The position numbers were made by a program, and so were the translations under genes. From the sequence record MT446420.1: 64,000 nt of DNA; one strand, 5' to 3'. Shown one piece after another: positions 1-64,000 of the stretch. The notes beneath the pieces are model-generated. The model was given only the letters and a program-made list of their open reading frames with translations. It was not told where the DNA came from and ran no database searches. Numbering within the stretch: position 1 is the stretch's first letter; the number at the start of each line of letters is the position of its first letter. This DNA comes from Escherichia virus TH54.

Positions 1-29
1 TCACCAGCAGCTTTGATTAATTCTAACAT
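1..29 (-). CDS. hypothetical early protein, N-terminal fragment (gene continues left of window)
   Basis: ATG at 29 on minus strand, preceded by GGAG and the conserved early-promoter leader; only about 9 codons visible. Confidence 0.3.
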
Positions 30-32
30 TTT

Positions 33-100
33 ATTCTCCGTTTGTTTATTTGGTAACTCAGTATGGAATCATTATGCATCATGACCATCTGGTTGTACAC
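33..100 (-). promoter_or_regulatory. early promoter cassette (-35 GTGTAC, -10 CATAAT) with conserved 5' leader
   Basis: minus-strand GTGTAC-N18-CATAAT, then leader GATTCCATACTGAGTTACCAAATAAACA..GGAG..ATG shared with cassettes at 19.5k, 20.0k, 20.9k and 57.5k. Confidence 0.55.
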
Positions 101-146
101 ATATACTAAATAAAAATACTTAATAAAACCATAAAGGAGAAAGTTT

Positions 147-893
147 ATGATTTTATCCGGAAGAACTGTTGATGAACTCAATGAAAAAGTCCAGGCTGCC
201 TTGGCTAATAATTGGTATTTGTTTGGTTCGACTATGGTGTTGCCGAATACCCCTACGGATAGCAAAGAGCGTTTTTTCCAAACTATGTCCAGCTCGGAAA
301 CTCAGATACCGGGTCCACCTGGTCCCAAAGGAGAACCGGGTGTACCAGGACCAAAAGGAGACCCAGGTGGGGATGGAAAATCTTCTTATCAGATATGGCT
401 TGACTTGGGAAATACAGGAACTGTTGATGATTTTTTAACTGATACAGCAGGAAAGAGGGAAAAATCCGAGGTGTTTTGGAGTGGTATAAACGTTCTATTA
501 ACCAATGGTGTGACTTCAAACATAATTAGTGTTTTAAAGGGGATTCCACCGACTGCAGGGACTCTATCTCCGTTTTTTAGAACCACTGATGATAAGTTGT
601 GGCCATATAACCAAGACAGAAGCCTAATGTTTAAACTCAACCTTATTGGTAATTTTGCAGGAGCCTCGCAAGCTCGAAGTATAACATTAAATTTCGTTGG
701 AACCAACGGAAACACTTATATACAGAATCGTCCGGAAAATGCTACAGATATTTTGTCTTTTACAACGTTCTTTAGCATTGATAAAGATGGGGCAATGGCA
801 ACCAATGGTACAGCTATAACTGTTATGCCAAATGGCGGCAACTTTACAATAACCTCTGCATTGTTAGTAGCCGAACAAACAGTGACTTCATAA
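147..893 (+). CDS. collagen-like repeat protein with tail-fibre-like motif, opposite strand to neighbours
   Basis: 248-aa ORF, AGGAG 7 nt before ATG; eight G-X-Y triplets (GPPGPKGEPGVPGPKGDPGGDG) followed by KSSYQIWLDLGNTGTVDDFL; GC hairpin just past stop. Confidence 0.5.
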   Translation: MILSGRTVDELNEKVQAALANNWYLFGSTMVLPNTPTDSKERFFQTMSSSETQIPGPPGPKGEPGVPGPKGDPGGDGKSSYQIWLDLGNTGTVDDFLTDTAGKREKSEVFWSGINVLLTNGVTSNIISVLKGIPPTAGTLSPFFRTTDDKLWPYNQDRSLMFKLNLIGNFAGASQARSITLNFVGTNGNTYIQNRPENATDILSFTTFFSIDKDGAMATNGTAITVMPNGGNFTITSALLVAEQTVTS

Positions 894-895
894 AC

Positions 896-920
896 AAAAA
901 AGGGCCGTATGGCCCTTAGA
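896..920. terminator. intrinsic terminator hairpin GGGCCgtatGGCCC, A-run upstream and T's downstream
   Basis: perfect 5-bp GC stem with 4-nt loop; reads as hairpin plus U-tract on the minus strand. Confidence 0.5.
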
Positions 921-1111
921 TTGCACTCCAAAAATTATGGAATCTTATAGTATTGATAGCCCAGTTAACAAACCTGCGAGTTTGCTTGGGAGTTGGTTTG
1001 CATATGTACTTGATATTGACCCGACGACCAGTTTCACGACAGACTGCTTCGAGATACCAGCGGCGACCTTTATGAGGTCTTCCATACGATAAGAAGACCT
1101 TGATTTCCTGG

Positions 1112-2122
1112 TTATCGATAATAGGAATTGTGGTTGTCAAGATATACCTCCTCAACAAACTTGTCCCAGAACTTCATGTCCACCTTCGCAGGCATACCAT
1201 TCTTAGCAGCCCAGATGGCATTAGTTTCGACTTCATCAACGATAGCTTCAAGTTCAGCCTGTACATCTTTAAAAGCATGTAACCCTTGTTTGATTTCAAG
1301 GATAAACGGTGCTGTTCGTAAAGGATATTGAAGGTCACCGGTCATATAAATTTCCTTCAGCTGATATCCAGCTCGATAAGCATGACTCAATGCTTTCCAG
1401 TCAATACCTTCATTCGCTTCGGCCTTACGAGCACGTTCACCATATTCGGCATCAAGTTTATTCAGAGATTGCTTGAGCTCGATTAAAGACAGAGTAGTTT
1501 GGTATTTACGACCGAGGACAGTATAGAACGTTTGAGGACCTGTTTTCTCATGGTTATGAAATACCCATTCACAGAACTCGTTTTCAGGGAGCCGGTGCTT
1601 AATATCTTCTACCTTAGTACGTCGTTGCTTAGTAGAACCATCTTCTTGATAATCGACCCATTGTTCAGGAATCTGGTTAACGATTTCCAATACACCACGC
1701 AGTGCAGCCAATCGAGAACCTTTAACACCATATTTGGAAGCTTGCTTGCGGACATACCCCAAATAGGCTTTCATGTTGGTTGTATAGAACCGCGAACGGT
1801 TATCCTGAATAAACTTCCATACATCTGGTAAATCGGATTTGACAACCAGGTCAGCCGGCGTGTGAATCATGTCCAGAGCAACGGTTTCGCCTTCGGCCGC
1901 CAGTTTAAAGAAATATTTCAGACTATAAAGTTCATGGTCAACATCATCTTTTGTATTTTTGGTAGCCGTGTTATTCGTGTTCAGGTTGGTATGGTTCATC
2001 GCCGTCCCAAGTAGAATATCACGAGGATGTGGAACAAAGATTTCTTTAAAATCGACATCAGATTCTGGGGTACTTGTTCCATAAAGGTGGCTACCGAAGT
2101 AGCCTTTCATAATAGTTTTCAT
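1112..2122 (-). CDS. nucleotidyltransferase-fold protein (Pol-beta superfamily motif GS-x10-SDVDF)
   Basis: 336 aa from MKTIMKGYFGSHLYGTSTPESDVDF; GAGGA SD; 4-nt overlap with upstream gene. Confidence 0.6.
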   Translation of the reverse strand: MKTIMKGYFGSHLYGTSTPESDVDFKEIFVPHPRDILLGTAMNHTNLNTNNTATKNTKDDVDHELYSLKYFFKLAAEGETVALDMIHTPADLVVKSDLPDVWKFIQDNRSRFYTTNMKAYLGYVRKQASKYGVKGSRLAALRGVLEIVNQIPEQWVDYQEDGSTKQRRTKVEDIKHRLPENEFCEWVFHNHEKTGPQTFYTVLGRKYQTTLSLIELKQSLNKLDAEYGERARKAEANEGIDWKALSHAYRAGYQLKEIYMTGDLQYPLRTAPFILEIKQGLHAFKDVQAELEAIVDEVETNAIWAAKNGMPAKVDMKFWDKFVEEVYLDNHNSYYR

Positions 2123-2571
2123 TCTTTGTCCTCGAAGTGGATTACTGGGCACATCTTAAATTTACGAGCTTTAATATATTGAATGAAAACATTTTCTTTA
2201 ATTTCCTTTCCTTCACGTTTAGCTTTAATGCGTTCCCATTCTTTTTCTTCTTTACGTAAATCGTACCAGGCCCATAAATTCATTATACAATATACAATAC
2301 CGACGGCTACCGCTAGAATAAGAGCCAGTGTAACCAGTCCTAAAATAAAACCTAAACTTAAGCCAACAGGAGTACTCAATACAAAGAACTGCTCCAATAT
2401 ACCAGCACCTGCAACAGTTAAGCCGAAAATAGTACTACCTGCAAGCACAGAACACATAAAGCACACCCAAACCATTTTCCAGAAGTATGCGCATAATGAG
2501 CGTGGACGTGAATAACTGGCATAAAAACGGTCGTGTAATTTAACGTGCCAAGAGTTTGAATTGATAATCAT
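2119..2571 (-). CDS. predicted membrane protein, about 3 TM helices
   Basis: 150-aa ORF with long hydrophobic stretches (VWVCFMCSVLAGSTIFGLTVAGAGIL; LGFILGLVTLALILAVAVGIVY); AAGGAAA SD. Confidence 0.5.
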   Translation of the reverse strand: MIINSNSWHVKLHDRFYASYSRPRSLCAYFWKMVWVCFMCSVLAGSTIFGLTVAGAGILEQFFVLSTPVGLSLGFILGLVTLALILAVAVGIVYCIMNLWAWYDLRKEEKEWERIKAKREGKEIKENVFIQYIKARKFKMCPVIHFEDKE

Positions 2572-2581
2572 AATATTTTCC

Positions 2582-3142
2582 TTAAGAGTTCATAGTTGGG
2601 ATAACAGAGTTCAGATAAGAGACTAAAACTTTTAGCTCGTCTTTAGTAAATACCACTTCACTTTCGCCGTCATGTCTTTGGACAATGGACAACAAGTCAC
2701 GGCCGTTATGTTGATGCACAGTCAGTTCAGTATTATAATCTAATTCCTCTTCATCGCCTTCAAACGTTTCGCTAGAGCGAATCAGTGCGTCTTGTCCTGG
2801 GACTTTCCATTCAACTTCTGGTTTACATTCTTCCTGGAACAGTTTGAAAATACAATCAAAGAATTTATCAGAATCGCTGATGCTCAGACATTCAATACCA
2901 TTTTCTAAATTAAACCCGTTTTCGTTTTTATAGATATAGGCATACATATCATCATTGATATCAACAGGAGCACTAGCACGACCATTAAGATAATCGTGTC
3001 TATCCAAAACCATTAAATCATAAAGCGGTTTAATATCAGCGATAGTCAGTACGATTTTATCGTCTTCTTGACAAAGCTCAATTGCGTTATTAACTACTTC
3101 AGCGGTCAGTTCGCCAAACAATTCAGTTGTTTCAATAATCAT
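2582..3142 (-). CDS. hypothetical acidic protein
   Basis: 186-aa ORF in a tightly packed minus-strand gene run. Confidence 0.45.
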   Translation of the reverse strand: MIIETTELFGELTAEVVNNAIELCQEDDKIVLTIADIKPLYDLMVLDRHDYLNGRASAPVDINDDMYAYIYKNENGFNLENGIECLSISDSDKFFDCIFKLFQEECKPEVEWKVPGQDALIRSSETFEGDEEELDYNTELTVHQHNGRDLLSIVQRHDGESEVVFTKDELKVLVSYLNSVIPTMNS

Positions 3143-3152
3143 TTTCTGTTCC

Positions 3153-3368
3153 TCAACGGTTATGTTTTAAAATACTATAAAGTGCTTCTACTTGGCTTGC
3201 ATCCAGGTAAATAACATCATCATCTTGCTCAATGGAAATCCCACCAGTATTACCTTTAACAAAATTACATTCGCACACTTCAACCGGGCGGTATACGTCA
3301 CCAACTGGATGCTCAGGCTCCAGAACAATCACACCATTTTCAGAATTACCACTTGGGTCATATAACAT
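3153..3368 (-). CDS. hypothetical small protein
   Basis: ORF with internal ATG at 3368 preceded by GAGGAA; track start is TTG. Confidence 0.35.
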   Translation of the reverse strand: MLYDPSGNSENGVIVLEPEHPVGDVYRPVEVCECNFVKGNTGGISIEQDDDVIYLDASQVEALYSILKHNR

Positions 3369-3459
3369 TACAGTTTCCTCGCTAACCATGAAAAGAATAA
3401 ACCAATTAAAACAGGCCCTATAGCCATTGTTAACCAAGCCCAAGGTTCAAGATAGTAAA

Positions 3460-3717
3460 TCATCTCATGCTCCTGTGCCAACAATTTCTTGGTTCACGTT
3501 TAAAAATTTCATCATGCATTGATTGACAACCAACACAATATATCACACCCCTAATCGCTTGTCTCCGCGCTTCAGGAATTTTTTCATCGCAGTCAAAACA
3601 GAATTCAGCAGACTCCCTTTCAACTGCAACCTGTGCTCTCGCATGGGTGATAGCGGCTTGTACAACCGCTTCCATCTCTAACTGTTCAGCACCATCTTTT
3701 GCAAATCCAACAGCCAT
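3460..3717 (-). CDS. DksA/TraR-type C4 zinc-finger protein
   Basis: 85 aa with CFDC-x17-CVGC spacing typical of the TraR/DksA zinc ribbon. Confidence 0.5.
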   Translation of the reverse strand: MAVGFAKDGAEQLEMEAVVQAAITHARAQVAVERESAEFCFDCDEKIPEARRQAIRGVIYCVGCQSMHDEIFKREPRNCWHRSMR

Positions 3718-3899
3718 TATTCTTTCAACCCATTCAGATAAGCAATTAATTCTTCTTTAGAACTATTCAAATCACGCTTGCACTGTTCTATTCCAGAATA
3801 TGAATAACCTTCACATAATTCAACAGCCAGGTCATTGGATGCGTTTTCAATGTGCCAAGCAAGTTTGATAATTTTTTCAATCTGTTCAGTAGTTAACAT
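3717..3899 (-). CDS. small helical protein, member of tandem MITLEQA/MLTTEQ paralog triplet
   Basis: 60 aa, MLTTEQIEKIIKL N-terminus; similar to two upstream neighbours. Confidence 0.45.
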   Translation of the reverse strand: MLTTEQIEKIIKLAWHIENASNDLAVELCEGYSYSGIEQCKRDLNSSKEELIAYLNGLKE

Positions 3900-4093
3900 T
3901 ATGCAGTCCTGTAATCAATAATTTCGTCAAGGAACATATCCAATGCTTCCAGAGCATTGTCAACCTTTGCTTCTAATTCTTCACCACCACCAAGCGATGG
4001 GGACCAATACGCAAAGTCATTTAGTGTTTCATCTGCTTCGCGAATCGCTTTTACCAATGCTTTAATTCTATCAGCTTGTTCTAAAGTAATCAT
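3899..4093 (-). CDS. small helical protein, tandem paralog
   Basis: 64 aa, MITLEQADRIKAL; start region DNA nearly identical to the 4278 copy. Confidence 0.45.
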   Translation of the reverse strand: MITLEQADRIKALVKAIREADETLNDFAYWSPSLGGGEELEAKVDNALEALDMFLDEIIDYRTA

Positions 4094-4278
4094 TATTCCA
4101 CCAATGATTCAATGAAGGTATCAAGAGCTGCTTTAGCTTCATCCATTTGTTCTTCACACCGATTTCTGGTGTAATAATCAGATAAATCAGATTCAGATAC
4201 TACAGTAAAGAATCGGACTTCTTTCTTGTAGTTGGCGATAAGTTCTTTAAGTTTTTGAGCTTGTTCTAAAGTAATCAT
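4093..4278 (-). CDS. small helical protein, tandem paralog
   Basis: 61 aa from internal Met MITLEQAQKLKEL; about 30-bp identical DNA repeat at its start. Confidence 0.45.
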   Translation of the reverse strand: MITLEQAQKLKELIANYKKEVRFFTVVSESDLSDYYTRNRCEEQMDEAKAALDTFIESLVE

Positions 4279-4481
4279 TATTCCACCACATATGATAATG
4301 AGAAAATTGCTGATGAAAGATGAGTAGCATCTTCTTCGCACAGTTCAAATGGAGCTTTCTGTAAGAGTTCAACAACTTCTTCATCAGTGGCACTGTCCAT
4401 AAAGATTGCATAATCATTAAGATAGATAACAACCTCATCACCAGTATTAACTGCATCAATCTTGATATTTTTAATTCTCAT
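4278..4481 (-). CDS. hypothetical small acidic protein
   Basis: 67-aa ORF directly downstream of an early promoter cassette. Confidence 0.45.
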   Translation of the reverse strand: MRIKNIKIDAVNTGDEVVIYLNDYAIFMDSATDEEVVELLQKAPFELCEEDATHLSSAIFSLSYVVE

Positions 4482-4483
4482 TG

Positions 4484-4540
4484 TATTCTCCTCAGTAGTT
4501 GATGGGATAATAGTACACCCTTTTTATGAGGATGTAAACC
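4484..4540 (-). promoter_or_regulatory. early promoter (-35 GTTTAC, -10 TACTAT) with GGGATA inverted repeat
   Basis: minus-strand GTTTAC-N18-TACTATTAT immediately upstream of GGAG and ATG at 4481. Confidence 0.5.
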
Positions 4541-4547
4541 CCTAAAT

Positions 4548-4582
4548 GAAAAAAGGTCCACCCGAAGGCAGACCTTTTGAAT
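4548..4582. terminator. bidirectional intrinsic terminator hairpin
   Basis: AAAAAA-GGTCCacccgaaggcaGACC-TTTT; sits after the stop of ORF 4582-4965. Confidence 0.5.
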
Positions 4583-4965
4583 TACTCTAGTGTTAACAGA
4601 TACTTAGTCTGAAAGAAAACTCCAACGATATCGTCCAGAGTCGATTGAATAGCCTTAGGTACAACTTTATAGACTCTTTCCGAGCTTTTAATCATTTCAT
4701 CTAAAAACAAAATTGTATCTTTCGGCAAGTCCGAGGCGGACGGTAATGCAGCTTTGTATTGTTTCCCGCTGTAACCTAACCATTGCTCACTGAACTGGTC
4801 GAGTGGACCTTGGATTTCTGTGAAGTAGAAATCATAAGCTTTATGGCGGGCGTAACTTTTGGTTTCAAGATGGGCGGACTTAAAATAAGCCAAAGAGACT
4901 AACAACCACCCAATATATGAATCCACCTCAGACCCACGACCCGTTACGAAATCATCAAATTTCAT
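4582..4965 (-). CDS. hypothetical protein (rI.-1 position)
   Basis: 127-aa ORF immediately downstream of rI-like gene; followed by terminator. Confidence 0.45.
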   Translation of the reverse strand: MKFDDFVTGRGSEVDSYIGWLLVSLAYFKSAHLETKSYARHKAYDFYFTEIQGPLDQFSEQWLGYSGKQYKAALPSASDLPKDTILFLDEMIKSSERVYKVVPKAIQSTLDDIVGVFFQTKYLLTLE

Positions 4966-5272
4966 CTTCCAATTTTACCTTCATTAATTTAGCGTATTCG
5001 ACTGCAGCAGCACGGCCATCAATTTGACATGTGATTTCATTTACACATTGGCTCTTATTGTTCCATTCAGTTTTAATAAAAGCCCAAAATTGTTCGGACT
5101 GCTCGACGCTGGGTTCTTTGAATTGCGAATAGATTTGCATCGCACTATCTGCATACTGGGTAAATTTACCATCTGTAGCAGAGGACATATTTGGGCCTAA
5201 ACAGCCCATTAGTAATAGACTTAGAGAAAGTCCTCGAATAAGGTCCATAAAGGACTCCTTATTGTTGGTCAT
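4955..5272 (-). CDS. rI: lysis-inhibition regulator rI-like protein
   Basis: N-terminal hydrophobic signal/anchor; C-terminus ...AAAVEYAKLMKVKLEDEI resembles T4 RI ...AEMAQSYARIMNIKLETE; lies next to tk as in T4. Confidence 0.6.
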   Translation of the reverse strand: MTNNKESFMDLIRGLSLSLLLMGCLGPNMSSATDGKFTQYADSAMQIYSQFKEPSVEQSEQFWAFIKTEWNNKSQCVNEITCQIDGRAAAVEYAKLMKVKLEDEI

Positions 5273-5319
5273 GATTACGCTTTGCAGCCTTAACATAGCG
5301 GAATACTAGTTAGTAACTG

Positions 5320-5327
5320 TATTTATA
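5320..5327 (-). promoter_or_regulatory. late promoter TATAAATA on minus strand upstream of rI
   Basis: exact TATAAATA about 50 nt upstream of the rI ATG. Confidence 0.4.
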
Positions 5328-5598
5328 ATCTTTTAAACTTGAAACAATATATTGCAAATAAATCAGAAAAATGGCTATCAACCCATATTCTTTGCACTGG
5401 ACTAGTAACAGTCAGCATATAATGTGCTTTTTGTAAATTTATTCCATTTTTATTCGGACATTCTTTATTAACAGAATGGTACGTGCTTGCTACTATTTCA
5501 ATTTCCCTTTCATATCTCTCGCTATCTGTTTGTGTGGGGATAAATGCAATTCCAGCAATAACAAAAATAGAGATATACGTCCAAATCTTATATATCAT
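5323..5598 (-). CDS. small membrane protein
   Basis: 91 aa with one N-terminal TM helix (ISIFVIAGIAFIPT). Confidence 0.4.
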   Translation of the reverse strand: MIYKIWTYISIFVIAGIAFIPTQTDSERYEREIEIVASTYHSVNKECPNKNGINLQKAHYMLTVTSPVQRIWVDSHFSDLFAIYCFKFKRL

Positions 5599-5605
5599 AA
5601 GGACC

Positions 5606-6178
5606 TCAGCTTGTCAATTCGAGCCAATGTTTCCTGCATAAAGATACGTACGATTCATTCCCACCGACCAATACTTGCTCGCCGTCCTTTACAGCAGCAC
5701 CGTCGATTACTCGAGCGGTCATGGTTGCTTTCCGGCCGCAATGGCAGACGCCCTTTAATTCAACCAGTTTATCCGAAATAGCCAGAAGTCTGGCTGAACC
5801 GGGAAATAACTGACCCCGAAAATCTGTTCTTAGCCCGTAACACATAACGGGGATATTGTAATTATCAACCACTCGTGCTAACTGGTCAATTTGCTCTGGC
5901 AACAAAAATTGAGCTTCATCGACCAGGACACAATGGATGTCCTTTTGAGACTCGGCCCATTTATAGAATTCAAACAGGTTCATGTCGGCCGTTACCAGGT
6001 TTGCTTCCTGGCTAATACCAATACGTGATTTAATTTCAGATTCCGAGTCCCGATTATCAATAACAGGCTTTAGCAAAAGCACACTCATTCCACGCTCTTT
6101 ATAGGAATAAGCGGCAGTCAGCAATGAAGCTGTTTTGCCTGCATTCATTGCTGCGTAATGATAAATTAAACTCGCCAT
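5606..6178 (-). CDS. tk: thymidine kinase
   Basis: 190 aa; P-loop AAMNAGKTASLL, VDEAQF and CHCGRKA zinc motif; near-colinear with T4 Tk. Confidence 0.9.
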   Translation of the reverse strand: MASLIYHYAAMNAGKTASLLTAAYSYKERGMSVLLLKPVIDNRDSESEIKSRIGISQEANLVTADMNLFEFYKWAESQKDIHCVLVDEAQFLLPEQIDQLARVVDNYNIPVMCYGLRTDFRGQLFPGSARLLAISDKLVELKGVCHCGRKATMTARVIDGAAVKDGEQVLVGGNESYVSLCRKHWLELTS

Positions 6179-6187
6179 ATCACCTTC

Positions 6188-6373
6188 TTAAAGCGTATTC
6201 ACATAAGCTATTAATTCGTTTTCTTTCTCATCAAATCGATTAGCAAATTCTTCCAGATGGTCGGCATCTATCGGGCCATATTCATCATAAAAGGCGTTTG
6301 CTTCCGTATGCTCGTCCAAAAGCTCATGGATAAGCTCAAACAATCTACTTTTCTGACTAATACTTAAACTCAT
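6188..6373 (-). CDS. hypothetical small acidic protein
   Basis: 61-aa ORF, overlaps next gene start. Confidence 0.4.
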   Translation of the reverse strand: MSLSISQKSRLFELIHELLDEHTEANAFYDEYGPIDADHLEEFANRFDEKENELIAYVNTL

Positions 6374-6576
6374 TTCAGTTCACCATATCGTACAAATTCA
6401 GGGTGTTCACAATCACCAGAATGGAGACCTTCACCTTCATGGTTAGGACATCCTTTATTAGAACAGTACCACCAGTAATCAAATCCACATTCCATTTCAT
6501 CGTTGCATAAAACTGCGATTACTGGCCATTCGCATTTTTCACATTTGGCCGTTTTAAGAATTCGGGCTTGGCTCAT
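6370..6576 (-). CDS. Cys-rich small protein, probable zinc ribbon
   Basis: 68 aa with CxxC...C...C...CxxC...C pattern. Confidence 0.45.
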   Translation of the reverse strand: MSQARILKTAKCEKCEWPVIAVLCNDEMECGFDYWWYCSNKGCPNHEGEGLHSGDCEHPEFVRYGELK

Positions 6577-7027
6577 AATCCACCACTATTAAATCAATAT
6601 CAGGAGTAAACATGTCGATTAATTTAGAAACCTTATCCCAATCGCCGCCAGCAATACCACAACCAATACGAGGAATATAAATTACCGGTTTAAACAAAAG
6701 GGTTTCTGCCTGTAGATTTAATTCTATCATACAATTTACTAAAGCGCCATAATCAAGATTAGGGCCCGGTTCATATTGGGTGTACAAATTATAACACATA
6801 CCAAACCCAGTAGGCTTATGTTTAAAAACAATAGACATATCACCGAGTTTTTCTCTGGAACCATATTCAGTAGTGGTTTTATCTATTTCTAAAACTTTTG
6901 GATAAGCCTTCGCCAACTGTCCAGCTACGCCAGAACCCATTGTGTGAAAGCAGTTGCAACCATGTGCAATAATATTGCCTTGAAGAAAGAGGGCGACAAT
7001 ATCGCCCTTAATATACTGGGTAATCAT
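6554..7027 (-). CDS. macro-domain protein (ADP-ribose-binding/processing fold)
   Basis: 157 aa; GDIV..GNIIAHGCNCF..MGSGVAGQ and later IGCGIAGGDW resemble macro-domain glycine-rich motifs. Confidence 0.5.
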   Translation of the reverse strand: MITQYIKGDIVALFLQGNIIAHGCNCFHTMGSGVAGQLAKAYPKVLEIDKTTTEYGSREKLGDMSIVFKHKPTGFGMCYNLYTQYEPGPNLDYGALVNCMIELNLQAETLLFKPVIYIPRIGCGIAGGDWDKVSKLIDMFTPDIDLIVVDYEPSPNS

Positions 7028-7383
7028 TTAGAGTTCAATCCTCTATTATATGAATCCACTAACCTGTCAACCATACTGGTGCAGGCCGCCTTATATTTTG
7101 CACTTGAAAGAATGCAATCCATTTCAAATAATTTCTTTTCATATTTGTTGGATAATACATTCTTTTTCAAAAGTGTATGTTCAACATCATTTTGACCATC
7201 TTTATATGCCGCGGTGAGCTTGGCGCTGAACTGGATTACACAATCCACATTGCTTGCTGCGCAATAATCTTTAGCCGTCCTCGTTGCATATTCTATGATG
7301 CTGTTGTTGTCATCGCTCTGTACTGAAGCTATTCCTCCCATGCTGAATACTAACCCTATGGCTAAAGTGATAACTCTTACCAT
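7024..7383 (-). CDS. secreted/periplasmic hypothetical protein
   Basis: 119 aa with N-terminal signal peptide MVRVITLAIGLVFSMGGIASVQS. Confidence 0.45.
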   Translation of the reverse strand: MVRVITLAIGLVFSMGGIASVQSDDNNSIIEYATRTAKDYCAASNVDCVIQFSAKLTAAYKDGQNDVEHTLLKKNVLSNKYEKKLFEMDCILSSAKYKAACTSMVDRLVDSYNRGLNSK

Positions 7384-7385
7384 TT

Positions 7386-7928
7386 TTAATCCACCGTTTT
7401 TAATAGGCCTCGTGATTTTAAGTAGTTAGCTTTTTCTAGGACTTGTGAAGCATACTTATTACCAGCTTTCACATTCCACCCTGCGTTATATGATGATAGT
7501 GTTTTCCTTATATCCCCCTTATGAATATCCAACCAGTATGAAAGCTCAATGTAAGCCCAGCGTGCACTGTTCTCTCTCTTGCTTATCATCTTGATTATTT
7601 CTTTATCTGTCATTGTCCACCCAACCTGTTTCACGCGTTCGCGCACGGTTGGAAGATAATTTTGGAATATACCATATGCATGGTGCTTATCTTTATTTAA
7701 TCCAGTATTAATCCCAGCAGAACTCTCCTGCCAGGTTAAACCAGCCATGATATATCCCAAACCATTATGTTGGTGCGGATTTTCTTTGTACTTACCATTT
7801 TTCTGGAACTGTTCTCCAAACGCATAAGCATATTGAAGGTTTTCCATTTGTTCATTACTGAAAGTAGGCTCTACGCTATGGGCAGACATACTAACTGTCA
7901 ATAGTAAGGTGGCGATTACTTTTTTCAT
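7386..7928 (-). CDS. secreted lysozyme-like / lytic transglycosylase-like protein
   Basis: signal peptide MKKVIATLLLTVSMSAHS; E-S...GIFQ...YNAG pattern reminiscent of SLT domain. Confidence 0.45.
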   Translation of the reverse strand: MKKVIATLLLTVSMSAHSVEPTFSNEQMENLQYAYAFGEQFQKNGKYKENPHQHNGLGYIMAGLTWQESSAGINTGLNKDKHHAYGIFQNYLPTVRERVKQVGWTMTDKEIIKMISKRENSARWAYIELSYWLDIHKGDIRKTLSSYNAGWNVKAGNKYASQVLEKANYLKSRGLLKTVD

Positions 7929-7938
7929 GAATTCCCCA

Positions 7939-8397
7939 TTAGATATAAATCACTTTTGTGCTAATTTTTCCTTCCAGACGATTAGAGTTAACAAACGCCA
8001 TACGGCAACACATGGTTGGAGACTTCCCAGGAATAGCGGGGTTAACTGTCATTCCTAACCATAGGTTCTTGTCCGTGATTTCCAGACGAAGTGGACGGTA
8101 GTTCACATTCGGGTCAATTTGTGCTTCAACTTCCGGGAGTGGTTTCATCTCCAAGAATTCAACGATTTCTTTTACATGTGGTGTGATTTTTCCAAACAAG
8201 TCAAAAACATATTGTTCATCAATTTCACGCTGGATTGCACGGTCCAATAGGTGTGGACTGTACTTAATGAAGAATGCTTCAAGGCCTGCTTCTTTACAAG
8301 CCTTGTTGATAGCATTATTAATTTTGAGGAACTCCGTTTCAAAAATGCGACGAAGTTTATTGCGGCGAATGTAAACACTTGAATCGATAGTAGTCAT
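7939..8397 (-). CDS. regB: RegB endoribonuclease
   Basis: 153 aa from MTTIDSSVYIRRNKLRR; near-colinear with T4 RegB; AGGAG SD. Confidence 0.85.
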   Translation of the reverse strand: MTTIDSSVYIRRNKLRRIFETEFLKINNAINKACKEAGLEAFFIKYSPHLLDRAIQREIDEQYVFDLFGKITPHVKEIVEFLEMKPLPEVEAQIDPNVNYRPLRLEITDKNLWLGMTVNPAIPGKSPTMCCRMAFVNSNRLEGKISTKVIYI

Positions 8398-8399
8398 GA

Positions 8400-8453
8400 T
8401 TATCTCCTTTTGTTTGATGGGATAATCATAACTCATTTCAATCTGCTTGTACA

Positions 8454-8455
<2 letters not shown>
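8400..8455 (-). promoter_or_regulatory. early promoter (-35 TGTACA, -10 TATGAT) with GATGGGATA inverted repeat
   Basis: minus-strand TGTACA-N17-TATGAT upstream of regB SD. Confidence 0.5.
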
Positions 8456-9033
<578 letters not shown>

Positions 9034-9037
<4 letters not shown>

Positions 9038-9252
9038 TTCACTTCCTCGCCAGTTGCGATATCATATTCCACCAAACGAATGCCGTCAGTCCAACCTTGC
9101 ACGGAGATATAAGTAGTTGGATAAATCATTTCTTTACCATTCCACTGACCACCGTCCCAGCATTCCAGAAAGTCTTGTTCACCTGGTCCATTAAACCATT
9201 CAACAAATCTCTTCAAAGCTGCATCAGAACCTTCAATTGTCAATTTAGACAT
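9034..9252 (-). CDS. hypothetical small protein
   Basis: ORF from MSKLTIEGSD; Trp-rich. Confidence 0.4.
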
Positions 9253-9544
9253 ATTTTTTCCAGTCACTAATTAATCGCACATCCTGGTCATACGTCAGGA
9301 GGCTACGAGTTATAATACCCTTACATGGTCCAGAAATAAATTCCAGGGTAAAGTAAGGAACCAACTTCATCAAGCGAATACTCGGAGCAGTGCAACGAAA
9401 TCTGGACCCAATAAAAGGTCCAGACAAAAACACATACTCAAAGAAATTTGCTTTATTAAAGATTTCAAAATTCTTTACGAAATCTTCTGACCTAACCTTT
9501 GGAATAAAATAGATTTGGTCAAAAAGCTCTTCATGGGTCATCAT
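9245..9544 (-). CDS. hypothetical protein
   Basis: 99-aa ORF with ATGA overlap to upstream gene. Confidence 0.4.
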   Translation of the reverse strand: MMTHEELFDQIYFIPKVRSEDFVKNFEIFNKANFFEYVFLSGPFIGSRFRCTAPSIRLMKLVPYFTLEFISGPCKGIITRSLLTYDQDVRLISDWKKYV

Positions 9545-10086
9545 TGCATTCCTATCACAAAGAACAGTGGACGTGTGGTTTGATTGGTTTCTTCACATGA
9601 TGCACGACAGCAATGTTGCACCACCTTTATATGGGCATCGTAAATTTTATCCATATCCGGTGTTTTAATAGGTTCATCAATTATATACAGAATACGTGAA
9701 AGTGATAATCCACGGAATTTGCATGCAGTATTACCAATAAAACTACGAACAGAATCAGTGTACAAACGATACTTAATACTTTCTGTATGGTTATTAAAAT
9801 ATTCCTTTCTGATTGCAGTAGCCGAAACATTAGCATATGCCGTGTTATTAGACAAAATAACAATAGAACCGCCATCAGCTAACCATTCCGTAGCAAAAAT
9901 GGATACCGCTTTAGTTTTACCGGATTGGCGCCCGCCATCAAGTTTTAAGGTGCAGCATTCTTTAAACAGGGTTTGTGAATCGGGTACATAAAACCCACTA
10001 TTACAAATGTGTTCTACTCTAGCATCAGAATGGTTTGCAAAAGCATTCATCAGGGATAGATAACTACCGGTTAAAAACGTTTTCAT
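9541..10086 (-). CDS. small P-loop NTPase
   Basis: 181 aa; Walker A GGRQSGKT and Walker B-like ILYIIDEP. Confidence 0.5.
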   Translation of the reverse strand: MKTFLTGSYLSLMNAFANHSDARVEHICNSGFYVPDSQTLFKECCTLKLDGGRQSGKTKAVSIFATEWLADGGSIVILSNNTAYANVSATAIRKEYFNNHTESIKYRLYTDSVRSFIGNTACKFRGLSLSRILYIIDEPIKTPDMDKIYDAHIKVVQHCCRASCEETNQTTRPLFFVIGMQ

Positions 10087-10087
10087 A

Positions 10088-10155
10088 ATTGTCTCTTTTT
10101 AAGTTGTGGGCCGTTCCTTGGCACATTAATTCATCCATGTATCCGAATGTAAACC
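10088..10155 (-). promoter_or_regulatory. putative early promoter (-35 GTTTAC) for P-loop gene
   Basis: minus-strand GTTTAC with AT-rich -10 region and AAGAG SD before ATG 10086. Confidence 0.3.
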
Positions 10156-10250
10156 CCTTACCGCACTCGGGCTCGACCTTATTACAGGTAGGGAAAGGTC
10201 CATCACTCAGAGGACGCGACGTTCATGAGGAGAGGGTCGGTTTGCCTTTA

Positions 10251-10550
10251 TTAAAAAGAACCAGAGCCTTTAATTGTGTTCTGGCGACCTTTATTTTCTA
10301 ATTCAGAATGGTCGATTTCGTATGCTTGTGCTACACCAAAGGCCTTTTTAACTTTAGCTAAAGAACCTTTAGATGTAACAATATTAAAAGTATTACCTTT
10401 AGTAAAATCAACCAAATCCACTTGTACACCCTGTTTACCGAGGCTTGCTACAATAGCATCAACATATTGTTGGTCTAAATTACCCTGAACCCCAATTTGA
10501 AATGCTTTAGGAGCTTTGACTTCAGTAATAAATTCTTGATAAGTTTTCAT
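10251..10550 (-). CDS. internal-protein-like, N-terminal capsid targeting sequence
   Basis: 99 aa starting MKTYQEFITE, matching the conserved CTS of T4 IPI/IPII/IPIII. Confidence 0.6.
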   Translation of the reverse strand: MKTYQEFITEVKAPKAFQIGVQGNLDQQYVDAIVASLGKQGVQVDLVDFTKGNTFNIVTSKGSLAKVKKAFGVAQAYEIDHSELENKGRQNTIKGSGSF

Positions 10551-10552
10551 TT

Positions 10553-10605
10553 ATTCGCTCCAAGTTGATAGGATAATTATACACTATCCCATCATAAAGT
10601 AAACA
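10553..10605 (-). promoter_or_regulatory. early promoter GTTTAC-N17-TATAAT with -10 inside inverted repeat
   Basis: minus strand GTTTACtttatgatgggatagtgTATAAT; GATGGGATA / TATCCTATC arms flank the -10. Confidence 0.6.
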
Positions 10606-10606
10606 G

Positions 10607-10870
10607 TTATGCTTTACCGCCAGAAACAATACCAAAGGTCTCAAAGTCCCATTCAATATCGTCAACATCAACTTTCTTACCAGCAACCACGAATGCGATT
10701 TCGCGACGTTTTGCATAGGTGACAATTTCTTTACCATCACCACCAAAGAAAGAATAACCATTGCGCTTCATGGTGCCAAAGTCTTCAGCATCACCGGCGA
10801 AGGCGCGGACTTTAAAAGCACCGGTAGGAGCTTTAGCAGATTCAGTAATAAATTCTTGATAAGTTTTCAT
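10607..10870 (-). CDS. internal-protein-like, CTS-bearing
   Basis: 87 aa starting MKTYQEFITE. Confidence 0.6.
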   Translation of the reverse strand: MKTYQEFITESAKAPTGAFKVRAFAGDAEDFGTMKRNGYSFFGGDGKEIVTYAKRREIAFVVAGKKVDVDDIEWDFETFGIVSGGKA

Positions 10871-10883
10871 AATGTCTCTTTAA

Positions 10884-11198
10884 TTACTCTTTAGGGAAAT
10901 CACGCAAAAATGCATCATAAAGTTTATTACCAATGCGACGGAATGCTTTTGCCGCATGAACGTTATCCGGATTTGCAATTTTAATCTGCATTACATGACT
11001 ACCAGCCCATGATTTGGCTTCATCATAATAGCCTTTAATTTCTTTAATAGTCTTACGTTTTCCACCAGGGCCATCAACAGTAATTTTCCACGAACCCGTG
11101 CTCGTTTCACTTGGTGGGGTTAATTGTTCAATCCAGACATAACCACCTTCAACACGTTTTTGGGTAGATTCAGTAATAAATTCTTGATAAGTTTTCAT
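10884..11198 (-). CDS. internal-protein-like, CTS-bearing
   Basis: 105 aa from internal Met MKTYQEFITESTQKR; promoter and SD precede this Met. Confidence 0.55.
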   Translation of the reverse strand: MKTYQEFITESTQKRVEGGYVWIEQLTPPSETSTGSWKITVDGPGGKRKTIKEIKGYYDEAKSWAGSHVMQIKIANPDNVHAAKAFRRIGNKLYDAFLRDFPKE

Positions 11199-11200
11199 TT

Positions 11201-11258
11201 TATATTCCATTGTTTGGTTGATAAAATCATTATACAACCTTTTTAGTTAAGCGTACAC
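11201..11258 (-). promoter_or_regulatory. early promoter (-35 GTGTAC, -10 TATAAT)
   Basis: minus strand TGTACG-N17-TATAAT upstream of ATG 11198. Confidence 0.5.
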
Positions 11259-11663
11259 AGCTTTCCCATAGTATTTGTACCAGGTAGGCTTTTGAGAAAT
11301 TTTCTCATTCAGTCTGGCTTGACTGATTTCAATTGACCAGATTGATGGTTGATAATCATTTTTCCATTCATCAGGAATATCACTTAAATCTTGGGTAGAA
11401 ATATCTTTTATGTTAAACCCTCGCTTTAAACATTCTGCAATAAGTTCTTGATGACGGTTTTTAAGGAACAAAAGTTTATCATAAAAGAAGGTAACATGAC
11501 CAGTCCCTAAAAGAAAAGATGATGGGATTTTAAAGTCAGAAACCTTTTTACCATTTTGCACATGCTTACGAACAGCACCAAACACGCGAGGAAGTTCACG
11601 ATATTCAGCCATAAGATGTTGGTCAGCGAGTTCAGATACCAGGGTTAAATTAATGCGAGTCAT
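11247..11663 (-). CDS. denV: endonuclease V (pyrimidine dimer DNA glycosylase)
   Basis: 138 aa, [34 protein letters not shown]...; near-identical to T4 DenV. Confidence 0.9.
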
Positions 11664-11665
11664 GT

Positions 11666-11719
11666 TTGTTCTCCGTAGTTGATAGGGTCATTATAACCCT
11701 ATCATTTGGAGATGTACAC
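11666..11719 (-). promoter_or_regulatory. early promoter (-35 GTGTAC, -10 TATAAT) inside GATAGGGT inverted repeat
   Basis: minus strand GTGTACatctccaaatgatagggtTATAATgaccctatc. Confidence 0.55.
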
Positions 11720-12207
11720 TAATATGCGTCAAAAGTTCCGGTACGGAACGTTTCTATAACTCGTTTGGCTCGGTTCGGAGTCTGGACTTTATACCATCTC
11801 GAGTCGGCCAGTTCCTTAGCGGCGGCTTCCCACGATTTGGCCTTCAACAATCGCATACCCTTAGGAAAACCAGCTACCCCTGCAACACCCATCTGGAATA
11901 CCATATTAATGAGTGCACAACGACGAACTTCATCCAGTACATCATAAACAGGTTTTAAGACAGGATGCCTCAAGATTCCGGCTTTAGCTTTTTCGACCGA
12001 ACGGTTAAACAATGTTTCAGCTTCGTGCTGGGTTATGCGACCATTGCAAACGCGACCCATGAGCTTATCGAGTTCGGCACGAGCAACATCTTTTGATGGG
12101 TTCTTAGTTATCAGTTGCCCGATACCAATGGTCCAATAGCCTTCAGTATCTTTATACAAATCCAACTTACAACCTTCATCTATGCGTAACATTTCGAATA
12201 TATTCAT
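11719..12207 (-). CDS. e: lysozyme (endolysin)
   Basis: 162 aa, [12 protein letters not shown]...[10 protein letters not shown]...; catalytic Glu11/Asp20 context as in T4 lysozyme. Confidence 0.92.
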
Positions 12208-12234
12208 AATACCCCCTTTATATAGGGGTATTTA

Positions 12235-12693
12235 TTATCCGAAAATTTGAGTCATTACCTTGTACATCGATTTACCCATCACATACTGCCATTGACTCGG
12301 TTTAATCAAAGCAAATGCATCGAACTCTGGGACTGTACTACCATCCGGGAAGGTATGATAGGCAGAGCATTTACTATGTCTGAACTGCTCATGCTCGACC
12401 GGAACCGTGTACAGAAACAGGTGAAGATTTTTGTTATCTGAATAGCGGAATTCACCCAGGTCCTTTAAGAATGCTGGGTCATATTGGGTAAACCCGGTTT
12501 CTTCTTCGGTTTCACGGATAGCAGCTTCAATCGGGGATTCATCAGCTTCAACATGACCCTTAGGGATGTCCCATTTGTGTGCAGGCATACCTGGTTTACG
12601 AGAACCGGTCACACGACCCATGAATAACTCTTTATCTTCAGTCATGAAAATAATGCCAGCAGATAATTCTTTCACCTTGTTTTTCTTACTCAT
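12235..12693 (-). CDS. nudE: Nudix hydrolase
   Basis: Nudix box GHVEADESPIEAAIRETEEETG; start MSKKNKV overlaps upstream stop. Confidence 0.8.
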   Translation of the reverse strand: MSKKNKVKELSAGIIFMTEDKELFMGRVTGSRKPGMPAHKWDIPKGHVEADESPIEAAIRETEEETGFTQYDPAFLKDLGEFRYSDNKNLHLFLYTVPVEHEQFRHSKCSAYHTFPDGSTVPEFDAFALIKPSQWQYVMGKSMYKVMTQIFG

Positions 12694-12922
12694 CGTCACG
12701 TTCCCAGGATTGGTTAAAAATATCACTCATTAAAAATTCAAGTCTATTTTCCAATGAAGGGGATTCACTATCAGAAATTTGAATTCTGTATTCAGAAATA
12801 GGGCGGAACATATCCAAGTCAGTTTCTAAATCATCTTTGATTTTCTCTTCTGATGTACCTGTATCATAGGAATACAGATAAGAATCACACGACTCAGATT
12901 TAATATAAATTGCAATACTCAT
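12686..12922 (-). CDS. hypothetical acidic protein
   Basis: 78-aa ORF, coupled to nudE. Confidence 0.4.
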   Translation of the reverse strand: MSIAIYIKSESCDSYLYSYDTGTSEEKIKDDLETDLDMFRPISEYRIQISDSESPSLENRLEFLMSDIFNQSWERDDE

Positions 12923-13506
12923 TTACGGCATTCCTCAATAAAAGAGTTCAATGTATTTTTCTTGGCGATATCGTCGTATACCTTTTTAACTTTAGAAATA
13001 CGAAAAGGTACTTCAATAACCATAGTCCATAAAAGTGATGCAATAAGTCCAACAGCAGCAGAAGAAATGCACGCGCCCATTACAGCTACAGGTGCTTCAT
13101 TTTTACCTGTCAGGAAAAACCACAGGATTGGTAAAAATAAGATTCCAGCCCATGCATAAAACCTGGAACAAATTAACTTATCAAATTCATCTTTCCAGGT
13201 ACGAAATCCATATTTCTTGCTATAAGAAATTAATGGGTCTGGTGTCTGTTCTTTGAGTGGTTCTGGTTGATGCCCATTAATGATGTATCCCATTTTATAT
13301 TCCTTAATTAAAAGCTCTTTCATATGACGATTGCATCGCGACCAATCAACATTTTCAACCTTGATTCCTTCATCACCATCATCAAGGTTCGCCCAATATT
13401 TTTTGGCAATCATAAATTCGTCTCTTGATACAATTATACCTGTATTTTCTGGGCGACGGATGAAGTTTACATCAACACCCATACACCCAGGTTCATAAAG
13501 GGCCAT
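12919..13506 (-). CDS. membrane protein, 2 TM helices
   Basis: 195 aa; hydrophobic segments AWAGILFLPILWFFL and VMGACISSAAVGLIASLLW; C-terminal FIEECRK shared with paralogs. Confidence 0.45.
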   Translation of the reverse strand: MALYEPGCMGVDVNFIRRPENTGIIVSRDEFMIAKKYWANLDDGDEGIKVENVDWSRCNRHMKELLIKEYKMGYIINGHQPEPLKEQTPDPLISYSKKYGFRTWKDEFDKLICSRFYAWAGILFLPILWFFLTGKNEAPVAVMGACISSAAVGLIASLLWTMVIEVPFRISKVKKVYDDIAKKNTLNSFIEECRK

Positions 13507-14195
13507 TACCAGCCCTCCATGGGGAATTCCAGATATACTTGAGCATTAACGCGGATTTCATTGGTAACTTTATTAACACGGTCAGTTTTACGAGATACGC
13601 GACCAAACCAGCGCCAACCGTTACTAACTGTTTTTGTTCCAGTATGCCAGGTCTGCCAGTTGAATTCACATAATGTGCGGTCAGGAGCTTCTTGAACTAA
13701 AAGTTCACCCGCCTTGATTTTTTCCAGAACTTCCTGGTGCCACTGGCGATAGATAAGTTCGCCATCAGGAATCTGACTGAATTCTGCAGTTCCAAGAGCA
13801 AAATTAGTAGGGCAAACAGAAGCGTTAACCAGACCCAGGATGTGTTCAGAATGGTAACGAGGGTTATCATAATCAGGTTGTCCTGCTGTAATAAAATGTT
13901 GTCCTGCTGGAATATCTGGTCGCGGTACGTCATCATGGTGATATCCAGGGATAGCAGGATACCAACCAGGCATTAACATGTGTACACGGGAATCAAATAC
14001 AATATCAGGGCCACATTGCCAATCTTCAGGCAGGTTTTCAATAAAGCTACGAGTAATAGGACCGCCATGCTTATGCGCAAATTCTGGATAGCAGTTAAAG
14101 AACATGGGCTCATTTTTAATCATATCATTACTGATATCTTGAGCAAATTGACCAACTTCACGCATTTGACTATTAAAAGTTTTTGGACTGTTCAT
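13506..14195 (-). CDS. hypothetical protein with His/Asp-rich motifs
   Basis: 229 aa; GYHHDDVP and RYHSEH motifs; preceded by promoter/stem-loop. Confidence 0.45.
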   Translation of the reverse strand: MNSPKTFNSQMREVGQFAQDISNDMIKNEPMFFNCYPEFAHKHGGPITRSFIENLPEDWQCGPDIVFDSRVHMLMPGWYPAIPGYHHDDVPRPDIPAGQHFITAGQPDYDNPRYHSEHILGLVNASVCPTNFALGTAEFSQIPDGELIYRQWHQEVLEKIKAGELLVQEAPDRTLCEFNWQTWHTGTKTVSNGWRWFGRVSRKTDRVNKVTNEIRVNAQVYLEFPMEGW

Positions 14196-14197
14196 AA

Positions 14198-14252
14198 TAT
14201 TTTCCTCATTGATTGTGGGACCATTGTGTCATGGTCCCACTTGGATGTACAC
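14198..14252 (-). promoter_or_regulatory. putative early promoter with 10-bp inverted repeat GTGGGACCAT
   Basis: minus strand GTGTACA upstream; perfect inverted repeat GTGGGACCATgacacaATGGTCCCAC. Confidence 0.4.
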
Positions 14253-14254
14253 AA

Positions 14255-15214
14255 TTATTTTTCGAAAGGACGAATTAAATGTTGGTTAGCCTTAAAGCGT
14301 TTAACATAGTCTTCATGACCCAGTGTGTTATACATATTAACCACGTCCTGATAATGTTCCCAGGCATACTCACGGAACCATCCAGAAGTAATGGAGGTGC
14401 AGACTTTTTCCAGCGCAATATGGAAGCTCATGGATGGAGAGATATTGAACTCATTAGGAACCTGCGAACGTTCCAGAGCGAGCACACATGCTTCTTCATA
14501 AACCCCTGCCAGTTTAATAACATCAGGCAGTGCTTCAAATTTTTCACGTGAGGTCATGACTTCTGAATCATCCTTCATATAGAACTTATATGCAGGCTTA
14601 TCAGCAAGCGCCACAGCCTCGTGGATGGAGTCATGGTCAAGGGTATAGATTGTATCATTAAAGAAAGTTTTCTTGCCCACATCTAGTTTAGGGTGACTGT
14701 ATGACAGTGTTTCTGCCTGACGCTGCAGCATGATTTTCTGCAGTTCATCATTAAGAACAACACCCTTATTGCGAAGATAATTAATATGACTCATGGTCTT
14801 CAGGAAGAATGGGTTGTTCTTCAGGTAACGATGAGACAATTTAATCGCCAGACAAATATCAGGAGTCGCCCAATAGAAACCTGTAAGACGGTCTTTCTTA
14901 ATATGATTTTCAGCGTATTTCAAGAGACGATAACTTGAGGTGAAATCTTCGTCTTGAAGCTCACCAGTAATTTCTCGTACGTTAGTCAGGGCACGGACAA
15001 TATAAGCTTCAAAATAGGTTTCTTTGCCATTGTACATACATTTAAAAGCTTGGACATCAGGGTTATCCACAGGAACATGAGCACCGAACATACGTGCTTT
15101 AAAGTGGTTCCAAGAACCCTGGTCAGCGATAAAGTCCCAATCAGAGTTTTCAATTTTCTGACTTTCAATCAGACCAGCGTTATGTAATGCACGAGAACCA
15201 ATAACTAACATCAT
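14255..15214 (-). CDS. hypothetical protein
   Basis: 319 aa from MMLVIGSRALHNAG; GS...SDWDF spacing loosely nucleotidyltransferase-like; GAGGAAA SD. Confidence 0.45.
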   Translation of the reverse strand: MMLVIGSRALHNAGLIESQKIENSDWDFIADQGSWNHFKARMFGAHVPVDNPDVQAFKCMYNGKETYFEAYIVRALTNVREITGELQDEDFTSSYRLLKYAENHIKKDRLTGFYWATPDICLAIKLSHRYLKNNPFFLKTMSHINYLRNKGVVLNDELQKIMLQRQAETLSYSHPKLDVGKKTFFNDTIYTLDHDSIHEAVALADKPAYKFYMKDDSEVMTSREKFEALPDVIKLAGVYEEACVLALERSQVPNEFNISPSMSFHIALEKVCTSITSGWFREYAWEHYQDVVNMYNTLGHEDYVKRFKANQHLIRPFEK

Positions 15215-15233
15215 AATATTTTCCTCAGTAAAC

Positions 15234-15473
15234 TTAAATTTCAGCAACGTAATCGTTATGCAATTCCCACATATCATCAGAATTATTCTTAATGATAGGA
15301 ATTATCTCATTAGAGATTTCTTCTGCATAAGGGTCATTGATACAGTGAGCATCTTCAAAACGAACACCATAATCAGACTTCTTATAAGAGAAGCCATAAA
15401 TCTTTTTAAACTTGGCACGAGTAATGCGTACCGGTTCATTAGACTTATCGGACATCGGAGCGTAATACCACAT
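15234..15473 (-). CDS. hypothetical small protein
   Basis: 79-aa ORF. Confidence 0.4.
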   Translation of the reverse strand: MWYYAPMSDKSNEPVRITRAKFKKIYGFSYKKSDYGVRFEDAHCINDPYAEEISNEIIPIIKNNSDDMWELHNDYVAEI

Positions 15474-15585
15474 ATATTCTCCTCATATTGTGTAAAGTAA
15501 TAGTATCGCAGTTTTTTGGAGTTGTATACTGCTTCTGCAATATTCTAAAAATAATTTATCCTCCTATCACATCCTTGTGATAATT

Positions 15586-15819
15586 TTAGCAGCTACTCGG
15601 ATACCAGATTTTACCATCGGCACGAGCAACGAAGGTACGACCAGCTTCTTCACCATAACAAGAGCTGTTCAACCAGTCTTCAAGACGGACTTCGCCGTCA
15701 TAATCATCAAGCTCAACACCAAAATCTTGAGCAGAAGCCATATCTTTTACTTTCTTATACAGTGCAGCCAGTTCAAGGGCAGCTTTTTCTAATTCAGCAT
15801 GTTCAACAGCAGTAGTCAT
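15586..15819 (-). CDS. small protein of C-terminal W-x-SS-C family
   Basis: 77 aa from MTTAVEHAELEK, ends WYPSSC; SD lies in upstream gene's last codons. Confidence 0.45.
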   Translation of the reverse strand: MTTAVEHAELEKAALELAALYKKVKDMASAQDFGVELDDYDGEVRLEDWLNSSCYGEEAGRTFVARADGKIWYPSSC

Positions 15820-15829
15820 TTTTATTTCC

Positions 15830-16057
15830 TTAGCAAGACATAGAGGAGTTAAACCAGAAACCTTTACCATCTGGGATACCATAATCACCGCGAATCCAGT
15901 CATACTCTTCGTATTCTGGACAACCCGCAGGAATATATCGTTGAAGACTGTCAGCATACACATGAAAGTATTCACCAGTTTTATCGGCCAGTTGTTCACC
16001 TTCACAGATTAGTGCACGGATTTGGTCTTCAATTTCTTTAACAGTTTTAGCAGTCAT
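15830..16057 (-). CDS. small protein of C-terminal W-x-SS-C family
   Basis: 75 aa, ends FWFNSSMSC. Confidence 0.45.
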   Translation of the reverse strand: MTAKTVKEIEDQIRALICEGEQLADKTGEYFHVYADSLQRYIPAGCPEYEEYDWIRGDYGIPDGKGFWFNSSMSC

Positions 16058-16066
16058 TTTATTTCC

Positions 16067-16264
16067 TTAGCATTCGTAAGAGGAGGACACCCAGGAGCCA
16101 CCCGTAATTGTAATACAGCCATTGTAAATCGTGATATGACGGTCCAGATGGTTTTCACCTTCGATATAGATGTCGGCTTCTTCACGTTCTTCTTTACAAA
16201 TCTGGATAACGTTTTCAATAGCTGCCGCGGCAGTACGGATTGCACAATCTAATTCACGAGACAT
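16067..16264 (-). CDS. small protein of C-terminal W-x-SS-C family
   Basis: 65 aa, ends GGSWVSSSYEC. Confidence 0.45.
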   Translation of the reverse strand: MSRELDCAIRTAAAAIENVIQICKEEREEADIYIEGENHLDRHITIYNGCITITGGSWVSSSYEC

Positions 16265-16273
16265 AATAATTCC

Positions 16274-16555
16274 TTAACATTCAACAGAAGAGGACACCCA
16301 ACCACCATTTTCCAGGTCAGTTGTATAGTCATGAGTATTAACAATAGCCCATTCAGGATGACCATGTTCTTCCCAATGAGCAAGGTCGGCTTTCAAGGCG
16401 CCAGGAGAATAATAGTCACCGCCCATACCGCGAGCAGGGTATATATTAAAATGAGTCTCATATTTGTCTGCAATTTCCTCGGCACGACGAATAGCTTTAT
16501 GGATATCATTTACTGCGGCCAGAAGCTCTGGTTGGTTATGGTTATCATTCATCAT
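16274..16555 (-). CDS. small protein of C-terminal W-x-SS-C family
   Basis: 93 aa from MMNDNHNQ, ends NGGWVSSSVEC. Confidence 0.45.
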   Translation of the reverse strand: MMNDNHNQPELLAAVNDIHKAIRRAEEIADKYETHFNIYPARGMGGDYYSPGALKADLAHWEEHGHPEWAIVNTHDYTTDLENGGWVSSSVEC

Positions 16556-16556
16556 A

Positions 16557-16847
16557 TTAGCACACCTCAGAAGAGGAAACCCAGGCACCAACAGTAACAA
16601 TGCCGTTTTCAACTTGCCCGCCGTTGTTTTCAATATGGTGGGCGAACCATTCGGAACATTCATAACCGACTGGGTGATATGTACGGCCGGTGCCGTAATC
16701 GCCAGTGCTGAATTCGATACCATATTCATCTGCGATTTCTTCACAGTGTTTTTCAATTTCAGAGGTCTTATTTAGAAGAGAATAGATAGCTTTTTCTGCA
16801 GATTTCTCATCATAATACTTGGGGATAGCAATTTCAATTTTATTCAT
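16557..16847 (-). CDS. small protein of C-terminal W-x-SS-C family
   Basis: 96 aa, ends GAWVSSSEVC. Confidence 0.45.
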   Translation of the reverse strand: MNKIEIAIPKYYDEKSAEKAIYSLLNKTSEIEKHCEEIADEYGIEFSTGDYGTGRTYHPVGYECSEWFAHHIENNGGQVENGIVTVGAWVSSSEVC

Positions 16848-17197
16848 GATTTACATTCCTTAATAAAGGTTTCAAGGTCATTACGTTTTGTTTTGTCTAG
16901 AAACTTATTATACTCAGCCATTGCCGAAGCATATCTCTTACGACTAGGAGCATTCACGGCGTTTGTGTGACAAATATCATACACAACCGGGATAAAATAA
17001 GCCACAATAGCCGGAGCGATTATCATAAAGAAACCCATCTCAATAGGCATGACTCCCTCGATTGCAGCCATAACCGTGGTCATTACCAGACCAACCAAAC
17101 CACCAAGCATGGCGGTGACAATCCCTAATAATAAATTGCCACCAATATCATATTCAGCCAATTGATAAACATGTGAGGCAAGACTAGGCCGTTCCAT
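16844..17197 (-). CDS. membrane protein, 2 TM helices
   Basis: 117 aa from MERPSLAS; AAGGAGG SD; C-terminus TFIKECKS. Confidence 0.45.
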   Translation of the reverse strand: MERPSLASHVYQLAEYDIGGNLLLGIVTAMLGGLVGLVMTTVMAAIEGVMPIEMGFFMIIAPAIVAYFIPVVYDICHTNAVNAPSRKRYASAMAEYNKFLDKTKRNDLETFIKECKS

Positions 17198-17543
17198 TAC
17201 GAACCTCCTTAATAAATTCTTCGGCACATTTAATTTTGTGCTCTTCTTGTAGGGAAACACATTTTTGTTCCCACGCTTTAACTCGCCCGCGATAACCTTT
17301 ATTCATATGATTTTGATGCCACACGTTTATCAATAACATGCTCAGGACTGTAATAAAAGGTGCTGCAATTACTAGCGTCCAGGCGACTCCAACACTAATG
17401 ATATTCATATCTCCACAAAGCACCATCATTATAACCCCAACGATGCACATGGACAGAGCTCCAAATGGAGGCATAAGGTCTTTATCAATCTTGTCTGCGT
17501 ATACAAATTTTTCTGGTTTACTTGGCAGATATAACGTTCGCAT
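17184..17543 (-). CDS. membrane protein, 2 TM helices
   Basis: 119 aa from MRTLYLPSKPEK; AAGAGG SD; C-terminus EEFIKEVRNGTA. Confidence 0.45.
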   Translation of the reverse strand: MRTLYLPSKPEKFVYADKIDKDLMPPFGALSMCIVGVIMMVLCGDMNIISVGVAWTLVIAAPFITVLSMLLINVWHQNHMNKGYRGRVKAWEQKCVSLQEEHKIKCAEEFIKEVRNGTA

Positions 17544-18075
17544 TTTGAACCTCTTTAGCATATTCACGACATTCAGCAATAAAACGATTAAGCTTACGTT
17601 TCCGTTTACGACATTCTAATGTGTACTCAGCCGCCAAATCAAAAAGCTCATCTTTATCATAATTTTTAATATCAGTATAAGTTGGGCGGCGGTCAACCAT
17701 TCCAAAGTGGTCACCATTTTCCAACATCAAATAACACACCAAATGGTCATCATCGTCCGCATTAATAAGCTGCTTATAATCACTTGGTTCATTTAACGCA
17801 TACACAGAATAACTCAGTCCAGCGAATTCCACTCGTTGAATACCCAGATTTACATCAATAATTTCCAAGGCATCTGCGAAAGAAAGGTCTTCAGCTAAAG
17901 CAAAAATAAAAGGCAATTTGGTAGTATCACCGCGACTTGTTGTTCTTCTTAAGAAATCATTGGAATAGCCCAGGTCACCACGGATTCTATAAAGAACTGT
18001 ATTAGTTTCAGTGGCAAGACCGCTACCACCAAACCAGTCTACATTTGATATAAGGTCAGTGTATAAGCTCATAAT
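17518..18075 (-). CDS. hypothetical protein
   Basis: 185 aa from MSLYTDLISN; GGAGG SD. Confidence 0.45.
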   Translation of the reverse strand: MMSLYTDLISNVDWFGGSGLATETNTVLYRIRGDLGYSNDFLRRTTSRGDTTKLPFIFALAEDLSFADALEIIDVNLGIQRVEFAGLSYSVYALNEPSDYKQLINADDDDHLVCYLMLENGDHFGMVDRRPTYTDIKNYDKDELFDLAAEYTLECRKRKRKLNRFIAECREYAKEVQNANVISAK

Positions 18076-18087
18076 TTTCTCCTCTCC

Positions 18088-18107
18088 CAATTAGGGGGCA
18101 AAGCCCC
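18088..18107 (-). other. intercistronic GC hairpin GGGGGCaaaGCCCCC abutting the downstream SD
   Basis: perfect 6-bp GC stem between stop of 18117-18710 and GGAGAGGAG SD. Confidence 0.4.
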
Positions 18108-18116
18108 CATTTTATC

Positions 18117-18710
18117 TTACTTAAGCGAATTGATATATTCTTCAATGTCAGCGGATGTGGTATCCACACCAACCTGTGGGCCTTTGAAGGTTTCAACACG
18201 CATCAGAGTGTCTTCAATATCAATCTTAGTCAATGCAGCGATTTCAACAACATCATCTGCAGTCGCAATACCTAGGGCAGATACTTTACGGGTTTCGCGG
18301 ATGTATTCCAGTTTAACAGCTAGTTCCTGACGAGAGTCATCTAGCTCTTTAACTTTCAATTTAATTTCATTACGCATTTCAACATAATCATCTGCCTTCT
18401 TACGAAGTTGTTTAGCAGTGCGACGATACAGGAGACCCAGTTTAGCATGGACCTGGACATCTGCACCATCAGCAATCAGTTTGCGGATTTCACGCTCTTT
18501 TGAAGCGGCGAGTTGGTCTTTTTCATTCGCTAACTCGCGGATGCGTTTTTCTTCATTAACAGACTTAACGTGGGCAGTCTGGAGCTCAGTAATCTTGTCA
18601 ATCAGGGTAGAAGCCGCTTGAGTATATTGGTCTTCAATAGACAGGTTTTTTGCCATTGCAGTACCCAGTTTGGAGCGGATGAATTCAACAAGTTTCTTTA
18701 AAGTATTCAT
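18117..18710 (-). CDS. coiled-coil protein
   Basis: 197 aa, highly charged heptad-like sequence; weak resemblance to PspA/IM30-type coiled coils. Confidence 0.45.
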
Positions 18711-18711
18711 G

Positions 18712-18772
18712 GTATTTCCTTCAGTTGGTTAATGTTTTATTATCCAGGGAACATACTATCATGTTCCCAGAG
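18712..18772 (-). promoter_or_regulatory. early promoter (-35 GTTTAC, -10 TAGTAT) inside GGGAACAT inverted repeat
   Basis: minus strand GTTTACAaacctctgggaacatgaTAGTATgttccc. Confidence 0.5.
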
Positions 18773-18785
18773 GTTTGTAAACATT

Positions 18786-19184
18786 TTATTTCATTTTTGC
18801 GAGGCAGATTTCATTGGCTTCCCATTGAGCTTGCTTAATAATAGCTTTGGATACAGGAACCTTTTGACCATAAGTTTTTGACGTTGAGAGAACAATATAT
18901 TTGTTTGCCTCATTATGCCAACCCCATGATTTTTCGCCATGAGTACCTTTAACAACAGCTGACACCTCAACAGAACAACCATCAGCGCCAATCTTGGTAT
19001 CAACAATCCATTCATTTCGCTTAATTGCTGCTTCCAATGTTGCTGCTTCCGCCATCCAGTGCGTTTCAGGGTCTATTTGTTCAATCTCACGAGTTAACGC
19101 AACTCCCAGGTCTTTTGCATATTTTTGTTGTTCAGGAGTTAATGAATCATATAACTTCTTCATTTCTTTATCTTCAATATTCAT
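18786..19184 (-). CDS. hypothetical protein
   Basis: about 132 aa from MNIEDKEMKK; GAGGAAA SD preceded by GGGGCgaaaGCCCC hairpin. Confidence 0.4.
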   Translation of the reverse strand: MNIEDKEMKKLYDSLTPEQQKYAKDLGVALTREIEQIDPETHWMAEAATLEAAIKRNEWIVDTKIGADGCSVEVSAVVKGTHGEKSWGWHNEANKYIVLSTSKTYGQKVPVSKAIIKQAQWEANEICLAKMK

Positions 19185-19218
19185 AATATTTTCCTCAAGG
19201 GGCTTTCGCCCCAATCAT

Positions 19219-19524
19219 TTAGATTTTGTTTTCCTGTACACCATAATAAAGCTCATCAGACACAATATCCAGGATGCGGCGAACATATTCATCATGGTAT
19301 TGACAGTCAAAATCAAATGCAACAGTAGTTTCCGCTTCACGAGTGAATTTAACTTGCACATTCAGGTGATTAACAACGTTAGTTAATTTATCAGTAAAGA
19401 ACTCTTTTGCTACCGCCTGTTGGACTTGCACTTTGAACTTGGTGTTACGAATCATATTTTCAGCAGATGCGAAATTACCAGTTTTATCAAAGTCAACAAG
19501 CGCCAGGTTGATGATGAATTTCAT
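19219..19524 (-). CDS. hypothetical protein
   Basis: 101-aa ORF downstream of promoter cassette. Confidence 0.45.
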   Translation of the reverse strand: MKFIINLALVDFDKTGNFASAENMIRNTKFKVQVQQAVAKEFFTDKLTNVVNHLNVQVKFTREAETTVAFDFDCQYHDEYVRRILDIVSDELYYGVQENKI

Positions 19525-19527
19525 TTT

Positions 19528-19600
19528 ATTCTCCAGTGTTTTATTTGGTAACTCAGTATGGAATCATTATGCCTTAAAGCAGGGGGCTTGTATACCCCCT
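19528..19600 (-). promoter_or_regulatory. early promoter cassette; -35 in loop of GGGGG/CCCCC hairpin; conserved leader
   Basis: minus strand GGGGGTATACAAGCCCCC hairpin, CATAAT -10, leader GATTCCATACTGAGTTACCAAATAAAACACTGGAG. Confidence 0.55.
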
Positions 19601-19606
19601 TTTTAA

Positions 19607-20038
19607 TTAAATTTCAAATTCTTTGCGGAAGTTGGAAGCATAAGACTGAACTGATGCTTTGTTGAATCCAAACTCACGCACAATCATATCAATAACAGCT
19701 CTACGAGCAGCACCATTAGACATATTGACAGTTTTGAACATATCATAGCATAAATCTTTGTTGCTCATGCCGGAGCGTTTAGGTGCCTTACGTTCAGCTT
19801 TAGGAGTAGGTTTAACTTCTGGTTTAACCTGTCCATCATTCAGACCTTTAAAAATTTTACCTGCCAGCGTTGCCAGTTTAGCAGCTTCGCCACGAGTGAT
19901 ACCAAATACTGCCGGGTTAAATGAAATACCTTCAGCTGTCAGACGTTTGAAGAACATACGTGCTGCGGATTGTGCTTCAGCTTCAGAAGAGTTGTTTAAT
20001 GCCAGTTTAATGTACTTAACCAGTTTTGAAGTTTTCAT
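19607..20038 (-). CDS. hypothetical protein, paralog of 20491-20916
   Basis: 143 aa; C-terminus ...ARRAVIDMIVREFGFNKASVQSYASNFRKEFEI matches paralog. Confidence 0.5.
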   Translation of the reverse strand: MKTSKLVKYIKLALNNSSEAEAQSAARMFFKRLTAEGISFNPAVFGITRGEAAKLATLAGKIFKGLNDGQVKPEVKPTPKAERKAPKRSGMSNKDLCYDMFKTVNMSNGAARRAVIDMIVREFGFNKASVQSYASNFRKEFEI

Positions 20039-20041
20039 TTT

Positions 20042-20110
20042 ATTATCCCGTTTGTTTATTTGTTAACTCAGTATGGAATCATTATGTCTTAGTTAAATTC
20101 CAAAGTACAC
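20042..20110 (-). promoter_or_regulatory. early promoter cassette (-35 GTGTAC, -10 CATAAT) with conserved leader
   Basis: same leader block as 33-100 and 19528-19600. Confidence 0.55.
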
Positions 20111-20111
20111 A

Positions 20112-20408
20112 TTAATTTTCAGAAGTTGGGAAATAAACTTCAAAGTCATACATGTTTACTACCGCAGACGCGATTGCCTGGTACTGCATACCTAAGAAAG
20201 TTTTCTTATTCTTGCGCCACAAGTTAACCATTTCTGTTTTGATGCATGCCAGGGAATAGTTGGATGCAGGATACTGTTTGATGATTGCAACAACTTCTTC
20301 AGAAGCAGTTTCACACAATTCATTCAGTTGAGCTTCAATTTTAGCAGAAATGATTGCTTTGTTTTCTTCTTGAGCTTGGGTAGCGTGCCATGCAGGTGCG
20401 TTAAACAT
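20112..20408 (-). CDS. hypothetical protein
   Basis: 98-aa ORF flanked by two promoter cassettes. Confidence 0.45.
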   Translation of the reverse strand: MFNAPAWHATQAQEENKAIISAKIEAQLNELCETASEEVVAIIKQYPASNYSLACIKTEMVNLWRKNKKTFLGMQYQAIASAVVNMYDFEVYFPTSEN

Positions 20409-20411
20409 TTT

Positions 20412-20478
20412 ATTCTCCAGTGTTTTATTTGTTAACTCAGTATGGGATAATTATACAATATCCCACCTGGAAGTAAAA
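20412..20478 (-). promoter_or_regulatory. early promoter cassette (-35 GTTTTAC, -10 TATAAT) with GGTGGGATA inverted repeat
   Basis: hybrid of the two cassette types: leader block plus GGGATA..TATCCC arms around TATAAT. Confidence 0.55.
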
Positions 20479-20490
20479 CACTTTTCTCAA

Positions 20491-20916
20491 TTATTTTTGA
20501 GCTTTGCGGAAGTTGGAAGCATAAGACTGAACAACAGTCTTTTTGATATCATGGGTGGTAACCAGAACATCAATCAGAGCGCGTCGAGCTGCATTATCAT
20601 TCATATCAATTTCTGCAAATGCCTGGAAGCAAATGTCACGGGCGTTACCCGATTTGGACCGGATTTTTTCTTCTTTAACTTCTTCAATTGGGAATTCAAT
20701 CATTTCAGCTTGGATTAATTCAATGATAGATTCTTTTGACTGTTTGGTGTTTACCTTCAGTTCAGAATTAAGGGACTTGGCGATGGCAACAATCTGGGTT
20801 GAAGTCAGATGAATAAGTGCATCTTCACGAATGCAGATTTCACATACTTCGTCAGCAACCATTTTGTTGGTGATGCGGGTAACAGAGAATGCAGAGGTCA
20901 GGGTCAGAAAGTTCAT
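20491..20916 (-). CDS. hypothetical protein, paralog of 19607-20038
   Basis: 141 aa from MNFLTLT; shares C-terminal ..VVQSYASNFRK and a 30-bp identical DNA block. Confidence 0.5.
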   Translation of the reverse strand: MNFLTLTSAFSVTRITNKMVADEVCEICIREDALIHLTSTQIVAIAKSLNSELKVNTKQSKESIIELIQAEMIEFPIEEVKEEKIRSKSGNARDICFQAFAEIDMNDNAARRALIDVLVTTHDIKKTVVQSYASNFRKAQK

Positions 20917-20919
20917 TTT

Positions 20920-20998
20920 ATTTCTCCAAAGTTTTGTTTGATTCAGTGTGTAACTCAGTATGGAATCATTATGCACCCGGTCAATTCGGATGTACACT
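20920..20998 (-). promoter_or_regulatory. early promoter cassette (-35 GTGTAC, -10 CATAAT) with conserved leader
   Basis: GTGTACAtccgaattgaccgggtgCATAAT plus leader block. Confidence 0.55.
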
Positions 20999-21039
20999 AC
21001 TTTTTGAAGAAAATTTCAAATTTATTCGGGGTATAAAAA

Positions 21040-21078
21040 AGCCCCAACCTTTCGGGAGGGGCTATACCTTGTCGGGGT
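21040..21078 (-). terminator. intrinsic terminator downstream of ORF 21101-21484
   Basis: minus strand AGCCCCtcccgaaaggttGGGGCT followed by TTTTTTAT. Confidence 0.5.
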
Positions 21079-21100
21079 TCCACCTGCAAGGCAAGTGTTC

Positions 21101-21484
21101 TTATCCGCGAGCGAATGCCATTGCAGCGCGTTCGTTGGCACGGTCGGTGATGTTCAAGAATTTATCACGAGCGATTTCGATTGGAGCGCCAACCCAGTCA
21201 GCAGCACCATTACCCGGAGACTGTTTAGGACGGACCATATAAGTCGAAACTTTGGAACCGGCTAGTTTGGCACCTGGTGCCGCGGCATTTTTAACGTCTT
21301 TGGCTTTGATGCCAAATCCAGTTACGATACCCCAAGAAACGCCATTAACTGGTTTCTTGAACATAACACGGTCACCAATTGAAACACCAGCTTTTTCTGG
21401 AGCCACTAAAGAAAATTTACCAGCTTCAGTCAGTACGGATTCGGTGATGGTATTGCGATTTAAAAATTCTGCATATGTAAGCAT
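21101..21484 (-). CDS. hypothetical protein, possibly late-expressed
   Basis: 127-aa ORF; exact TATAAATA about 30 nt upstream on minus strand; terminator downstream. Confidence 0.45.
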   Translation of the reverse strand: MLTYAEFLNRNTITESVLTEAGKFSLVAPEKAGVSIGDRVMFKKPVNGVSWGIVTGFGIKAKDVKNAAAPGAKLAGSKVSTYMVRPKQSPGNGAADWVGAPIEIARDKFLNITDRANERAAMAFARG

Positions 21485-21515
21485 TTTGTTTTTCCATTAT
21501 TAGGGTTGTTGTTAA

Positions 21516-21523
21516 TATTTATA
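21516..21523 (-). promoter_or_regulatory. late promoter TATAAATA on minus strand
   Basis: exact T4 late-promoter octamer upstream of ORF 21101-21484. Confidence 0.4.
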
Positions 21524-21529
21524 TTCCAT

Positions 21530-21720
21530 AGTACCGGATGCACCATCCGCTCGGATTTCTCATACTACCGGACGCACCGTCCGCTCTGGAAAAAACTCCG
21601 TTAAAAGGATGCGCCGTTTCAGCTGTGATATAAGGGGACATCAACAAATCGTAAAGATTTATTAATGCCAGTCCTTAAACAGGGAACATCAGTCCGACGA
21701 CTTACCGGTAGCGACCCGGT
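21530..21720 (-). ncRNA. candidate small stable RNA region downstream of tRNA-Arg
   Basis: non-coding 190 nt with tandem hairpins CGGATGcacCATCCG / CGGACGcacCGTCCG showing compensatory changes, plus ACCGGgtcgctaCCGGT. Confidence 0.4.
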
Positions 21721-21723
21721 TTC

Positions 21724-21963
21724 TCATTCAATTGTAATAGCTAATTTGACTTTAACAACCTTATAATTGGAATCAAGGTCATTGAATTCCATAAAATTTG
21801 TTGCTAATCTGCGAGTCGGGAAACTTAGATATTTATTATGCTCAGGTGGAGCAGTTAATGCAAACCATGGGACTTGTTTATCATTTTCATCAAACTCATC
21901 AAAGCTATAAACCAGCTCGTTGTTGGTTATATCCATAACTGCATATGATTCACTAATAACCAT
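21724..21963 (-). CDS. hypothetical small protein immediately 3' of tRNA-Arg
   Basis: 79 aa from MVISESYAVMD; GAGGA SD a few nt after tRNA 3' end. Confidence 0.4.
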   Translation of the reverse strand: MVISESYAVMDITNNELVYSFDEFDENDKQVPWFALTAPPEHNKYLSFPTRRLATNFMEFNDLDSNYKVVKVKLAITIE

Positions 21964-21978
21964 AATATCCTCAGTAAT

Positions 21979-22055
21979 TGGTCGGGGTGGTGGGATTCTA
22001 ACCCACAACCTACGGTTTAGAAGACCGTTGCTCTATACAATTGAGCTACACCCCG
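21979..22055 (-). tRNA. tRNA-Arg (anticodon UCU)
   Basis: hand-folded cloverleaf: acceptor CGGGGTG/CACCCCG, D arm GCTC/GAGC, anticodon loop CTTCTAA, T arm GTGGG/CCCAC, 3' ACCA; ends +/- 2 nt. Confidence 0.8.
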
Positions 22056-22057
22056 GG

Positions 22058-22131
22058 TGGCCCCATCCGGACTTGAACCGGAAACCTGCCAGTTATGAGC
22101 CGGATGCTCTAACCAATTGAGCTACAGGGCC
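22058..22131 (-). tRNA. tRNA with CAU anticodon, probably tRNA-Ile (AUA-decoding) rather than Met
   Basis: acceptor GGCCCTG/TGGGGCC with two G-U pairs, anticodon loop CTCATAA, T arm TCCGG/CCGGA; no encoded CCA. Confidence 0.7.
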
Positions 22132-22136
22132 TAAAA

Positions 22137-22406
22137 TTAAATTACAAATCCAGCGGGAGCATTATCATCTTTAACCATATGCTGAATTGTATGATAAGTC
22201 ATTTCTTCTGGTGCAACCAGATAAGCCGCCGTATTAACCAACGGGATTAATTTGACTTTATTGAATGTTGAACAACCAATTGACATAAAGGTTTCGCCTG
22301 TTGGATGCTGAATTTCGCCAAATTGACACTCATACGAAATAGAGCAACGTTTGGTAGTGGTTGTCTTTGTTTTAGGGTCGTAAAAAGCTAATTTTAATAC
22401 TAACAT
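22137..22406 (-). CDS. hypothetical small protein upstream of tRNAs
   Basis: 89-aa ORF ending 5 nt before tRNA. Confidence 0.4.
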   Translation of the reverse strand: MLVLKLAFYDPKTKTTTTKRCSISYECQFGEIQHPTGETFMSIGCSTFNKVKLIPLVNTAAYLVAPEEMTYHTIQHMVKDDNAPAGFVI

Positions 22407-22526
22407 AATACCTCAAGTAAAATTAAGTAAAGTAAGTTTGATTAATAGCACATGCTATTATGAAAGGTTCTTTGAGGGAAGAACCTTTGGTAATAGAGGG
22501 TACTTATTAATAATAACGCGTTTTTA

Positions 22527-23003
22527 TTAAAGCATATCAAGTGCTTTAACGGATGGGATTTGGATTTCTTCTTCAATGATGTATAGCTTAACATAAGAAA
22601 TTACACGCATGAAATCACCATCATATTCACAAGCCATACCTAAAAGTTCGGTCAGGGCTTCATTTAGGTAGTATTCTTCATCATCGCCATTTAGCAATGC
22701 ATCTAAATCTTCTACACCCAGAACCTTACTTAAAAATTCATGGGTTAACTGACCAGATTTTACACCAGATGCAATGTGGGCGATAACCAAGTGTTTAACC
22801 ACATCCCATTCTGAATTACCACATTTATTGTGGTTGTTGCAATGCGAACCATGGAAAAGTTCCAGGATATATTTGTACTGTTGAATTTCTTGTTCTTCTA
22901 CACCAAATACAGTCTGGGTTTTATAATTATCACCATCATTTTCCCAGGTTTCAATTTCAATCACATAACCTTTAGGGATGGTCTGACCAAATTTGATATT
23001 CAT
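22527..23003 (-). CDS. hypothetical protein
   Basis: 158-aa ORF. Confidence 0.45.
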   Translation of the reverse strand: MNIKFGQTIPKGYVIEIETWENDGDNYKTQTVFGVEEQEIQQYKYILELFHGSHCNNHNKCGNSEWDVVKHLVIAHIASGVKSGQLTHEFLSKVLGVEDLDALLNGDDEEYYLNEALTELLGMACEYDGDFMRVISYVKLYIIEEEIQIPSVKALDML

Positions 23004-23389
23004 TCACATGTTCCTTCATCAACAATAGTATGTGTATTGGCATTGACAATCTGCCACCAGTCAAAACGGTTGGAACCATAACAAGGTTTATTCTCGTTTT
23101 CTTTAATGATAACGCGCAGTTCATCTTCAGTCGCAGCCTTTGCGATTAAGTCAGCATAACCGCCACGAGGATAATAGCTATCACCAGCAAAGAGCAAAAA
23201 GTTTGTTTTGATATTCTTGAATTCTTCAAGAGTGATAACTGTTCCACCAGGTTGAACAATATCTACATAACTATATCCTAATTTCTGTGCTTCGTTTACC
23301 GCTTCAAGCAGGGTGTCATGTGCCCATCCAATTTGACAATCTGGTTTTTCAGATGGATTTGCCTGATAATCCGCGTACACTTTATACAT
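23000..23389 (-). CDS. hypothetical protein
   Basis: ORF from MYKVYADYQ; start chosen just downstream of upstream stop. Confidence 0.4.
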   Translation of the reverse strand: MYKVYADYQANPSEKPDCQIGWAHDTLLEAVNEAQKLGYSYVDIVQPGGTVITLEEFKNIKTNFLLFAGDSYYPRGGYADLIAKAATEDELRVIIKENENKPCYGSNRFDWWQIVNANTHTIVDEGTCE

Positions 23390-23390
23390 T

Positions 23391-23576
23391 TTACTCACCT
23401 TTGGAGATTTTATCCATAACAAAAGAGATTGAACCAATTAAAAATGCAACTACTAAAGAGATTATATTCTCAGAAGTTGAAAGCATATTCAACATAAAGC
23501 CAGCAAACATGCTAAAACCAAAAGCGGTAACAGCAACAAGGGCAGTAACATTTCTAATTAATTCGCAACGTTTCAT
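23391..23576 (-). CDS. small membrane protein, 2 TM
   Basis: 61 aa, hydrophobic (VTALVAVTAFGFSMFAGFML; SLVVAFLIGSISFV). Confidence 0.4.
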   Translation of the reverse strand: MKRCELIRNVTALVAVTAFGFSMFAGFMLNMLSTSENIISLVVAFLIGSISFVMDKISKGE

Positions 23577-23579
23577 TTT

Positions 23580-23633
23580 ATTCTCCTCAGTAGTTGATGG
23601 GATAATTATACGCTATCCCATTCAAATGTACAC
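23580..23633 (-). promoter_or_regulatory. early promoter (-35 GTGTAC, -10 TATAAT inside GGGATAG inverted repeat)
   Basis: minus strand GTGTACAtttgaatgggatagcgTATAATtatccc. Confidence 0.55.
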
Positions 23634-23888
23634 TTATTTTTTAGGGATACGATAGTAACGCATCTCAACATCTTTCTGCTTGTGCCACTTTTTGATAAGG
23701 TCTTCAGAACCTTTAATGGTAACGATGTCATAGCGACCATCATGCGATACTTCAGCACTTAACTGCATGAAGTTGTCTAATGAACGGCGGAATTCTTCAT
23801 TAGAAAAACTGCCACGCGGGGAACCAACATAAGCAAACTCAACTTTTGCATCTGCGGCTTCGTTAATAAATTCTTGATAAGTTTTCAT
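23634..23888 (-). CDS. internal-protein-like, CTS-bearing
   Basis: 84 aa starting MKTYQEFINE. Confidence 0.6.
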   Translation of the reverse strand: MKTYQEFINEAADAKVEFAYVGSPRGSFSNEEFRRSLDNFMQLSAEVSHDGRYDIVTIKGSEDLIKKWHKQKDVEMRYYRIPKK

Positions 23889-23889
23889 T

Positions 23890-23945
23890 AGTAGCTCCAG
23901 TAGTTGATGGGATAATTATACTGCAACTATCCCATCGCGTACATT
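23890..23945 (-). promoter_or_regulatory. early promoter (-35 ATGTAC, -10 TATAAT inside GGGATAG inverted repeat)
   Basis: same architecture as 23580-23633. Confidence 0.5.
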
Positions 23946-24243
23946 ACATTTTTGAACCACGAATTACACCATAAGCGGCGAAGTCGTCAGAAATATCTTT
24001 AGGAGAGTTCTTACCAGTTTCAATGAAGGCAATGCTTGACTTCTGACTAAAAGAGGTAATTTTGTTATAGTTGGAGTCAAGGAAGGTATAACCATTTTTA
24101 CGCAGCTGGTCAAAGTCTTCAGCGTCGCCTTTACCTTTGAAGTCAACCCATTTGTAGGTGTTTTTCTTCTGAAGGCCCAGAGGCCAGGTTTTTGCTTCTG
24201 CCAGGTAATTGTTTTCTACCAAAAATTCATGAAAAGTTTGCAT
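23944..24243 (-). CDS. internal-protein-like, divergent CTS
   Basis: 99 aa starting MQTFHEFLVE. Confidence 0.5.
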   Translation of the reverse strand: MQTFHEFLVENNYLAEAKTWPLGLQKKNTYKWVDFKGKGDAEDFDQLRKNGYTFLDSNYNKITSFSQKSSIAFIETGKNSPKDISDDFAAYGVIRGSKM

Positions 24244-24251
24244 TTGAAATC

Positions 24252-24524
24252 CTATTTTAGATAAATTGCATATTTTTTATAACCAGCCGTCTCATGACGG
24301 AGACCCTTGTCATTGGCAAAACGCTCAATGTTATTAATTTGGTTCTGGTCAAGTTCTGAAATGTCAAACGCGAAAAAGTTGCGTTTGTTGCCAATTGTTA
24401 TATGGTCAGTTAAGTCAATGCTATACAGGTGATTGATATTGTCAATCATAGCTTTGACTGCTTTACTAATTTTTACTTCTTCATTCAGTTGGGACTCGTT
24501 GAAAAATTCATTGAAAGTTTTCAT
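24252..24524 (-). CDS. internal-protein-like, divergent CTS
   Basis: 90 aa starting MKTFNEFFNE. Confidence 0.5.
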   Translation of the reverse strand: MKTFNEFFNESQLNEEVKISKAVKAMIDNINHLYSIDLTDHITIGNKRNFFAFDISELDQNQINNIERFANDKGLRHETAGYKKYAIYLK

Positions 24525-24532
24525 AAGAAACC

Positions 24533-24865
24533 TTATTTATAAAGTTTTGCCAGTTCTTTACGTCCGCGAGCAGACATAATAAATTGTTCATCGCCAATTT
24601 TAAAATAAGCCATACCGCCGTCAACAGCGATACCAATTTCTTTAGTACCTTCTTTGCCTTTCCACTTGCCACCAGATTTCAGGACAGCTTCAACTGCAGC
24701 TTTGGAATATTTGGACGTTTGAAAACGTTCATTACCAATCTGAAAGAAAACACCATCTGCATTTTTGGTTAAACCAAATTTCAGAGAGCCTTCACTATCA
24801 TCAATTGATTTGGTCTCATTGATGGCGGATTCGGCTAAAAACTCGTTGTAAGTCTTGATGTTCAT
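24533..24865 (-). CDS. internal-protein-like (ipI locus position)
   Basis: 110 aa from MNIKTYNEFLAE; immediately upstream of 57B as ipI is in T4. Confidence 0.55.
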   Translation of the reverse strand: MNIKTYNEFLAESAINETKSIDDSEGSLKFGLTKNADGVFFQIGNERFQTSKYSKAAVEAVLKSGGKWKGKEGTKEIGIAVDGGMAYFKIGDEQFIMSARGRKELAKLYK

Positions 24866-24867
24866 TT

Positions 24868-24925
24868 TAACTCCGTTTGTTCGTTGGTGTAGGAACATAA
24901 TACTGCACCTACACTCATTTGTACA

Positions 24926-24927
<2 letters not shown>
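24868..24927 (-). promoter_or_regulatory. early promoter (-35 GTGTAC, -10 TATTAT inside GTGTAGG inverted repeat)
   Basis: minus strand GTGTACAaatgagtgtaggtgcagTATTATgttcctacac. Confidence 0.5.
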
Positions 24928-25613
<686 letters not shown>

Positions 25614-25614
<1 letters not shown>

Positions 25615-26291
25615 TATATTACCTTATTAATTTTATCAAAAAGTTCTTCGAGTGTGCCATTGTTTTTAATAACAATGTCACTAGCTAGTGGTGGAAGTCC
25701 AGCTTCCGTAATGTGTGTATCAGTAGAATGATTTGCTTCATCGCGTTCTACAAAAATTATTGTAGCACCCATCGCCCGAAGCGAATCAAGTTCGTTCTTT
25801 TGGCGAACATCAGGGACAACGTAATATTTATATCCAGAATAAAGGTTGTCAAGATAGTCGCATGCAAAAGTTTTAATCCAAAACATGCTGTCGAACTCTG
25901 TACAAACGATGTCAGTTCCAAGGGTCTGCATGAAACGTCTAACCGTCCAGGGCTCAACATTATTTAGTGTGTGAAATTCAATGATTTTACGAACCATATC
26001 TGGATTCGGAAGGTCAAGATTGTATTGTTGTTTCAACCATTCAAGAGCATCAACCAGAAGAATATAAGCTTCGGTGTTGTTCATTATCAAGGTTTTTTCA
26101 CGGTCATAACCTTGTCCATCAAAATTTTCCAGGGTCAAATTGTGTGGTAGGTCTTGACGAATCCACGCTTTATAAAGCGCTTCTTTAATCGGACCCGCAA
26201 GCTGCCACTTTGTTCCGTTTTGACTAATAACATAATCAGCAGTCGTATCTTTACCACTGCGTTTTTTACCCACAATCGCAATTAATTTCAT
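25614..26291 (-). CDS. 1: dNMP kinase (gp1)
   Basis: 225 aa with P-loop GKKRSGKDTTAD; colinear with T4 gp1. Confidence 0.85.
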
Positions 26292-26887
26292 ACGTTTCTC
26301 ATAGATGGATGCATTGACTTAGACCTGATTTCCTGTTGCATTGCTGCATTACTATCAATCTGTGGTCTACCTTCTATTATTATACCATCAATTTCTACAG
26401 CAAAAGACTTGAAGTTGAAAGTTGCTGTTGCGTTGATAGCCGGGTCAGAATCTTCTTTATATGAATACTGAATCTCTGACAGGTCGGACGGCCATGCTCC
26501 ATAGTAATGGATTGACATGACAATTTTGTCCTTGTTGTTATCTAAGATATGAAGCGTGACCGCTTCGGGACGACCCTTCGGATGCCATGCTTTTGATTCG
26601 TGTGTGATGTAGTTGTTGAGCGAGAGCATCCATTTATAGATGTCAAGCCACGCTCTTAAGTCTTTGTCACACAGAAAGTTAACAATCAGTGGGTCGAATT
26701 CTATTGTACTACCAGGAAGACTGGAGCGATTTATACCTTGTGTTCCCCCAGGGACATCCGTCACAGGAATGTGAACTCCAGGGAGGGTAACGTCTTGAAC
26801 GTTGAGTTTAAAGGTCTGTGTGAGGTTTGAATCGCTTACCTCTAATATAAAGTTAGTCGTGTTAGTTTGATTATATAAACCTGACAT
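26288..26887 (-). CDS. 3: tail completion / sheath stabiliser gp3
   Basis: synteny between genes 1 and 2; start placed at internal Met MSGLYNQ, uncertain. Confidence 0.55.
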   Translation of the reverse strand: MSGLYNQTNTTNFILEVSDSNLTQTFKLNVQDVTLPGVHIPVTDVPGGTQGINRSSLPGSTIEFDPLIVNFLCDKDLRAWLDIYKWMLSLNNYITHESKAWHPKGRPEAVTLHILDNNKDKIVMSIHYYGAWPSDLSEIQYSYKEDSDPAINATATFNFKSFAVEIDGIIIEGRPQIDSNAAMQQEIRSKSMHPSMRNV

Positions 26888-26972
26888 AGTGCACCTTGTT
26901 TGCTTTAAAACAATCAGTGTTATAATGGTTCTAGACCTTTTGTCCTTACCAATAACACTGACCGATAATAGA

Positions 26973-27806
26973 TTATGAATTTCTCCATACTTTCTGGGAA
27001 GAGAATCTTTTGCCTTTCGACATAAATTGTTGCAACGGAAGCATAACAACGTTTGCCCAGTCGCTGGGCTTGATTTCAGTGATAGTACCTTTTATATTGC
27101 CAGGTATATATGCTTTAATCATCTGGTCAGCCCCTTTAAATCCCTTCACCTTTGACCAATCAATCTTTAGATGAGTCTTGTTTGTAATCGTAGGGGTATT
27201 AGCATATTGCTTAAGAAGTTCCTCAAGGAACTCTTGGCGTGCCTTCGGTGGAATATAGTGCAAGTTCAAACCATACATCAAATTATGCTTACCTAGACCA
27301 AGATAAATGATTAACGGATATTTGTCCCAGTATGGAAGAGTATCCTTATGCTTTGCATCATAGATATAAGCATAAAGTTTACCTGGTTGAGGTTTAGCCG
27401 TTACGTGGCCGCGAACTGATTTCTTAATTGTCTCTGCGAACCATCTGGCAGATTTGGTGTTGCTTGCAGCGCCTTCGTTGGCAATCTTATCTCTTATGCT
27501 CTTTCTAAAGCTATTCACCATTATCAGCTGGCGTTCTGCCTTCGTAAGTTTACCAGCAGGTTTCTTTTTGAGTTTGGATACTTTATAAGCAGTCTGAATT
27601 CTCGAATTGTATCTTGACATGCTTTTGGTAAAGGTCGAATAGTTGATTCCTTTCTCTTCAGCAAACTTCTTCGAGGTCATTCCCTTTTCTTTTGCTGTAT
27701 AAAATTCAACCCCTATCTCAACCCATTGTTGTTCGGATTTACTGGGTTTCGGACCTGGTTTATCTACAGATTCATTGATAAATGTAAAAATACTCATCCT
27801 TTCCAT
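26973..27806 (-). CDS. 2: DNA end protector gp2
   Basis: 277-aa basic protein in gene 2 position between 3 and 4. Confidence 0.7.
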
Positions 27807-28243
27807 CCTAATTTTTTCAGTGAGTTTTCAGTGATTATCCTGAACGTTATACCCATTTTATCTGCGGTAGCTTGCGCAGCTTTCCATTTGTCAGAGTTAA
27901 CGCTCCAAGTGTACATCTCGTTAATAAATCTCTTTTTACTCGCGGCTGTATTATTGACCGGTTTGGTTGGAGGTCTTGTTTCTTTTAATGGCTTAACTTC
28001 AAAAAAGAACTGTTGTCCTGTATCAAACTTAACCCAGAAATCCATATAATATCTGCGCTTTTTACCTTCAGCATTGCAGAAGTATGGAATAATCACAGTC
28101 TCAGAGCCCCATTGAACAACGTTCGGATGGTTGTCTAGCCATCTCATCAGCCACGCCTCCCAGCTTGACCGGTATTGTATTTTCTTCCAGTCGCCCTTAT
28201 ATTTTTCTATATTAGTGGGCTTAAATTTCCCGGAGTATGCCAT
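27794..28243 (-). CDS. 4: head completion protein gp4
   Basis: 149 aa; T4 gp4 length and position, divergent from gene 53. Confidence 0.8.
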
Positions 28244-28271
28244 ATAGCCTCCTAATAAATATTGATATACT

Positions 28272-28279
28272 TATTTATA
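28272..28279 (-). promoter_or_regulatory. late promoter TATAAATA for gene 4
   Basis: exact octamer on minus strand about 27 nt upstream of gp4 ATG. Confidence 0.5.
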
Positions 28280-28291
28280 AATGGAGGCTTT

Positions 28292-28894
28292 ATGCTTTTT
28301 TCATTTTTTAACCCAATTGATTATGATGCAAAAACAATCAGAAAAAATTCAGCATCATTGACGAAAGAAGACGTCTTAAGCATTCCAATGACTGACATCT
28401 TCAGAAACTACCGTGCTTATTTCGATAAGGTCGCTGCTAATTATACGCCAAAAACCTATTACATCGCAGGAGCTCCGAGGCCTGAAGAATTAGCATATCA
28501 GCTCTATGGGAATACGCAGCTATATTGGGTTCTCCTTATGCTCAATGATATCTATGACCCTTATTATGGTTGGCTCGGCTCTCAGGAATCATCTTACCAG
28601 GCATCTATTCAGAAATATTCGAATGTTGGTGGTAACCAGGTCCTTTATCATGTGAATGAAAACGGCGAGAAGTTCTGGAACCTTGTTTCTTATCCTGATA
28701 ATCCATACACATGGTACGATAAAGGTGATAAGAACAAATTATACCCGCAGTATGAAGGTCCATTAGCTGCGGTGGATATCTATGAAGATGCTATCCGTAA
28801 AAATGAATACAAACGCGAAATAAAAATAATTGACCCGGAAGACATTGAGTCATTTATTTCCGCGCTTATCCGTGAAATGGAGAAGGCATTATGA
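28292..28894 (+). CDS. 53: baseplate wedge protein gp53
   Basis: starts MLFSFFNPIDYDAKT with GGAGG SD; colinear with T4 gp53. Confidence 0.85.
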   Translation: MLFSFFNPIDYDAKTIRKNSASLTKEDVLSIPMTDIFRNYRAYFDKVAANYTPKTYYIAGAPRPEELAYQLYGNTQLYWVLLMLNDIYDPYYGWLGSQESSYQASIQKYSNVGGNQVLYHVNENGEKFWNLVSYPDNPYTWYDKGDKNKLYPQYEGPLAAVDIYEDAIRKNEYKREIKIIDPEDIESFISALIREMEKAL

Positions 28895-30633
28895 TTAATA
28901 TGTCAGATAATGTAAGTTGGTTCGTCGGGGTTGTTGAAGACCGAATGGACCCACTTCAGCAAGGTCGTGTACGTGTTCGCGTATGGGGTATGCATCCATA
29001 TGAGAAAGCACAAGGGCCAGTAAAAGGTATCAGAACTGAAGACCTTCCTTGGATGTCAGTATTGATGCCAACATCATCTGCATCGGTTTCTGGAATTCAA
29101 ACTGCCATGACTGGTATGGTCCCGGGAACCCAAGTGTATGGTCACTTTTTAGACAAGTGGAAGCTCAACGGTCTTGTCATTGGCACATATGGTTCAGCCT
29201 CAAGACAAAAAGCAAATCCTAACGAAGGTTTCTCTGACCCCACCGGGCAATATCCGCTTTATATAGGTAATGATGCTGCTGCGCTTAACCGTGGAGGCGA
29301 AGTCGGTTATGGTGCCACTTCGAACGTAATACAAGATGCAAACCTTGATTTGGGTATTAACCCGGATGGTCTTGATTTGAGTCAGGTTAAACCAGATGAT
29401 AATCCTAATTTCACAATTGAAAATATGCTTCATCGTGATGAAGGTCTTCGTTTGAAAGTATATTGGGACACCGAGGGTTATCCTACTATAGGTATAGGGC
29501 ACTTAATTGCACCACAACCTATTAGAGATATGAATCAGATAAACAAAATATTATCTAATCAAATAGGCCGTGAAGTTAAAGGTAACCCTGGTGCAATATC
29601 AATGGACGAGGCTTCTAAGTTATTCCAGGAAGACCTTAAAAAAGTCCAAAATGATATAGGCAAGCATAGTGTTGTAGGTCCGGTTTACAATAAAGAAAAC
29701 CGTTCGAGACAAATGGCTCTTGAAAACATGGCTTTCCAAATGGGATTAGGTGGATTGGCTAAATTCCGTGGAATGCTTAGTGCAATGTTAATAGGTGATT
29801 ATAAGAAGGCATTTGAGGAAGCTCGCAATTCAGTATGGTTTAACCAAACTAAAGGGCGTGCATCAAGAGTATCAATGATTATCCTTACCGGTAATATGGA
29901 ATCATATGGTATTATGGCCCCTAAAGAAAGAGAATTTAATGGCCGTTCTTATAGGATGATTCAAACCTTTGCAGCCCCTACAAATTCTGACCCGGCCGAC
30001 CCGTGGACTCCAGAAGATACGAGGATTCTGTTTAAAGAACCAGAATCAAGTTACAAGGGTGAATATCCTTACGTGCAGACAATGCAAACTGAAGGCGGTC
30101 ATATTCAGGAATTCGATAATACACCCGGGCAAGAACGTTATCGACTGATTCACCCGACCGGGTCCTATGAGGAAGTTGCACCAGATGGCCGTAAAACTTC
30201 GAAGACTGTTGCCGATGGTTATTATATGACCCAGGGTGATTCGAGTACTTATGTTGGTGGTAATAATAAAGTCAACGTTGGCGGTGATGAAACCTATTAC
30301 AATATGGCTAATGTTCGACGTCAGACTGATGGAAACGAAAGTATTCATATCAGAGGGAATGAAACCAAAACTATCGAAGGTGATGGTACAATTATCGTCA
30401 AAGGTAATGTAAGTATTCTTGTCGAAGGTAATGCTGAAATAACTGTTAAAGGTGATGCAAAAACTCTTGTCGAAGGTAACCATGATTATACGGTAAATGG
30501 TAATGTCAAATGGTCTGTTAATGGAAACGTTGATATGACCGTGGCTGGCAATTGGTCCGAAACAATGTCAACAATGAGTTCAATTGCATCTGGTCAATAT
30601 ACTATTGATGGTTCGAGGATTGACATTGGCTAA
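28891..30633 (+). CDS. 5: baseplate hub / tail lysozyme gp5
   Basis: 580 aa; internal T4-lysozyme-like domain (YWDTEGYPTIGIGHLI) and C-terminal VxGxxxxx beta-helix repeats. Confidence 0.92.
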   Translation: MINMSDNVSWFVGVVEDRMDPLQQGRVRVRVWGMHPYEKAQGPVKGIRTEDLPWMSVLMPTSSASVSGIQTAMTGMVPGTQVYGHFLDKWKLNGLVIGTYGSASRQKANPNEGFSDPTGQYPLYIGNDAAALNRGGEVGYGATSNVIQDANLDLGINPDGLDLSQVKPDDNPNFTIENMLHRDEGLRLKVYWDTEGYPTIGIGHLIAPQPIRDMNQINKILSNQIGREVKGNPGAISMDEASKLFQEDLKKVQNDIGKHSVVGPVYNKENRSRQMALENMAFQMGLGGLAKFRGMLSAMLIGDYKKAFEEARNSVWFNQTKGRASRVSMIILTGNMESYGIMAPKEREFNGRSYRMIQTFAAPTNSDPADPWTPEDTRILFKEPESSYKGEYPYVQTMQTEGGHIQEFDNTPGQERYRLIHPTGSYEEVAPDGRKTSKTVADGYYMTQGDSSTYVGGNNKVNVGGDETYYNMANVRRQTDGNESIHIRGNETKTIEGDGTIIVKGNVSILVEGNAEITVKGDAKTLVEGNHDYTVNGNVKWSVNGNVDMTVAGNWSETMSTMSSIASGQYTIDGSRIDIG

Positions 30634-30643
30634 TATACTTCCA

Positions 30644-31165
30644 ATGAGCACTGACCTAGGAGACTCCATGGAAGGAGCTTCAATCGATGTTACGTTTACA
30701 GCTCAATTAGAAACAAACGAAACATTAGTCGAAATAAATATAACTGAATATGAGGCCACCCTTGGCGTTAATGTTGAGGGTAATCATCTTTATGGTGTTT
30801 ATGAATCCGTGTTCGGATTTGCAGATGATGCGCTTAAATATCGGCTTAATGATGAATTCAAAACTGCTGGTTCATGGGAAGACCTTCCTACAGATAAGAG
30901 TACTCAATTGTATCTCTGGAGGGCCCCAGCGAGCCTCCAGAAGGTCTTTTCATACACGGTAACCCTAACCTATGACTTTCAAGAAGAGAGCTCTGGTGGA
31001 GACACAGGGACCTCTGGTGGCAGTAATAGCCGTACAGGTAATGAGACCGACCCACCTCCTGCTCCAGTAAGAAAGACAATGACAAAAGTTTACACAAAAA
31101 CTATCGTCGGCAACTGGTCAAGATGGGCAGATAAATTGCGTTCATACGTATACGCGAGGGATTAA
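30644..31165 (+). CDS. 5.1: gp5.1-like hypothetical protein
   Basis: ORF from [11 protein letters not shown] between gp5 and gp5.4. Confidence 0.55.
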
Positions 31166-31458
31166 TGGCTGGATTAAGTTTCAATCAATGTGTTACAGCA
31201 GGTCATGAAGCCTGGCCACCGACTGTAATCAATGCAACTCAAGGTAAAGTATTCACCGGGGGAATTCCGGTATTAGTTGCCGGAGACCCTATTACCGAGC
31301 ATACCGAAATTAAAAAACCATATGAAACCCACGGCGGAGTAACACAACCAAGAACTCCGAAGGTATTCGTTACCGGCAAGAAAGCTGTTCAAATGGCAGA
31401 CCCGATTTCATGTGGTGATACTGTGGCTCAAGCCTCATCAAAAGTCTTTATAAAATAG
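31165..31458 (+). CDS. 5.4: PAAR-repeat tail spike tip protein gp5.4
   Basis: 97 aa, position and size of T4 gp5.4. Confidence 0.75.
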
Positions 31459-31466
31459 GAAATAAA

Positions 31467-33425
31467 ATGGCTACTCCTACGAATTACCAATTAACAAGAA
31501 CCGTTAACGCTATCCCAAAAGTATTTGTGGGAGCTACGTTTGAAGAAATTAAAAAGAACATCATCGACTGGCTATCAAGCCAGGATGAATTTAAGGATTA
31601 TGATTTCGTAGGTTCGCGAATGAATATCCTGATTGATATGCTTGCATATAATACATTGTATATGCAACAGTTTGCTAATACAGCAGTTTATGAATCATTT
31701 ATCGGAACTGCAAACCTAAGGTCTTCGGTTGTTCAGGCTGCACAGGATAATGGTTATCTTCCATCTTCGCGTTCGGCCGCAAAGACTTCGGTTATGCTAA
31801 CATGTTCTCATGCTCTCCAACCATCGAATATTGAAATTCCGCGCGGGACCAAGTTCCTGGCTTATGCTCGTGATACATCAGCTGACCCTTATATGTTTGT
31901 CACAACGGATAATGTAATCGCGGTAAAAGACATTAATAACCAATATCTGCCGATTGTATCCCTTGCACAAGGCCGCATTATTCGTACCGAACTTTTGTAT
32001 GACCCGAAACAGCCTATTCTTATTCGTGACCCGGATATTGACCGAAAAGAAGTTAAGCTTTTTGTGAACGGCATCGAGTGGACTGACTGGACAAACAAAT
32101 CAATGGTTCATGCTGGTTCAACGTCCACCATTTTCTATATGCGTGAAACTGTTGATGGTAATACCGAATTCTTCTTCGGTGAAGGTGAATCGACCAAATC
32201 TGTTGCCGGTGGCGTATTGGAAGCAAACTATATTGGTGGACTGAAACCCGTACAGGATTCAACAATTGTTATCGAATATCTTCGTACATCAGGGGCTGAT
32301 GCAAATGGTGCAGTTGACTTCAGCTATGCTGACTCCTTGTCTTATATCACTGTTGACAAGATTACCGAAAACTATAATAATGATAAAGATTACGTTGGAG
32401 CTGATGGCGGCGGTGACCCGGAAGATATTGAACGAATCCGCGAACTGGCTGTAGTTAAACGTGAAGCGCAGATGCGTGCTGTCACCGGGACTGATTATGA
32501 TACCTTCGTATCAGAAAGATTTGGCTCAATCGTACAAGCCGTACAGACGTTTACGGACGCAAATAAACCTGGGTATGCGTTTATATCAGTTAAGCCTAAA
32601 TCGGGCTTGTATCTCACCGCAGTGCAGCGTGAGGACATCAAAAACTACCTTAGTGAGTTCAACGTATCGACAATTACACCATCAGTTATTTCTCCTGATT
32701 ATTTGTTCCTTAAACATAATATCAAAGTGTCTTATGCACTGAATAAATTACAGGAATCTGAACAGTGGCTGCAAGCACAAATCATTAACCAGATTGACCG
32801 CTATTATATCGATGAAGTTGAATTGTTTAACCACAGTTTTGCTAAATCGAAAATGCTCACTTATGTGGATAATACTGACCATAGTATTTTGGGTTCGTCT
32901 GCAACGGTGACAATGGTTCGTGAAGTCTTGAACTTCTTTAAGACTCCAGAATCAGGCATTAAATATTATAATCAATATACTAATAGGTCTGTGGAATCAA
33001 GCGAATTCGAATTTATTCCAACTAACCAAAGCGATACTGTTACCTCATATAACGTCCGTATTGTAGCGACTGACCGCAACTCATCAGGCGATGGTAAAAT
33101 GGTCATTGGTCCGTTCCGTCCAGGTGATGTTCAGCTTAATACGAATATTCAACCTTATACAGGTAATGACTTTAATAAGATGACTGCACCAGCTGACCAG
33201 ACTCAATACTTTGTAATCGGTGAAATTGATTATTGGTCTGATTATATCTTCTGGGACATCGCTGCGATTGGTTTGACTTCGGACCGTTTTGAAGTGCAAT
33301 CAATCGAATTGTATGCAGGTCCAGTCCAGGACAATATCTATACAAAAGACGGTTCGCTTATCGTATTCGAAAATGACCTTCGTCCACAGTATACGACTAT
33401 TAATTTAGAACCAATTACATTATAA
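31467..33425 (+). CDS. 6: baseplate wedge protein gp6
   Basis: 652 aa, T4 gene order 5.4-6-7. Confidence 0.9.
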   Translation: MATPTNYQLTRTVNAIPKVFVGATFEEIKKNIIDWLSSQDEFKDYDFVGSRMNILIDMLAYNTLYMQQFANTAVYESFIGTANLRSSVVQAAQDNGYLPSSRSAAKTSVMLTCSHALQPSNIEIPRGTKFLAYARDTSADPYMFVTTDNVIAVKDINNQYLPIVSLAQGRIIRTELLYDPKQPILIRDPDIDRKEVKLFVNGIEWTDWTNKSMVHAGSTSTIFYMRETVDGNTEFFFGEGESTKSVAGGVLEANYIGGLKPVQDSTIVIEYLRTSGADANGAVDFSYADSLSYITVDKITENYNNDKDYVGADGGGDPEDIERIRELAVVKREAQMRAVTGTDYDTFVSERFGSIVQAVQTFTDANKPGYAFISVKPKSGLYLTAVQREDIKNYLSEFNVSTITPSVISPDYLFLKHNIKVSYALNKLQESEQWLQAQIINQIDRYYIDEVELFNHSFAKSKMLTYVDNTDHSILGSSATVTMVREVLNFFKTPESGIKYYNQYTNRSVESSEFEFIPTNQSDTVTSYNVRIVATDRNSSGDGKMVIGPFRPGDVQLNTNIQPYTGNDFNKMTAPADQTQYFVIGEIDYWSDYIFWDIAAIGLTSDRFEVQSIELYAGPVQDNIYTKDGSLIVFENDLRPQYTTINLEPITL

Positions 33426-33447
33426 GCCTCTTCGGAGGCTTTAAGGA
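33424..33447 (+). terminator. hairpin AGCCTCttcgGAGGCT after gp6
   Basis: UUCG-loop GC hairpin; weak U-tract. Confidence 0.35.
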
Positions 33448-33453
33448 ATCTTA

Positions 33454-36400
33454 ATGACTGTTAAAGCCCCTTCTGTTACTAGCTTGCGGATTGATAAACT
33501 ATCTGCCAACCAAGTTAGTATTAAATGGGATGATGTAGGCTCCAACTTTTACTATTTTGTGGAGATTGCACAAATCACAGAAAATGGAGTACGCATCCCA
33601 ACCAGAGATTTAATTTGGCGTGACCTTGGTTATACCGCAGACAATGAATGGTTCGAGCAGGAATATATTCGTCCGTTAACAAGTTATCAGATGCGTGTGT
33701 CTGTTGCGGCAATGGGCTTCGAACGGTCTGATTGGGAATATACCGAAGAATTTGAAACTTTTGCAACAAACGCATATACTTTTGAACATATGCGTGAATT
33801 TAGTTTGGCTAATAAGTTCATTGAAGAAAAATTCACTAATAACAATCAGAGTTATATCAACTTTAACAATGATGCTATTATGGCCTCATTGATGTCCGAA
33901 GACTTTACATGGACCTCCGCATATTCTCATTTGTCTTCAATCTCGAACTATGTTTTACAAGAAGACCAATATCACGAAATCCAGGGACCGATTCAAGCCG
34001 TCTGTGTTGACCAAAACCGCACGATGCTTGCTGAACTTGGTGGAGTTCTTTATCTGTTTGAACGTTTTCAGCCAATGGTTAAAGTCTCCAATGACAAAGG
34101 CCAGAACTGGTATTACATAAGACTCTTTAACGAGCGGGTCGGTAACCCTGTATCAAGAACTGTATATTACCAGACTGATACCACAACTTACGTTCTTGGA
34201 TATGACCGCATATTCTATGGCCGTCAATCAAGCGATATAAGATGGTCTGCAGATGATGTTCGATTCAGTTCTGAAGATATTACATTTGCTAAAGTCGGTT
34301 CGGATATTAATCTTGGATTTGATATTGAAATCTTCGGTAACTATGCAAGACTTCCGGCTTATATTTCGCAAATAGCAGAAGCTATTACGGTTTCGGATGA
34401 GTTCATTTATGTTGCGGCTCGTGGTCGTGTATATAAAGCAAAAACCTCTGATGCGCCGATTGATACAACCCCAGGGTCTCCGACCTTTGGTGAAAAACTA
34501 TTTGAAACTGGTTACAGTACAATTACGGCGAACCCTAAAGCGGTTTGCTATAAAATGGATTCAGTTCAAGGTCATACGTTTGCATTAATTACTGGTGAAG
34601 TTAAAGAAGAAAGACAAGACCCAACTAAACCTGAAAACGTTGTTGACTCTCTGGATAAAGGCGTTTATAAATTAGACCCTGTTACTGATACATGGACGAG
34701 AGTTTTTGGTAATACAGAAGAAGAACGACGCCGAATCGAACATGGTTATGCGAGCATGTCAACTGATGGCATCGAGGTGTTCTTTAGCTCCAGTAACTTC
34801 AAATATTCGGTTGAGCCTGATACTGAACTCCCTCTTAAATATCCTGATGAAGTTAACGAAGCAGTCAAATATGTTTACGACGAACAATGGATACATGATA
34901 AGCATTACCTGATGATGAGCTTCAGGGCTGGTGAAGATTCTGGCTTCGAAGAGTTCAAACCAGGTCGTATGACTTACTATGCAGAGCCGTTCTTTAACTG
35001 GTCAAGACGTGACGATACTCGTTGTTGGATTACGACTTCAGACCGAGCAATGGTCGTCTATAATGATGTTCTTTATCAGTATATCATCGATACATTTAGT
35101 GGAACTTCCCCGGAACGTATCGTGCATGAATATTGGAACAAAGGTCAAGTAACGATTACTGCACCTAACATCGAATTCAATGGCTTTAAAAAATATGCCT
35201 CCGGGATTATGCTTCATAAAAATACCGGGGAATTAATTGGCTATTTTGAGTTTGACTATCGCGTGCGCGATGAAGTGCGTATCATCTGGAAGCCAAAAGA
35301 AATTATGCTTATGGCCGAACTGCAAAACCAGGAACATGATATTCCATGGACTCCAGAAAATGAGAACAAAGAAAAAGACCCTGACCTGCAGCCATTATTA
35401 ACGAAGATGGTTCCGGATAGTTATCTTTTGCAGGATAGTAAATTTGAAAAATTCTGTGAATATTATTTGCAGTTCATCAGTGATGGTTCCGGTACATATT
35501 ATAACAACCTGCTGAATCTTATTCGTAACCAATATCCACGCGAGGAAGATGCATGGGAATACCTCTGGAGTGAAATGTACAAACGCAACATTTACCTCTC
35601 CAAGGAAAAACGTGACGAAGTTGTTCGATTCTTCCAGGCCCGACAGTCTGATTTTTGGGCAACAAAAGGCACAGAAGCATCTTATAAATTCCTGTTCAAA
35701 TTACTGTATAATGAAGATGTTGAAATTGACATCGAATCCAAGAACGGAACCGAGTATGATATCGTAGTTGAATCTGATAATATCAGTGAAGACATCGTAG
35801 GCCAAACCATTTATACCGCAACTGGTCGCAGTAATGTGACTTATATGGAGCGCGATTATAAAGATGGTAAATTAAGATGGCGCATTACGATTCATAACCT
35901 CCTGGGGCGTTTTATTGTTGGTCAAGAAATTAAATCAGAAAGAACCTCATTCGAGGGGATGATTGTGCAAGGTGTTCGTGGTAAAGAGTTGTTGAGCAAC
36001 AACATCGATTATATTAATCGTAACCGCTCTTATTACGTAATGACAATTAAGTCAAACCTTCCAACCTCTCGTTATCGTAATGATGTTTTGAGATTTGTTC
36101 ACCCGGTTGGATTTGGATTCATCGGTATTACGTTGCTGACAATGTTTGTTAACGTTGGTTTGACTCTTAAACACACCGAGACAATCATTAATAAATTAAG
36201 TAACTATAGATGGTCTTCTGGTATTCCGTCTGAATGGAATGACCGAGTTGCGGTGATTGGTGTTGATGGTACTATTGAGAAAAACCCTACCACAGGCGAA
36301 GCAATATATAACATCGCTCCTAATGCTGGTCAGCCTTTCCCATTACCAGCGGATTATGATGCCGAGAATGATTTCTCCATGTTCTATGGGTTGTTACCGT

Positions 36401-36549
36401 CACAACGTCGTGGAAAATATAGTCCACTGTTTGACCAGTCGGCTGTTACATTCTCAAATTGGAGAGCATTAGTTGACCAACGTCTTAAAGATGATATTGG
36501 TAATCCAAGAGACCCGGTTAATCCTACACAGGTAAATGTAAATGAATAA
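33454..36549 (+). CDS. 7: baseplate wedge protein gp7
   Basis: 1031 aa, matches T4 gp7 size and position. Confidence 0.9.
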   Translation: MTVKAPSVTSLRIDKLSANQVSIKWDDVGSNFYYFVEIAQITENGVRIPTRDLIWRDLGYTADNEWFEQEYIRPLTSYQMRVSVAAMGFERSDWEYTEEFETFATNAYTFEHMREFSLANKFIEEKFTNNNQSYINFNNDAIMASLMSEDFTWTSAYSHLSSISNYVLQEDQYHEIQGPIQAVCVDQNRTMLAELGGVLYLFERFQPMVKVSNDKGQNWYYIRLFNERVGNPVSRTVYYQTDTTTYVLGYDRIFYGRQSSDIRWSADDVRFSSEDITFAKVGSDINLGFDIEIFGNYARLPAYISQIAEAITVSDEFIYVAARGRVYKAKTSDAPIDTTPGSPTFGEKLFETGYSTITANPKAVCYKMDSVQGHTFALITGEVKEERQDPTKPENVVDSLDKGVYKLDPVTDTWTRVFGNTEEERRRIEHGYASMSTDGIEVFFSSSNFKYSVEPDTELPLKYPDEVNEAVKYVYDEQWIHDKHYLMMSFRAGEDSGFEEFKPGRMTYYAEPFFNWSRRDDTRCWITTSDRAMVVYNDVLYQYIIDTFSGTSPERIVHEYWNKGQVTITAPNIEFNGFKKYASGIMLHKNTGELIGYFEFDYRVRDEVRIIWKPKEIMLMAELQNQEHDIPWTPENENKEKDPDLQPLLTKMVPDSYLLQDSKFEKFCEYYLQFISDGSGTYYNNLLNLIRNQYPREEDAWEYLWSEMYKRNIYLSKEKRDEVVRFFQARQSDFWATKGTEASYKFLFKLLYNEDVEIDIESKNGTEYDIVVESDNISEDIVGQTIYTATGRSNVTYMERDYKDGKLRWRITIHNLLGRFIVGQEIKSERTSFEGMIVQGVRGKELLSNNIDYINRNRSYYVMTIKSNLPTSRYRNDVLRFVHPVGFGFIGITLLTMFVNVGLTLKHTETIINKLSNYRWSSGIPSEWNDRVAVIGVDGTIEKNPTTGEAIYNIAPNAGQPFPLPADYDAENDFSMFYGLLPSQRRGKYSPLFDQSAVTFSNWRALVDQRLKDDIGNPRDPVNPTQVNVNE

Positions 36550-37546
36550 CTCTACCGTAGTTTACCGTTCAATTGTTACATCAAAATTCAGAACGGAAAA
36601 AATGTATAACTTCTACAGCGCTATCGGAGATGGCGCAACTGAAAATACAATGTATGTCACGTTTGGCCGTGCAGAACCATGGGCCGCAAACGAAAACGAC
36701 CCGGGCTTTGCTCCACCTTATCCGGTTGATGATGCTCAAGGTGTTGAAGATGTTTGGACCAATATGATGGGCGCAGTCAAGGTTTATAAATCCATGCTTG
36801 ACTGCGTGGTTCCTCGTAAAGATTGGGGTGATGTTCGTTATCCTAACCCGCTGAACTTTCAGATTGGTGAAATTGTCGTAAGTAATACAGCGCCATATAA
36901 CCGAACTGATGTTGGTAAAGGTTGGATGGTTTATCGTTGCGTGGATATTCCTGAATCTGGCACATGTTCGATTTATTCCATCACCAATAAGCAAGAATGT
37001 CTTAAGCTTGGTGGCAAATGGACGTCAGACTATGCTTCCAGTCGTGCTCCATCTGGGACTGGTGACACCGAAGGACGTGTTGATATGGGTGATGGTTATC
37101 TCTGGGAATATCTCTATGAGATTCCGCCTGATGTATCCATTAACCGTTGTACAAACGAATATATCGTTGTTCCATGGCCAGAAGAAATTGCAGAAGACCC
37201 GGAACGTTGGGGATACAAAGATAACCTGACATGGCAGCAAAATGATTATGGTTTAATCTATCGTATCAAGGGCAATACAATTCGTTTCAAGGCTTTCATG
37301 GATTCGATTTATTTCCCTCAATTCAGCCTTCCAGGTAACAAAGGTTTTCGACAAATTTCAATTGTTGCTAACCCTCTGGAAATCAAAGCTGCACCTAATG
37401 ACCCGAACATCAAAGCAACAAAAGAATATTACGATGCTATTGATTTGAGTCGTCATTCTGGTGAAATGATTTACATGGAAAACAGACCACCTGTTTATCG
37501 TGCAATGGACCAAACTGAAGAAGTAAATATTATTTTTGAATTCTAA
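36542..37546 (+). CDS. 8: baseplate wedge protein gp8
   Basis: 334 aa, ATGA-type overlap with gp7. Confidence 0.9.
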   Translation: MNNSTVVYRSIVTSKFRTEKMYNFYSAIGDGATENTMYVTFGRAEPWAANENDPGFAPPYPVDDAQGVEDVWTNMMGAVKVYKSMLDCVVPRKDWGDVRYPNPLNFQIGEIVVSNTAPYNRTDVGKGWMVYRCVDIPESGTCSIYSITNKQECLKLGGKWTSDYASSRAPSGTGDTEGRVDMGDGYLWEYLYEIPPDVSINRCTNEYIVVPWPEEIAEDPERWGYKDNLTWQQNDYGLIYRIKGNTIRFKAFMDSIYFPQFSLPGNKGFRQISIVANPLEIKAAPNDPNIKATKEYYDAIDLSRHSGEMIYMENRPPVYRAMDQTEEVNIIFEF

Positions 37547-37549
37547 CTA

Positions 37550-37571
37550 GGGACCTTCGGGTCCCTTTTTT
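37550..37571 (+). terminator. intrinsic terminator GGGACCttcgGGTCCC + T6
   Basis: perfect 6-bp stem, UUCG loop, TTTTTT. Confidence 0.7.
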
Positions 37572-37575
37572 ATTT

Positions 37576-37583
37576 TATAAATA
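37576..37583 (+). promoter_or_regulatory. late promoter TATAAATA for gene 9
   Basis: exact octamer about 28 nt upstream of ATG. Confidence 0.6.
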
Positions 37584-37610
37584 TAACTATATCAATAATG
37601 AGGCTTACCT

Positions 37611-38480
37611 ATGATTAATCAAACTCCAAAACTTTTAATAGATGTCGGCGAAATTGGTAACGCCAGCACCGGCGATATCTTATATGATGGTGGTCGTAAA
37701 ATTAACGAAGATTTTGATAACATCTATAATACCTTCGGTGACCAACGTCTTTATGCAGTCGATAATGGTCAGAACTCCCAAGTCTTGCATGCTACTGGTT
37801 ATTATCAAAAAGCAACAAACATAATCGAATGGAACACTCCTGTTGCGCTTGGTTCTCTCCGTGATGTTGATACCTCCAAGGGTGTTGTTACTGCCAGGAT
37901 TGCCCGCGGTAAAATGGGTGAAGGTATTATCTTCATTAATTCTAATGGGACTTTATCGCCAACTCAATCTTTAGAAATCGAACTACAAGGCACAGATACT
38001 TTCGTTTCGGCTCCGACCAACAAAATTCGCTTCACCAGCCCTTATACAAAGATTACTCTTTGGTGTATCGATGATGCAAACGGTGTCGGTACCTGGGATT
38101 ATTCAATCGAAAATATGTTTGGTGTAAAACACATTCCTTTGGACCGAACTTATAATATTGGCCTGAACGCAAGAGATATTCCCATTGCATTGCGCGGTGA
38201 TTTCAAAACAATGAAACTTTTGTTAACCGCTATATCTACCGATGAAACTAAATACAAAGCATCAGAGGTCATGCTCTTTGTAGACACTCAAGCTAACCAA
38301 GTGTATAGCACAGAATACGGTGTATTGCGTCGTGGTCACGTGGATGACGATGACGAGTTATATACCATTAACTTTAAAATAGGCGCTGACAACTTCGTTA
38401 CGGCGACCGTAAGCGCACCAGTCTCCATGAAGCTCGCCATTAAGGTAGCCGAGACACAAACCATTGGGGTAGCAATCTAA
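37611..38480 (+). CDS. 9: baseplate wedge / long-tail-fibre socket protein gp9
   Basis: 289 aa. Confidence 0.9.
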   Translation: MINQTPKLLIDVGEIGNASTGDILYDGGRKINEDFDNIYNTFGDQRLYAVDNGQNSQVLHATGYYQKATNIIEWNTPVALGSLRDVDTSKGVVTARIARGKMGEGIIFINSNGTLSPTQSLEIELQGTDTFVSAPTNKIRFTSPYTKITLWCIDDANGVGTWDYSIENMFGVKHIPLDRTYNIGLNARDIPIALRGDFKTMKLLLTAISTDETKYKASEVMLFVDTQANQVYSTEYGVLRRGHVDDDDELYTINFKIGADNFVTATVSAPVSMKLAIKVAETQTIGVAI

Positions 38481-40291
38481 TGAAACAAAATTTAAAAATA
38501 GGCGTGATGGTCGATGATGGCACCGGCGATTATCTTCGTCTCGGCGGTCAAAAAATTAATAATAACTTTGATGACCTTTACTACCAGCTCGGTGATGGGG
38601 AAAATCCTCATGCTGCTGGTGCATGGAAAACATGGTCAGTAGCCGACGGCACAACCCTGGAAGCTGTTATGGGTCGTAGTTATGCAGTGAATACCTCAAA
38701 TGGTATGATTACTGTTAAACTCCCTAAAGGAACACCAGCCGAATATAATTACGTTATTCGTTTGCGTGATGTATTTGCAACATGGCAAGTCTCCCCGGTG
38801 ACGATTGTTCCGGCTGTCGGCGACACAATGAAAGGTTCTCCTGACCCTGTGGTTATTCGTCGTAACCTAGCGGATATCGAACTGGTTTATTGTTCTCCTG
38901 GTCGTTGGGAATATATTGACAACAAACAGATTGACAAGATTTCAAATAACGATGTAGCAACCGTTGAGACTCAGCAATTCATTGCAACAGAAGGCCAAAC
39001 GGACTTCCTGGACGTGTTTAATGGTCGTCCTTATAACATTGCTAGCCTCGAAGTTAAACACCGTGGTAACGACCTGTTTTATGGTAAAGATGATATTTTT
39101 GACCCTGATAATGCTGAATTTGGTTCGCCTGGCGCAGCAGCTGGTGAAATTGTATCCCTTGACGGTCGCAATATTCGTTTACGTATGCCTTGTGCTGCTG
39201 GTGATACAGTCATTGTCAGAACATTCAACGATGGTATTGCTCAGTATCGTAGTTCTTATAACCGTCGAGATGTTCAAATTCGTGATTCGAAATTTACTCT
39301 TGAAACCCCGGTTGAAGGTTCTTTGATTGTAGCTGATTTGTCTACTAAGCACACATTTATGGTTACTGAACTGGCGGTATCTCCGAGCAGTCCGATTAAC
39401 CCGAACGCATGTGAAGTTTATATCAACAGCATATTACAACACGAAGCAGGAACTGCAAACTATCCAGCTTATACCTGCGAAGGTGCTAATGGTGAAACTG
39501 CAGAAGAGTGTACAGATAATGGTGGCCAATGGGCCAAATCGAAAGAAGATTATATAACAACCTTTGATGAAAATAACCGCATCGAATCTTTTGAGTTTGC
39601 TCGTACATTTGAAGATGGTGATATTCTGTCCATAGTTTGGTACAATAACGATATCGGTACCACAATGACTCTTGACGAAATTACAGATGAAACAAATAAC
39701 ATTTATGTTTCTCAAGGTCCAGAAGTTTCAATCACCGGCGATATAAGAATTACGGATTATGATAATCCATTTGCTCCTAACCTGGAACCGGTTGACCCAA
39801 GCGAAATTAAACCATCTGCTGTTTCGATTCTCTTTAATATGTTCCATCCAATTGGCACAATTTACGAGAACACGACTAACCCAAATAACCCCGCAACATA
39901 TATGGGTATGGGGACATGGAAGCGCCTTGAAGAGCGTGTTTTGATTGGTTGGTCTGCTGACCCAGCCTCGAACTTCCATACGAACAATAACGACCTGGAT
40001 TCTTCTGGTGTTCCACAGGCAACTGCTGGGGGTACTGGGGGTAATGTACAAATTCACATTAAACCAACCAATATTCCTAAAATTCAGACCGATGAAAAAG
40101 TATTAGTAGCTGATGCAACTGGCCCAATTATTGTTGGTGGTTGTCAGATTGACCCAGATGCACAAGGTCCGGCTTATACGAACTATCGCGAAGATTATGC
40201 GACTATTAATGAAGCTCTTGACCCACTGGCACAGCCAATAGATATACTTCCTCCATATTTGATTGTTTACCGTTGGGTAAGGATTGCATAA
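38480..40291 (+). CDS. 10: baseplate wedge protein gp10
   Basis: 603 aa. Confidence 0.9.
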   Translation: MKQNLKIGVMVDDGTGDYLRLGGQKINNNFDDLYYQLGDGENPHAAGAWKTWSVADGTTLEAVMGRSYAVNTSNGMITVKLPKGTPAEYNYVIRLRDVFATWQVSPVTIVPAVGDTMKGSPDPVVIRRNLADIELVYCSPGRWEYIDNKQIDKISNNDVATVETQQFIATEGQTDFLDVFNGRPYNIASLEVKHRGNDLFYGKDDIFDPDNAEFGSPGAAAGEIVSLDGRNIRLRMPCAAGDTVIVRTFNDGIAQYRSSYNRRDVQIRDSKFTLETPVEGSLIVADLSTKHTFMVTELAVSPSSPINPNACEVYINSILQHEAGTANYPAYTCEGANGETAEECTDNGGQWAKSKEDYITTFDENNRIESFEFARTFEDGDILSIVWYNNDIGTTMTLDEITDETNNIYVSQGPEVSITGDIRITDYDNPFAPNLEPVDPSEIKPSAVSILFNMFHPIGTIYENTTNPNNPATYMGMGTWKRLEERVLIGWSADPASNFHTNNNDLDSSGVPQATAGGTGGNVQIHIKPTNIPKIQTDEKVLVADATGPIIVGGCQIDPDAQGPAYTNYREDYATINEALDPLAQPIDILPPYLIVYRWVRIA

Positions 40292-40956
40292 TGACTACGT
40301 TGACAAATAAAAAGGCGAGTGTAATATCTCGCCATGCTGGTTACCTCCAGTTTGATTATACAACTACTGATTCCACTGCTGTAGCGGGTAACCGCTATAT
40401 CGGTGGTCCGTCTGCTAACCAGACAAATGATGGTGTATTCTATCCAACAGTCCAAAGTGCAATTGATGATATTGCATTTCGTGCTGAACTTCCTGTTGGT
40501 TCGATAATTACCCGTCATGAGAATACCGCCCCTGGATTTATTAGTCAGTCTGATAAAATTAAGTTCACTGGGTCTATTTCTGGTGAAACTCTTGGCGCAA
40601 CCGTGCTTATTAAAGTATTCGGTTTCCCGGTAGAAGTTATTGTTGGTGACTCAAGCGTGCTGGTTGCATCGAAGGTCAATGATGTTCTTTTGACTGCGAT
40701 TTCACAAGGTCTTATTCTTGCGGAAACATCAATTGATGCACTGGACCAGTCTATATTAAATATTACATATAACGACTATCAGAATCATATATTTGAAACC
40801 AAATCCCAATATGGTTGCGTTATGGAACAAACTATTGTTCAACAACCACGTGCCGGGTATGGACAATGGGAATATCTTGGTTTACAAGATGTAACATTGC
40901 AAGGTGGTTCGGTTAATGGTCCAACATCTCTTTACTACTATAAGCGAGTCTACTAA
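40291..40956 (+). CDS. 11: baseplate wedge protein gp11 (short tail fibre attachment)
   Basis: 221 aa from MTTLTNKKASVISR; TAATG overlap with gp10. Confidence 0.85.
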   Translation: MTTLTNKKASVISRHAGYLQFDYTTTDSTAVAGNRYIGGPSANQTNDGVFYPTVQSAIDDIAFRAELPVGSIITRHENTAPGFISQSDKIKFTGSISGETLGATVLIKVFGFPVEVIVGDSSVLVASKVNDVLLTAISQGLILAETSIDALDQSILNITYNDYQNHIFETKSQYGCVMEQTIVQQPRAGYGQWEYLGLQDVTLQGGSVNGPTSLYYYKRVY

Positions 40957-42491
40957 TGACAACGACTAACACGCTAAAACATATTAGCGATAAATCCGAA
41001 TATAAAACATTTGACCCGGCAGGAACTTCATTTCCTCCGTCGGTAACAAATGTTCAGGAAGCATTGGGAGCTTTGGCTCCTATTGCTATTGATGGATTTA
41101 TCCCAGAATCTACGGTTGCAGTACCAGGTATTATTCGCCTGGCGACCGAACAAGAAGTTATTGATGGCATAGGCAATAACACTGCGGTAACTCCCGAAAC
41201 TCTTAAAGCTCGTTTGAATATTCCAACCCAGGCCACAGAGACTGTTGTCGGAATTACCCGTTACGCAACCGATGCAGAAGCTATTGATGGAACAGTAACC
41301 GATGCGGCTATTGTTCCGTCAAGTCTTAAAGCTTCTATTGATAATACATTTAATACCCGCACTTCTACAGAAGACCGTAATGGTGTAATTAAGATTTCGA
41401 CTCAAGCCGCTGCTCTGGCAGGAACAGATGATACAACGGCCATGACTCCTTTGAAGGTTTCATTGGCCATTGGTGCAGCAACTGCAGCTCTTCCAACTTA
41501 TAGCGCAGCAACAACCACTGTACAGGGGATTGTTAAAATTGCAACCCCGGCCGAGGTTCAAGCTGGTGCAATGAATAACGGTGTGGCAGTTTCTCCACTT
41601 GGACTTATTTCATTGACTGCAAATGCCTCCCGCCGAGGGTTGGTCCAATTGGCTTCCAGTGCTGAAGCAATTACAGGTACGGATGCAACAAAAGCAATTA
41701 CTCCACAAGCTCTTCAGGCAAAAACTGGTAATACCGGACGACTTGGCATTGTCAAACTGACAACTACCGTTGGTTCAGGGGATGGTAACACTGCTCTTGC
41801 ATATAATGCAAACGTAATTTCAACCACTGGTGGTACAATTACTGGAACTCTTAACGTCAATGGAACTTTACGTAGAAATGGCCAGGACGTTGTAACCCGC
41901 AATGAAATTAAAGATGATGTTCCAATCGGAACTATTATTATGTGGGGTGGGCAGACAGGAAATATTCCTTCTGGTTGGGAAATTTGTGACGGTGGTAATG
42001 TCGGTGATGCTGGTTTCCGAAATGTCGTTGGTAGTAAATGGGGCGCAACTGGTAATAAGCCAGATTTTCGTGGATTGTTTCCTCGTGGTTCAAACAGCTC
42101 TAACGATGGTGCTATGAAGGAATGGGAAACAAACATTAATATAAGAAACGCCAAGGGAAATGATTCCAAACAAAAACCTAAATTGGGCCAAGGTGTTGGT
42201 TCATATGGTCACGGTACAGTACAGGCACAACAACTCCGTTTCCACAAGCATGCCGGTGGTTTTGGTGAACATGATAATGCCGGTGCATTTGGTAACACAG
42301 TTCGTTCAAACTATGCAGGCACTCGTAAAGGTTTGGACTGGGATAACCGTTCTTATTTTACGAACGAAGGTTATGAAATCGATGGCGCTGGTAGCCGTGA
42401 TTCTCGAACTACATTAAACAGCGAAGGTCTGATAGGTAATGAAAGCCGTCCATGGTCTATGTCCATTCTTTTTATTATTAAGGTCAGATAA
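40956..42491 (+). CDS. 12: short tail fibre protein gp12
   Basis: 511 aa; repeated V.GI.R.AT..E...G motifs. Confidence 0.9.
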   Translation: MTTTNTLKHISDKSEYKTFDPAGTSFPPSVTNVQEALGALAPIAIDGFIPESTVAVPGIIRLATEQEVIDGIGNNTAVTPETLKARLNIPTQATETVVGITRYATDAEAIDGTVTDAAIVPSSLKASIDNTFNTRTSTEDRNGVIKISTQAAALAGTDDTTAMTPLKVSLAIGAATAALPTYSAATTTVQGIVKIATPAEVQAGAMNNGVAVSPLGLISLTANASRRGLVQLASSAEAITGTDATKAITPQALQAKTGNTGRLGIVKLTTTVGSGDGNTALAYNANVISTTGGTITGTLNVNGTLRRNGQDVVTRNEIKDDVPIGTIIMWGGQTGNIPSGWEICDGGNVGDAGFRNVVGSKWGATGNKPDFRGLFPRGSNSSNDGAMKEWETNINIRNAKGNDSKQKPKLGQGVGSYGHGTVQAQQLRFHKHAGGFGEHDNAGAFGNTVRSNYAGTRKGLDWDNRSYFTNEGYEIDGAGSRDSRTTLNSEGLIGNESRPWSMSILFIIKVR

Positions 42492-42500
42492 GGAATAAAA

Positions 42501-44078
42501 ATGATTAACAAATTAGAATTAGCGAATCTTCCGTTTGTCGATGGTGTACCAGAAGCTGACCAGAAACGAATTGAATGGATTCGAGATGGTGATTGCTTAA
42601 CTGCAGCCACTACCAAATACGGGCACGATGGTGCCCTTAATGCCGCCGCTTTGGGTGTACAGACCAACGTTGAAACTTTGGAAAAGAATGACACGACCAC
42701 TAAGGACAAAGTAAACGAAATAGTCGATAGTGTTAACCAGATTAAAGAAGCTCTGGATATTTCTACCGATACAAGTGTTATTCAACAGATTGAAACCAAC
42801 CGTAAAAATATTGTTGACCTCCAAACTGGTTTAGCCGAAACTGATATTGCTTTACTTGATACCGGCACAAATCTCGGTGAATTACAGGAAGATGTTGGTT
42901 ATTATAACCCGCTGGAAGATGGACCATATTTGACCGTTCGTGCCAATATTAACCGTATTAAGCGTGAAATGGGTCATTATGCAAACCAAGATATCAATGG
43001 CGACCCGTTGCCTGAAGGCGAAACCAATGATGCCACCGGGATGAAACGTATTATCATCGATAACAGTACAGCAATTGCAACCACGCAACGCCGTCTTACT
43101 ATTCTCGAGGAAAATTACAATGATTCTGATGTGGGTGGTCTCACGATTAAATTAAATGAGATACGCGAAGAATTAGGTCCGCGTACAGAAGGTATTGGCA
43201 AATCTCCTGTTTATACTCGTTTAACTGCGGTTGAAGCTAAAGCCGGAACCAATGAAACTGACATAGGGAATATCAAAACTGCAATTGGTTTTGGTCAAGG
43301 TCAAAGTATCGCAAACCGTGTCGGGACTCTGGAAACCAAGGCAACAAATTTAGAAAATACCACATCTGGTATGAATACAAGATTGTCAAAGGTTGAAACT
43401 GATATTGGTACCGATGCCGAACCTACTTCAATTAATGGACGTCTGAAAACGTTGCGTGACGATATGACAGGTGTTCGTGTTGTTATCGGGGAAAATACAA
43501 GCAGCGGTTTGCAGGGACAAGTTGTTGCCCTTAACGTTGCAGTAGGTATTAGCGATAGCCCTGCACCAACTTCCTTGATTCCGCGTATGCGTGAAGTCGA
43601 AACTTCTAGTCGCGCAAATGCCGCGGCCATTCAGGATATTCAGGCTGAAATCGGTAACAATCAGTCAGGTATCAAAGGTTCTATCCTAACGATTAAATCA
43701 CAAATCGACGGAACTAACCCAAACGGTTCGACTGTTGCTGAAAAAGGTATTCTCCCGACTGTCGAAGGTCTGGCCAATGAAATGCCGACTAAGCTTAGTG
43801 ACGCTCCATCTGATACGAAGATATATGGTCGCCGTGACGGTGCTTGGGCCGAAATCGTAGGTGGTGATGTATCTGCTCTGACATTGCGTATGGATGGTAT
43901 CGAAACGCGCACCGATGAAGCCGAGACGAAGATAACTGAACTTGAAGGTAAAGTATTAGCCTTAGAAACAGAACTCGCCAAAAGGCCTCCTGTTGCTCCT
44001 ACGGCTGACGGACTCCCTTATGTGCTCGTTGATAATGCATGGGTTCTTTTGTCGACATTCGTGACTGTTGGACCATAA
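42501..44078 (+). CDS. wac: fibritin (whisker) Wac
   Basis: 525 aa coiled-coil protein with C-terminal foldon-like ...GLPYVLVDNAWVLLSTF. Confidence 0.85.
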   Translation: MINKLELANLPFVDGVPEADQKRIEWIRDGDCLTAATTKYGHDGALNAAALGVQTNVETLEKNDTTTKDKVNEIVDSVNQIKEALDISTDTSVIQQIETNRKNIVDLQTGLAETDIALLDTGTNLGELQEDVGYYNPLEDGPYLTVRANINRIKREMGHYANQDINGDPLPEGETNDATGMKRIIIDNSTAIATTQRRLTILEENYNDSDVGGLTIKLNEIREELGPRTEGIGKSPVYTRLTAVEAKAGTNETDIGNIKTAIGFGQGQSIANRVGTLETKATNLENTTSGMNTRLSKVETDIGTDAEPTSINGRLKTLRDDMTGVRVVIGENTSSGLQGQVVALNVAVGISDSPAPTSLIPRMREVETSSRANAAAIQDIQAEIGNNQSGIKGSILTIKSQIDGTNPNGSTVAEKGILPTVEGLANEMPTKLSDAPSDTKIYGRRDGAWAEIVGGDVSALTLRMDGIETRTDEAETKITELEGKVLALETELAKRPPVAPTADGLPYVLVDNAWVLLSTFVTVGP

Positions 44079-44083
44079 CAAAA

Positions 44084-44101
44084 GGGCTTCGGCCCTTTTT
44101 T
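44084..44101 (+). terminator. intrinsic terminator GGGCttcgGCCC + T6
   Basis: hairpin plus TTTTTT immediately after wac. Confidence 0.65.
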
Positions 44102-44103
44102 CG

Positions 44104-44111
44104 TATAAATA
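44104..44111 (+). promoter_or_regulatory. late promoter TATAAATA for gene 13
   Basis: exact octamer 19 nt upstream of ATG. Confidence 0.6.
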
Positions 44112-44129
44112 CAGTAAAGAGGAAAACAT

Positions 44130-45068
44130 ATGGCAACTGAATCATACAACCCAAAACAATTAAAAGATGCAATCCTTCGTCGTCTTGGCGCTCCAATCAC
44201 GAATATCGAAGTCACGACCGAACAGGTTTATGATTGCATCCAGCGTGCATTAGAATTATATGGCGAATATCATTATAATGGTTATAACAAAGGATATCAG
44301 GCTTTTTATATCGGTCATGATGAAGTTTCTCAACAGAAATTCCGTGATGGTGTTTTCGATTTAAAAGGACGTAATATTTTTGCAGTAACGCAGATTATTC
44401 GTACTAACGTCGGTTCATTAACTTCGATGGACGGTCAAGCAACATATCCATGGTTTACGGATTTTGTTCTGGGACTTGCCGGAATTAATGGTGGGATGGG
44501 AAGTTCGTGTAATAGCTTTGGCCCAAATGCTTTTGGTGCAGACCTTGGTTATTTTACACAGCTTATGCAATATCGTTCGATGATGCAAGACCTGATGGTT
44601 CCGCTTCCTGATTACTGGTATAACGACGATACTGAACAACTTAAAATTATGGGCAACTTCCGTCAGGGAGATGTGATTGTAATTGAAGTTTACACCAAAT
44701 CCTTTAATGGTGTTGATGCAATGGCCAGCAATACTGCAGGTTATGGTTATGCTTCCGGTGATTGTTCAAATCCATGGAATGCTGGTGCGCAGTGGGATAA
44801 CCCGGCTCGCAGAATAAGTGGCATGAGAGCCGGTGAGGACCTTGGACTTCAAGATGGTGCATACAACAACCGTTGGGTTAAAGACTATGCCACAGCGCTC
44901 GTTAAGGAAGTTAACGGCAACGTATTGGCTAAACACCAGGGGATGATGATGCCAGGTGGTACCACGGTTGATGGTGTTCGTTTAATTGAAGAAGCTCGTA
45001 TGGAAAAAGAACGTCTCCGCGAAGAACTTGACCTGCTGGATGCACCGACTCCTATATTGGTGGGCTAA
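44130..45068 (+). CDS. 13: neck protein gp13
   Basis: 312 aa. Confidence 0.9.
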
Positions 45069-45853
45069 TGGCTACTTATGACGCAAGATTATTCGCCCGG
45101 CTCGAAGACGGGACCGGGTATGACAATACCAATGCTACAGAGATATTGAACCCTTATGTAAACTTTATGCATCATGAAAATACCCAGACTTTAGCCGATG
45201 CTATTGTTGCTGAAAGTATTCAGATGCGCGGAATGTCTCTCTATTATATCCCAAGACAATTCGTTAAACCGGATTTGTTATTTGGTGAAGACCTCCAGAG
45301 TAAATTTGATAAAGCATGGAAATTTGCTGGATATCTGGATACGTTCGATGCATATCAGGGTGATGGTTCTATCTTTAGTAAATTCGGTATGACTGTAAAC
45401 GATGAAATTACAATATCGATTAACCCTAACCTGTTTAAACACCAATGCAATGGAACCGAACCTATTGCCGGGGATTTGATTTATTTCCCTCTTGATAACA
45501 GCCTGTTCGAAATTACATGGGTGCAACCTTATGACCCGTTCTATCAGGTAGGTCAAAACGCCATTCGTAAAATCACCGCGAGCAAATACATTTACTCCGG
45601 AGAAGAGCTTAAACCCGAATTGCAACGAAATGAAGGTATTAATATTCCAGAATTCAGTGAGCTCGATTTGCAACCAATCCACAATATCGATGGTCTTACA
45701 GATATCAGCGATATCCCTTATGCTGAATCCAATGAGATTAACGCAGAAGCAGCTGAATATGTTAAACCGTATTTTGTGCAGAATGGTCGTGGTCTTGAGG
45801 CTCCACCTAAGGCAAAACAGGACAGCTTTGACGATAGTTTCTTTGATGAATAA
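45068..45853 (+). CDS. 14: neck protein gp14
   Basis: 261 aa. Confidence 0.9.
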
Positions 45854-45896
45854 ATACATTTATTAATGCGCCCGAACTGGGCGCCTGGAGGTTACT

Positions 45897-46768
45897 TTGT
45901 TTGGGCATTTTTATAATTCGTCTCTGCGTCGCTATATCGTTTTAATGGGCGATTTATTTTCCCATGTACAAGTGGCCAGAACCAGAGAAGACACTGGACT
46001 TAAATATATTAAGGTCCCTATTTCTTATGCTTCAAAAGAAAAATTCATGATGCAGCTTGGAAAATGGACCGCTATTCAGAATACACCGACTCCTGACATG
46101 TCACCACAAGAACGTGCTGCTCAGAAGGCTAAAATCGAGACCGTATTGCCCCGTATGAACCTGCATATGGTTGACTTGATGTATAACGGGCAATATAAAA
46201 CGGCTCTCCAGAATCACACACAGGCGCGATTTGCTAATAACGACCCTCGCAAGCAGATATCTCAATATTCTCCTGTACCGGTCAAAATGATTTTCGAGCT
46301 TGGAATATATACAAGGCATCAAGATGATATGTTCCAGATTATCGAACAAATCATGCCTTACTTCCAGCCGCATTTTAATACAACCATCACCGAACTTTAT
46401 ACGAATGAAATTACGTTCGAACGTGATATAAGAATCGTATTGCAGTCCATAGCAATGGATGAGCAAATTGAAGGTGATGCAATGACTCGTCGTAGACTCG
46501 AATGGTCCATTATGTTCGAAGTTAACGGTTGGTTATATCCACCGGTCAAGGAAGTAGCCGGGGAAATCCGTACTATCTATCTTGACTTCTTTGCAAATTC
46601 CAGAGAGCTTGCACCGGAAGGTAATTTCGAATCTGTTGACTCGGAAGCCGTTCCACGAGACGTCGACCAAGAAGACTGGCAAGGCGAATCTGTTCAAACC
46701 TATTCGCAGGATATTCCTGTACCGGTTGACCCAGCACCTCCAGCTCCAAGAAAAAATAGGGTACCATT

Positions 46769-46772
<4 letters not shown>
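45897..46772 (+). CDS. 15: tail sheath stabiliser / connector gp15
   Basis: 291 aa; [13 protein letters not shown] matches T4 gp15 N-terminus; apparent TTG start after GGAGG. Confidence 0.88.
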
Positions 46773-49079
<2,307 letters not shown>

Positions 49080-49108
49080 AAGTAAAGCAAACTATTAGAG
49101 GACTCAAA

Positions 49109-51088
49109 ATGGCTTTATTATCCCCGGGCATTGAGCTCAAAGAAACAACGGTCCAAAGCACTGTTGTTCGTAACGCGACGGGTCGTGCGGCGCTGGTTGG
49201 TAAATTCCAGTGGGGCCCAGCTTTCCAGGTAACTCAAATTACAAACGAAGTGGAACTTGTCGATTTGTTTGGTGGTCCGAACAATATTACGGCTGACTAC
49301 TTTATGAGTGGAATGAACTTCCTTCAATATGGTAATGACCTGCGCACAGTTCGTGTTGTTAACCGTGAATTTGCTAAAAACGCATCCCCAGTAGCAGGGA
49401 ACATCGAAAGCACAATCGCTACTGCAGGTTCTAACTATGCAGTCGGTGACGTTATCCAGGTTAAACACAACCAGACTGTTGTTGAAACCGCTGGCCGTAT
49501 CACCAAGGTTGACGTTGACGGGAAAATCCTTGCGGTCTTCATTCCGTCTGACAAAATTATTGCCTTTGCAAAATCTGTAAATCAGTATCCTGCTTTAGGC
49601 CCGGCTTGGACTGCTGAAATCCTGACCACTTCTTCAGGTGTGTCTGGTACGATTACCCTTGGAAAAATTGTTACCGATTCTGGTATCCTGTTGACCGAAG
49701 CGGAAAATAGTGAAGAAGCTATTACCTCTCTGGAATTTCAGGCTTCCCTACAGAAATATGCAATGCCAGGTGTTGTTGCTCTTTATCCTGGTGAAATCGG
49801 CTCGACTCTCGAAGTTGAAATCGTTTCCAAAGCTGCTTATGATGCTGGTGCTTCGAAGATGTTGGATATTTATCCAGGCGGCGGTTCCCGTGCTTCTGTA
49901 GCTCGTGCGGTGTTTAACTACGGACCACAGTCTGACGACCAGTATGCAATCATCGTTCGTCGTGATGGTGCTATCGTTGAAAACGTTGTTCTGTCAACTA
50001 AAGAAGGCGATAAAGACGTTTACGGCAACAACATTTATCTGGACGACTACTTTGCAAAAGGTACTTCCAATTACATCTATGCAACTTCTCTGAACTGGCC
50101 AAAAGGCTTTGCAGGCATCATCAATCTGATGGGCGGTATTTCTGCAAACGACCAGGTTACTGCTGGTGATTTGATGCAAGGTTGGGACCTGTTTGCTGAC
50201 CGTGAAGCACTGCATATTAACCTGCTTATCGCTGGTGCTTGTGCTGGTGAAGGTGATGCGACTGCTTCCACTGTTCAGAAGCACGTAGTTTCTATCGCTG
50301 ACGAACGTCAGGATTGCCTGGCATTTATCTCTCCACCGAAAGGTCTGTTGGTTAACGTTCCCCTGACCCGCGCAGTGGATAACCTGATTGACTGGCGTAC
50401 GGGTGCTGGTGCATTTGATACTGATAACATGAATATCAGCACGACTTATGCAGCGATTGATGGTAACTATAAATATCAGTATGATAAATATAACGACGTT
50501 AACCGTTGGGTTCCTCTGGCAGCTGATATGGCTGGTCTGTGTGCTCGTACTGATGATATTTCTCAGCCTTGGATGTCTCCAGCCGGTTATAACCGTGGTC
50601 AGATTCTGAACGTTCTGAAATTGGCAATCGAACCTCGCCAGACCCAACGTGACCGCATGTATCAAGAAGCTATCAACCCAGTTGTTGGTTTCGCAGGTGG
50701 TGATGGTTTTGTTCTGTATGGTGATAAGACTGCAACTAAAGTTCCATCTCCGATGGACCATATTAACGTTCGTCGTCTTACGAATATGCTGAAGAAAAAT
50801 ATCGGTGACGCATCCAAATATAAACTGTTTGAGCTTAACGATAACTTCACTCGTGCATCATTCCGTATGGAAACTTCTCAATACTTGGATGGTATTCGTG
50901 CGCTTGGTGGCATTTATGAAGGTCGTGTGGTTTGTGATACTACTAACAACACCCCGTCGGTCATTGACCGAAATGAGTTTGTTGCTAGCATTTATTTTAA
51001 ACCCGCGCGCAGCATCAACTACATCACTCTTAACTTCGTGGCAACAAGCACGGGTGCGGATTTTGATGAGCTGATTGGGCCACAATAA
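49109..51088 (+). CDS. 18: tail sheath protein gp18
   Basis: 659 aa. Confidence 0.92.
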   Translation: MALLSPGIELKETTVQSTVVRNATGRAALVGKFQWGPAFQVTQITNEVELVDLFGGPNNITADYFMSGMNFLQYGNDLRTVRVVNREFAKNASPVAGNIESTIATAGSNYAVGDVIQVKHNQTVVETAGRITKVDVDGKILAVFIPSDKIIAFAKSVNQYPALGPAWTAEILTTSSGVSGTITLGKIVTDSGILLTEAENSEEAITSLEFQASLQKYAMPGVVALYPGEIGSTLEVEIVSKAAYDAGASKMLDIYPGGGSRASVARAVFNYGPQSDDQYAIIVRRDGAIVENVVLSTKEGDKDVYGNNIYLDDYFAKGTSNYIYATSLNWPKGFAGIINLMGGISANDQVTAGDLMQGWDLFADREALHINLLIAGACAGEGDATASTVQKHVVSIADERQDCLAFISPPKGLLVNVPLTRAVDNLIDWRTGAGAFDTDNMNISTTYAAIDGNYKYQYDKYNDVNRWVPLAADMAGLCARTDDISQPWMSPAGYNRGQILNVLKLAIEPRQTQRDRMYQEAINPVVGFAGGDGFVLYGDKTATKVPSPMDHINVRRLTNMLKKNIGDASKYKLFELNDNFTRASFRMETSQYLDGIRALGGIYEGRVVCDTTNNTPSVIDRNEFVASIYFKPARSINYITLNFVATSTGADFDELIGPQ

Positions 51089-51146
51089 TTATCATCGCTT
51101 AGAATGAATTAACTAGCAGCAAAACCGTAGAACCATTATACAGTGC

Positions 51147-51154
51147 TATAAATA
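51147..51154 (+). promoter_or_regulatory. late promoter TATAAATA inside inverted repeat, upstream of gene 19
   Basis: octamer lies in loop between CCGTAGAACC and GGTTCTACGG arms. Confidence 0.45.
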
Positions 51155-51233
51155 AAAGCATAATCGGTTCTACGGGCTCCTGTGGTTGATTCTGGGAAGC
51201 CATTATCTTGAGATGATGAATCATATTACCTAG

Positions 51234-51241
51234 TATAAATA
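51234..51241 (+). promoter_or_regulatory. late promoter TATAAATA for gene 19
   Basis: second exact octamer about 50 nt upstream of ATG 51294. Confidence 0.5.
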
Positions 51242-51293
51242 CATGCATCAGGGGCGCGTACGCGCGACCTGTGTCTATAAAGAGGATTCCTTA

Positions 51294-51785
51294 ATGGAGT
51301 TGACCGATATCACACGCGCTTTCGAATCCGGTGACTTTGCTCGCCCTAACCTGTTCGAAGTCGAAATCCCGTTCCTGGGTAAAAACTTTGCTTTCCATTG
51401 TAAAGCAGCCCCGATGCCAGCAGGCATTGTAGAAAAAGTTCCTGTCGGTTACATGAACCGTAAAATCAACGTTGCGGGCGACCGTACATTTGATGACTGG
51501 ACTATTACGATTTATAACGACGATGCTCATAAAGTTCGTCAAGCAATTGTTGATTGGCAAAACCTGTGTCACGGTATGACTAACGAAATCACCGGTGCAG
51601 CTCCTGCTGATTATAAGAAAACCGCTACTGTTCGTCAGTTCCATCGTGATGGTAAGACCGTTACGAAAGAAGTTGTTATTACCGGCATGTGGCCAACCAA
51701 CGTTGGGGAAGTCCAGATGGATTGGGACAGTAACAACGAAATTGAAACGTTCGAAGCAACGTTCGCAATTGACTGGTGGGAATAA
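51294..51785 (+). CDS. 19: tail tube protein gp19
   Basis: 163 aa from MELTDITRAFESGDFARPNLFEVEI; near-identical to T4 gp19. Confidence 0.9.
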   Translation: MELTDITRAFESGDFARPNLFEVEIPFLGKNFAFHCKAAPMPAGIVEKVPVGYMNRKINVAGDRTFDDWTITIYNDDAHKVRQAIVDWQNLCHGMTNEITGAAPADYKKTATVRQFHRDGKTVTKEVVITGMWPTNVGEVQMDWDSNNEIETFEATFAIDWWE

Positions 51786-51786
51786 G

Positions 51787-51794
51787 TATAAATA
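51787..51794 (+). promoter_or_regulatory. late promoter TATAAATA for gene 20
   Basis: exact octamer followed by 5' leader hairpin ATGAGGCttcgGCCTCAT. Confidence 0.55.
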
Positions 51795-51842
51795 AAGTTA
51801 TTATGAGGCTTCGGCCTCATTTCCCAAACTTCGGAGACTCTA

Positions 51843-53417
51843 ATGGCAGGTTTTAACACAATACTAAATTTTCTTAAGCCTTGGGCTAAAGAAGATGAAC
51901 AAGAATATAAGCAACAAGAAAAAAATAATTTAGAGTCAATGACCGGGCCGAAGTTTGACGATGGGGCTCGCGAAATTGAGTCACAAGAACAAAACGTCCC
52001 GTATAATGCATTGATGCAACAGATGTTCGGGAGTAATGAACCTGAAGTAAAAAATACCAGGGAATTAATTGACACCTACCGCAACTTACTAAATAATTAT
52101 GAAGTTGATAACGCGGTGCAAGAAATTGTGTCTGATGCTATCGTTTTTGAAGACGGTAAAGATGTTGTAGCTCTTAATCTTGATGCTACCGAATTTAGTC
52201 AGAAAATTAAAGACCGAATCCTTGAAGAATTCGCGGAAGTTAATAACCTCCTTAATTTCGAGCGTAAAGGTTCTGACCACTTTAAACGTTGGTATGTGGA
52301 TTCTCGAATTTTCTTCCACAAAATTATCAACCCAGCAAAACTTAAAGATGGAGTTCAAGAACTTCGTCGTCTTGACCCAAGACAAATCCAGTTCATCCGT
52401 GAAATCGTTACACGCATGGAAAATGGTACAAAAATTGTTGACGGTTACAGAGAATATTTTGTATACGATACTGGTCATGAAAGTTATTGTGCCGATGGTC
52501 GTATATATGAAGCAGGTACTAAAATAAAAATTCCTCGTGCGGCGATTGTATATGCGCATTCTGGATTACTCGATTGTTGTGGCAAGAATATCATCGGATA
52601 CTTGCAACGAGCAATTAAACCTGCAAACCAATTAAAACTATTAGAAGATGCTTTAGTCATTTATCGTATAACTCGTGCTCCAGACCGCCGAGTCTTTTAT
52701 ATTGATACTGGGAATATGCCGTCTCGTAAAGCAGCAGCGCATATGCAACATATTATGAACACGATGAAAAACCGTGTCGTATATGATGCAACCACGGGTA
52801 AAATCAAAAACCAACAGCACAACATGTCTATGACAGAAGACTATTGGTTGCAACGTCGTGATGGTAAAGCTGTCACTGAAGTTGATACTCTTCCGGGCGC
52901 GCAAGGCATGTCGGATATGGATGATGTTCGCTGGTTTAAGAACAACCTATATCAGGCTCTCCGAATTCCATTATCTCGTATCCCTAATGACCAAAACAGC
53001 GGCGTTATGTTTGATGCGGGCTCGACAATTACTCGCGATGAATTGAATTTCTCTAAATGGATTAGGCAGCTACAGAATAAATTTGAAGAAGTTTTCCTCG
53101 ACCCGCTTAAAACCAACCTTATCCTGAAAAAAATTATTTCAGAAGAGGAATGGGAAAAGGAACTAAATAATATTAAAGTTACGTTCAACCGTGATAGCTA
53201 TTTCACCGAAATGAAAGACGCAGAAATCATGGAACGCAGAATCAATATGCTAACGATGGCTGAACCGTTTATCGGTAAATATATTTCGCATCAAACGGCT
53301 ATGAAGGATTTCCTCCAGATGTCTGATGAAGAAATTAATCAAGAAGCTAAGCAAATTGAATTGGAGTCCAAAGAGGCTCGTTTCCAAAACCCTGAAGAAG
53401 AAGAAGAGGATTTCTAA
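51843..53417 (+). CDS. 20: portal protein gp20
   Basis: 524 aa. Confidence 0.92.
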
Positions 53418-53674
53418 TGGATGATTTATTTGAAGCCATTAAATCAAACGACCTCGTAGCCGTTCGCAAATATTTTGCTGAAAACATTGGCCCAGTATGC
53501 GGTAGTTTGATTGAAGAACGTAAGATTGAAATTGCACGTTCCATCATGATTGAAGGCGAAGAGCCTAAAGAAGAAGATGAAGGCAAGGACGACGGCAAAG
53601 AAGAAAAGAAAGACAAAAAAGAATCTGATGACGCTGACGAAGGCGACGATGATGAAGATGAGGACGATGAATAA
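53417..53674 (+). CDS. 67: prohead core protein gp67
   Basis: 85 aa, acidic Glu/Asp-rich tail. Confidence 0.75.
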
Positions 53675-54102
53675 TGTTTATTATCCCTGATGATTACGAA
53701 TTAACTCTTGAAAACATCGAAAGTGTTTCCGAAGAAGCTCAGGGACAATTTGATTCATTATCCGAAGCCTTAGAAAAAGACGATATAAATATTATTGTAG
53801 AAAACATGTTTGCAGCCGGTGAATACGAAAAAGCAACGGTTATCGGCGCACTGAATGAAGGTGTTCAGCTTAACGAATTTATCGTTAAACATGTATCGTC
53901 TCGCGGTGAGTTAACCCGCACAAAAGACCTAGCTACTCGTAAGCGTAATGCTTTCCAAACAACTGGTCTTTCTAAAGCTAAACGTCGTCAAATTGCCCGT
54001 CTGGCTACTAAAACAAAAAGAGCAAACCCATCTACGCAAATCAGAGCAGAGCGCAAGCGCAAAAAAGCTCGAGCTAAGCGTAAAGCATTCGGACTTGATT
54101 AA
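53674..54102 (+). CDS. 68: prohead core protein gp68
   Basis: 142 aa, basic C-terminus. Confidence 0.75.
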
Positions 54103-54740
54103 TGGAACAGAAACCAGAGTTACTAATCGAACACTGGGGTCAACCGGGCGAAATTAAAGATGGTGTACCGATGTTGGAATCTCATGATGGTTCCAGCAGC
54201 GGTTTAAAGCCAGGACTTTATATTGAAGGTATTTTCCTACAAGCTGAAGTTGTTAACCGTAATAAACGACTTTATCCTAAACATATTTTGGAAAAAGCCG
54301 TTGCGGACTATATCGCCGAACAGGTTGAAACCAAACAGTCTCTTGGAGAATTAAACCATCCACCTCGTGCAAACGTTGACCCTATGCAGGCGGCAATTAT
54401 TATAGAGGACATGTGGTGGAAAGGGAATGATGTATATGGCCGCGCGCGTATTATCGAAGGCGACCATGGCCCAGGTGATAAACTTGCTGCGAATATAAGA
54501 GCAGGTTGGATTCCTGGTGTATCTAGTCGTGGACTTGGTTCCTTGACTAAATCAGCAAAAGGTTATAGCATCGTTAATGAAGGTTTTAAATTGACGGTTG
54601 GAGTAGACGCAGTATGGGGGCCAAGTGCTCCGGACGCTTGGGTCAAACCAAAGCAGATTACAGAATCACAAACGGCAGTTGCCGATACCAGTGCCGATGA
54701 CGCCTTTATGGCTCTCGCAGAGGCTTTAAAGACGTTATAA
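54102..54740 (+). CDS. 21: prohead core protease gp21
   Basis: 212 aa. Confidence 0.9.
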   Translation: MEQKPELLIEHWGQPGEIKDGVPMLESHDGSSSGLKPGLYIEGIFLQAEVVNRNKRLYPKHILEKAVADYIAEQVETKQSLGELNHPPRANVDPMQAAIIIEDMWWKGNDVYGRARIIEGDHGPGDKLAANIRAGWIPGVSSRGLGSLTKSAKGYSIVNEGFKLTVGVDAVWGPSAPDAWVKPKQITESQTAVADTSADDAFMALAEALKTL

Positions 54741-54743
54741 ATA
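54736..54743 (+). promoter_or_regulatory. late promoter TATAAATA for gene 22
   Basis: exact octamer 30 nt upstream of ATG. Confidence 0.55.
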
Positions 54744-54772
54744 AATGTATATCTTAACAACAGGACTACAAA

Positions 54773-55591
54773 ATGCTTAAAGAACAACTCATTTCTGAAG
54801 CTCAGAATATCGATGCTTCCGTTGCTCTTGATAGTATTTTCGAATCAGTTAATTTGTCCCCGGAAGCGAAAGCTACCTTCGGCACTGTATTCGAAGCTAC
54901 CGTCAAGCAACACGCCATCAAACTGGCAGAATCTCACATTCACGCCATCGCTGAAAAAGCTGAAGAAGAAGTCGAAAAGAATAAAGAAGAAGCCGACGAA
55001 AAAGCAGAGAAAAAACTGAAAGAATCTGCAGCTAAATTCCTGGACCACGTTGCTAAAGAATGGCTCGCTGAAAATAAACTGGCTGTCGACCGTGGCATTA
55101 AAGCCGACCTGTTCGAATCCATGTTCACCGGCATGAAAGAACTGTTCGTTGAGCACAACGTTGTTGTTCCAGAAGAATCTGTCGATGTTGTTGCAGAAAT
55201 GCAGGAAGAACTGGCTGAACAGAAAGAAGAAACCGCTAATCTGTTCGAAGAAGTTGCTAAGCGTGATGCTTATATCAATTATGTCCAACGTGAAGTTGCG
55301 TTGACTGAAGCGACTAAAGACCTGACTGAATCTCAAAAAGAAAAAGTTGGTTCTCTGGTAGAAGGCATGGAATACTCTGATGCATTCGGTACCAAAATTG
55401 GCGCTATCGTTGAAATGGTTAAAGGTCAGGTAGAAGCCACCGACAAACCAATCACCGAAGCCGCTATAAATAAAAATGTAGACGATGCTGCGGCACTGAA
55501 TTACATTTCAGAAGCAGTTGAAGAAAAAGGCACCAAGCCTACCCTGTCCTTTGCGGACTTGTCTGCTCTCGCAGCATCACGAATTTCTTAA
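54773..55591 (+). CDS. 22: prohead core scaffold protein gp22
   Basis: 272 aa, highly helical and acidic. Confidence 0.85.
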   Translation: MLKEQLISEAQNIDASVALDSIFESVNLSPEAKATFGTVFEATVKQHAIKLAESHIHAIAEKAEEEVEKNKEEADEKAEKKLKESAAKFLDHVAKEWLAENKLAVDRGIKADLFESMFTGMKELFVEHNVVVPEESVDVVAEMQEELAEQKEETANLFEEVAKRDAYINYVQREVALTEATKDLTESQKEKVGSLVEGMEYSDAFGTKIGAIVEMVKGQVEATDKPITEAAINKNVDDAAALNYISEAVEEKGTKPTLSFADLSALAASRIS

Positions 55592-55612
55592 TTTAATAAG
55601 GTTATACAACAC

Positions 55613-57172
55613 ATGAAAAAGAATGCATTAGTTCAAAAATGGTCCGCTCTGTTGGAAAACGAAGCTCTTCCGGAAATCGTTGGTGCTTCCAAACAAGCTA
55701 TCATCGCTAAAATCTTTGAAAACCAGGAACAAGATATTCTGACCGCTCCTGAATATCGTGACGAAAAAATCTCCGAAGCATTTGGTTCTTTCTTGACCGA
55801 AGCTGAAATCGGTGGTGACCATGGTTATGATGCTACCAATATCGCTGCTGGCCAGACCTCTGGTGCAGTAACTCAGATTGGGCCGGCAGTTATGGGTATG
55901 GTTCGTCGTGCTATCCCGCATCTGATTGCGTTTGATATTTGTGGCGTACAGCCTCTGAACAACCCGACTGGCCAGGTATTTGCCCTGCGCGCAGTTTACG
56001 GTAAAGACCCTGTAGCTGCTGGTGCTAAAGAAGCTTTCCACCCGATGTATGCTCCGAACGCTATGTTCTCTGGTCAGGGCGCCGCTCAGACTTTTGAAGC
56101 TCTGGCTGCAAGCAAAGTTCTGGAAGTTGGTAAAATTTATTCTCACTTCTTCGAAGCAACCGGTTCCGCGCACTTCCAGGCTGTTGAAGCTGTAACCGTT
56201 GATGCTGGCGCTACTGACGCTGCTAAACTGGATGCTGAAGTTACCAAACTGCTCGAAGCTGGCAAACTGGCTGAACTGGCTGAAGGTATGGCTACCTCTA
56301 TCGCCGAACTTCAAGAAGGTTTTAACGGTTCCTCTGATAACCCGTGGAACGAAATGGGCTTCCGTATCGATAAACAAGTTATCGAAGCTAAATCTCGCCA
56401 GCTGAAAGCAAGCTACTCTATCGAATTGGCACAGGACCTGCGCGCTGTTCACGGTATGGATGCTGATGCCGAATTGAGTGGTATTCTGGCTACCGAAATT
56501 ATGTTGGAAATCAACCGCGAAGTTATCGATTGGATTAACTACTCCGCACAGGTTGGTAAATCTGGTATGACCAACACCGTTGGCGCTAAAGCTGGTGTGT
56601 TTGACTTCCAGGACCCGATTGATATCCGTGGTGCGCGTTGGGCTGGTGAAAGCTTCAAAGCTTTACTGTTCCAGATTGATAAAGAAGCCGCTGAAATCGC
56701 TCGTCAGACCGGTCGTGGTGCAGGTAACTTCATCATCGCTTCCCGTAACGTAGTTAACGTACTGGCTGCTGTTGACACTTCCGTAAGTTATGCTGCTCAG
56801 GGTCTGGGTAAAGGTTTCAACGTTGACACCACTAAAGCTGTGTTCGCCGGTGTTCTGGGTGGCAAATACCGTGTCTATATCGACCAGTATGCTCGTGCAG
56901 ACTATTTCACCATCGGTTACAAAGGCGCTAACGAAATGGATGCTGGTATCTACTACGCACCATATGTTGCACTGACCCCGCTGCGTGGCTCTGACCCGAA
57001 AAACTTCCAGCCGGTTATGGGCTTCAAAACCCGTTACGGTATCGGTATCAACCCGTTTGCTGACCCTGCTGCTCAGGCTCCGACCAAGCGCATTCAGAAC
57101 GGCATGCCGGACATCGTTAACAGCCTTGGCTTGAACGGTTACTTCCGCCGCGTATATGTTAAAGGAATTTAA
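55613..57172 (+). CDS. 23: major capsid protein gp23
   Basis: 519 aa. Confidence 0.95.
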   Translation: MKKNALVQKWSALLENEALPEIVGASKQAIIAKIFENQEQDILTAPEYRDEKISEAFGSFLTEAEIGGDHGYDATNIAAGQTSGAVTQIGPAVMGMVRRAIPHLIAFDICGVQPLNNPTGQVFALRAVYGKDPVAAGAKEAFHPMYAPNAMFSGQGAAQTFEALAASKVLEVGKIYSHFFEATGSAHFQAVEAVTVDAGATDAAKLDAEVTKLLEAGKLAELAEGMATSIAELQEGFNGSSDNPWNEMGFRIDKQVIEAKSRQLKASYSIELAQDLRAVHGMDADAELSGILATEIMLEINREVIDWINYSAQVGKSGMTNTVGAKAGVFDFQDPIDIRGARWAGESFKALLFQIDKEAAEIARQTGRGAGNFIIASRNVVNVLAAVDTSVSYAAQGLGKGFNVDTTKAVFAGVLGGKYRVYIDQYARADYFTIGYKGANEMDAGIYYAPYVALTPLRGSDPKNFQPVMGFKTRYGIGINPFADPAAQAPTKRIQNGMPDIVNSLGLNGYFRRVYVKGI

Positions 57173-57190
57173 TCCTAGATTAAGTTAAAT

Positions 57191-57222
57191 AAAAAGGGAC
57201 CCTTGAGGTCCCTTTCTTGTTT
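57191..57222. terminator. bidirectional intrinsic terminator GGGACCcttgaGGTCCC
   Basis: perfect 6-bp stem flanked by A5 and TTTCTTGTTTT. Confidence 0.7.
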
Positions 57223-57504
57223 TCATACCATACCATTTAAATGAACTTCTACCCGGCGCTTGATAAGGTCTCTGAAGTTAACATTGTTTTCTTGAAGTTT
57301 CAACCAGTTACCATTTTTATCTTTAGTGTGAGTAGAATAATTACCATTCCACCAGAAATCAGTGTCATATGCTAAGTTTTCATATTTTTTAACTAGTTTG
57401 TTCAGAGCATTGCCATTAACACCATTTGGGTATTTGTTGACCAATGCAATAACTTCAATTTCCAATTTTTTAAAGGTATTCAGAAGGAAAGTTGCTTTGT
57501 TCAT
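57223..57504 (-). CDS. small hypothetical protein inserted between genes 23 and 24
   Basis: 93 aa from second Met (MNKATFLLNTFKK), which is preceded by GGAG; early promoter cassette upstream. Confidence 0.45.
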   Translation of the reverse strand: MNKATFLLNTFKKLEIEVIALVNKYPNGVNGNALNKLVKKYENLAYDTDFWWNGNYSTHTKDKNGNWLKLQENNVNFRDLIKRRVEVHLNGMV

Positions 57505-57506
57505 TT

Positions 57507-57571
57507 TAGACTCCATTGTTTGGTAACTCAGTATGAAATCATTATGTCTTATCTTAATCGGGTTGTAAACA
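57507..57571 (-). promoter_or_regulatory. early promoter cassette (-35 GTTTAC, -10 CATAAT) with conserved leader, inside late module
   Basis: same leader block as cassettes at 33-100 and 19.5-21 kb. Confidence 0.55.
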
Positions 57572-57576
57572 ACTTT

Positions 57577-57584
57577 TATAAATA
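57577..57584 (+). promoter_or_regulatory. late promoter TATAAATA for gene 24
   Basis: exact octamer 27 nt upstream of ATG. Confidence 0.55.
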
Positions 57585-57610
57585 AAGTATATCACAAAAG
57601 GAAAGCGCAA

Positions 57611-58891
57611 ATGGCAAAGATTAACAAATTACTGCGCGAGTCAACTATTACTACCAGCAACTCCTTGGGCCGCCCGAATCTTGTTGCTTTGACCCGCGCT
57701 ACGACTAAATTGATTTACCGCGATATCATCGCTGAACAACGTACTAACCAGCCTGTTGCTGCACTGTATGGTGTTAAATATCTTACTCCTGATAACGAAT
57801 TCAGTTTCCAGACGGGCGCTACTTATGGAGGTGAAGTCGGTTCTAAAGACCGTACAACTATTCCAGAGTTAGCTACAGCCACTCAGCCTGTGGCTAAAGG
57901 CGAATATGTAAAATACCAAAATATCGTTTACAAAGCTCTGGTTGATAATCCATTTGCATCGACCACAGAAACAGTGTTATCTGATGTTCTGCAAGAAGGT
58001 CTTATTGCATCGACTATTCGCCTTGTTCCTGATGCAGCACACACCGAGAAATTTGAAACCGGTGATGTTGAAATTAGCAATGCTGTATTCCAGGTTAACA
58101 AATGGAATGCTCCGGTTAAAACACGTAAATTGAAAACTGCATTAACTGTTGAACTTGCCCAGGATATGGAAGCAAATGGTTTTAATGCTCCTGCTTTCTT
58201 AGAAGACCTGCTTGCCACTATTATGGCAGATGAAATTAACAAAGATGTTCTTCAGTCTCTTATTACCGTTTCCAAGCGTTATAAAGTAACTGGCGTTTCT
58301 GACAATGGTTCGGTTGATTTGACATATGATGCAGCCCCGGAAGGCGCACGTAAACTGTATGAACTGGTTTGCGAAATGAACTCCGAAATTCAGAAAACTA
58401 CATCTTATTCCGGTACCTTTGTTGTTGCCTCTAGCCGTGTTGCTGCTATGTTGGCCGGTTCTGGTTGGTTGAAACACAGACCAGAAGATGAGCAATGGCT
58501 CCCCGAAACCGCTTATGGATATTTGATTAATGGTCTCCCTGTATTCTGTGATGTTAACAGCCCATTGGATTATGTAACCGTTGGCGTTAAAGAAAATTAC
58601 GGCGGAAACGAAGTCGTAGGTTCAATCTTCTATGCTCCTTATACCGAAGGCCTGGACTTGGATGATGAAGAGCACGTGGGCGCGTTTAAGGTCATCGTGG
58701 ACCCAGACAGCTTGCAGCCATCTATCTCCCTGATGGTTCGATATGCACTTTCAGCCAACCCTTACACCGTTGCTAAAGACGATAAAGAAGCTCGTATTAT
58801 CGATGCAACCAATATGGATTTAATGGCCGGTCAGAGCAACATGTCTTATCTGCTCGGTGTTAAACTTCCGCCAATCATTTATGAGGCGTAA
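57611..58891 (+). CDS. 24: capsid vertex protein gp24
   Basis: 426 aa; MAKINKLLRESTITTSNSLGRPNLVALTRATTKLIY close to T4 gp24. Confidence 0.9.
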   Translation: MAKINKLLRESTITTSNSLGRPNLVALTRATTKLIYRDIIAEQRTNQPVAALYGVKYLTPDNEFSFQTGATYGGEVGSKDRTTIPELATATQPVAKGEYVKYQNIVYKALVDNPFASTTETVLSDVLQEGLIASTIRLVPDAAHTEKFETGDVEISNAVFQVNKWNAPVKTRKLKTALTVELAQDMEANGFNAPAFLEDLLATIMADEINKDVLQSLITVSKRYKVTGVSDNGSVDLTYDAAPEGARKLYELVCEMNSEIQKTTSYSGTFVVASSRVAAMLAGSGWLKHRPEDEQWLPETAYGYLINGLPVFCDVNSPLDYVTVGVKENYGGNEVVGSIFYAPYTEGLDLDDEEHVGAFKVIVDPDSLQPSISLMVRYALSANPYTVAKDDKEARIIDATNMDLMAGQSNMSYLLGVKLPPIIYEA

Positions 58892-60175
58892 ATGCAAAAG
58901 ATTAATGCACTAATTCACGAATCAACATTAACGGCGGCCAACCAGGTCGCCCGTCCTAATTTGCTTTCTTATACACAGGCTACGAATAAACGAATTTTTA
59001 AAGCACTCGTGGCCGAGCAGAAAACTACCCAGCCTGTTGCAGCGCTGTATGGTGTTCGTGTTCTGAACCCAGATGATAAAATGACTTATCTCGGTGGAGC
59101 AACATTCGCGGGCCAGATTGGTATGTTCGAGCGTAAGAATATCCCAGAATTTACGAACAAAGACGAAGCTTATGCAGTCGGCGATATGTTTCAGTTTGAA
59201 AGTGTTGTATTCAAAGTTCTGGAAGCTTCACCCTTTGCCGGGACACTCGAAACTGATTTAGGTGAAGTTATTTCTGAAGCCATTGCTGCTGGACATATAA
59301 GAATGATGTCAGATGCTGCTTTCACTGATAAATTTGAAAAGGGGCATCCTGAAATTGCTGAAGCTGGGTTCCGTATCGATAAATGGCAGACTGAAGTTAA
59401 ATCCAGAAAGTTGAAAACTTCTTTAACTGTCGAGCTTGCCCAGGACCTGGAAGCAAACGGTTTCGATGCAACAGACTTCATCGATAATATTCTCGGCATT
59501 CAAATGGCAGAGGAAATTAATAAGGATGTATTGCAATCCCTTATTACTGTTAGTTCCCGCTTCAAGGTACAAGGTGTTTCTGAAAAAGGCGTCCTGAATC
59601 TTACTGACCCGAAATATGATAACGCACAGGACCGCGCACGAACCCTGTATTATTATATGTGTGAAATGAATTCTGCAGTTCAACGTCAGACTTCGTTTGC
59701 TGGTACATATGCGGTTGCTTCTTCCCGTTGTGCAGCTATTTTAGCCGCTTCTGGTTGGGTTGAGAAAAAGGAAGACCAAGATGAATTAGCCTATGGTGTT
59801 CTGAAGAATGGTTTGCCTCTTTATGCGGATATGAATAGTCCATGCGATTATGTTATTGTTGGTGTAAATGCGGATATGGGCGAGGGTCAGACGGTCGCAT
59901 CTTTGTATTATGCGCCTTATACGGAAGGGCTTAGCGAAGTTGATGATGAGGGTGATACCTCGGTTGGGGAATTCAAGGTTATTGTTGACCCTGAAAGCTT
60001 ACAGCCTACGGTTGCACTGTTAGCTCGTTATGCTTTGACTGCTAACCCTTACACCGTTGCTAAAGACGATAAAGAAGCCCGCATTATTGATGGAGCTGAT
60101 ATGGATAAGATGGCCAACCAAAGCCAATTGAGTTCTTATCTTGGTGTTAAACTTCCACCACTGGAAAAAGAATAA
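58892..60175 (+). CDS. second gp24-like capsid vertex paralog
   Basis: 427 aa colinear with upstream gp24 (shared SRKLKT..TVELAQD, LQSLITVS, YAPYTEGL, ANPYTVAKDDKEARIID) but more divergent. Confidence 0.85.
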   Translation: MQKINALIHESTLTAANQVARPNLLSYTQATNKRIFKALVAEQKTTQPVAALYGVRVLNPDDKMTYLGGATFAGQIGMFERKNIPEFTNKDEAYAVGDMFQFESVVFKVLEASPFAGTLETDLGEVISEAIAAGHIRMMSDAAFTDKFEKGHPEIAEAGFRIDKWQTEVKSRKLKTSLTVELAQDLEANGFDATDFIDNILGIQMAEEINKDVLQSLITVSSRFKVQGVSEKGVLNLTDPKYDNAQDRARTLYYYMCEMNSAVQRQTSFAGTYAVASSRCAAILAASGWVEKKEDQDELAYGVLKNGLPLYADMNSPCDYVIVGVNADMGEGQTVASLYYAPYTEGLSEVDDEGDTSVGEFKVIVDPESLQPTVALLARYALTANPYTVAKDDKEARIIDGADMDKMANQSQLSSYLGVKLPPLEKE

Positions 60176-60196
60176 GGGCCTTGCGGCCCTTTTTTA
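60176..60196 (+). terminator. intrinsic terminator GGGCCttgcGGCCC + T6
   Basis: hairpin and TTTTTT directly after second gp24 stop. Confidence 0.65.
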
Positions 60197-61201
60197 TTCA
60201 CTAATTAATGCAATCCAAACATGTCTTAATGTTTCTCTTACATTTGCGATAAGTTGCTTTTTAACTTCAACAGGATTTTCTGTTTGGGTCAATTCAAGGC
60301 CTTCACGACCCGCTTCTTCCAGGATATCCTGGACAGTCAAACCCATTACCTTCCCAAAATCCTTTGGCGATACTTCCCCAATCTTACTGATAACATTATT
60401 GATGCGGTTAACAGTCACATAATCAGTGAACTTCCATAAAATATCCAGGTCTTCCTGGGACAACACAACAGCAGCCTTAATAGGCTTATCAGACTTTTTC
60501 TTTTCACTGAATTTAGAGTTCTTGCATTTAATCGCCACACGCTCGCCGTTAGGTAACCAGGCAGGAACATCAGGTTTTAATACAAATCCTTCAGCAGTGA
60601 ATACTTTACCTTCCACCTTTGCATCAAAATCAGTGGTATTTGCTGTAGTCAATCCTGCGTTATCCACTGTAAAATTGTAATCAGGGACCACAGAATCCAG
60701 GTCATTAGGTAGCTTAATTAATTCTTCAAAACTACCTGTAGCCAGGCGCGGAGCAACTTTAAACTTATGAATAATACAAAAGGCTTCCATAAGTGTGTCA
60801 GTCAGGACGGATTCAGAGCCATCTTCCTTAGTAACGCGAATATCAAACACATAGAAATCTTTATCACCGTAATCCACATTCTTCTGGATACCTGACCCGG
60901 CAAACTCACCATAAATCTGATATGCCTGGTAATTAATATCCTGCAAAAGTTTCTGCACAGATTTAATAGAATCTGCGTAGTTCTTTAATACAATTTCATA
61001 ACCATAGAAATCTTCTGCAGGTAGGATAGGTCCAGTGCGTTTCGCGCATGTCACATTGTCTTGTTCAATAATTAATGAAAAATTGGTACCATGAATTTTC
61101 TCACGGGCTACCCATTCACCGCTGGTGAAGCCTTGTAGGCGAATTTTTTCAATGAATTTGTTGTTATAGTGATTTTCAAGGCTGTTATATTTCTTAAACA
61201 T
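60194..61201 (-). CDS. rnlB: RNA ligase 2
   Basis: 335 aa; [19 protein letters not shown]...[12 protein letters not shown] with ligase motif I KxHGxN. Confidence 0.9.
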
Positions 61202-61330
61202 ATTCTCTCACTTTTGATGTTATAAATATCATTATAAATTAGACCCACTATACTTTCTTTCTCTGAAAGGAATTAATAGTCGTAAAGGGTCTAGAACCAT
61301 TATACCGCATTTTTATTTGAAGCAAAAAGG

Positions 61331-61594
61331 TCAGAATTTTACATACAGCATTGGCTTGCCTTCTTGCCAATCATAATTCCAGGTAAAAGATGTAAATTTT
61401 TCTGCTCGCAGAAATTCAGATATCTTTGTGCGGTTTCCTTCTTCATACTCTTTTTCAGAAACTGCCATATTAACAGCATCTTTGCCATTCTCGGCGGCGG
61501 CAATAGCCACTTTGCGAAATATAGAAATAAAGTCATTTGCAACTTTATCTTGTGACTCTTTGGCTATTTGGCGTAGTTCTTCTGCGAATGTCAT
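61331..61594 (-). CDS. hypothetical protein (24.2 position)
   Basis: 87-aa ORF. Confidence 0.5.
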   Translation of the reverse strand: MTFAEELRQIAKESQDKVANDFISIFRKVAIAAAENGKDAVNMAVSEKEYEEGNRTKISEFLRAEKFTSFTWNYDWQEGKPMLYVKF

Positions 61595-61794
61595 TTCTTC
61601 ACCTTTTTGTTATTCAAACGTTTACGATAAACAATCTTTTCTTTCGCTTTAAATTTAGCTTTAGCTTGCTCTACATCAACCCAGGCCTTTGCCATCTCTT
61701 TAGCAGTCCCGCCTAATACCTTGGCGATTTCAATAAATGTCATGCCAGATTCATGCAGAAAATGTACTTTAACCTTATCCATAATGATTCTCAT
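61591..61794 (-). CDS. hypothetical small basic protein (24.3 position)
   Basis: 67-aa ORF with ATGA overlap to next gene. Confidence 0.5.
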   Translation of the reverse strand: MRIIMDKVKVHFLHESGMTFIEIAKVLGGTAKEMAKAWVDVEQAKAKFKAKEKIVYRKRLNNKKVKK

Positions 61795-61795
61795 G

Positions 61796-61842
61796 TTGAG
61801 TTAGTGAAGCTATCTTAACATGGAATTTTTAACTTGTAAACA
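61796..61842 (-). promoter_or_regulatory. early promoter GTTTAC-N17-TTAAGAT
   Basis: minus strand GTTTACaagttaaaaattccatgTTAAGAT upstream of ATG 61794. Confidence 0.45.
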
Positions 61843-61933
61843 TGTTTTTATGCCAGATGAACAATTGTTATGGTATGACCACAAGGACTTACCGGAAGGG
61901 GTCCAGGCAACGTTTGCTCAGTACCATAAAAAT

Positions 61934-61960
61934 AAAGGGACCCGAAGGTCCCTTTTTAAT
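61934..61960. terminator. bidirectional terminator GGGACCcgaaGGTCCC
   Basis: perfect 6-bp stem, A-run and T-run flanks; follows hoc stop on minus strand. Confidence 0.65.
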
Positions 61961-63093
61961 TAATAAACGTAATCGTATATAATACCAGCTTCTAAAGCGG
62001 TGCGATGAATAATTCGACCATTACGAGATTCTTGCACATCAACCTCTGGATAGTCGGTAATCATTTTTTGAAGTGTGTATCGGTGCAAATAATATGGGCT
62101 ATTTGGGTCATCGGTTTTCCAGTCTTGTCCAGCAAGAGCCATTTTCTGAATTTCATCCATAACCCACCAACCACACCAGATATAAGCTGAATTACGTACC
62201 GGCAATGGATGAACGTAAGGTAATTCGCCATCTGGAACTGGTGCGACTTTAGCCGTGACTGTTACATTACCGGTTTTTGTGACAGTCGCCGGGTCATAAT
62301 CAGTCGCCGAAACCACAACAGAAACTTCAATAACCTGGGAACCTTCGGTGCTTGTGTCGATTACTAGAGTATCCGTGGTGCCAACTACAGGAGAACCGTC
62401 TTTCTTCCAAGAATATGCAAAAGTAGCACCAGCAGGCGCGCCAACCACATCTGCTTGAAACGAAGCTGGAGTACCTTCCGGAACATTAATTGATTCTGGA
62501 GTTAATGTAACAGAAACACCCGACATAGTTTTCTTAACAAAAGTTACCGCAGCTCCTTTAGATGCGGTACCATTATTATAATCGGGTGCAGAAACAGTAA
62601 CTTCACAGTTCAATGTATAATTTGCTTCAGCCGATTCGGTGATGGTGATTGTTTTACCAGTTTGCCCTGGGATTACATCGGCATTTCGTTTCCATACATA
62701 AGAAGCAGACGCTCCATCTGGTTGCCCGCTGATATTAGCTGTAACAACTTGAGATTGTCCTATTTCTTTAGTAACAGAGGCTGGGTCTAAAGTCAGCGTG
62801 ATTGCCGGCATTGTTTTATTCTGGATAGTTAAAGTCGTCTCAGCTTCAGCAGTTTCCGGTTCGCCTTCCGCTGGTGTAGTTGTTGCAACAACTTTAATAG
62901 TCTTGCTGCCTGCTGGACCAACAGCAACATAATCCATCGCAGCGGTCACAGAAGATTGAGGAACGCCATCAACGGTCCAAACAAATGATTCAGTACCTTC
63001 AGCTGCAGCACCGGAACCGGTCGCAGTGAAATTTGTTGTTGCTCCAATAACGGCCGTAGCCGCCAAAGGAGCAATATCTACGGTATAAGCCAT
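61960..63093 (-). CDS. hoc: highly immunogenic outer capsid protein Hoc
   Basis: 377 aa with three tandem Ig-like repeats and C-terminal ...ELPYVHPLP..SAYIWCGWWVMDEIQKM as in T4 Hoc. Confidence 0.85.
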   Translation of the reverse strand: MAYTVDIAPLAATAVIGATTNFTATGSGAAAEGTESFVWTVDGVPQSSVTAAMDYVAVGPAGSKTIKVVATTTPAEGEPETAEAETTLTIQNKTMPAITLTLDPASVTKEIGQSQVVTANISGQPDGASASYVWKRNADVIPGQTGKTITITESAEANYTLNCEVTVSAPDYNNGTASKGAAVTFVKKTMSGVSVTLTPESINVPEGTPASFQADVVGAPAGATFAYSWKKDGSPVVGTTDTLVIDTSTEGSQVIEVSVVVSATDYDPATVTKTGNVTVTAKVAPVPDGELPYVHPLPVRNSAYIWCGWWVMDEIQKMALAGQDWKTDDPNSPYYLHRYTLQKMITDYPEVDVQESRNGRIIHRTALEAGIIYDYVY

Positions 63094-63102
63094 AATAAAC
63101 CC

Positions 63103-63771
63103 TTATTTTAAAGTGACAAAAGATGAGTTACGAGTTTCTCGTACTAGAACAGACCCATTACGATTGATGTAATAAATCAAACTGAATAGAGTTTGGTGCG
63201 CGGTGGGATGTGGGAAACTAGTTGGGTGTTCTTTCCAATCTGGTGTCTCGGAAATCCACTGATAAATCCACCATGGAACAGTACAGAATCCAGGGTTCTT
63301 ACCAATAAGCATAAGATTTGGACTAAAGTTTTTTGGCAGAGCAAATACAGGTTTTTCAGATTCGATAACCTTGGCTACAGCCTCTTTGAATTTCTCTTCG
63401 ACAAAGGGAACATCTTCTTCAACCAAAACTGTTGCAGGCTTTTCGATTTCTACAACTTCAACCTTTGCTTCGGCCGGAGCATCAAATAATAGTTTGGCTT
63501 CTTCTTTAGCAGACTCATCGCCTTCGAATTTAGCACCAGATAATTCATCGTCAGCATCAATAAGGTCAGTAATGCTCAGGCCTTCATTATCATCAGGCAT
63601 AGGCATGTCAGCAAATGCTTTAAGTCCTGCTTCCAGGTCAGCCAACATATTATCAAAGGTTTTTGTTTTCTTAACATCAACGCCAAGTGATGCTGCGTAT
63701 TCGGCTAATTTTTCTTTGGCTTCTTTTTTCTCGAGGACACGAATTTCCTCAATGTAGTTCTTGTCAATCAT
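63103..63771 (-). CDS. inh: Inh, inhibitor of prohead protease
   Basis: 222 aa in the hoc-inh-uvsW position. Confidence 0.7.
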   Translation of the reverse strand: MIDKNYIEEIRVLEKKEAKEKLAEYAASLGVDVKKTKTFDNMLADLEAGLKAFADMPMPDDNEGLSITDLIDADDELSGAKFEGDESAKEEAKLLFDAPAEAKVEVVEIEKPATVLVEEDVPFVEEKFKEAVAKVIESEKPVFALPKNFSPNLMLIGKNPGFCTVPWWIYQWISETPDWKEHPTSFPHPTAHQTLFSLIYYINRNGSVLVRETRNSSFVTLK

Positions 63772-63789
63772 GATGAACCTCGGTTAGTG

Positions 63790-63797
63790 TATAAATA
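63790..63797 (+). promoter_or_regulatory. late promoter TATAAATA upstream of uvsW
   Basis: exact octamer 30 nt before ATG. Confidence 0.5.
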
Positions 63798-63826
63798 TAG
63801 ATATATTTATTACCTTGGAATCATCA

Positions 63827-64000
63827 TGGATATTAAAATCAACTTTCTAAATTTTAGTCACGTGCATGTTGAATGTGAAGATGGAATCTTCTACGAACTC
63901 CGTGATTACTTCAGCTTCGAAGCTGAAAACTATCGCTTCAATCCAAAATTCAAGCAGGGAGTTTGGGACGGACGAATCCGCCTCCTGGATTACAATCGTA
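63827..64000 (+). CDS. uvsW: UvsW helicase, N-terminal fragment (continues right of window)
   Basis: MDIKINFLNFSHVHVECEDGIFYELRDYFSFEAENYRFNP... matches T4 UvsW N-terminus. Confidence 0.8.

Follow-up and report, generated by a model that had tools for sequence, protein, structure and literature searches.

Two minus-strand genes of the T4-like (Gaprivervirus-type) phage Escherichia virus TH54 (GenBank accession no. MT446420.1) encode proteins that are larger than those of the T4 e region, in which e.2 to e.8 measure 87-202 aa. The locus raises the question whether these two proteins, here called P1 (229 aa) and P2 (319 aa), are enzymes, and whether they act on their own, with each other or with other products encoded nearby. 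The genes were analysed within a stretch of 64,000 nucleotides, referred to below as the window, and all features are collected in Table 1. A first-pass annotation had placed the two ORFs and commented on their size, both correctly, and had supposed from short motifs that they were enzymes. At the level of the superfamily this supposition was borne out for both proteins. Homology to structural or non-enzymatic families and a lack of conservation of the motifs, either of which would have spoken against it, were looked for in P1 and P2 and not found. For P2 an alternative reading runs to 15277 (340 aa); we took the start at 15214, because the homologues and the Shine-Dalgarno sequence (GAGGAAAATATT-ATG) favour that position.

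Table 1. Features of the P1-P2 locus, with positions in the window
Feature	Position	Strand	Basis or remarks
P1, predicted Fe(II)/2-oxoglutarate-dependent oxygenase (phrog_1843)	13506..14195	-	ORF, conservation, AF2/Foldseek
Putative PeSL-type element between P2 and P1	14196..14254	-	inverted repeat, fold, sequences of relatives
SD GAGG	14207-14204	-	within the PeSL-type element
Stem-loop arms	14240-14231 and 14224-14215	-	loop GACACA
-10-like box CACAAT	14228-14223	-	sequence reading
-35-like box GTGTAC	14252-14247	-	followed by an 18-nt spacer
P2, MenT/AbiEii-like pol-beta nucleotidyltransferase (predicted), 319 aa	14255..15214	-	DUF7277 head and DUF7275 helical domain
79-aa ORF (phrog_3723)	15234..15473	-	directly upstream of P2, 19-nt gap
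T4-early-type promoter-like sequence	15500..15529	-	GTATAC (15529-15524), 18 nt, TACTAT (15505-15500); sequence reading
Small acidic protein 5, 77 aa, pI 4.4	15586..15819	-	ends WYPSSC; phrog_899; family HMM E 2.3e-5
Small acidic protein 4, 75 aa, pI 4.4	15830..16057	-	ends WFNSSMSC; family HMM E 3.7e-18
Small acidic protein 3, 65 aa, pI 4.5	16067..16264	-	ends WVSSSYEC; phrog_4882; HMM E 6e-12
Small acidic protein 2, 93 aa, pI 4.9	16274..16555	-	ends WVSSSVEC; family HMM E 1e-21
Small acidic protein 1, 96 aa, pI 4.6	16557..16847	-	ends WVSSSEVC; HMM E 1.3e-24

P2 consists of a head (DUF7277, residues 2-101) with G6-S7, D25-x-D27 and E69, and of a highly conserved helical domain (DUF7275, residues 120-305), in which K125, H128, H194-D195, GVYEExCVLALER and KVCTSITSGxFR are conserved. 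Its GS...SDWDF arrangement (residues 6-7 and 24-28) had been likened loosely to a nucleotidyltransferase motif with non-canonical spacing. The signature is a genuine one of the pol-beta type: D25, D27 and E69 do not vary among 72 relatives, and conservation is at least 90% at G6 and S7. The pattern hG[GS]-x(9-13)-Dh[DE]h with a third carboxylate is present except for the spacer, which at 17 residues is indeed longer than the classical 9-13. In addition, the order of strands and helices agrees with the nucleotidyltransferase pattern, and the fold is nearest to the MenT/AbiEii toxins and ANT(2''), with MenT1 as the best structural match and a catalytic core that is structurally similar to that of MenT/AbiEii. 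Fold class and conserved residues together indicate that P2 is very probably an active nucleotidyltransferase.

P2 is nevertheless distinct from the MenT/AbiEii proteins (DUF1814), of which M. tuberculosis MenT1-MenA1 is the most relevant system. The identity is about 10%, the DUF1814 Pfam model did not match P2, and none of the 72 family members matched PF08843 (DUF1814) at E<=1. P2 has about 130 extra, highly conserved residues (the C-terminal part of DUF7275), and it is phage-restricted and not a chromosomal toxin-antitoxin component. Nor were the C-terminal motifs III/IV that characterise DUF1814 found in it; K125 (in IKLSHRY) may be the counterpart of motif III. Homologues of P2 were found in 731 phage records, and a pattern-limited scan of 185,579 species genomes for bacterial carriers, sensitive to close relatives only, gave just 5 contigs, all from metagenome-assembled genomes. 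A PADLOC match to CARF_HEPN (E 0.018) was dismissed as noise. The other neighbours of P2 are heterogeneous (metallophosphatase, SIR2, DNA ligase, Rnl1/Pnkp) and point to no shared pathway.

P1 matches phrog_1843 (E 7.5e-92) and no Pfam or NCBIfam model. Its family comprises 746 representatives at 50% identity and is almost entirely phage-borne; conservation was assessed in 105 diverse relatives drawn from these representatives, 31-54% identical to the query. The first-pass annotation had suggested that His/Asp clusters in GYHHDDVP (residues 84-91) and RYHSEH (residues 113-118) form a metal centre, which is correct in part. Two residues, H86 and R195, do not vary, conservation of D88, H118 and H184 is at least 90%, and H87 and H115 are not conserved; we read H86 and D88 as the H-x-D half of a facial triad, and from the second cluster H118 stands. 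The full H-x-D/E...H triad is kept across the family as H86-x-D88...H184, and R195 lies 11 residues past H184 in the next strand (E193-202) of the model. In this superfamily the C5 carboxylate of 2-oxoglutarate is bound by a basic residue (Arg/Lys) about 10 residues past the distal His. H184 and R195, the latter predicted to bind 2-oxoglutarate, would complete the site and had escaped the first-pass annotation.

The AF2 model of P1 (pLDDT 89.9) was compared with the PDB by Foldseek. The top 50 matches were all Fe/2-oxoglutarate oxygenases or halogenases (probability up to 0.99), among them HygX, SptF, GriE, SyrB2 and the proline hydroxylase H11, but the matches were weak (TM 0.3-0.4, E about 2e-3). 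P1 shares with the PhyH-like oxygenases and halogenases (HygX, GriE, SyrB2, BesD, H11) the H-x-D...H triad and the arginine 11 residues past the distal histidine, a distance also found in human PhyH. It differs from them in being shorter than most (about 225 aa) and in having no significant sequence-profile match: no profile links P1 significantly to a known 2-oxoglutarate family, and the PhyH model PF05721 was found in 0 of 62 close relatives and in 1 of 105 distant relatives at E 0.068. PDB searches with profiles of the P1, P2 and small-protein families yielded nothing significant; in the best of these non-significant matches of P1, H184 and R195 align with the distal His and the Arg of BesD-type halogenases. 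Two independent automatic annotations label homologues of P1 as 'phytanoyl-CoA dioxygenase'.

From the fold matches and the conserved residues, P1 is likely to be an Fe(II)/2-oxoglutarate oxygenase, and we read it as a predicted new family of this superfamily. H86, D88 and H184 would hold Fe(II) and R195 would hold 2-oxoglutarate in a stand-alone non-haem enzyme that hydroxylates or otherwise oxidises some substrate. Extra conserved arginines (R70, R92, R199 and R215) suggest that this substrate is anionic. A Pfam AAR2_1st match (E 0.002-0.011) was below the cut-off and was regarded as noise. Longer relatives of P1 were searched for fusion partners, and no Pfam domains were found in them. In four phages, relatives of P1 have RtcB, PNK or exoribonuclease genes in their neighbourhood; these are suggestive, but they do not recur consistently.

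A second set of genes emerged upstream of P2, where the first-pass annotation had not recorded a partner: a tandem array of five genes (15586-16847), starting with that of small acidic protein 1, which forms the conserved partner of P2. The proteins share the C-terminal tail W-x-x-S-S-x-x-C-COOH, in which the W, the S and the terminal C are invariant; their bodies are 20-40% identical, with an N-terminal helix in a variable region. In the window this tail ending occurs in 5 of 689 ORFs, and all five are those of the array. The 79-aa ORF between the array and P2 has no such tail and belongs to a cluster (c28) that is present in 12 of 80 P2 loci. Tandem paralogues with a conserved C-terminal motif are reminiscent of RiPP clusters; a match to Nif11, a RiPP leader, was obtained for one of eight small proteins (E 0.0033, 18.1 bits) and lies below the cut-off of 23.8.

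The arrangement is widespread. About 73 of 80 diverse viral P2 loci, a set that contains related phages and is not wholly independent, have on the same strand, no more than 2 kb upstream, a tail-bearing ORF, with one to five small acidic proteins per locus. The tail ending has a background of 15 in 3715 same-strand ORFs elsewhere and 4 in 6152 opposite-strand ORFs. A narrower tail pattern was found 189 times upstream of P2 and twice downstream, and the upstream linkage is kept in 22 of 25 P2 clusters (70% identity). Among the linked loci are contigs of jumbo (355-371 kb), about 95 kb and about 150 kb size. Conversely, when homologues of the small proteins were used for the look-up, a DUF7275 gene was located less than 1.2 kb downstream in all five places. 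No tail protein was detected at about 6 of the 80 P2 loci or at the P2 homologue of Gordonia phage ClubL, so P2 can exist without them. The syntenic 14 kb of T4 lack P1, P2 and the tail proteins alike; the genes behave as a cassette. Since P2 almost always lies just downstream of small proteins with an invariant tail, the data point to an unstudied module of an enzyme and its partners. Given the directional linkage and the invariance of the tail, we think it fairly likely that P2 and the tail proteins are linked in function.

Our main reading, to which we assign a probability of roughly 0.4 as a whole, is that P1 is a separate oxygenase and that P2 nucleotidylylates the small acidic proteins whose genes lie directly upstream, and with which it forms a cassette. 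P2 would bind NTP and Mg2+ via D25, D27 and E69 and would move NMP to the invariant serine of the tail, while the divergent bodies would carry different functions, so that one maturase would serve several substrates. The pol-beta nucleotidyltransferases of GlnD/PII, MNT-HEPN and CitX/MdcG put a nucleotide or nucleotide-derived group on a small protein, and they offer precedent for a Ser or Tyr hydroxyl acceptor on a small partner encoded nearby. None of them is known to use an extreme C-terminal tail as acceptor. The closest characterised relatives of P2 act on tRNA 3' ends or small molecules and not on proteins, which runs counter to this reading. The tail serine is named as acceptor only tentatively. 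Elimination followed by addition of a Cys might come next, or a small product might be set free, as happens with RiPP-derived cofactors, and in the enterobacterial T4-likes the adjacent P1 might contribute an extra tailoring step. In its full form, a phage-specific post-translational system in which a MenT-like P2 nucleotidylylates tail serines and thereby matures divergent effectors, the proposal is somewhat doubtful; a small gene upstream of a nucleotidyltransferase fits the antitoxin-toxin order of MenA1-MenT1 equally well. An anti-defence or host-takeover role is plausible because of the genomic location.

That gene order leads to a different, unlikely role for P2, as a tRNA 3'-end nucleotidyltransferase of the kind of MenT1/3/4 for host translation control or tRNA-end repair, with the small proteins as MenA1-like inhibitors or regulators that block the active site and are not substrates. 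MenT1 is the best structural match. Its gene directly follows that of MenA1, a helical protein of 68 aa that blocks the MenT1 active site (PMC10435456). The small proteins are acidic and have an N-terminal helix; one distant locus has the RNA-repair genes Rnl1 and Pnkp at a distance of 3-5 kb, and the P2 homologue of ClubL is 1.2 kb from a tRNA cluster. As to a toxin neutralised by its antitoxin and to tRNA 3'-end extension, the analogy is confined to the order of the genes, with a small one upstream. MenA1 needs its helix and can dispense with its C-terminal 17 residues (PMC10435456), whereas here the helix varies and the extreme C-terminal tail is conserved. A single inhibitor would do, but up to five divergent paralogues are retained. 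P2 is outside DUF1814 by sequence, and tRNA genes are within 6 kb in just 4 of 50 distant loci, which also led us to reject tRNA proximity as a clue to P2 function. Still less probable is that inherited synteny alone keeps P1, P2 and the tail proteins together as unrelated accessory genes and that P2 acts on a small molecule like ANT(2'') and LnuA: the linkage persists in phage groups (jumbo, about 95 kb and T4-like contigs) whose surrounding genes are otherwise not syntenic, it is kept in most P2 clusters, and order and strand are fixed. The same directional linkage would be left unexplained if P2 released a free nucleotide product (a cyclic or linear dinucleotide) that disturbs host immune signalling and the small proteins were unrelated neighbours, which we consider highly improbable. 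The model for such an activity are the RlaP-type phage nucleotidyltransferases of BCP1 and Av05, which make 3'3'-cGAMP/cAA, directed against TIR-STING (Ho et al., bioRxiv 10.1101/2022.06.09.495361). Like these, P2 is a phage-encoded pol-beta nucleotidyltransferase with a helical C-terminal domain in an accessory or anti-defence-type region; it is identical to the BCP1 enzyme in the ENSDWDF heptad and in GSR, and the SIR2-family gene that lies nearby in 8 distant loci bears a loose resemblance to the anti-defence settings described by Ho et al.; the remaining candidate neighbours lacked Pfam support. The RlaP motif GS-x-AY[GAN]T-x4-SDxD, on the other hand, is matched exactly by Av05_0062 and BCP1, whereas P2 reads GS-R-ALHNAGLIESQKIEN-SDWD without AYGT and with a GS-to-SDxD gap of 16 residues instead of 9. 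NP-x-h2-[DE] is missing about 60 residues downstream of the SDxD of P2, where the third carboxylate is E69 in YFEAYI. PF10127 matches BCP1 at 1.6e-17 and does not match P2, and hhalign of the P2 family against BCP1 gave a probability of 5%. Membership of P2 in the RlaP/anti-STING family is ruled out by the motifs, PF10127 and hhalign.

The proximity of P1 and P2 could also mean that both work on one substrate (a nucleotide, a DNA or RNA base, or the tail), which P2 activates and P1 oxidises. Where P1 accompanies P2 in T4-like phages (21 of 21 enterobacterial and 2 of 2 Aeromonas loci), it lies 10-900 bp downstream on the same strand; both families occur in Gordonia Smoothievirus genomes, and some structural relatives of P1, e.g. 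SyrB2, use carrier-tethered amino acids. By HMM, however, these enterobacterial and two Aeromonas T4-likes account for the only P1 homologues near P2 (23 of 80 loci), and the remaining 57 have none within 6 kb. P1 relatives are solitary in five other phage lineages, and phages of Gram-positive hosts are among those in which P1 stands alone. Around the relatives in Gordonia, Mycobacterium, Bacillus and Serratia phages, neither P2 nor a tail protein lies within 4-5 kb, and in ClubL the P1 and P2 genes are 44 kb apart. An obligate pair is ruled out by the loci without P1 and the solitary relatives. Moreover, P1 has a promoter-like element of its own, and recombination has a hot spot at the P2-P1 junction, which takes unrelated ORFans and a likely homing endonuclease. 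A two-step pathway is as improbable as a free nucleotide product, and we favour P1 and P2 as auxiliary enzymes that act separately and are encoded in a hyperplastic region, one of accessory genes.

P1 and P2 represent large, almost purely viral families without an assigned function, and they have become directly testable because the superfamilies are placed and the catalytic residues named. The cassette of tail proteins and MenT-like enzyme extends over T4-like, jumbo and mid-sized phages of Gram-negative hosts. Searches of the literature on DUF7275, phage MenT-like enzymes and phage RiPPs found no paper on the P1, P2 or tail-protein families or describing such a cassette. If P2 modifies the tails, viral proteins would be matured in a new way; should the small proteins instead restrain a tRNA-modifying P2, the cassette would correspond, on the phage side, to a toxin-antitoxin and abortive-infection module of bacteria. 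Both outcomes touch on how phages take over hosts or defend themselves against them. Genetics is feasible, as the cassette occurs in several coliphages that are in culture, namely JS98, JS10, Bp7, VR25 and Mosigvirus-type phages.

The first-pass annotation had further placed a promoter with a perfect 10-bp inverted repeat in front of both ORFs. The repeat (GTGGGACCAT/ATGGTCCCAC, loop of 6 nt) is real; it occurs once in the window, with a chance expectation of 0 matches, and folds as RNA with -19.7 kcal/mol (z = -2.97 against shuffles). It precedes only P1, because the element that bears it is located between the ORFs (14196-14254), downstream of P2, and a generic scan for sigma-70 promoters and terminators gave no site at the hairpin. 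By our reading, the only promoter match in this interval is of the T4-early type. In PeSL elements an early sigma-70-like promoter with a stable stem-loop between or overlapping its boxes is followed by an SD and ATG, and they are found in hyperplastic regions (PMC2839356). As in the PeSL cassettes of T4-type phages (Arbiol et al. 2010; Comeau et al. 2014), the order here is stop codon, -35-like box, stem-loop, SD and ATG; stem-loop, SD, position and insertion hot spot are all present. The promoter boxes are weak, and in contrast to those cassettes the promoter is degenerate (GTGTAC, 18 nt, CACAAT) and no U-tract follows the stem. Relatives have better boxes at the same site (GTTTACA, stem-loop, TACTAT/TATAGT), with ORFans inserted there. 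From these sequence features, the inverted repeat is the putative stem-loop of a PeSL-type promoter/terminator cassette. The promoter-like sequence upstream of the 79-aa ORF and P2 (15500-15529) resembles the GTGTAC/GTTTAC...TACTAT elements of the relatives and likely drives transcription of P2.

The two ORFs singled out in the first-pass annotation, P1 (229 aa, a predicted oxygenase) and P2 (319 aa, a predicted nucleotidyltransferase, NTase), were confirmed in the sequence of the window, together with every motif quoted from them. The phage behind the window is a T4-like myovirus in the Gaprivervirus/Dhakavirus group, with VR25, CJ20, EAWsc9 and JS10 as top DNA matches, and all genes of the P1-P2 stretch lie on the minus strand. 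Downstream of P1 follow, in order, genes for an e.2-like membrane protein, nudE, lysozyme e and denV. The equivalent position in T4 is occupied by e.3-e.5, and P1, P2 and the small proteins all lack relatives in the syntenic 14 kb of T4. The 319-aa reading of P2 (MMLVIGS...) agrees with its homologues and is preceded by the Shine-Dalgarno (SD) sequence GAGGAAAATATT; the ribosome-binding string TGAGGAAAATATT-ATG is identical for P1 and P2. Where the window has two tRNA genes, T4 has eight.

Features of the P1-P2 region, from upstream to downstream on the minus strand
Feature	Coordinates	Strand	Remarks
tRNA-Arg(TCT) and tRNA-Met(CAT)	21979-22131	-	adjacent; ~5 kb upstream of small-protein array
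Five tandem tail-protein genes	16847-15586	-	65-96 aa, pI 4.4-4.9; first in transcription order
Inverted repeat TATCACA-AGGA-TGTGATA	15563-15580	-	after last small-protein gene, before promoter-like site
Early-type promoter-like site (GTATAC, 18 nt, TACTAT)	15529-15500	-	upstream of 79-aa ORF and P2
79-aa ORF	15473-15234	-	between small-protein array and P2
Ribosome-binding string of P2	15215-15233		
P2	15214-14255	-	followed by 59-nt spacer before P1
Perfect 10-bp inverted repeat	14215-14224 / 14231-14240		unique in window
Ribosome-binding string of P1	14196-14214		
P1	14195-13506	-	last before e.2-like membrane protein gene

P2 contains the Pfam domains DUF7277 (residues 2-101) and DUF7275 (residues 120-305) and is assigned to phrog_2141 in PHROGs. 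Residues D25, D27, E69, K125, H128 and H194-D195-x-x-H198 are invariant in the family, as are GVYEE-x-CVLALER and K-VC-x-SITSG-x-FR; at G6 and S7 conservation is almost complete. The structural model is confident (pLDDT 92.3) and its top Foldseek matches were the NTase-like protein 5uvd and MenT1 (probability 1.0 each). On this evidence, P2 is predicted to be a catalytically intact pol-beta-type NTase of the MenT/AbiEii/ANT structural group, from which it differs by an additional, extremely conserved helical region. The proposed NTase-like motif was upheld by the conservation of G6-S7, D25-x-D27 and E69 and by the MenT1-like fold. Membership of DUF1814 by sequence was rejected in a family-model search. 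The only phage NTase family characterised so far is, to our knowledge, the RlaP type, whose enzymes produce 3'3'-cGAMP to counter TIR-STING (Ho et al., bioRxiv 10.1101/2022.06.09.495361). Av05_0062 carries the published RlaP-type motifs exactly, and the BCP1 enzyme is a member of PF10127. P2 has only GSR and the heptad ENSDWDF in common with the BCP1 enzyme (hhalign probability 5%), lacks NP-x-h2-[DE] and has a longer GS-to-SDxD spacing than the RlaP type, which rules out assignment to that type. In a pattern-limited scan of 185,579 species genomes, close relatives were present on only five contigs, from metagenome-assembled genomes, so the family looks phage-restricted.

The most valuable result is a conserved cassette in which the gene for this MenT-like NTase is linked to genes for small proteins; no description of it was found in the literature on DUF7275, phage MenT-like enzymes and phage RiPPs. 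The small proteins (65-120 aa, phrog_899 and phrog_4882), found by clustering every ORF of 80 viral loci holding a P2 relative, are encoded just upstream of P2. Their bodies share just 20-40% identity, with an N-terminal helix and often ADEhG..F...YGxGxTYYP, and no Pfam model was found for the family. All end, at the extreme C-terminus, in W-x(1-2)-S-[SA]-x(0-2)-C, of which the W, the S and the terminal C were invariant in a 28-sequence alignment. By regular expression, at least one ORF with this tail was detected on the P2 strand no more than 2 kb upstream in 73 of the 80 loci; one further locus was missed only because the P2 start was over-called. The linkage was seen in 22 of 25 P2 clusters (70% identity), against a background of 15/3715 same-strand ORFs elsewhere and 4/6152 on the opposite strand. 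A narrower pattern gave 189 copies upstream versus 2 downstream of P2, with 1-5 per locus. Conversely, three small-protein homologues were looked up in public assemblies, and a DUF7277/DUF7275 gene lay less than 1.2 kb downstream in all five places. No tail protein was detected in about six of the 80 loci and in the actinophage ClubL.

In the 64-kb window the tail ending (W-x-x-S-S-x-x-C or W-x-P-S-S-C) occurs in 5 of 689 ORFs, all in the tandem array. These genes, whose products are acidic, are tightly packed, with the start signal TAAGGAAATAAA-ATG, in which the SD includes the preceding stop codon, and are predicted to be translationally coupled. The inverted repeat following the array may represent a further small stem-loop. 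One metagenomic phage contig of 67.5 kb (L087) encodes a T4-type Rnl1 RNA ligase and Pnkp upstream of the cassette (1-2046) and, on its downstream side (5929-10246 region), a metallophosphatase together with an ATP-dependent DNA ligase.

As to the meaning of the linkage, we favour the tail proteins being substrates of P2, which would transfer an NMP onto the tail serine. What stays constant is an exposed tail that offers two nucleophiles (Ser and Cys), the DUF7275 motifs of P2 are equally invariant across lineages, and divergent paralogues retain one tail, which fits one enzyme with many substrates. Later chemistry or a RiPP-like fate of the modified tail would be possible; one small protein gave a sub-threshold Nif11 leader match. 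In a rival, MenAT-like arrangement the small proteins would be inhibitors and P2 a tRNA enzyme: nucleotide addition at tRNA 3' ends is the activity of MenT toxins, and a 68-aa protein encoded upstream, MenA1, blocks MenT1 (PMC10435456). However, in MenA1 the helix is important and the C-terminus dispensable (PMC10435456), the opposite of the tail proteins with their invariant extreme C-terminus, which again argues for substrates.

P2 might alternatively synthesise a free nucleotide signal, or tail proteins, P2 and P1 might stand together by mere synteny; against the latter, the linked loci include contigs of 355-371 kb, ~95 kb and ~150 kb without other common synteny. A P1-P2 pathway is a further rival. 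In 23 of the 80 loci (21 enterobacterial, two Aeromonas T4-like) P2 has a P1 relative no more than 6 kb away, always downstream on the same strand. No P2 relative was found near the P1 relatives of Gordonia, Mycobacterium, Bacillus and Serratia phages, the two genes being 44 kb apart in the Gordonia phage ClubL. Since P1 is nearby in 23/80 loci and stands alone elsewhere, P1 and P2 were rejected as a pair.

P1 had no match among Pfam, NCBIfam and PADLOC models and belongs to phrog_1843 (function not annotated). Searching 1.84 billion cluster representatives with a family profile (E <= 0.001) yielded 746 relatives, mostly of 205-240 aa. Across 105 diverse members, H86 and R195 never vary and D88, H118, H184, R70, R92, R199 and R215 are at least 90% conserved. 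Of the His/Asp clusters suggested as a metal centre, H86 and D88 would belong to the predicted metal site together with H184, with R195 as the predicted 2-oxoglutarate ligand; H87 and H115 are not conserved. These residues make up an H-x-D...H triad plus an Arg placed 11 residues past the distal His, as in PhyH and other Fe(II)/2-oxoglutarate oxygenases. In the confident AlphaFold model (pLDDT 89.9) H184 and R195 lie on consecutive strands. The best 50 Foldseek matches in the PDB were all Fe/2OG oxygenases or halogenases acting on amino acids or small molecules, including HygX, SptF, WelO5, GriE, SyrB2, SnoK and proline hydroxylase H11, with probabilities up to 0.99 but TM-scores of just 0.26-0.41. 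A PDB profile search gave BesD-type lysine halogenases as top, non-significant matches, whose distal His and Arg align with H184 and R195. Two automatic annotations label P1 homologues 'phytanoyl-CoA dioxygenase'; a family-model search of P1 relatives rejected the Pfam PhyH family. We conclude from conserved residues and predicted fold that P1 probably represents a new family inside the Fe(II)/2-oxoglutarate oxygenase superfamily, and both enzyme guesses appear right at superfamily level.

The conserved arginines suggest an anionic P1 substrate. RNA-repair or RNA-processing genes adjoin P1 relatives or lie within 2-4 kb: RtcB ligase directly abuts in ClubL (L003 3787-5672), RtcB and a tRNA cluster are near in the Mycobacterium phage Auspice (L005 1565-5681), a polynucleotide kinase in the Gordonia phage Skog (L094) and a 3' exoribonuclease in the Serratia phage Kashira (L093). 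The substrate may be RNA-related, or these genes may merely have a common early-region location. Between E. coli and Aeromonas phages (L035, L036), identity is 79% for P1 but just 45% for the adjacent P2, indicating that P1 is under exceptionally strong constraint or has recently been transferred horizontally; P1 at 69% identity also occurs in a 49.8-kb Stenotrophomonas phage record.

The perfect inverted repeat (hairpin -19.7 kcal/mol, z = -2.97) had been placed, with a promoter, ahead of both ORFs; it lies between them and therefore precedes P1 only. The coding-strand sequence of the spacer is TAA-TTGTGTACATCCAA-GTGGGACCAT-GACACA-ATGGTCCCAC-AATCAATGAGGAAAATATT-ATG. JS98-type relatives carry GT(G/T)TACA, a different perfect stem-loop and TACTAT at this position, and a Mosigvirus-type relative carries GTTTACA, a stem-loop and TATAGT there; in each an SD and ATG follow, the latter often that of an inserted ORFan. 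[quoted passage not shown] The spacer element appears to have this architecture, but it lacks a U-tract, and its boxes (GTGTAC, 18 nt, CACAAT) are weak compared with those of the relatives. A generic promoter scan found no site at this element, and the site upstream of the 79-aa ORF is apparently the better early-type match.

The P2-P1 junction is an insertion hot spot: its length ranges from 10 to ~900 bp across loci, and its inserts include ORFans unrelated to one another and a gene probably encoding a homing endonuclease. The latter, a 216-aa ORF (MGRPLKDLTG...CHCGEEF...) that looks like a homing-endonuclease-type gene, lies exactly at the junction in two of the phage loci (L007 6963-7613, L013 6864-7514). 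Other relatives have a 96-aa ORFan or a 128-143-aa membrane ORFan there.

What the first reader, a model, noticed from the sequence alone, without database searches (positions are those of the whole stretch)
15586..16847. Tandem five-gene family of small proteins ending in W-x-S-S-x-x-Cys
Five consecutive, translationally coupled ORFs (65-96 aa) end in GAWVSSSEVC, GGWVSSSVEC, GGSWVSSSYEC, FWFNSSMSC and WYPSSC (the last also has an internal WLNSSC). The N-terminal halves are helical and divergent. In each case the final codons plus stop also encode the SD for the next gene (..TGCTAAGGAAATAAAATG). A conserved C-terminal Cys-ended motif repeated five times points to a shared fold or a common binding, metal or modification site. 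I cannot assign this family to a known domain from memory.
Basis: seen in the sequence. Interest (0 to 1): 0.7.

Follow-up and report, generated by a model that had tools for sequence, protein, structure and literature searches.

The report
Cys-tailed phage proteins with partner enzyme
Five neighbouring small acidic phage proteins that all end in the same tryptophan-serine-serine-cysteine tail belong to a widespread uncharacterised family that always sits just upstream of one conserved enzyme-like gene, which points to an undescribed two-part phage system.

Summary
Five tandem minus-strand genes (65-96 aa, 15586-16847) end in W-x-x-S-S-x-x-C or WYPSSC. No other ORF in the window does. The motif is selected at the protein level: the invariant Ser positions use all six Ser codons, Cys uses TGC and TGT, and dN/dS is 0.06-0.51. 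All five belong to PHROG 899 (function unknown). This family of roughly 75-120-aa, very acidic proteins occurs in T4-type, rV5-type, jumbo and Myxococcus phages. Of 141 members, 138 stop exactly at Cys. A deep-alignment AlphaFold model is confident (pLDDT 92) and matches no solved structure. The new result is context. In 78 of 78 informative viral loci, one to six copies lie upstream, on the same strand, of one ~300-aa DUF7277-DUF7275 protein (window 14255-15214). That protein has a GS...DxD nucleotidyltransferase-like signature, a His/Asp/Glu cluster and an invariant Cys. Short, Cys-less homologues of the enzyme have no tailed partners. My best reading, which is inference, is that the tail is the docking or modification site for this enzyme and the variable bodies give each paralogue its own target. 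The chemistry and the biological role are not known. No literature was found.

The parts
16557..16847 (-). Paralogue A, 96 aa, net charge -10. Its start overlaps the e.3-like stop (ATGA).
   Evidence: ORF. PHROG 899 at E 1.3e-21. AlphaFold pLDDT 92.3 with helix 14-42, five short strands and helix 66-74. dN/dS 0.06-0.15.
16274..16555 (-). Paralogue B, 93 aa, with the terminal Cys as its only Cys. It carries the family's YG-M-GG-x-YY-P type loop.
   Evidence: PHROG 899 at E 1e-18. Orthologues in 329 phage records by tblastn. dN/dS 0.27-0.51.
16067..16264 (-). Paralogue C, 65 aa. It is the shortest and lacks the Gly-rich loop.
   Evidence: PHROG 4882 at E 3e-36 and a weak PHROG 899 hit. Family HMM at E 3e-15. 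dN/dS 0.15-0.33.
15830..16057 (-). Paralogue D, 75 aa, with tail WFNSSMSC.
   Evidence: PHROG 899 at E 3.5e-15. Family HMM at E 8e-31. dN/dS 0.17-0.39.
15586..15819 (-). Paralogue E, 77 aa, a 'two-tail' type with an internal WLNSSC-YGEE (15658-15675) and a terminal WYPSSC.
   Evidence: PHROG 899 at E 8.6e-10. The same double-tail form occurs upstream of the enzyme in L034 and L065. dN/dS 0.13-0.32 in the five comparisons that have nonsynonymous differences; the L009 orthologue is 100% identical.
16560..16583 (-). Tail codons WVSSSEVC of A. The equivalent tails are B 16277-16300, C 16070-16093, D 15833-15856 and E 15589-15606.
   Evidence: Coordinates were checked by translation. W, S, S and C are invariant in 38 to 141-sequence alignments. 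138 of 141 members stop at Cys. The last block of the model has the lowest pLDDT, 79 against 97.
14255..15214 (-). Partner gene, 319 aa, DUF7277 + DUF7275 (PHROG 2141). Its landmarks are G6-S7 (15194-15199), D25-x-D27 (15134-15142), KLSHRY (14825-14842), DHDSIH (14621-14641), ALER (14468-14479) and KVCTSITSGWFREYAW with Cys272 (14360-14407).
   Evidence: Pfam E 1.9e-75 and 4.8e-26. These residues are invariant in 43 diverse homologues. Coordinates verified. dN/dS 0.03-0.11.
15234..15473 (-). A 79-aa ORF (PHROG 3723) lying between E and the enzyme. It is a lineage-specific passenger and not part of the conserved module.
   Evidence: Homologues occur only in 11 closely related T4-type loci out of 80. 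In Mx1 and L008 the family gene abuts the enzyme, and in L007 only a 32-aa ORF intervenes.

Best explanation
The five genes encode real paralogous proteins of a widespread phage family. Each is a small, strongly acidic alpha/beta domain followed by an invariant tail, W-x-(S/A/N/P)-S-S-x-x-Cys, with a free C-terminus. This family is one half of a conserved two-part module. One to six tandem copies are transcribed with, and just upstream of, a single ~300-aa DUF7277-DUF7275 protein (window 14255-15214). That protein looks like an enzyme. Its N-terminal domain carries a Pol-beta-type nucleotidyltransferase signature (hhIGSxAL...DhDhh). Its second domain carries an invariant His/Asp/Glu cluster (K-x-S-H, H-D-x-x-H, EE, E-R). 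It also has an invariant Cys inside a near-invariant 16-residue block. I propose that the tail is the element this enzyme recognises and acts on. The free C-terminal peptide would dock into the enzyme, with the tail Cys and enzyme Cys272 probably cooperating. The enzyme would then modify the tail covalently, most plausibly by nucleotidylylation of a tail Ser or by chemistry at the terminal Cys or its carboxylate. The fast-evolving bodies of the paralogues would give each copy a different, probably host, target. Early accessory genes used for host takeover or counter-defence are the likely biological role. What is shown: the genes are real, the tail is under protein-level selection, the family is broad, the fold has no solved relative, and the gene pairing is obligate. 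What is inferred: physical interaction, enzymatic modification, the chemistry and the biological role.
For: Real proteins with a selected tail: all six Ser codons and both Cys codons are used at the invariant positions, dN/dS is below 1 for all five genes, and the tail invariants survive 15% mean column identity. Family breadth: 84 hits among cluster representatives and 161 clusters, including Mx1, PEi20, fHe-Yen9-01 and 360-395-kb contigs. Strict C-terminal placement: 138 of 141 members end at Cys and 135 of 141 have W at -7. The tail is the most conserved but least confidently modelled segment, as expected of a partner-binding motif. Linkage: four unrelated phages first showed family-then-DUF7275 order, and the window shows the same. 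Of 80 viral loci found with the enzyme alone, 71 have 1-6 HMM hits and 7 more have divergent W..SS..C-ended ORFs. The other two lack upstream DNA. All family hits are on the enzyme's strand, 5 of them lie downstream, and the median gap is 530 nt. In the reverse test, all 17 tail-pattern loci with enough downstream DNA carry the enzyme. No other neighbour is retained outside close T4-type relatives. Enzyme-like character: G6, S7, D25, D27, K125, H128, R129, H194, D195, H198, E240, E241, E248, R249 and C272 are invariant in 43 diverse sequences. Weak Pfam hits point to nucleotidyltransferase families: DUF6036 at E 0.013 in 2 members and NTP_transf_5 at E 0.12. One GenBank record calls it a putative nucleotidyltransferase. 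Cys link: short homologues in Gordonia, Streptomyces and a KVP40-like Vibrio phage lack Cys272 and the SGWFREYAW block, and they have no tailed ORFs upstream. The long form in a Pseudomonas Otagovirus has the Cys and at least two clear tailed ORFs plus two weaker candidates.
Against: No interaction or modification has been shown, and no multimer prediction or enzyme structure could be run. The nucleotidyltransferase assignment rests on a motif and sub-threshold Pfam hits. There is no PDB or NCBIfam sequence match and hhalign against E. coli GlnD is null. The short enzyme forms lack the segment that would carry a third catalytic carboxylate. Bacillus phage G has the Cys-bearing long enzyme, but its upstream acidic protein ends in ...TSSSW without Cys. 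Tail length varies (W+7 and W+5 classes), so no single Ser-to-Cys spacing is fixed. The Cys-to-Cys correlation rests on only three partner-less lineages. Nothing tested speaks to the biological role: there are no PADLOC hits.
Confidence: 0.5

Rival explanations
1. Adaptor model. The small proteins are not substrates. They act as interchangeable specificity subunits: each variable body binds a different host protein or nucleic acid, and the constant tail plugs it into the enzyme, which then modifies the recruited target.
For: One enzyme is paired with 1-6 rapidly diverging paralogues. The tail is constant while the bodies are 25-38% identical. The small genes have a higher omega than the enzyme.
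Against: It does not explain why two Ser and a terminal Cys, which are chemically reactive residues, should be invariant rather than just a hydrophobic anchor. No host target is known.
Confidence: 0.2
2. Regulator or antitoxin-like model. The small acidic proteins inhibit or gate a potentially toxic enzyme by inserting the tail into its active site, as in toxin-antitoxin pairs.
For: Tight same-strand pairing with the small gene upstream. Nucleotidyltransferase-fold toxins with small partners exist (established knowledge: MenT/AbiEii, HEPN-MNT).
Against: Up to six divergent copies for one enzyme is atypical for antitoxins. The short enzyme forms exist without any partner. There are no PADLOC or TA-family hits.
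Confidence: 0.12
3. Autonomous tail function. The terminal Cys works on its own, through intermolecular disulfide or metal bridging of oligomers, redox sensing, or covalent trapping of a host thiol enzyme. In this model the neighbouring enzyme is functionally unrelated.
For: The terminal Cys is the only invariant Cys and half the members have no other. The proteins are very acidic, like known protein or DNA mimics.
Against: It cannot explain the 78/78 and 17/17 linkage across unrelated phage lineages when no other neighbour is retained. It also cannot explain the loss of tailed genes where the enzyme lacks Cys272.
Confidence: 0.1
4. RiPP-like precursors. The ~80-aa body is a leader and the 6-8-residue tail is a core peptide that is cyclised (for example a Ser-to-Cys thioether; S-x-x-C-COOH is the classical AviCys spacing) and perhaps released.
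For: Tandem paralogous precursors with one modifying enzyme. G-G often precedes the tail: G at -8 in 95 of 135 and at -9 in 71 of 135. There is a Ser/Cys-rich C-terminal end. A weak hit to NTP_transf_5, a family I recall from lasso-peptide clusters (memory, unchecked).
Against: The 'leader' is a well-folded domain (pLDDT 92). The core is constant and the leader variable, the reverse of RiPP families. No LanB/C/M/D, radical-SAM, YcaO, protease or exporter was noted in the loci examined. The W+5 tails break the S-x-x-C spacing.
Confidence: 0.06
5. Artefact. The motif reflects conserved intergenic or SD junction DNA and the frames are not translated.
For: TAAGGA overlaps the stop at three junctions.
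Against: There is TCN/AGY Ser codon switching and TGC/TGT alternation. dN/dS is 0.06-0.51. The Cys codon lies outside the SD. The motif persists in phages with quite different junctions, including 29 of 111 tails with no ATG within 25 nt. The fold prediction is confident.
Confidence: 0.01

Closest known systems
GlnD / PII (uridylyltransferase-uridylyl-removing enzyme and its small protein substrate)
   Same: An enzyme that combines a Pol-beta-type nucleotidyltransferase motif with a His/Asp-rich second domain, acting (here by inference) on a small protein encoded in the same system. A writer/eraser logic would fit the two conserved residue clusters.
Type VII toxin-antitoxin pairs of the HEPN-MNT kind (a nucleotidyltransferase that AMPylates its adjacent small partner)
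   Same: A gene pair in which a minimal nucleotidyltransferase-like protein and a small protein are co-transcribed, and the enzyme is thought to modify the partner.
   Different: The small proteins have no Rx4-6H HEPN motif and no HEPN-like fold hit. The enzyme is about 300 aa with an extra conserved domain. There are 1-6 partners per enzyme. The host is a lytic phage. There are no PADLOC hits.
Ubiquitin-like modifier plus E1 logic (C-terminal carboxylate adenylated, then passed to a catalytic Cys)
   Same: Strict requirement that the small protein ends at one particular residue. A partner with a nucleotidyl-transfer signature and an invariant Cys.
   Different: No beta-grasp fold. The terminal residue is Cys rather than Gly-Gly. 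The partner has no ThiF/E1 Pfam match.
RiPP precursor families with one tailoring enzyme and many precursors (for example prochlorosins; AviCys-forming S-x-x-C-COOH ends)
   Same: Tandem paralogous small genes, a Ser/Cys C-terminal end, frequent Gly-Gly before the tail, and one adjacent enzyme.
   Different: The body is folded and variable while the 'core' is constant. No known RiPP enzyme, protease or transporter was noted nearby.
Acidic phage protein mimics (Ocr, ArdA, Arn and similar)
   Same: Small, strongly acidic (mean net charge -7.5) proteins encoded in a variable accessory region that T4 itself lacks at this site.
   Different: No sequence or fold similarity. Those proteins work alone, without a dedicated enzyme or a conserved Cys tail.

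Membership tests
PHROG 899 (phage proteins, function unknown) | Significant match to the family profile | tested here: met
   A 1.3e-21, B 1e-18, D 3.5e-15, E 8.6e-10. C is only 0.055 and its best hit is PHROG 4882 at 3e-36. All match the C-terminal ~80 positions of the 221-position profile.
Cys-tailed small-protein family as defined here | N-terminal helix, strand with conserved A...F, then W-x-x-S-S-x-x-C (or the W+5 variant) ending the protein | tested here: met
   All five match the HMM (E 8e-31 to 5e-13) and carry the invariant W, S-S and terminal C. C, D and E lack the Gly-rich YG-x-GG loop.
Pfam DUF7277 + DUF7275 (partner enzyme) | Scores above the gathering cut-off of 27 bits for both domains | tested here: met
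   253 bits and 92 bits for window 14255-15277. 43 of 43 homologues match both.
Pol-beta-type nucleotidyltransferase superfamily (for the partner enzyme) | hG[GS] ... [DE]h[DE]h motif on the first two strands plus a third carboxylate; recognisable fold | tested here: inconclusive
   GS and DxD are invariant at residues 6-7 and 25-27 in all 89 homologues inspected. Only sub-threshold Pfam hits: DUF6036 0.013, NTP_transf_5 0.12. No PDB sequence match. The third carboxylate is not invariant and that segment is absent from the short forms.
HD-domain phosphohydrolases (for DUF7275) | H ... HD ... D metal-ligand pattern and a match to the HD profile | tested here: inconclusive
   H128, H194-D195, H198, E240/E241 and E248 are invariant, which resembles the pattern. 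No Pfam HD hit even at E 10 and no PDB hit.
Lanthipeptide / AviCys-type RiPP precursors | Cognate dehydratase/cyclase or LanD-type decarboxylase, protease or exporter in the cluster; conserved leader with variable core | tested here: not met
   In the loci whose precomputed Pfam lists were read, and among the window neighbours scanned, no such family was noted. The conservation pattern is inverted: constant tail, variable body.
Ubiquitin-like modifiers | Beta-grasp fold and C-terminal Gly(-Gly); E1 (ThiF-family) partner | tested here: not met
HEPN toxins of HEPN-MNT modules | Rx4-6H motif in a four-helix HEPN fold | tested here: not met
   Arg and His are not among the invariant or near-invariant columns of the small proteins. 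The fold is alpha/beta. No PADLOC hit.
PII signal proteins (as GlnD-type substrates) | Ferredoxin-like trimeric fold with a T-loop Tyr | tested here: not met
   No Pfam P-II hit. No PDB sequence or fold hit.
Known anti-phage-defence or anti-defence families in PADLOC / PHROG annotations | Profile match | tested here: not met
   No PADLOC hits for the five proteins, and only chance-level hits for the enzyme. The PHROG categories are 'unknown function'.

The most novel reading that the evidence does not exclude
Large lytic phages carry a previously undescribed protein-tail modification or conjugation system. In it, a nucleotidyltransferase-like enzyme with a catalytic Cys activates the free Ser-Ser-x-x-Cys C-terminus of a family of small effector proteins. 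The chemistry could be E1/ubiquitin-like carboxylate activation and thiol transfer, or nucleotidylylation-driven Ser elimination and thioether ring closure. This would arm or address a set of diversifying effectors against host targets.
Probability: 0.25. Interest if true: 0.9.

Novelty: categorically new. Interest (0 to 1): 0.72.

Why it matters
The partner enzyme occurs in 731 of 50,697 deposited phage genomes, across T4-type, rV5-type, Otagovirus, jumbo, Acinetobacter, Myxococcus and Bacillus phages. Many of these are therapy candidates. In every record and cluster whose annotation was displayed, both components carry only uninformative or apparently wrong names. A strictly C-terminal Ser/Cys tail coupled to a dedicated enzyme is a compact, directly testable hypothesis for a new post-translational chemistry in phage infection. 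The tandem, fast-diverging paralogues suggest an arms-race function such as host takeover or counter-defence. The small domain also appears to have a fold with no solved relative. Even if the chemistry turns out to be ordinary nucleotidylylation, this assigns a working hypothesis to two large 'unknown function' families (PHROG 899/4882 and DUF7277/DUF7275) and corrects misannotations such as 'tail completion protein'.

Tried and rejected
The following searches and tests led nowhere or were rejected.

- Family libraries. Pfam, NCBIfam and PADLOC scans of the five proteins gave nothing above noise.
- PDB by sequence. The single sequence and the 141-sequence profile hit only designed helical bundles and AcrIIC4, through the N-terminal helix. 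I judged these spurious.
- First AlphaFold run. It used a shallow 38-sequence alignment and gave pLDDT 55, so I discarded it.
- HAMP kinases. Multi-HAMP histidine kinases appeared in the representative search. They match only the helix plus 'IADExG' segment and are amplified by repeats, so I rejected them as homologues.
- Enzyme annotation. For the enzyme, PDB sequence and profile searches, NCBIfam, PADLOC and cluster names gave no informative match; every name shown is 'hypothetical' or a gp number. Hhalign against E. coli GlnD was null.
- Peptide-pattern locus search. I replaced it with a DNA pattern for the tail.
- Other neighbours as module parts. I tested e.3, e.4, the 79-aa ORF, the 229-aa ORF and others. 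They are retained only in close T4-type relatives, so I rejected them.
- Promoter and terminator scan. Counts were not above shuffled expectation, so it was uninformative.
- Literature. Searches for PHROG and Pfam ids, RB69ORF139c, tail strings and keyword combinations found nothing relevant.
Full report
**What the window is.** The region is 84-97.5% identical to VR7/SP18/JS98-type T4-like coliphages (Gaprivervirus/Dhakavirus); the best match is phage TH57. In VR7 and SP18 the five ORFs are annotated only as hypothetical proteins (VR7ORF138c-142c, SP18 gp137-141). They lie between the e.2-side accessory genes and the e.3/e.4 membrane-protein homologues. T4 itself has e.2 abutting e.3, and it has neither component in the 12 kb from vs.7 to gene 3.

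**Checking the observation.** The five genes are on the minus strand:

| Gene | Coordinates | Length | C-terminal sequence |
|---|---|---|---|
| A | 16557-16847 | 96 aa | ...GAWVSSSEVC |
| B | 16274-16555 | 93 aa | ...GGWVSSSVEC |
| C | 16067-16264 | 65 aa | ...GGSWVSSSYEC |
| D | 15830-16057 | 75 aa | ...FWFNSSMSC |
| E | 15586-15819 | 77 aa | WYPSSC (plus internal WLNSSC) |

The distances from a stop to the next start are -4 (e.3 to A), 1, 9, 9 and 10 nt. TAAGGA spans the stop and SD at three junctions, and GAGG lies inside the tail codons at A->B. Pairwise identity is 25-38%, yet W, S-S and the terminal C are invariant. Among 1059 stop-to-stop ORFs in the window, only these five match the family HMM or end in the motif.

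**Is the motif protein or DNA?** I collected 111 distinct tails from this window and the fetched loci.
- Ser(-4) uses TCT 41, TCC 30, TCA 16, AGT 10, AGC 8 and TCG 6.
- Ser(-3) uses TCT 45, TCG 21, AGT 15, AGC 14, TCA 11 and TCC 5.
- Cys uses TGC 71 and TGT 40.
- 29 tails have no ATG within 25 nt downstream.

Switching between TCN and AGY needs two base changes, so the selection acts on the amino acid. Nei-Gojobori dN/dS of each gene against orthologues in six related phages is 0.06-0.51. The junction-DNA artefact is therefore excluded.

**The family.**
- All five proteins hit PHROG 899, whose function is unknown. C hits weakly, and its best hit is PHROG 4882. There is no Pfam, NCBIfam or PADLOC match.
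- An exhaustive profile search of 1.84 billion cluster representatives found 84 hits. About 65 of them are 70-120-aa proteins with the same plan. That plan is an N-terminal helix ending ...EAExIADxxG, a strand xFxF, often a (A)YG(M/S)GGTYYP loop, an acidic variable stretch, and then G-x-W-(V/I)-S-S-S-x-x-C.
- The long hits in that search are multi-HAMP kinases. They match only the helix, and I discounted them.
- A second profile search gave 161 clusters. These include Myxococcus phage Mx1, Edwardsiella PEi20, Klebsiella F48, Yersinia fHe-Yen9-01 and 360-395-kb contigs.
- In a 141-sequence alignment, W89, S92 and C96 (numbering of protein A) are invariant. A39, F46, G54, Y57 and S93 are at least 90% conserved, at a mean column identity of 15%.
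- 138 of 141 members stop exactly at Cys and 135 of 141 have W at -7. A further 71 of 141 have no other Cys. Mean net charge is -7.5.
- A minority has a W+5 tail (WxxSSC or WxSSxC). E-type members carry two tails, and the same form occurs in L034 and L065.

**The key new finding: an obligate partner.**
- Four unrelated phages were the first to show the pattern: a 371-kb jumbo contig, Mx1, a 395-kb contig and a 122-kb contig. In each, the family gene lies upstream of a 300-350-aa DUF7277+DUF7275 protein. It is directly adjacent in Mx1 and the 122-kb contig, while a 32-aa ORF (395-kb contig) or a 218-aa ORF (371-kb contig) intervenes in the other two.
- The window has the same protein at 14255-15214 (Pfam E 1.9e-75 and 4.8e-26). 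It is separated from E only by a 79-aa lineage-specific ORF.
- Searching IMG/VR with the enzyme alone returned 80 loci. Of these, 71 contain 1-6 family HMM hits and none is on the opposite strand. All but five hits lie upstream, with gaps of 0-1621 nt (median 530). Seven of the nine 'empty' loci have divergent W..SS..C-ended ORFs upstream, and the other two lack upstream DNA. That makes 78 of 78 informative loci.
- In the reverse test, a DNA pattern for WVSSSxxC-stop found 27 true loci. All 17 with enough downstream DNA carry the enzyme.
- No other window neighbour is retained outside close T4-type relatives.
- The enzyme occurs in 731 phage records, and in every record whose annotation was displayed it is 'hypothetical' apart from one 'putative nucleotidyltransferase'.

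**The partner looks like an enzyme.**
- Forty-three diverse homologues are 37-73% identical to the window protein. Their invariant residues include G6, S7, D25, D27, K125, H128, R129, K139, R165, H194, D195, H198, E240, E241, E248, R249, C272, S274, T276, S277, G278, R281 and W285.
- Nearly every homologue starts with hhhIGSxAL, then has 13-20 residues, then DhDhh. The few exceptions look like miscalled starts. This is the Pol-beta nucleotidyltransferase signature.
- Support beyond the motif is weak. There are sub-threshold Pfam hits to DUF6036 (a nucleotidyltransferase family, E 0.013, 2 members) and NTP_transf_5 (E 0.12).
- The second domain's H / HD..H / EE / ER pattern is reminiscent of HD-type metal sites, but it has no profile support. 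Hhalign against GlnD is null.
- dN/dS is 0.03-0.11, several-fold lower than for the small genes.

**A phyletic hint at how the two parts connect.** Short homologues (248-263 aa) occur in Gordonia phage Abscondus, Streptomyces phage Circinus and a KVP40-like Vibrio phage. They keep GS, DxD, KxSH, HDxxH, EE and ER. They lack a ~60-residue insert, Cys272 and the SGWFREYAW block, and none has a Cys-tailed ORF upstream. The long form in a Pseudomonas Otagovirus keeps the Cys block. It has two clear tailed ORFs upstream (E 6e-22 and 2e-7) and two weaker candidates. Bacillus phage G is an exception: it has the long Cys-bearing enzyme, but the upstream acidic protein ends in ...TSSSW. With only three partner-less lineages this is suggestive, not proof.

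**Interpretation.** Three things are shown. The genes encode real paralogous proteins. The tail is under strong protein-level constraint and must be the free C-terminus. There is an obligate, co-oriented gene partnership with one enzyme-like protein.

The rest is inferred. The tail would be the docking or modification site of that enzyme. Candidate chemistries are nucleotidylylation of Ser, or chemistry involving the tail Cys and enzyme Cys272. The variable bodies would give each paralogue a different target, within an early accessory region typical of host-takeover or counter-defence genes. I put about 0.5 on this reading. Its rivals are listed below.

| Rival | Confidence |
|---|---|
| Adaptor model (bodies recruit targets to the enzyme) | 0.2 |
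| Regulator or antitoxin-like model | 0.12 |
| Autonomous thiol or metal function, unrelated to the enzyme | 0.1 |
| RiPP-like precursor | 0.06 |
| Junction-DNA artefact | 0.01 |

**Comparison with known systems.** The closest analogies are conceptual.
- GlnD-PII pairs a nucleotidyltransferase plus HD enzyme with a small protein substrate.
- HEPN-MNT pairs involve a nucleotidyltransferase that modifies its adjacent partner.
- E1-ubiquitin logic combines a strict C-terminus, adenylation and a catalytic Cys.
- Multi-precursor RiPP clusters share the tandem small genes and a single tailoring enzyme.

Each membership test that could be run failed or was inconclusive (see the table). Seven literature searches found nothing on either family. 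I therefore rate it as lying outside known kinds. The caveat is that it would become a new variant of enzyme-substrate nucleotidylylation pairs if that chemistry is confirmed.

**Limits.** The AlphaFold database library was unavailable. No coordinates of the model were accessible, so tail exposure is judged only from pLDDT. Bacterial genome and metagenome collections were not scanned for the module.

Noticed in passing
L122 3106-3459 (Bacillus phage G gp204), next to gp205 at 3494-4498: The acidic 117-aa protein directly upstream of the long, Cys-bearing enzyme homologue ends in ...EEETSSSW. It has a Ser run and a Trp but no Cys, so it may be a tail variant or an unrelated protein.
   Followed up: partly
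L120 3663-4454, L121 4004-4750, L123 4602-5363: Short (248-263 aa) enzyme homologues in Gordonia, Streptomyces and KVP40-like Vibrio phages lack Cys272, the SGWFREYAW block and a ~60-aa insert. They have no Cys-tailed ORFs upstream.
   Followed up: partly
L003/L004/L005, L007, L121, L122; window 21979-22131: RNA-repair or tRNA genes recur within 1-8 kb of the module: Rnl1, PNKP, RNA ligases, polynucleotide kinase, a poly(A)-polymerase-like gene and tRNA clusters. The window has tRNA-Arg and tRNA-Met about 5 kb away. This may be only the usual clustering of early accessory genes.
   Followed up: no
P0035-P0038, P0054, P0081: The small-family profile pulls multi-HAMP histidine kinases through the helix plus 'IADExG' segment only, with up to 10 repeats per protein. 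I judged this repeat-amplified chance similarity.
   Followed up: partly
Phage records MW250787 (UPEC07), MW233709 (UPEC01), MK295203, OR842557: Orthologues of paralogue B are annotated 'tail completion protein', and a neighbour 'major capsid protein'. These look like automatic misannotations.
   Followed up: no
window 15565-15582 (-): A 6-bp hairpin, TATCAC-aaggat-GTGATA, lies two bases after the stop of E and is followed by GGAGGATAA. It is too weak and AT-rich to call a terminator.
   Followed up: no
window 13506-14195 (-): A 229-aa ORF downstream of the enzyme (PHROG 1843, unknown function; no Pfam hit; VR7 notes similarity to Pseudomonas phage D3 ORF78). It is retained only in T4-type relatives (20 of 80 loci).
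   Followed up: partly
window 16844-17579 (-): The e.3- and e.4-like proteins (PHROG 2330 and 2604) lie upstream. The SP18 and VR7 records call e.4 and e.2 predicted membrane proteins. The e.3-like gene is coupled to paralogue A by an ATGA overlap, but it is found with the module only in the closest relatives (8 of 80 loci).
   Followed up: partly
L003 105-1220: A Gad2-family (PF26128) gene lies about 7 kb upstream of the module in a 371-kb jumbo phage contig.
   Followed up: no

Follow-up and report, generated by a model that had tools for sequence, protein, structure and literature searches.

Recombination between repeated early promoter cassettes, and an old gene pair with a short identical coding block, in a variable region of a Gaprivervirus phage

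The DNA analysed here, a stretch of 64 kb referred to below as the window, holds a hyperplastic early-gene block between the annotated neighbours e.6 on one side and tRNA genes on the other, in which repeated promoter cassettes mediate the gain and loss of small genes, and in which two genes, A and B, carry the same 31-bp block in their coding sequences (Table 1). With a probability of roughly 70%, we read this region as an early-gene block shuffled by cassette recombination, containing A and B as an old pair, whose identical block arose from an invariant helix together with a short gene conversion. The phage belongs to Gaprivervirus, the T4-like phages of the VR7/SP18 type, with Gaprivervirus genomes matching it at 97% DNA identity. 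The process is already known in T4-like phages and the mechanism is not of a new kind.

Table 1. Features of the variable region, with positions counted in the window.
Feature	Position	Strand	Description
101-aa gene (g101)	19219-19524		PeSL-type cassette directly upstream
Cassette of the 101-aa gene	19519-19598	-	-35 TATACA, 17-nt spacer, -10 CATAAT
Gene A	19607-20038	-	143 aa, phrog_18416
Shared C-terminal domain of A	19610-19762	-	Residues 93-143, from BLASTP alignment and model
Block copy 1	19621-19651	-	VQSYASNFRK plus first base of the next codon; helix 3 of the C-terminal domain of A
Cassette of A	20034-20112	-	-35-like GTGTAC, 18-nt spacer, -10 CATAAT
Gene M	20112-20408	-	98 aa, phrog_27242; PHROG family differs from those of A and B
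Cassette of M	20404-20482	-	-35 TTTACT, 16-nt spacer, -10 TATAAT
Gene B	20491-20916	-	141 aa, phrog_9997 (E=2.7e-71)
Shared C-terminal domain of B	20494-20643	-	Residues 92-141
Block copy 2	20502-20532	-	Same VQSYASNFRK peptide; helix 3 of the C-terminal domain of B
Cassette of B	20912-21000	-	-35 TGTACA, 17-nt spacer, -10 CATAAT, 5'UTR core CCATACTGAGTTAC, GGAG then ATG
Intrinsic-terminator-like hairpin and T-run	21042-21057	-	End of the 127-aa gene, just before the cassette of B
127-aa gene (g127)	Upstream of the cassette of B		Hairpin 21042-21057 at gene end

The cassette, about 75 nt long, is found in six strong copies in the 64 kb, four of which lie within 1.5 kb, each heading a small gene of unknown function. 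These four copies immediately precede the 101-aa gene, A, M, and B, so that the proposal of an earlier note on this DNA, by which A, M, and B each have a promoter cassette of their own, is borne out. Their anatomy comprises an AT-rich stretch, a -35/-10 promoter of the T4 early type, a stem-loop, a conserved 5'UTR, and a Shine-Dalgarno sequence with ATG. The position of the stem varies: it lies between -35 and -10 in the cassette of B, which also has a terminator upstream; it encloses the -10 of M in a hairpin GGGATA...TATCCC (fold z-score -2.6); it surrounds the -10 of A as GGAAT...ATTCC; and it covers the -35 of the 101-aa gene as a GGGGG-N8-CCCCC hairpin (19581-19600). The fold z-scores of the cassettes are modest, ranging from -1.3 to -2.6. 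In three cassettes the -10 is CATAAT and not TATAAT. A promoter scan picked up the hexamers of the cassettes of B, M, and the 101-aa gene; the GTGTAC-18-CATAAT of A was spotted by eye, its -35 falling below the scan threshold. Judged by these elements, the cassettes are probably active as promoters, and each small gene would form its own transcription unit headed by one of them.

Promoter-early stem-loop regulatory cassettes, or PeSLs, have been described in the T4-type phages RB49/phi1, PST/T4, and nt-1/KVP40 (Arbiol et al. 2010, PMC2839356; Comeau et al. 2014, PMC4122927). Their motif combines an AT-rich stretch with a sigma70-like early promoter and SD-ATG, and its stem-loop covers either the -35 or the -10 or lies between them; they are concentrated in hyperplastic regions ahead of ORFans, and the indel breakpoints of close relatives lie inside the motif (PMC2839356, PMC4122927). 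The cassettes of our phage share this anatomy, this placement, and these breakpoints. By consensus match, an AT-rich stretch leads into a sigma70-like early promoter, whose -35 and -10 lie about 17 nt apart; a stem-loop falls inside each promoter or adjoins it; the cassettes are repeated, intergenic, and clustered in the hyperplastic region upstream of ORFans; and the breakpoints of indels or replacements between close relatives fall inside them. On these sequence features they are of the published PeSL type, an early promoter combined with a stem-loop. Unlike the described PeSLs, they show a -35 of G(T/A)(G/T)TAC, a -10 of (C/T)ATAAT, and a 5'UTR core, CCATACTGAGTTA(A/C)CAAATAAA, that is conserved to an unusual degree. 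The PeSL class is also marked by demonstrated promoter and terminator activity and by mini-circles. Neither of the two papers mentions cassettes of VR7, SP18 or the JS98 type (PMC2839356, PMC4122927). The same cassette core is also present in Morganella phage MP1 and in several metagenomic T4-like phages.

Evidence for the role of the cassettes comes from gene M, which is unrelated to A and B, as the earlier note had also stated, and behaves as a presence/absence module. It was found only in Gaprivervirus records and always in the same place, between A and B; 11 of the 20 related genomes sampled have it, scattered across the haplotypes of B. Its protein is 99-100% conserved at a nucleotide diversity of 2.5%; we rejected the idea that M swept recently as a mobile module, its diversity being equal to that of its neighbours. 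Genomes without M carry hybrid cassettes, in which the promoter half comes from the cassette of M and the 5'UTR half from that of A, with the crossover inside the shared cassette core and at two distinct points. In UPEC01, SP18, VR26, and RZ the M-type promoter is joined to an A-type UTR, while in EAWsc9 the M-type UTR reaches the ATG of A; since these crossovers differ, at least two independent events have taken place. Such hybrids with two crossover points show directly that cassettes recombine with each other, and account for why only some genomes have M between A and B. Module content as a whole is combinatorial over the 20 genomes, as four more modules (g127, g184, g142, and g101) are likewise present in some and absent from others; in relatives, the insertion that brings the 184-aa gene has its junction at 21032-21044. 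Homologous recombination between cassettes of about 50-75 nt would delete, re-insert, and reorder these modules. Modular insertion or duplication via the cassettes, as suggested earlier, therefore holds for gain and loss, documented by the hybrid cassettes, and not for A and B, which are not a recent cassette-mediated duplication.

The two genes can be aligned only across their C-terminal 71 aa (44% identity, E=1e-16, BLASTP), and their N-terminal halves are unrelated to each other, so that the description of A and B as paralogues applies to the C-terminal domain and not to the remainder. According to AlphaFold2, a linker would join the N-terminal beta/alpha domain of B (pLDDT 85) to its C-terminal three-helix domain, and A (pLDDT 78) would have a helical domain at its N-terminus, a disordered linker rich in Lys, Pro, and Ala (residues 71-87), and a C-terminal three-helix domain as in B, with helices predicted at residues 93-101, 109-123, and 127-141. 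The reading frame and start codon of B are backed by homologues of equal length. The shared domain, about 50-70 aa long, has no third copy that we could find within the 64-kb window; in related genomes a third copy lies elsewhere, near the gene 52 homologue, as a stand-alone protein of 70 aa. Its family is small: 1.8 billion representative proteins yielded about 13 clusters at 50% identity. VR7 has an A without the C-terminal domain and in Yersinia phage P8 B is split, which means that neither gene is essential.

Full-length orthologues of both A and B are known in other phages at 51-63% identity, and the two genes are adjacent in the T4-like L028, in the 45-kb phages L008, L009, and Erwinia RF1, and, in reversed order, in Morganella MP1. 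A and B are an old, co-travelling gene pair. A different history, in which they arose by a recent cassette-mediated tandem duplication and the block is its last undiverged remnant, would agree with the two block copies being direct repeats 881 bp apart and with a cassette ahead of each gene. It is nevertheless very improbable, given the unrelated N-terminal halves, the randomised synonymous sites of a shared domain only 44% identical, and the orthologues of each full-length gene, some of them in 45-kb phages from which the cassette core is absent; distinct A-type and distinct B-type orthologues occur in distant lineages, which refutes it. The duplication via cassettes raised in the earlier note thus fails on the neighbouring A and B of other T4-like lineages and of unrelated 45-kb phages without the cassette core, and so does the block as its remnant, its identity being an island in a domain with randomised-looking synonymous sites.

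The block itself, CTTTGCGGAAGTTGGAAGCATAAGACTGAAC, is real: it is 31 bp long and occurs exactly twice in the window, with no further match there even when up to three mismatches are allowed and 0 expected by chance. Its peptide is invariant or nearly so throughout the family, as VQSY(A/V)SN(F/Y)R(K/R). That the repeat might be an artefact of assembly or sequencing, a caveat attached to it earlier, has practically no probability left, being refuted by the presence of the block in both genes of 19 independently sequenced relatives from different laboratories and countries, with 0-2 differences between the copies. Deletion chimeras arising from recombination between the two 31-bp blocks were not seen among phage records; the sole genome with a single copy, VR7, is accounted for by a different deletion.

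Within these 19 genomes, exact identity of 31/31 between A and B is the minority state, found in 3, while 16 show one or two differences. In B, 3/31 sites of the block and 40/395 sites outside it are segregating; in A the figures are 1/31 and 34/437. With polymorphism at the level of the remaining gene, the block gives no indication of a function at the DNA level, and its synonymous sites have probably drifted neutrally since conversion. A functional nucleotide element, for instance a structured RNA, a site of protein binding or cleavage or an antisense target, kept identical by selection on DNA or RNA, would be in line with the identity of all 10 codons (P about 7e-5), including the non-preferred TCC (14% usage) and CGC (18%), with the retention of many of the same codons by B orthologues of distant lineages, and with a scanned hairpin (20523-20541) overlapping the block copy of B. 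We reject such an element as very unlikely, as the polymorphism within the genus and the differences between A and B in most genomes speak against it, six other lineages with both genes show 4-8 differences between the blocks over 30 sites, and no Rfam match was obtained. The hairpin was dismissed as the element: it is present only in B, reads as a terminator on the antisense strand, and is weakened by a synonymous TCT-to-TCA variant in 13 of 20 genomes.

The block, identical at 31/31, contrasts with the flanking domain, identical at about 55-60%. The same codon is used at 10/10 residues of the block and at 5/12 identical residues elsewhere in the domain, which gives an identity tract with divergent flanks and an excess of synonymous identity over the rest of the alignment. 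This identity is lineage-specific: A and B agree at 28-30 of 30 bases in the 19 Gaprivervirus genomes, and at 22, 22, 23, 24, 25, and 26 of 30 in six other lineages with both paralogues. According to outgroup states, the Gaprivervirus ancestor had 31/31. Codon preference acting on an invariant peptide could, together with chance, bring about this identity without any conversion, since random codon draws already yield about 22.5/30 identical bases and the A lineage of L032 is 28/30 identical to the block. We regard this as unlikely, though less so than a functional element, since under the phage's own codon usage 30/30 has a probability of 7e-5 and at least 28/30 one of 0.007, since identical residues elsewhere in the domain share their codon much less often, and since the other six lineages stay at 22-26/30.

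Because those lineages reach only 22-26/30 and all 10 codons are identical, a short gene conversion before the ancestor of the genus is the likely source of the identity. Two causes would then have acted together, the absolute amino-acid conservation of the helix VQSYASNFRK and a short-tract conversion between nearby copies shortly before the common ancestor of Gaprivervirus. The direction from B to A is favoured: the block codons TCC and CGC are typical of B orthologues (L028, L008, and L009), and most A orthologues have TCT and CGT. An exception is the A orthologue of L032, which has TCC and CGC, shares the codon set GCT TCC ... CGC, and leaves both direction and date of the conversion uncertain, with shared ancestral codons keeping a small probability. 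A recent re-conversion in the window's own lineage was also considered and is not separable from ordinary allelic recombination among B alleles.

For a conversion, a tract of about 31 bp is unusually short, and its flanks diverge sharply. The 'His boxes' of T-even tail-fibre genes (gp37/gp38) are short conserved coding motifs in divergent genes and serve as substrates for homologous exchange. The block of A and B resembles them as a short, highly conserved coding motif within otherwise divergent phage genes, and differs in that the exchange would have occurred between two paralogues of one genome, over a single 31-bp tract and with no domain swap.

In the models of both proteins the C-terminal domain forms a three-helix bundle in which helix 2, a turn, and a putative recognition helix 3 follow each other as in homeodomain-like helix-turn-helix domains. 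Three-helix bundles are common. The best PDB sequence match of the domain profile was the ATBF1 homeodomain (E=0.046), with KRVVQSYASN aligned to KRVVQVWFQN, and hhalign against five homeodomains retained this register at P=0.003 and a probability of only 10%. Pfam gave no match, nor did Foldseek with the whole B model against the PDB at an E-value below 1. The domain may tentatively be called homeodomain-like, and DNA binding, suggested by this modelled bundle, might be its activity. Helix 3 has polar or basic invariant residues (Q, S, Y, S, N, R, and K), from which we infer that sequence-specific DNA binding would occur through this helix; VQSYASNFRK, the invariant signature of the small phage-only family, is probably a nucleic-acid recognition helix. 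Unlike the three-helix DNA-binding domains of homeodomain and BEN proteins, the A/B domain lacks both an N-terminal arm and the Trp48/Phe49 core pair, and it belongs to phage proteins of about 140 aa with an unrelated N-terminal domain, the sequence similarity being marginal.

The A-type N-terminus (KYINLALNNSSEGEA...) resembles the N-terminal helical motif of DUF2786 (PF10979). One homologue reached E=0.043 and 14.2 bits, below the Pfam cut-off of 23.9, and the A of the window gave no DUF2786 match in Pfam, so that this likeness is a lead and not a membership. Their different N-terminal domains would give A and B different partners or effects early in infection. It is conceivable, if rather doubtful, that A, B, and the stand-alone 70-aa copy make up a very rare family of early proteins, undescribed so far and confined to phages, whose homeodomain-like DNA- or RNA-binding domain has a single invariant helix for recognition; the different N-terminal effector domains of A and B would be aimed at the same nucleic-acid target in host take-over, and occasional conversion would be a by-product of the shared helix.

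For the T4-like phages, the locus provides a natural example, resolved to the base, of cassette recombination removing a gene, and it extends the PeSL model to Gaprivervirus and to the lineages with the same cassette core, namely Morganella phage MP1 and metagenomic T4-like phages. A and B, for their part, define a small uncharacterised family of early phage proteins, with a conserved two-gene arrangement and a helix that is likely to bind nucleic acid.

The region holds two small paralogous genes, A and B, separated by an unrelated gene M (see the table), and shares 95-97% identity with about 38 genomes of Gaprivervirus, the VR7/SP18 group of T4-like phages with Escherichia, Shigella, and Yersinia as hosts. 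In annotated relatives it sits between e.6 and the tRNA cluster; in T4-like genomes, the stretch from e.6 to the tRNAs is variable (“hyperplastic”). In alignment, A and B match only in the C-terminal 71 residues (44% identity, E=1e-16), and the N-terminal halves are unrelated; in the PHROG search, their two families cross-hit via the C-terminus, and a third family, phrog_17275, consists of the C-terminal domain alone. An earlier note had proposed, from the sequence alone, the paralogy and an unrelated gene in between, and its description of the region as a whole was correct; the finding is real and is accounted for by established mechanisms. An Rfam match to “Plastid-ycf2” (22057-22131, plus strand, antisense to tRNA-Met) scored 42 bits, below the gathering score of 65.7, and is almost certainly spurious.

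Features of the A/B region and of the comparison loci (L numbers; related phages or metagenomic contigs)
Feature	Position	Strand	Details
Gene B	20491-20916	minus	141 aa, phrog_9997
Gene M	20112-20408	minus	98 aa, PHROG family unrelated to A/B
Gene A	19607-20038	minus	143 aa, phrog_18416
101-aa gene	19219-19524	minus	
tRNA-Arg + tRNA-Met	21979-22131		
Terminator-like hairpin with T-run	21042-21057		precedes B's cassette
Two further strong cassette copies	24-102 and 57499-57574	minus	distant from cluster
Weaker early-promoter-like matches	23572-23634, 8405-8457, 11194-11261, 14214-14255		
Stem-loop, 101-aa gene's cassette			GGGGG-N8-CCCCC, over -35
Stem-loop, M's cassette			GGGATA...TATCCC, around -10
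Stem-loop, A's cassette			GGAAT...ATTCC, around -10
Stem-loop, B's cassette			between -35 and -10
Other T4-like lineage	L028		order B then A
45-kb phages including Erwinia phage RF1	L008, L009, L031		B, gap or another gene, A
Morganella phage MP1	L012		A, 89-aa gene, B
Stand-alone domain copy	L013-L015, ~3962-4189		motif VQSYASNYMK, just downstream of gene 52 (topoisomerase subunit) homologue

The identical DNA noticed in A and B is a 31-nt string, CTTTGCGGAAGTTGGAAGCATAAGACTGAAC, with exactly two occurrences in the window (19621-19651 and 20502-20532), where no other match with up to three mismatches was found and none is expected by chance. Its product is VQSYASNFRK, and no other segment of the family is as strongly conserved. 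Amino-acid conservation alone does not account for the DNA identity: with codons drawn at the window's own usage, ten identical codons at ten identical residues have a probability of 7e-5, and elsewhere in the domain the same codon is found at only 5 of 12 identical residues, as in AARRA, for which one gene has GCT GCT CGT AGA GCT and the other GCA GCT CGA CGC GCT. Under the same usage, about 22.5 of 30 identical bases are expected, and at least 28 have a probability of 0.007. In six other lineages with both genes, the A and B blocks agree at 22, 22, 23, 24, 25, and 26 of 30 bases, figures that match or slightly exceed the expected one; in 19 Gaprivervirus genomes, they agree at 28-30. Presence of the block in 19 independent genomes excludes an assembly artefact, a caveat raised in the earlier note.

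Within the genus, all changes in the block are synonymous, B's block occurs as four haplotypes, and segregating sites number 3/31 in the block versus 40/395 in the rest of the gene for B, and 1/31 versus 34/437 for A. A function of the block at the nucleotide level is not supported, given this variation as in the rest of the gene and an Rfam search without a match at the block; the only local hairpin, at 20523-20541, was likewise rejected as a functional element, since A lacks it, it lies on the antisense strand, and a common variant disrupts it. At the polymorphic block sites, the “reference” base is the one seen in outgroup sequences of both genes, so the Gaprivervirus ancestor most likely had 31/31 identity, retained by the window, P479, and DK13, with the other 16 genomes one or two bases off. 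The simplest account of the block would be a single short gene conversion between the neighbouring copies of A and B, not long before the Gaprivervirus ancestor, with neutral drift since then; short paralogue conversion at a conserved motif is an already known kind of event. The block's unusual codons, TCC and CGC, match those used by B orthologues from three other lineages, most A orthologues having TCT and CGT, which would favour B as the donor, although one A orthologue (locus L032) also carries TCC and CGC.

As the earlier note had seen, A, M, and B each have their own cassette, a repeat of about 75 nt directly upstream; a fourth copy directly precedes the 101-aa gene. On the minus strand it comprises an AT-rich stretch, a T4-early-type -35 (GTGTAC, GTATAC, or TTTTAC), a variable spacer of 16-18 nt, a -10 (CATAAT or TATAAT), a strongly conserved leader, GATTCCATACTGAGTTA(A/C)CAAATAAA, a Shine-Dalgarno sequence (GGAG or GGGA), and AATAAAATG. 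The promoter scan detected three of the four, the -35 of A's cassette falling under its threshold, and every one has a stem-loop. Strong copies number only six in the 64-kb window, four of them in the A/B cluster. An exact 24-nt direct repeat, CAGTAGTTGATGGGATAATTATAC (plus strand; 23588-23611 and 23898-23921), represents a second cassette subtype, in which a GGGATA/TATCCC hairpin encloses the -10 TATAAT; two more small genes on the minus strand lie downstream of it. The ribosome-binding sites (regions 20409-20425, 19525-19541, and 20917-20935) read GGAG in three of the four cassettes and GGGA in A's. Since the T4 endoribonuclease RegB targets GGAG in early leaders, A might fall outside RegB control. 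Promoter-early stem-loops (PeSLs) have been described in RB49/phi1 (PMC2839356) and later in PST/T4 and nt-1/KVP40 (PMC4122927), and the anatomy of our cassettes is the same, down to several stem-loop placements; VR7-, SP18-, and JS98-type cassettes are not mentioned in these two papers. With all defining features testable in silico present, the cassettes behave as a PeSL system, their promoter and terminator functions and any mini-circle formation being putative.

Among 20 Gaprivervirus loci compared for module content, 11 carry M and 9 lack it; the 127-aa, 184-aa, 132-aa, and 101-aa neighbours vary too, in all combinations, and B and A are constant except for a truncated A in VR7. Against M-less genomes, the window aligns in two pieces overlapping by 50 nt, exactly the cassette repeat, and the B-to-A intergenic sequence of those genomes is a hybrid cassette, direct evidence of shuffling through the cassettes, which upholds the proposed modular insertion. 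In UPEC01, SP18, VR26, and RZ, the hybrid begins with the M promoter half (GTTTTAC...GGGATA..TATAATTATCCC) and finishes with the A leader half (CAAACGGGATAATAAAATG), while EAWsc9 retains the M leader (ACACTGGAGAATAAAATG) up to the A start codon; two crossover points imply at least two independent events. M shows 2.5% nucleotide diversity, equal to its neighbours, ruling out a recent invader, and its protein is 99-100% conserved; M is thus an old, selected gene, repeatedly lost or exchanged. The 184-aa gene, annotated as holin or as amidase-6 domain protein, is an insertion in MN01, UPEC01, VR7, and other relatives, placed between B and the 127-aa gene, with its junction at window 21032-21057, in the region of the terminator hairpin that immediately precedes B's cassette.

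The earlier suggestion of a duplication via the cassettes did not hold for a recent event. Separate full-length homologues occur in metagenomes (B at 51-60% identity, A at 51-63%), and A and B are adjacent in other phage lineages; the pair is thus old, its members travel together, and it is not a recent product of the window's cassettes. The core CCATACTGAGTTAMC precedes A, B, and the intervening genes in MP1 and occurs in three metagenomic T4-like contigs, but is absent from the 45-kb phages carrying A and B. The pair's presence in these non-T4-like phages implies that the two genes moved as a module between unrelated types of phage by horizontal transfer. When 1.84 billion representative proteins were searched exhaustively with a profile, only 13 convincing clusters emerged (A-type, B-type, domain-only, and one type with a third kind of N-terminus), so the family is very small and restricted to phages. 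Gaprivervirus genomes (VR26, VR25, and VR20) also carry, elsewhere, the domain on its own (~71-75 aa) as a third copy, apparently behind the same cassette core; the window has no such copy.

Neither protein seems indispensable: in VR7 (L004, 984-1190), A is cut down to its first 63 codons (annotated ORF145c) and so lacks the C-terminal domain, the deletion having also taken the 101-aa gene and e.6, and in Yersinia phage vB_YenM_P8 (L017, 1588-2073) B is annotated as two ORFs, reflecting a frameshift or sequencing error. In AlphaFold2 models (pLDDT 85 for B, 78 for A), the N-terminal domains are unrelated, a disordered linker follows, and both proteins end in the same three-helix bundle, with the block as helix 3. 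A's linker is Lys/Pro/Ala-rich, which probably explains the “H15 domain-containing” annotation of A in EAWsc9. Genomes differ in how many copies this linker (~19780-19810) has of a 12-nt unit, AAAGCTGAACCA, that codes for KAEP/PKAE: compared with most relatives, the window, TH40, and ECML-359 have one fewer and EAWsc9 two more. Independently of the models, the best PDB match of the domain's sequence profile was the ATBF1 homeodomain (2da3, E=0.046), with KRVVQSYASN aligned to KRVVQVWFQN of homeodomain helix 3 and the invariant Asn on Asn51; hhalign against five classical homeodomains returned the same register at a probability of only 10%, and Foldseek and Pfam gave nothing usable for A/B. The models and the profile match suggest, with modest confidence, that the domain is homeodomain-like and binds nucleic acid, with the invariant motif as its recognition helix, this link to homeodomain-like folds being a lead, not membership. 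On this reading, the two proteins would deliver distinct N-terminal domains to one common target in early infection.

Follow-up and report, generated by a model that had tools for sequence, protein, structure and literature searches.

The non-coding gap studied here, located between a 79-aa and a 127-aa open reading frame (ORF), is composed of two unrelated features on the minus strand, namely a homologue of the small stable RNA rnaD of phage T4 and a small three-helix element representing a well-supported candidate for a conserved RNA motif. The element is absent from Rfam and from the annotations examined and is apparently undescribed. As deduced from the comparison of related phages, its two-unit layout is kept across two genera, the Gaprivervirus-type phages and Kanagawavirus.

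The phage from which the DNA originates is T4-like and belongs to the Gaprivervirus group, with vB_YenM_P8, P896, TH55, UPEC07, DK-13, MN01, and VR20 being the closest records (97–99% identity). The whole stretch of DNA analyzed, 64 kb in length, is referred to as the window, and the features of the locus are compiled in Table 1. All genes around the gap are encoded on the minus strand. The initial annotation had described the hairpins on the plus strand, and the hairpin sequences it listed are indeed present; the orientation had to be revised, because genes, tRNAs, and the G·U evidence described below all place the relevant strand as minus. The same annotation had regarded the region as devoid of a credible ORF, which was confirmed, as the gap contains mechanical ORFs of 28–42 aa only. 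A coding reading of the hairpins was rejected, since the sole open frame carries non-synonymous changes between isolates and is interrupted by a stop codon in the Enterobacter phages. Searching with the Rfam covariance models (Infernal, E ≤ 10), a check that had been proposed for this region, yielded no match within 21485-21727; in the scanned stretch, significant Rfam matches were obtained for tRNA-Met and tRNA-Arg and for a tRNA-like sequence antisense to tRNA-Met, and for nothing else.

Table 1. Features of the stable-RNA transcription unit and of the cassette inserted into it (positions are those of the window).
Feature	Position	Strand	Evidence and remarks
tRNA-Met	22056-22131	(-)	ARAGORN; Rfam tRNA matches (both tRNAs) 62-74 bits; upstream part of the stable-RNA transcription unit
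tRNA-Arg	21979-22055	(-)	ARAGORN; Rfam tRNA matches (both tRNAs) 62-74 bits; upstream part of the stable-RNA transcription unit
79-aa ORF (phrog_33509, function unknown)	21724-21963	(-)	Between tRNA-Arg and rnaD; CDS in the VR20, MN01, and DK-13 annotation
T4 rnaD homologue (species 2 small stable RNA), 120 nt	21608-21727	(-)	106/120 identities to NC_000866 71171-71053
rnaD 5' stem-loop, ACCGG-gtcgcta-CCGGT	21704-21720	(-)	Identical in T4 and all aligned relatives
Inserted cassette, 510 bp	21100-21609	(-)	Linker, three-helix element, late promoter, leader, and 127-aa ORF; TH57 homology break
Linker (C)CUUUUAACGGAGUUUUUUCCAGAG, about 21-24 nt	21584-21607	(-)	AU-rich, contains GGAG; between rnaD 3' end and P1
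Helix P1 (5' hairpin), CGGACG-GUG-CGUCCG	21569-21583	(-)	6 pairs, 100% paired in 6 sequence types; 3 pairs double-changed
Helix P2, 5' strand, GUAGUAU	21562-21568	(-)	Directly 3' of P1; pairs with 21528-21534
Bulge/spacer, 12 nt, GAGAAAUCCGAG	21550-21561	(-)	Bears the conserved YCCnGAG 5' flank of P3
Helix P3 (second hairpin), CGGAUG-GUG-CAUCCG	21535-21549	(-)	6 pairs, 100% paired; 2 pairs double-changed
Helix P2, 3' strand, GUACUAU	21528-21534	(-)	Directly 3' of P3, 4 nt upstream of the late promoter
Late promoter TATAAATA of the 127-aa ORF	21516-21523	(-)	Invariant in 11/11 aligned isolates
127-aa ORFan	21101-21484	(-)	N-terminus MLTYAEFLNRNTITES; one protein cluster
Ancestral post-rnaC hairpin and intrinsic terminator (…GCCCCUCCCGAAAGGUUGGGGCUUUUUU)	21042-21095	(-)	Terminator scan; homologous to the post-rnaC sequence in T4, TH57, and SP18

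The rnaD RNA is an orphan RNA that has been known for 50 years and is cut out of the tRNA-operon transcript. Its homologue in the window aligned over positions 21728-21610(-) with T4 positions 71172-71055 (annotated as 71171-71053) at 88% identity over approximately 118 nt (E = 3e-38). Homology spans the full length of the T4 RNA, and the homologue likewise lies on the same strand, downstream of tRNA-Arg within the tRNA cluster. According to its fold, the 5' hairpin and the closing stem are conserved and the same as in T4 rnaD, while the central hairpin varies. In T4, tRNA-Arg directly abuts rnaD, whereas here the two are separated by the 79-aa ORF, whose TGA stop codon overlaps the rnaD 5' end. 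The RNA occurs in 734 phage records, lacks an annotation in these genomes, and is overlaid in some records by CDS calls that are probably spurious. The annotation is thereby corrected in that a known orphan RNA fills about half of the gap. Both rnaC and rnaD are known in T4 as RNAs of unknown function that are abundant late in infection (PMC3014915, PMC9697503, PMC12685909); northern blotting confirmed T4 RNAC, while RNAD was classed as a late RNA (PMC9697503).

Following rnaD, the genomes of T4, TH57, SP18, VR7, and SholemSchwarzbard feature a 6-nt spacer, rnaC, a hairpin, and an intrinsic terminator. The window is homologous to TH57 down to 21610 and again from 21099 onwards, the break at 21610/21609 lying 26 nt 5' of helix P1, and a cassette precisely replaces the 6-nt spacer and rnaC in 15 Gaprivervirus-type records. 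The site occupied by rnaC in TH57, SP18, and VR7 thus harbors the cassette in the window, and comparison of T4 rnaC, including its tRNA-like 3' domain GGTTCGAATCC, with positions 21400-22000 gave no alignment. The ancestral terminator at 21057-21042 is now located 3' of the 127-aa ORF, downstream of the cassette. Because rnaC is cleanly swappable for a protein-coding cassette, it is dispensable. The assumption that the gap represents the locus of the T4 small stable RNAs was correct with regard to the rnaD homologue, while the single structured element described in the initial annotation has to be divided into this RNA and the tandem hairpins as separate features. The tandem hairpins, whose position the initial annotation had compared with that of the T4 small stable RNAs, are not related to rnaD or rnaC and form the 5' edge of the cassette that replaced the latter. 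Likewise, the further hairpin noted nearby exists, but it is the rnaD 5' stem-loop and not part of the tandem-hairpin element.

The promoter sequence TATAAATA in front of the 127-aa ORF corresponds to the T4 late promoter consensus. The ORF itself was found in 15 records with at least 99% identity, and the hairpin segment occurs in exactly the same 15 phage records. Searches against Pfam and PHROG assigned no family to the ORF, its homologues being confined to one cluster. Its N-terminus MLTYAEFLNRNTITES is similar to the capsid-targeting sequence found in internal proteins of the T4 type, and internal-protein genes in the window start with MKTYQEFINE, MKTFNEFFNE, and similar sequences. Apart from the capsid-targeting sequence, the T-even internal proteins are diverse and have no conserved feature in common (PMC3012670). 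The product of the 127-aa ORF is considered a putative internal protein.

The three-helix element covers positions 21528-21583(-), corresponding to approximately 68–70 nt with its flanks, and consists of P1 followed by a 7-bp helix P2 that includes a 12-nt bulge and is capped by P3. It is built from two tandem 26-nt copies (21527-21552 and 21561-21586) being 88% identical with a period of 34, as the initial annotation had largely recognized, and a 21-nt core of these units occurs twice in the 64-kb window versus zero occurrences expected. Each unit forms a 6-bp stem with a 3-nt loop, the plus-strand sequences being CGGATGcacCATCCG (21535-21549) and CGGACGcacCGTCCG (21569-21583). The two stems differ by T/A versus C/G, a compensatory change, as had been claimed, and the P2 pairing explains the third (G/C) difference between the repeat units. 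Some folds contained a fourth helix that encloses the entire element (UUCC/GGAA; UAUC/GAUA in Kanagawavirus); since it has no consistent alignment and competes with a pairing to the Shine–Dalgarno (SD) region, it is regarded as tentative. The folding energy is no better than expected by chance (z-score −0.85; 36 of 200 shuffled sequences fold as well), and the case for structure therefore rests on the comparison with relatives.

Relatives outside the Gaprivervirus group were reached via a weak blastn match leading to Kosakonia phage 305 and from there to the Enterobacter phages CIP9, IME523, MY742, and Q7622, all of them belonging to Kanagawavirus. At the equivalent locus, these phages have a pair of tandem units designed in the same way. 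The units are directly followed by the late-type promoter GATAAATA and an internal-protein-like gene starting with MLNFNEF…TEAG; beyond this start, the protein bears no relation to the 127-aa ORF. The locus is situated downstream of a tRNA/rnaC-like cluster and a terminator-like hairpin, and an rnaC-like RNA is retained alongside the element. The leader, the SD sequence, and the ATG are conserved together with the element in both clades. Searching for loci related to the Kosakonia protein returned three loci only.

On the sense strand, the units follow the pattern GAG-C-NNNNG-GUG-CNNNN-G-G. Their stems are GGACG/CGUCC and GGAUG/CAUCC in the window, GGGCG/CGCCC in VR20-type isolates, and GGGUG/CAUCC in TH44 and TH40, the G·U pair of the latter being possible on the minus strand only. 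In Kanagawavirus, AAGCG/CGCUU and GGACG/CGUCC were found, and the basal C-G pair is replaced by U-A in the Enterobacter phages. The strands of P2, a helix of 7–8 bp, read GUAGUAU/GUACUAU in the window and GUAUUCG(U)/(G)CGAAUAU in Kanagawavirus, and the three differences per strand between the clades are all complementary at the exact partner positions. In total, six distinct sequences from two deep lineages were available for the covariation analysis; all 112 of the 112 cells representing the 20 pairs were paired, and seven pairs showed compensatory double changes. When partners were moved by one to three columns as slid controls, 26–46% of the cells were paired. P1, P2, and P3 were independently recovered by RNAalifold. 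Selection on the pairing, which the initial annotation had proposed from the two units of the window, is thus supported, with the relatives supplying many more compensatory changes and all pairs being kept in the six sequence types.

Substitutions within the clades are all compensatory, wobble-compatible on the minus strand, or located in the bulge, and the changes seen (A-U to G-C, C-G to U-A, A-U to G·U, and U·G to C-G) never break a pair. The swap from A-U to G-C affects P1 among isolates, and in P3 of TH44 and TH40, A-U is changed to G·U, which only the minus strand tolerates. In TH44, the P2 5' strand GUAGUAU is changed to GUAGUAC, converting the U·G pair with the first G of the 3' strand into C-G, and a C to A change of the same phage falls into the unpaired bulge (21550-21561). 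The GUG loops and the YCCnGAG 5' flanks are invariant, the loops and flanks being more conserved than the stems.

The distribution of the element is narrow. A covariance model built from the alignment detected no further copy in the 64-kb window or in 16 related loci, pattern and regex searches of the window returned this locus only, and scans of IMG/VR and metagenomes retrieved duplicates of the VR20 type and chance matches in GC-rich genes only. Phages EcS1, CHI14, and Vettismorki have a single degenerate unit that does not fold, with the gene still being present. An origin from host REP/BIME or other dispersed repeats was rejected, since there are two units per phage and no blastn match in 5,426 E. 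coli genomes.

From its position only, the element may tentatively be interpreted as a transcript-boundary RNA structure forming part of a portable 5' module with a late promoter and a capsid-targeting sequence, a reading to which we attach limited confidence. Such a module would comprise the structured element, TATAAATA, the leader, and the first ~25 codons encoding the capsid-targeting-like N-terminus, and T4-like phages appear to attach it to differing late 'cargo' genes. Here, the module together with the 127-aa ORFan replaced rnaC inside the stable-RNA transcription unit, upstream of its terminator. The fold is not contained in late transcripts, which begin downstream of it; hence, it can act only in read-through RNA or in single-stranded DNA. 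According to the boundary interpretation, the three-helix fold would form in read-through RNA from the tRNA–rnaD unit and act as a boundary or insulator on the arriving transcripts, either by pausing or terminating the polymerase without a U-tract or by setting a processing and stability boundary. As an outcome, rnaD could mature, and the late gene would be expressed mainly from its own promoter.

The comparison with other phages is consistent with this interpretation. JS98, JS09, PG7, Marfa, SholemSchwarzbard, COW86c, and 92A1, in which the gene at the locus is homologous or similarly N-terminated, feature a hairpin-plus-T-run terminator directly before the late promoter and no hairpin element. 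Since other genera have a terminator abutting TATAAATA at this place, the element occupies the 'boundary' position of a late-gene module. Terminators abutting a late promoter were also found elsewhere in the window, e.g., at 37576 and 44104, and the element is the sole structure between rnaD and the 127-aa ORF. Several observations, however, argue against the boundary reading or at least against its simplest form. The hairpins are not followed by a U-tract, and the consensus scan does not call a terminator. A rho-independent terminator was rejected, because no T-run follows the hairpins and the scan called none between rnaD and the 127-aa ORF, the sole minus-strand terminator there being that at 21057-21042. 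Furthermore, the Kanagawavirus element sits downstream of a separate terminator-like hairpin, which speaks against a simple substitute for a terminator. The Kanagawavirus P2 3' strand is also predicted to engage in an alternative pairing beside the SD sequence (GAAUAUGA/UCAUAUUC) with a probability of ~0.99 in long RNAs, which hints at a switch rather than a static barrier. The invariance of the GUG loops and YCCnGAG flanks points to some factor recognizing them in a sequence-specific manner, which a generic barrier would not need. The predicted stability, being no higher than that of shuffled sequences, the small sample of six distinct sequences from two deep lineages, and the loss of the fold in EcS1, CHI14, and Vettismorki also count against this reading.

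Alternative explanations were weighed against the boundary interpretation. One of them is temporal translational control of the type known for T4 genes e, soc, and 49, or a two-state switch, in which the upstream sequence silences the ribosome-binding site of the late gene in early or middle read-through RNA, the late RNA is translated, and the hairpins act as a scaffold or competitor. Documented examples of this mechanism in T4 are the genes e, soc, 49, and I-TevI (PMC3014915). Shortly before P1, the sequence GUUUUUUCCA (21587-21596) has its complement in the SD region UGGAAAAAC (about 21488-21496) of the 127-aa ORF; the resulting helix is present in the minimum free energy (MFE) fold of the TH44 type, and the late leader alone is nearly unstructured (−3.3 kcal/mol). 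In addition, the 8-bp alternative partner UCAUAUUC of the Kanagawavirus P2 3' strand, 2 nt from the SD sequence, is conserved in seven phages. We nevertheless consider this explanation unlikely: the predicted pairing probability of the SD region in the window clade is 0.44 in the read-through RNA versus 0.42 in the late RNA, with similar values in five other isolates, and the MFE fold of the window itself lacks the helix. Moreover, this helix shows no covariation and represents A/U-tract pairing in an AT-rich genome, and the alternative helix of Kanagawavirus has no counterpart in the window clade. Another alternative is a signal for mobility or recombination at the DNA level, with the hairpins being recognized or cut by a structure-specific enzyme or a recombination protein in single-stranded or supercoiled DNA and promoting the exchange of cassettes. 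A stem-loop-binding recombination factor was raised by the authors describing the PeSL cassettes (PMC2839356). The element coincides exactly with the 5' breakpoint of the replacement that distinguishes near-identical phages and travels with different cargo genes in two genera, and the 127-aa ORF is 99–100% identical in 15 records next to a sharply different rnaD center, suggesting recent spread or mosaicism. This scenario is equally improbable in our view, as P2 pairs across ~27 nt, which is unlikely in duplex DNA, and the 3' breakpoint has no matching element; with one copy per genome, a partner site for intragenomic exchange is also lacking. The G·U pairs confined to the sense strand fit RNA better, even though G·T pairs are possible in single-stranded DNA.

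Quite unlikely is the assumption that the element is a small stable RNA, or part of one, processed from the tRNA–rnaD transcript, either as a newcomer in the rnaC slot or as a decoy binding proteins or RNA via its GUG loops and YCCnGAG flanks. Its compact, tRNA-like size (about 70–90 nt), its location in the slot of rnaC right after rnaD within a unit yielding stable RNAs only, and the stronger conservation of loops and flanks compared to the stems would all be expected for such an RNA, but it shows no similarity to rnaC or any Rfam family, no tRNA-like features for recruitment of RNase P were seen, and Kanagawavirus has an rnaC-like RNA as well as the element. Furthermore, the element is in every case joined to a late promoter and to a gene of the capsid-targeting type, pointing to a role in cis. 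Very unlikely, lastly, is the absence of any function, meaning a neutral relic left by a tandem duplication, in which the palindromic units would pair because of the way they are built and the apparent covariation would arise from few related sequences. The small sample of six distinct sequences from two lineages, a folding energy that does not exceed that of shuffled sequences, the rarity of the element in IMG/VR and metagenomes, and its reduction to one non-folding unit in three related phages that keep the gene are compatible with such a relic, which is, however, hard to reconcile with pairing in 112 of 112 cells. Neither the seven double-changed pairs, compared to no more than 46% of paired cells in the slid controls, nor the P2 differences between the clades falling at exact partner positions (three per strand) are explained in this way; independent within-clade SNPs never break a pair, and the two-unit layout is retained across two genera.

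The boundary interpretation can be related to the PeSL and PmSL cassettes described by Arbiol et al. 2010 and Comeau et al. 2014, in which a stem-loop just upstream of a promoter is followed by an SD sequence and a start codon, and which are located at replacement boundaries (PMC2839356, PMC4122927). Reporter assays showed that transcription is terminated by these stem-loops, and the idea was linked to shuffling at the internal-protein locus (PMC2839356, PMC4122927). Similarly, the stem-loops, promoter, SD sequence, and ATG form one conserved unit here, with P1–P3 ending 4 nt before TATAAATA; the element lies at a replacement boundary between close relatives (the TH57 break), and the conserved 5' unit is joined to unrelated ORFs. 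Differences concern the promoter, which is the late type TATAAATA (GATAAATA in Kanagawavirus) instead of a sigma70-like early promoter (PeSL) or a Mot-box middle promoter (PmSL), with the scan calling no sigma70-like site at the promoter position, and the copy number, as one copy per genome was found instead of dozens dispersed in hyperplastic regions. Moreover, a specific three-helix fold with GUG loops and covariation takes the place of a generic GC stem, there is no U-tract, and conservation of the unit reaches into the coding region, where it includes the capsid-targeting codons. In its organization, the element may accordingly be viewed as a late-promoter counterpart of PeSL/PmSL that departs from the PeSL definition in promoter class and copy number.

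Two further systems are comparable in part. Intrinsic terminators abutting T4 late promoters likewise have a hairpin ending few nt before TATAAATA, between an upstream unit and a late gene, but consist of one GC-rich hairpin with a UUCG or GAAA loop, whereas the element comprises two 6-bp triloop hairpins with an enclosing helix and no T-run. With the occlusion described for T4 genes e, soc, 49, and I-TevI, the element shares a sequence upstream of the late promoter that is contained in the early read-through RNA only and a 9-nt complement to the SD region; it differs in that the covarying helices exclude the SD sequence and the AUG, and the predicted accessibility of the SD sequence is unchanged.

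Taken further, the element could be an undescribed cis-acting RNA heading a portable late-expression and encapsidation module, with which T4-like phages would plug injected-protein cargo into foreign transcription units. A factor of phage or host origin would recognize the RNA by its invariant GUG loops and YCCnGAG flanks, and the RNA would insulate or switch read-through versus late expression. This extended proposal is possible, albeit rather speculative. For the phages considered here, the results indicate that rnaD is kept among them, but that its central hairpin is swappable. The restricted distribution of the three-helix element over two genera limits its wider impact; if it is functional, the PeSL idea of linkers combining a promoter with a structure would be broadened to cover late genes as well as the shuffling of internal proteins of the anti-defence type.

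In GenBank, the region containing rnaD, the homologue of the T4 species 2 small stable RNA, and the adjoining three-helix hairpin element is unannotated in vB_YenM_P8 and UPEC01 and is overlain by coding sequences for hypothetical proteins, which are probably spurious gene calls. Unannotated RNAs were also found in Kosakonia phage 305, where the interval between the tRNAs and the hairpin element (L003 2590-3030, minus strand) contains an rnaC-like RNA, which ends 3' in …CCTGGTTCGAATCCAGGCGTTCCGTA, together with another segment that resembles a tRNA and includes a T-arm (GTGGGTTCGAGCCCCAT). An 8-bp inverted repeat (GAATATGA … TCATATT(C/T)) flanks the late-type promoter GATAAATA on both sides in Kanagawavirus, the genus of this phage, as well as in Winklervirus and EcS1; only 2 nt separate its end from the SD. 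Its predicted pairing probability in the read-through RNA is ~0.99, and this pairing would compete with helix P2, which encloses the inner hairpin of the element.

Four copies of an intergenic repeat of ~75 nt (core TAACTCAGTATGGAATCATTAT on the plus strand) were identified in the window, each located upstream of one of successive small minus-strand ORFs, two of which (143 aa and 168 aa) share the C-terminal motif …QSYASNFRK. These repeats look like promoter cassettes of the PeSL type (stem-loop plus promoter) beside shuffled genes. At the internal-protein locus, all four genes begin with capsid-targeting-like N-termini (MKTYQEFINE, MQTFHEFLVE, MKTFNEFFNE, and M..KTYNEFLAE), and for at least one of them the late promoter overlaps the preceding stop codon (24541). 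The hairpin element is absent from all four genes of this locus.

Features of the window and of related phage loci
Feature	Position	Strand	Remark
Hypothetical-protein CDS over rnaD/hairpin region	L002 3107-3265	+	GenBank
Hypothetical-protein CDS over rnaD/hairpin region	L009 1576-1728	-	GenBank
~75-nt repeat copies	19522-19595, 20037-20110, 20406-20479, 20924-20997	-	read on this strand
8-bp inverted repeat around GATAAATA	L003 2466-2510		equivalent positions in L027-L032
rnaD central hairpin, version 1			T4/window type
rnaD central hairpin, version 2			TH41/TH44/UPEC01/ECML-359 type
rnaD central hairpin, version 3			SP18 type
Internal-protein locus	23634-24898	-	tandem small genes
79-aa ORF, phrog_33509	21724-21963	-	between tRNA-Arg and rnaD
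Sigma70-like match, TTGTTA-16-TACAAT	21731-21758	-	9/12; within end of 79-aa ORF

In T4, tRNA-Arg and rnaD abut, whereas in the window they are separated by the 79-aa ORF, the stop codon of which overlaps the first bases of rnaD (21724-21727). The start predicted from the sigma70-like match lies approximately at the rnaD 5' end; the match could represent rnaD's own promoter or a chance match. Since VR7 and SholemSchwarzbard carry different ORFs at this junction, the 5' flank of rnaD is an insertion hotspot too. Within rnaD, for which a convergent SNP was described in a 2025 evolution study (PMC12685909), the central hairpin (21630-21690, minus strand) differs between near-identical phages (L005, L006, L009, L011, and L014), with at least three versions that are unrelated in sequence. 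Because neither the 5' hairpin nor the closing stem varies between these versions, rnaD looks like a fixed scaffold with an exchangeable arm.
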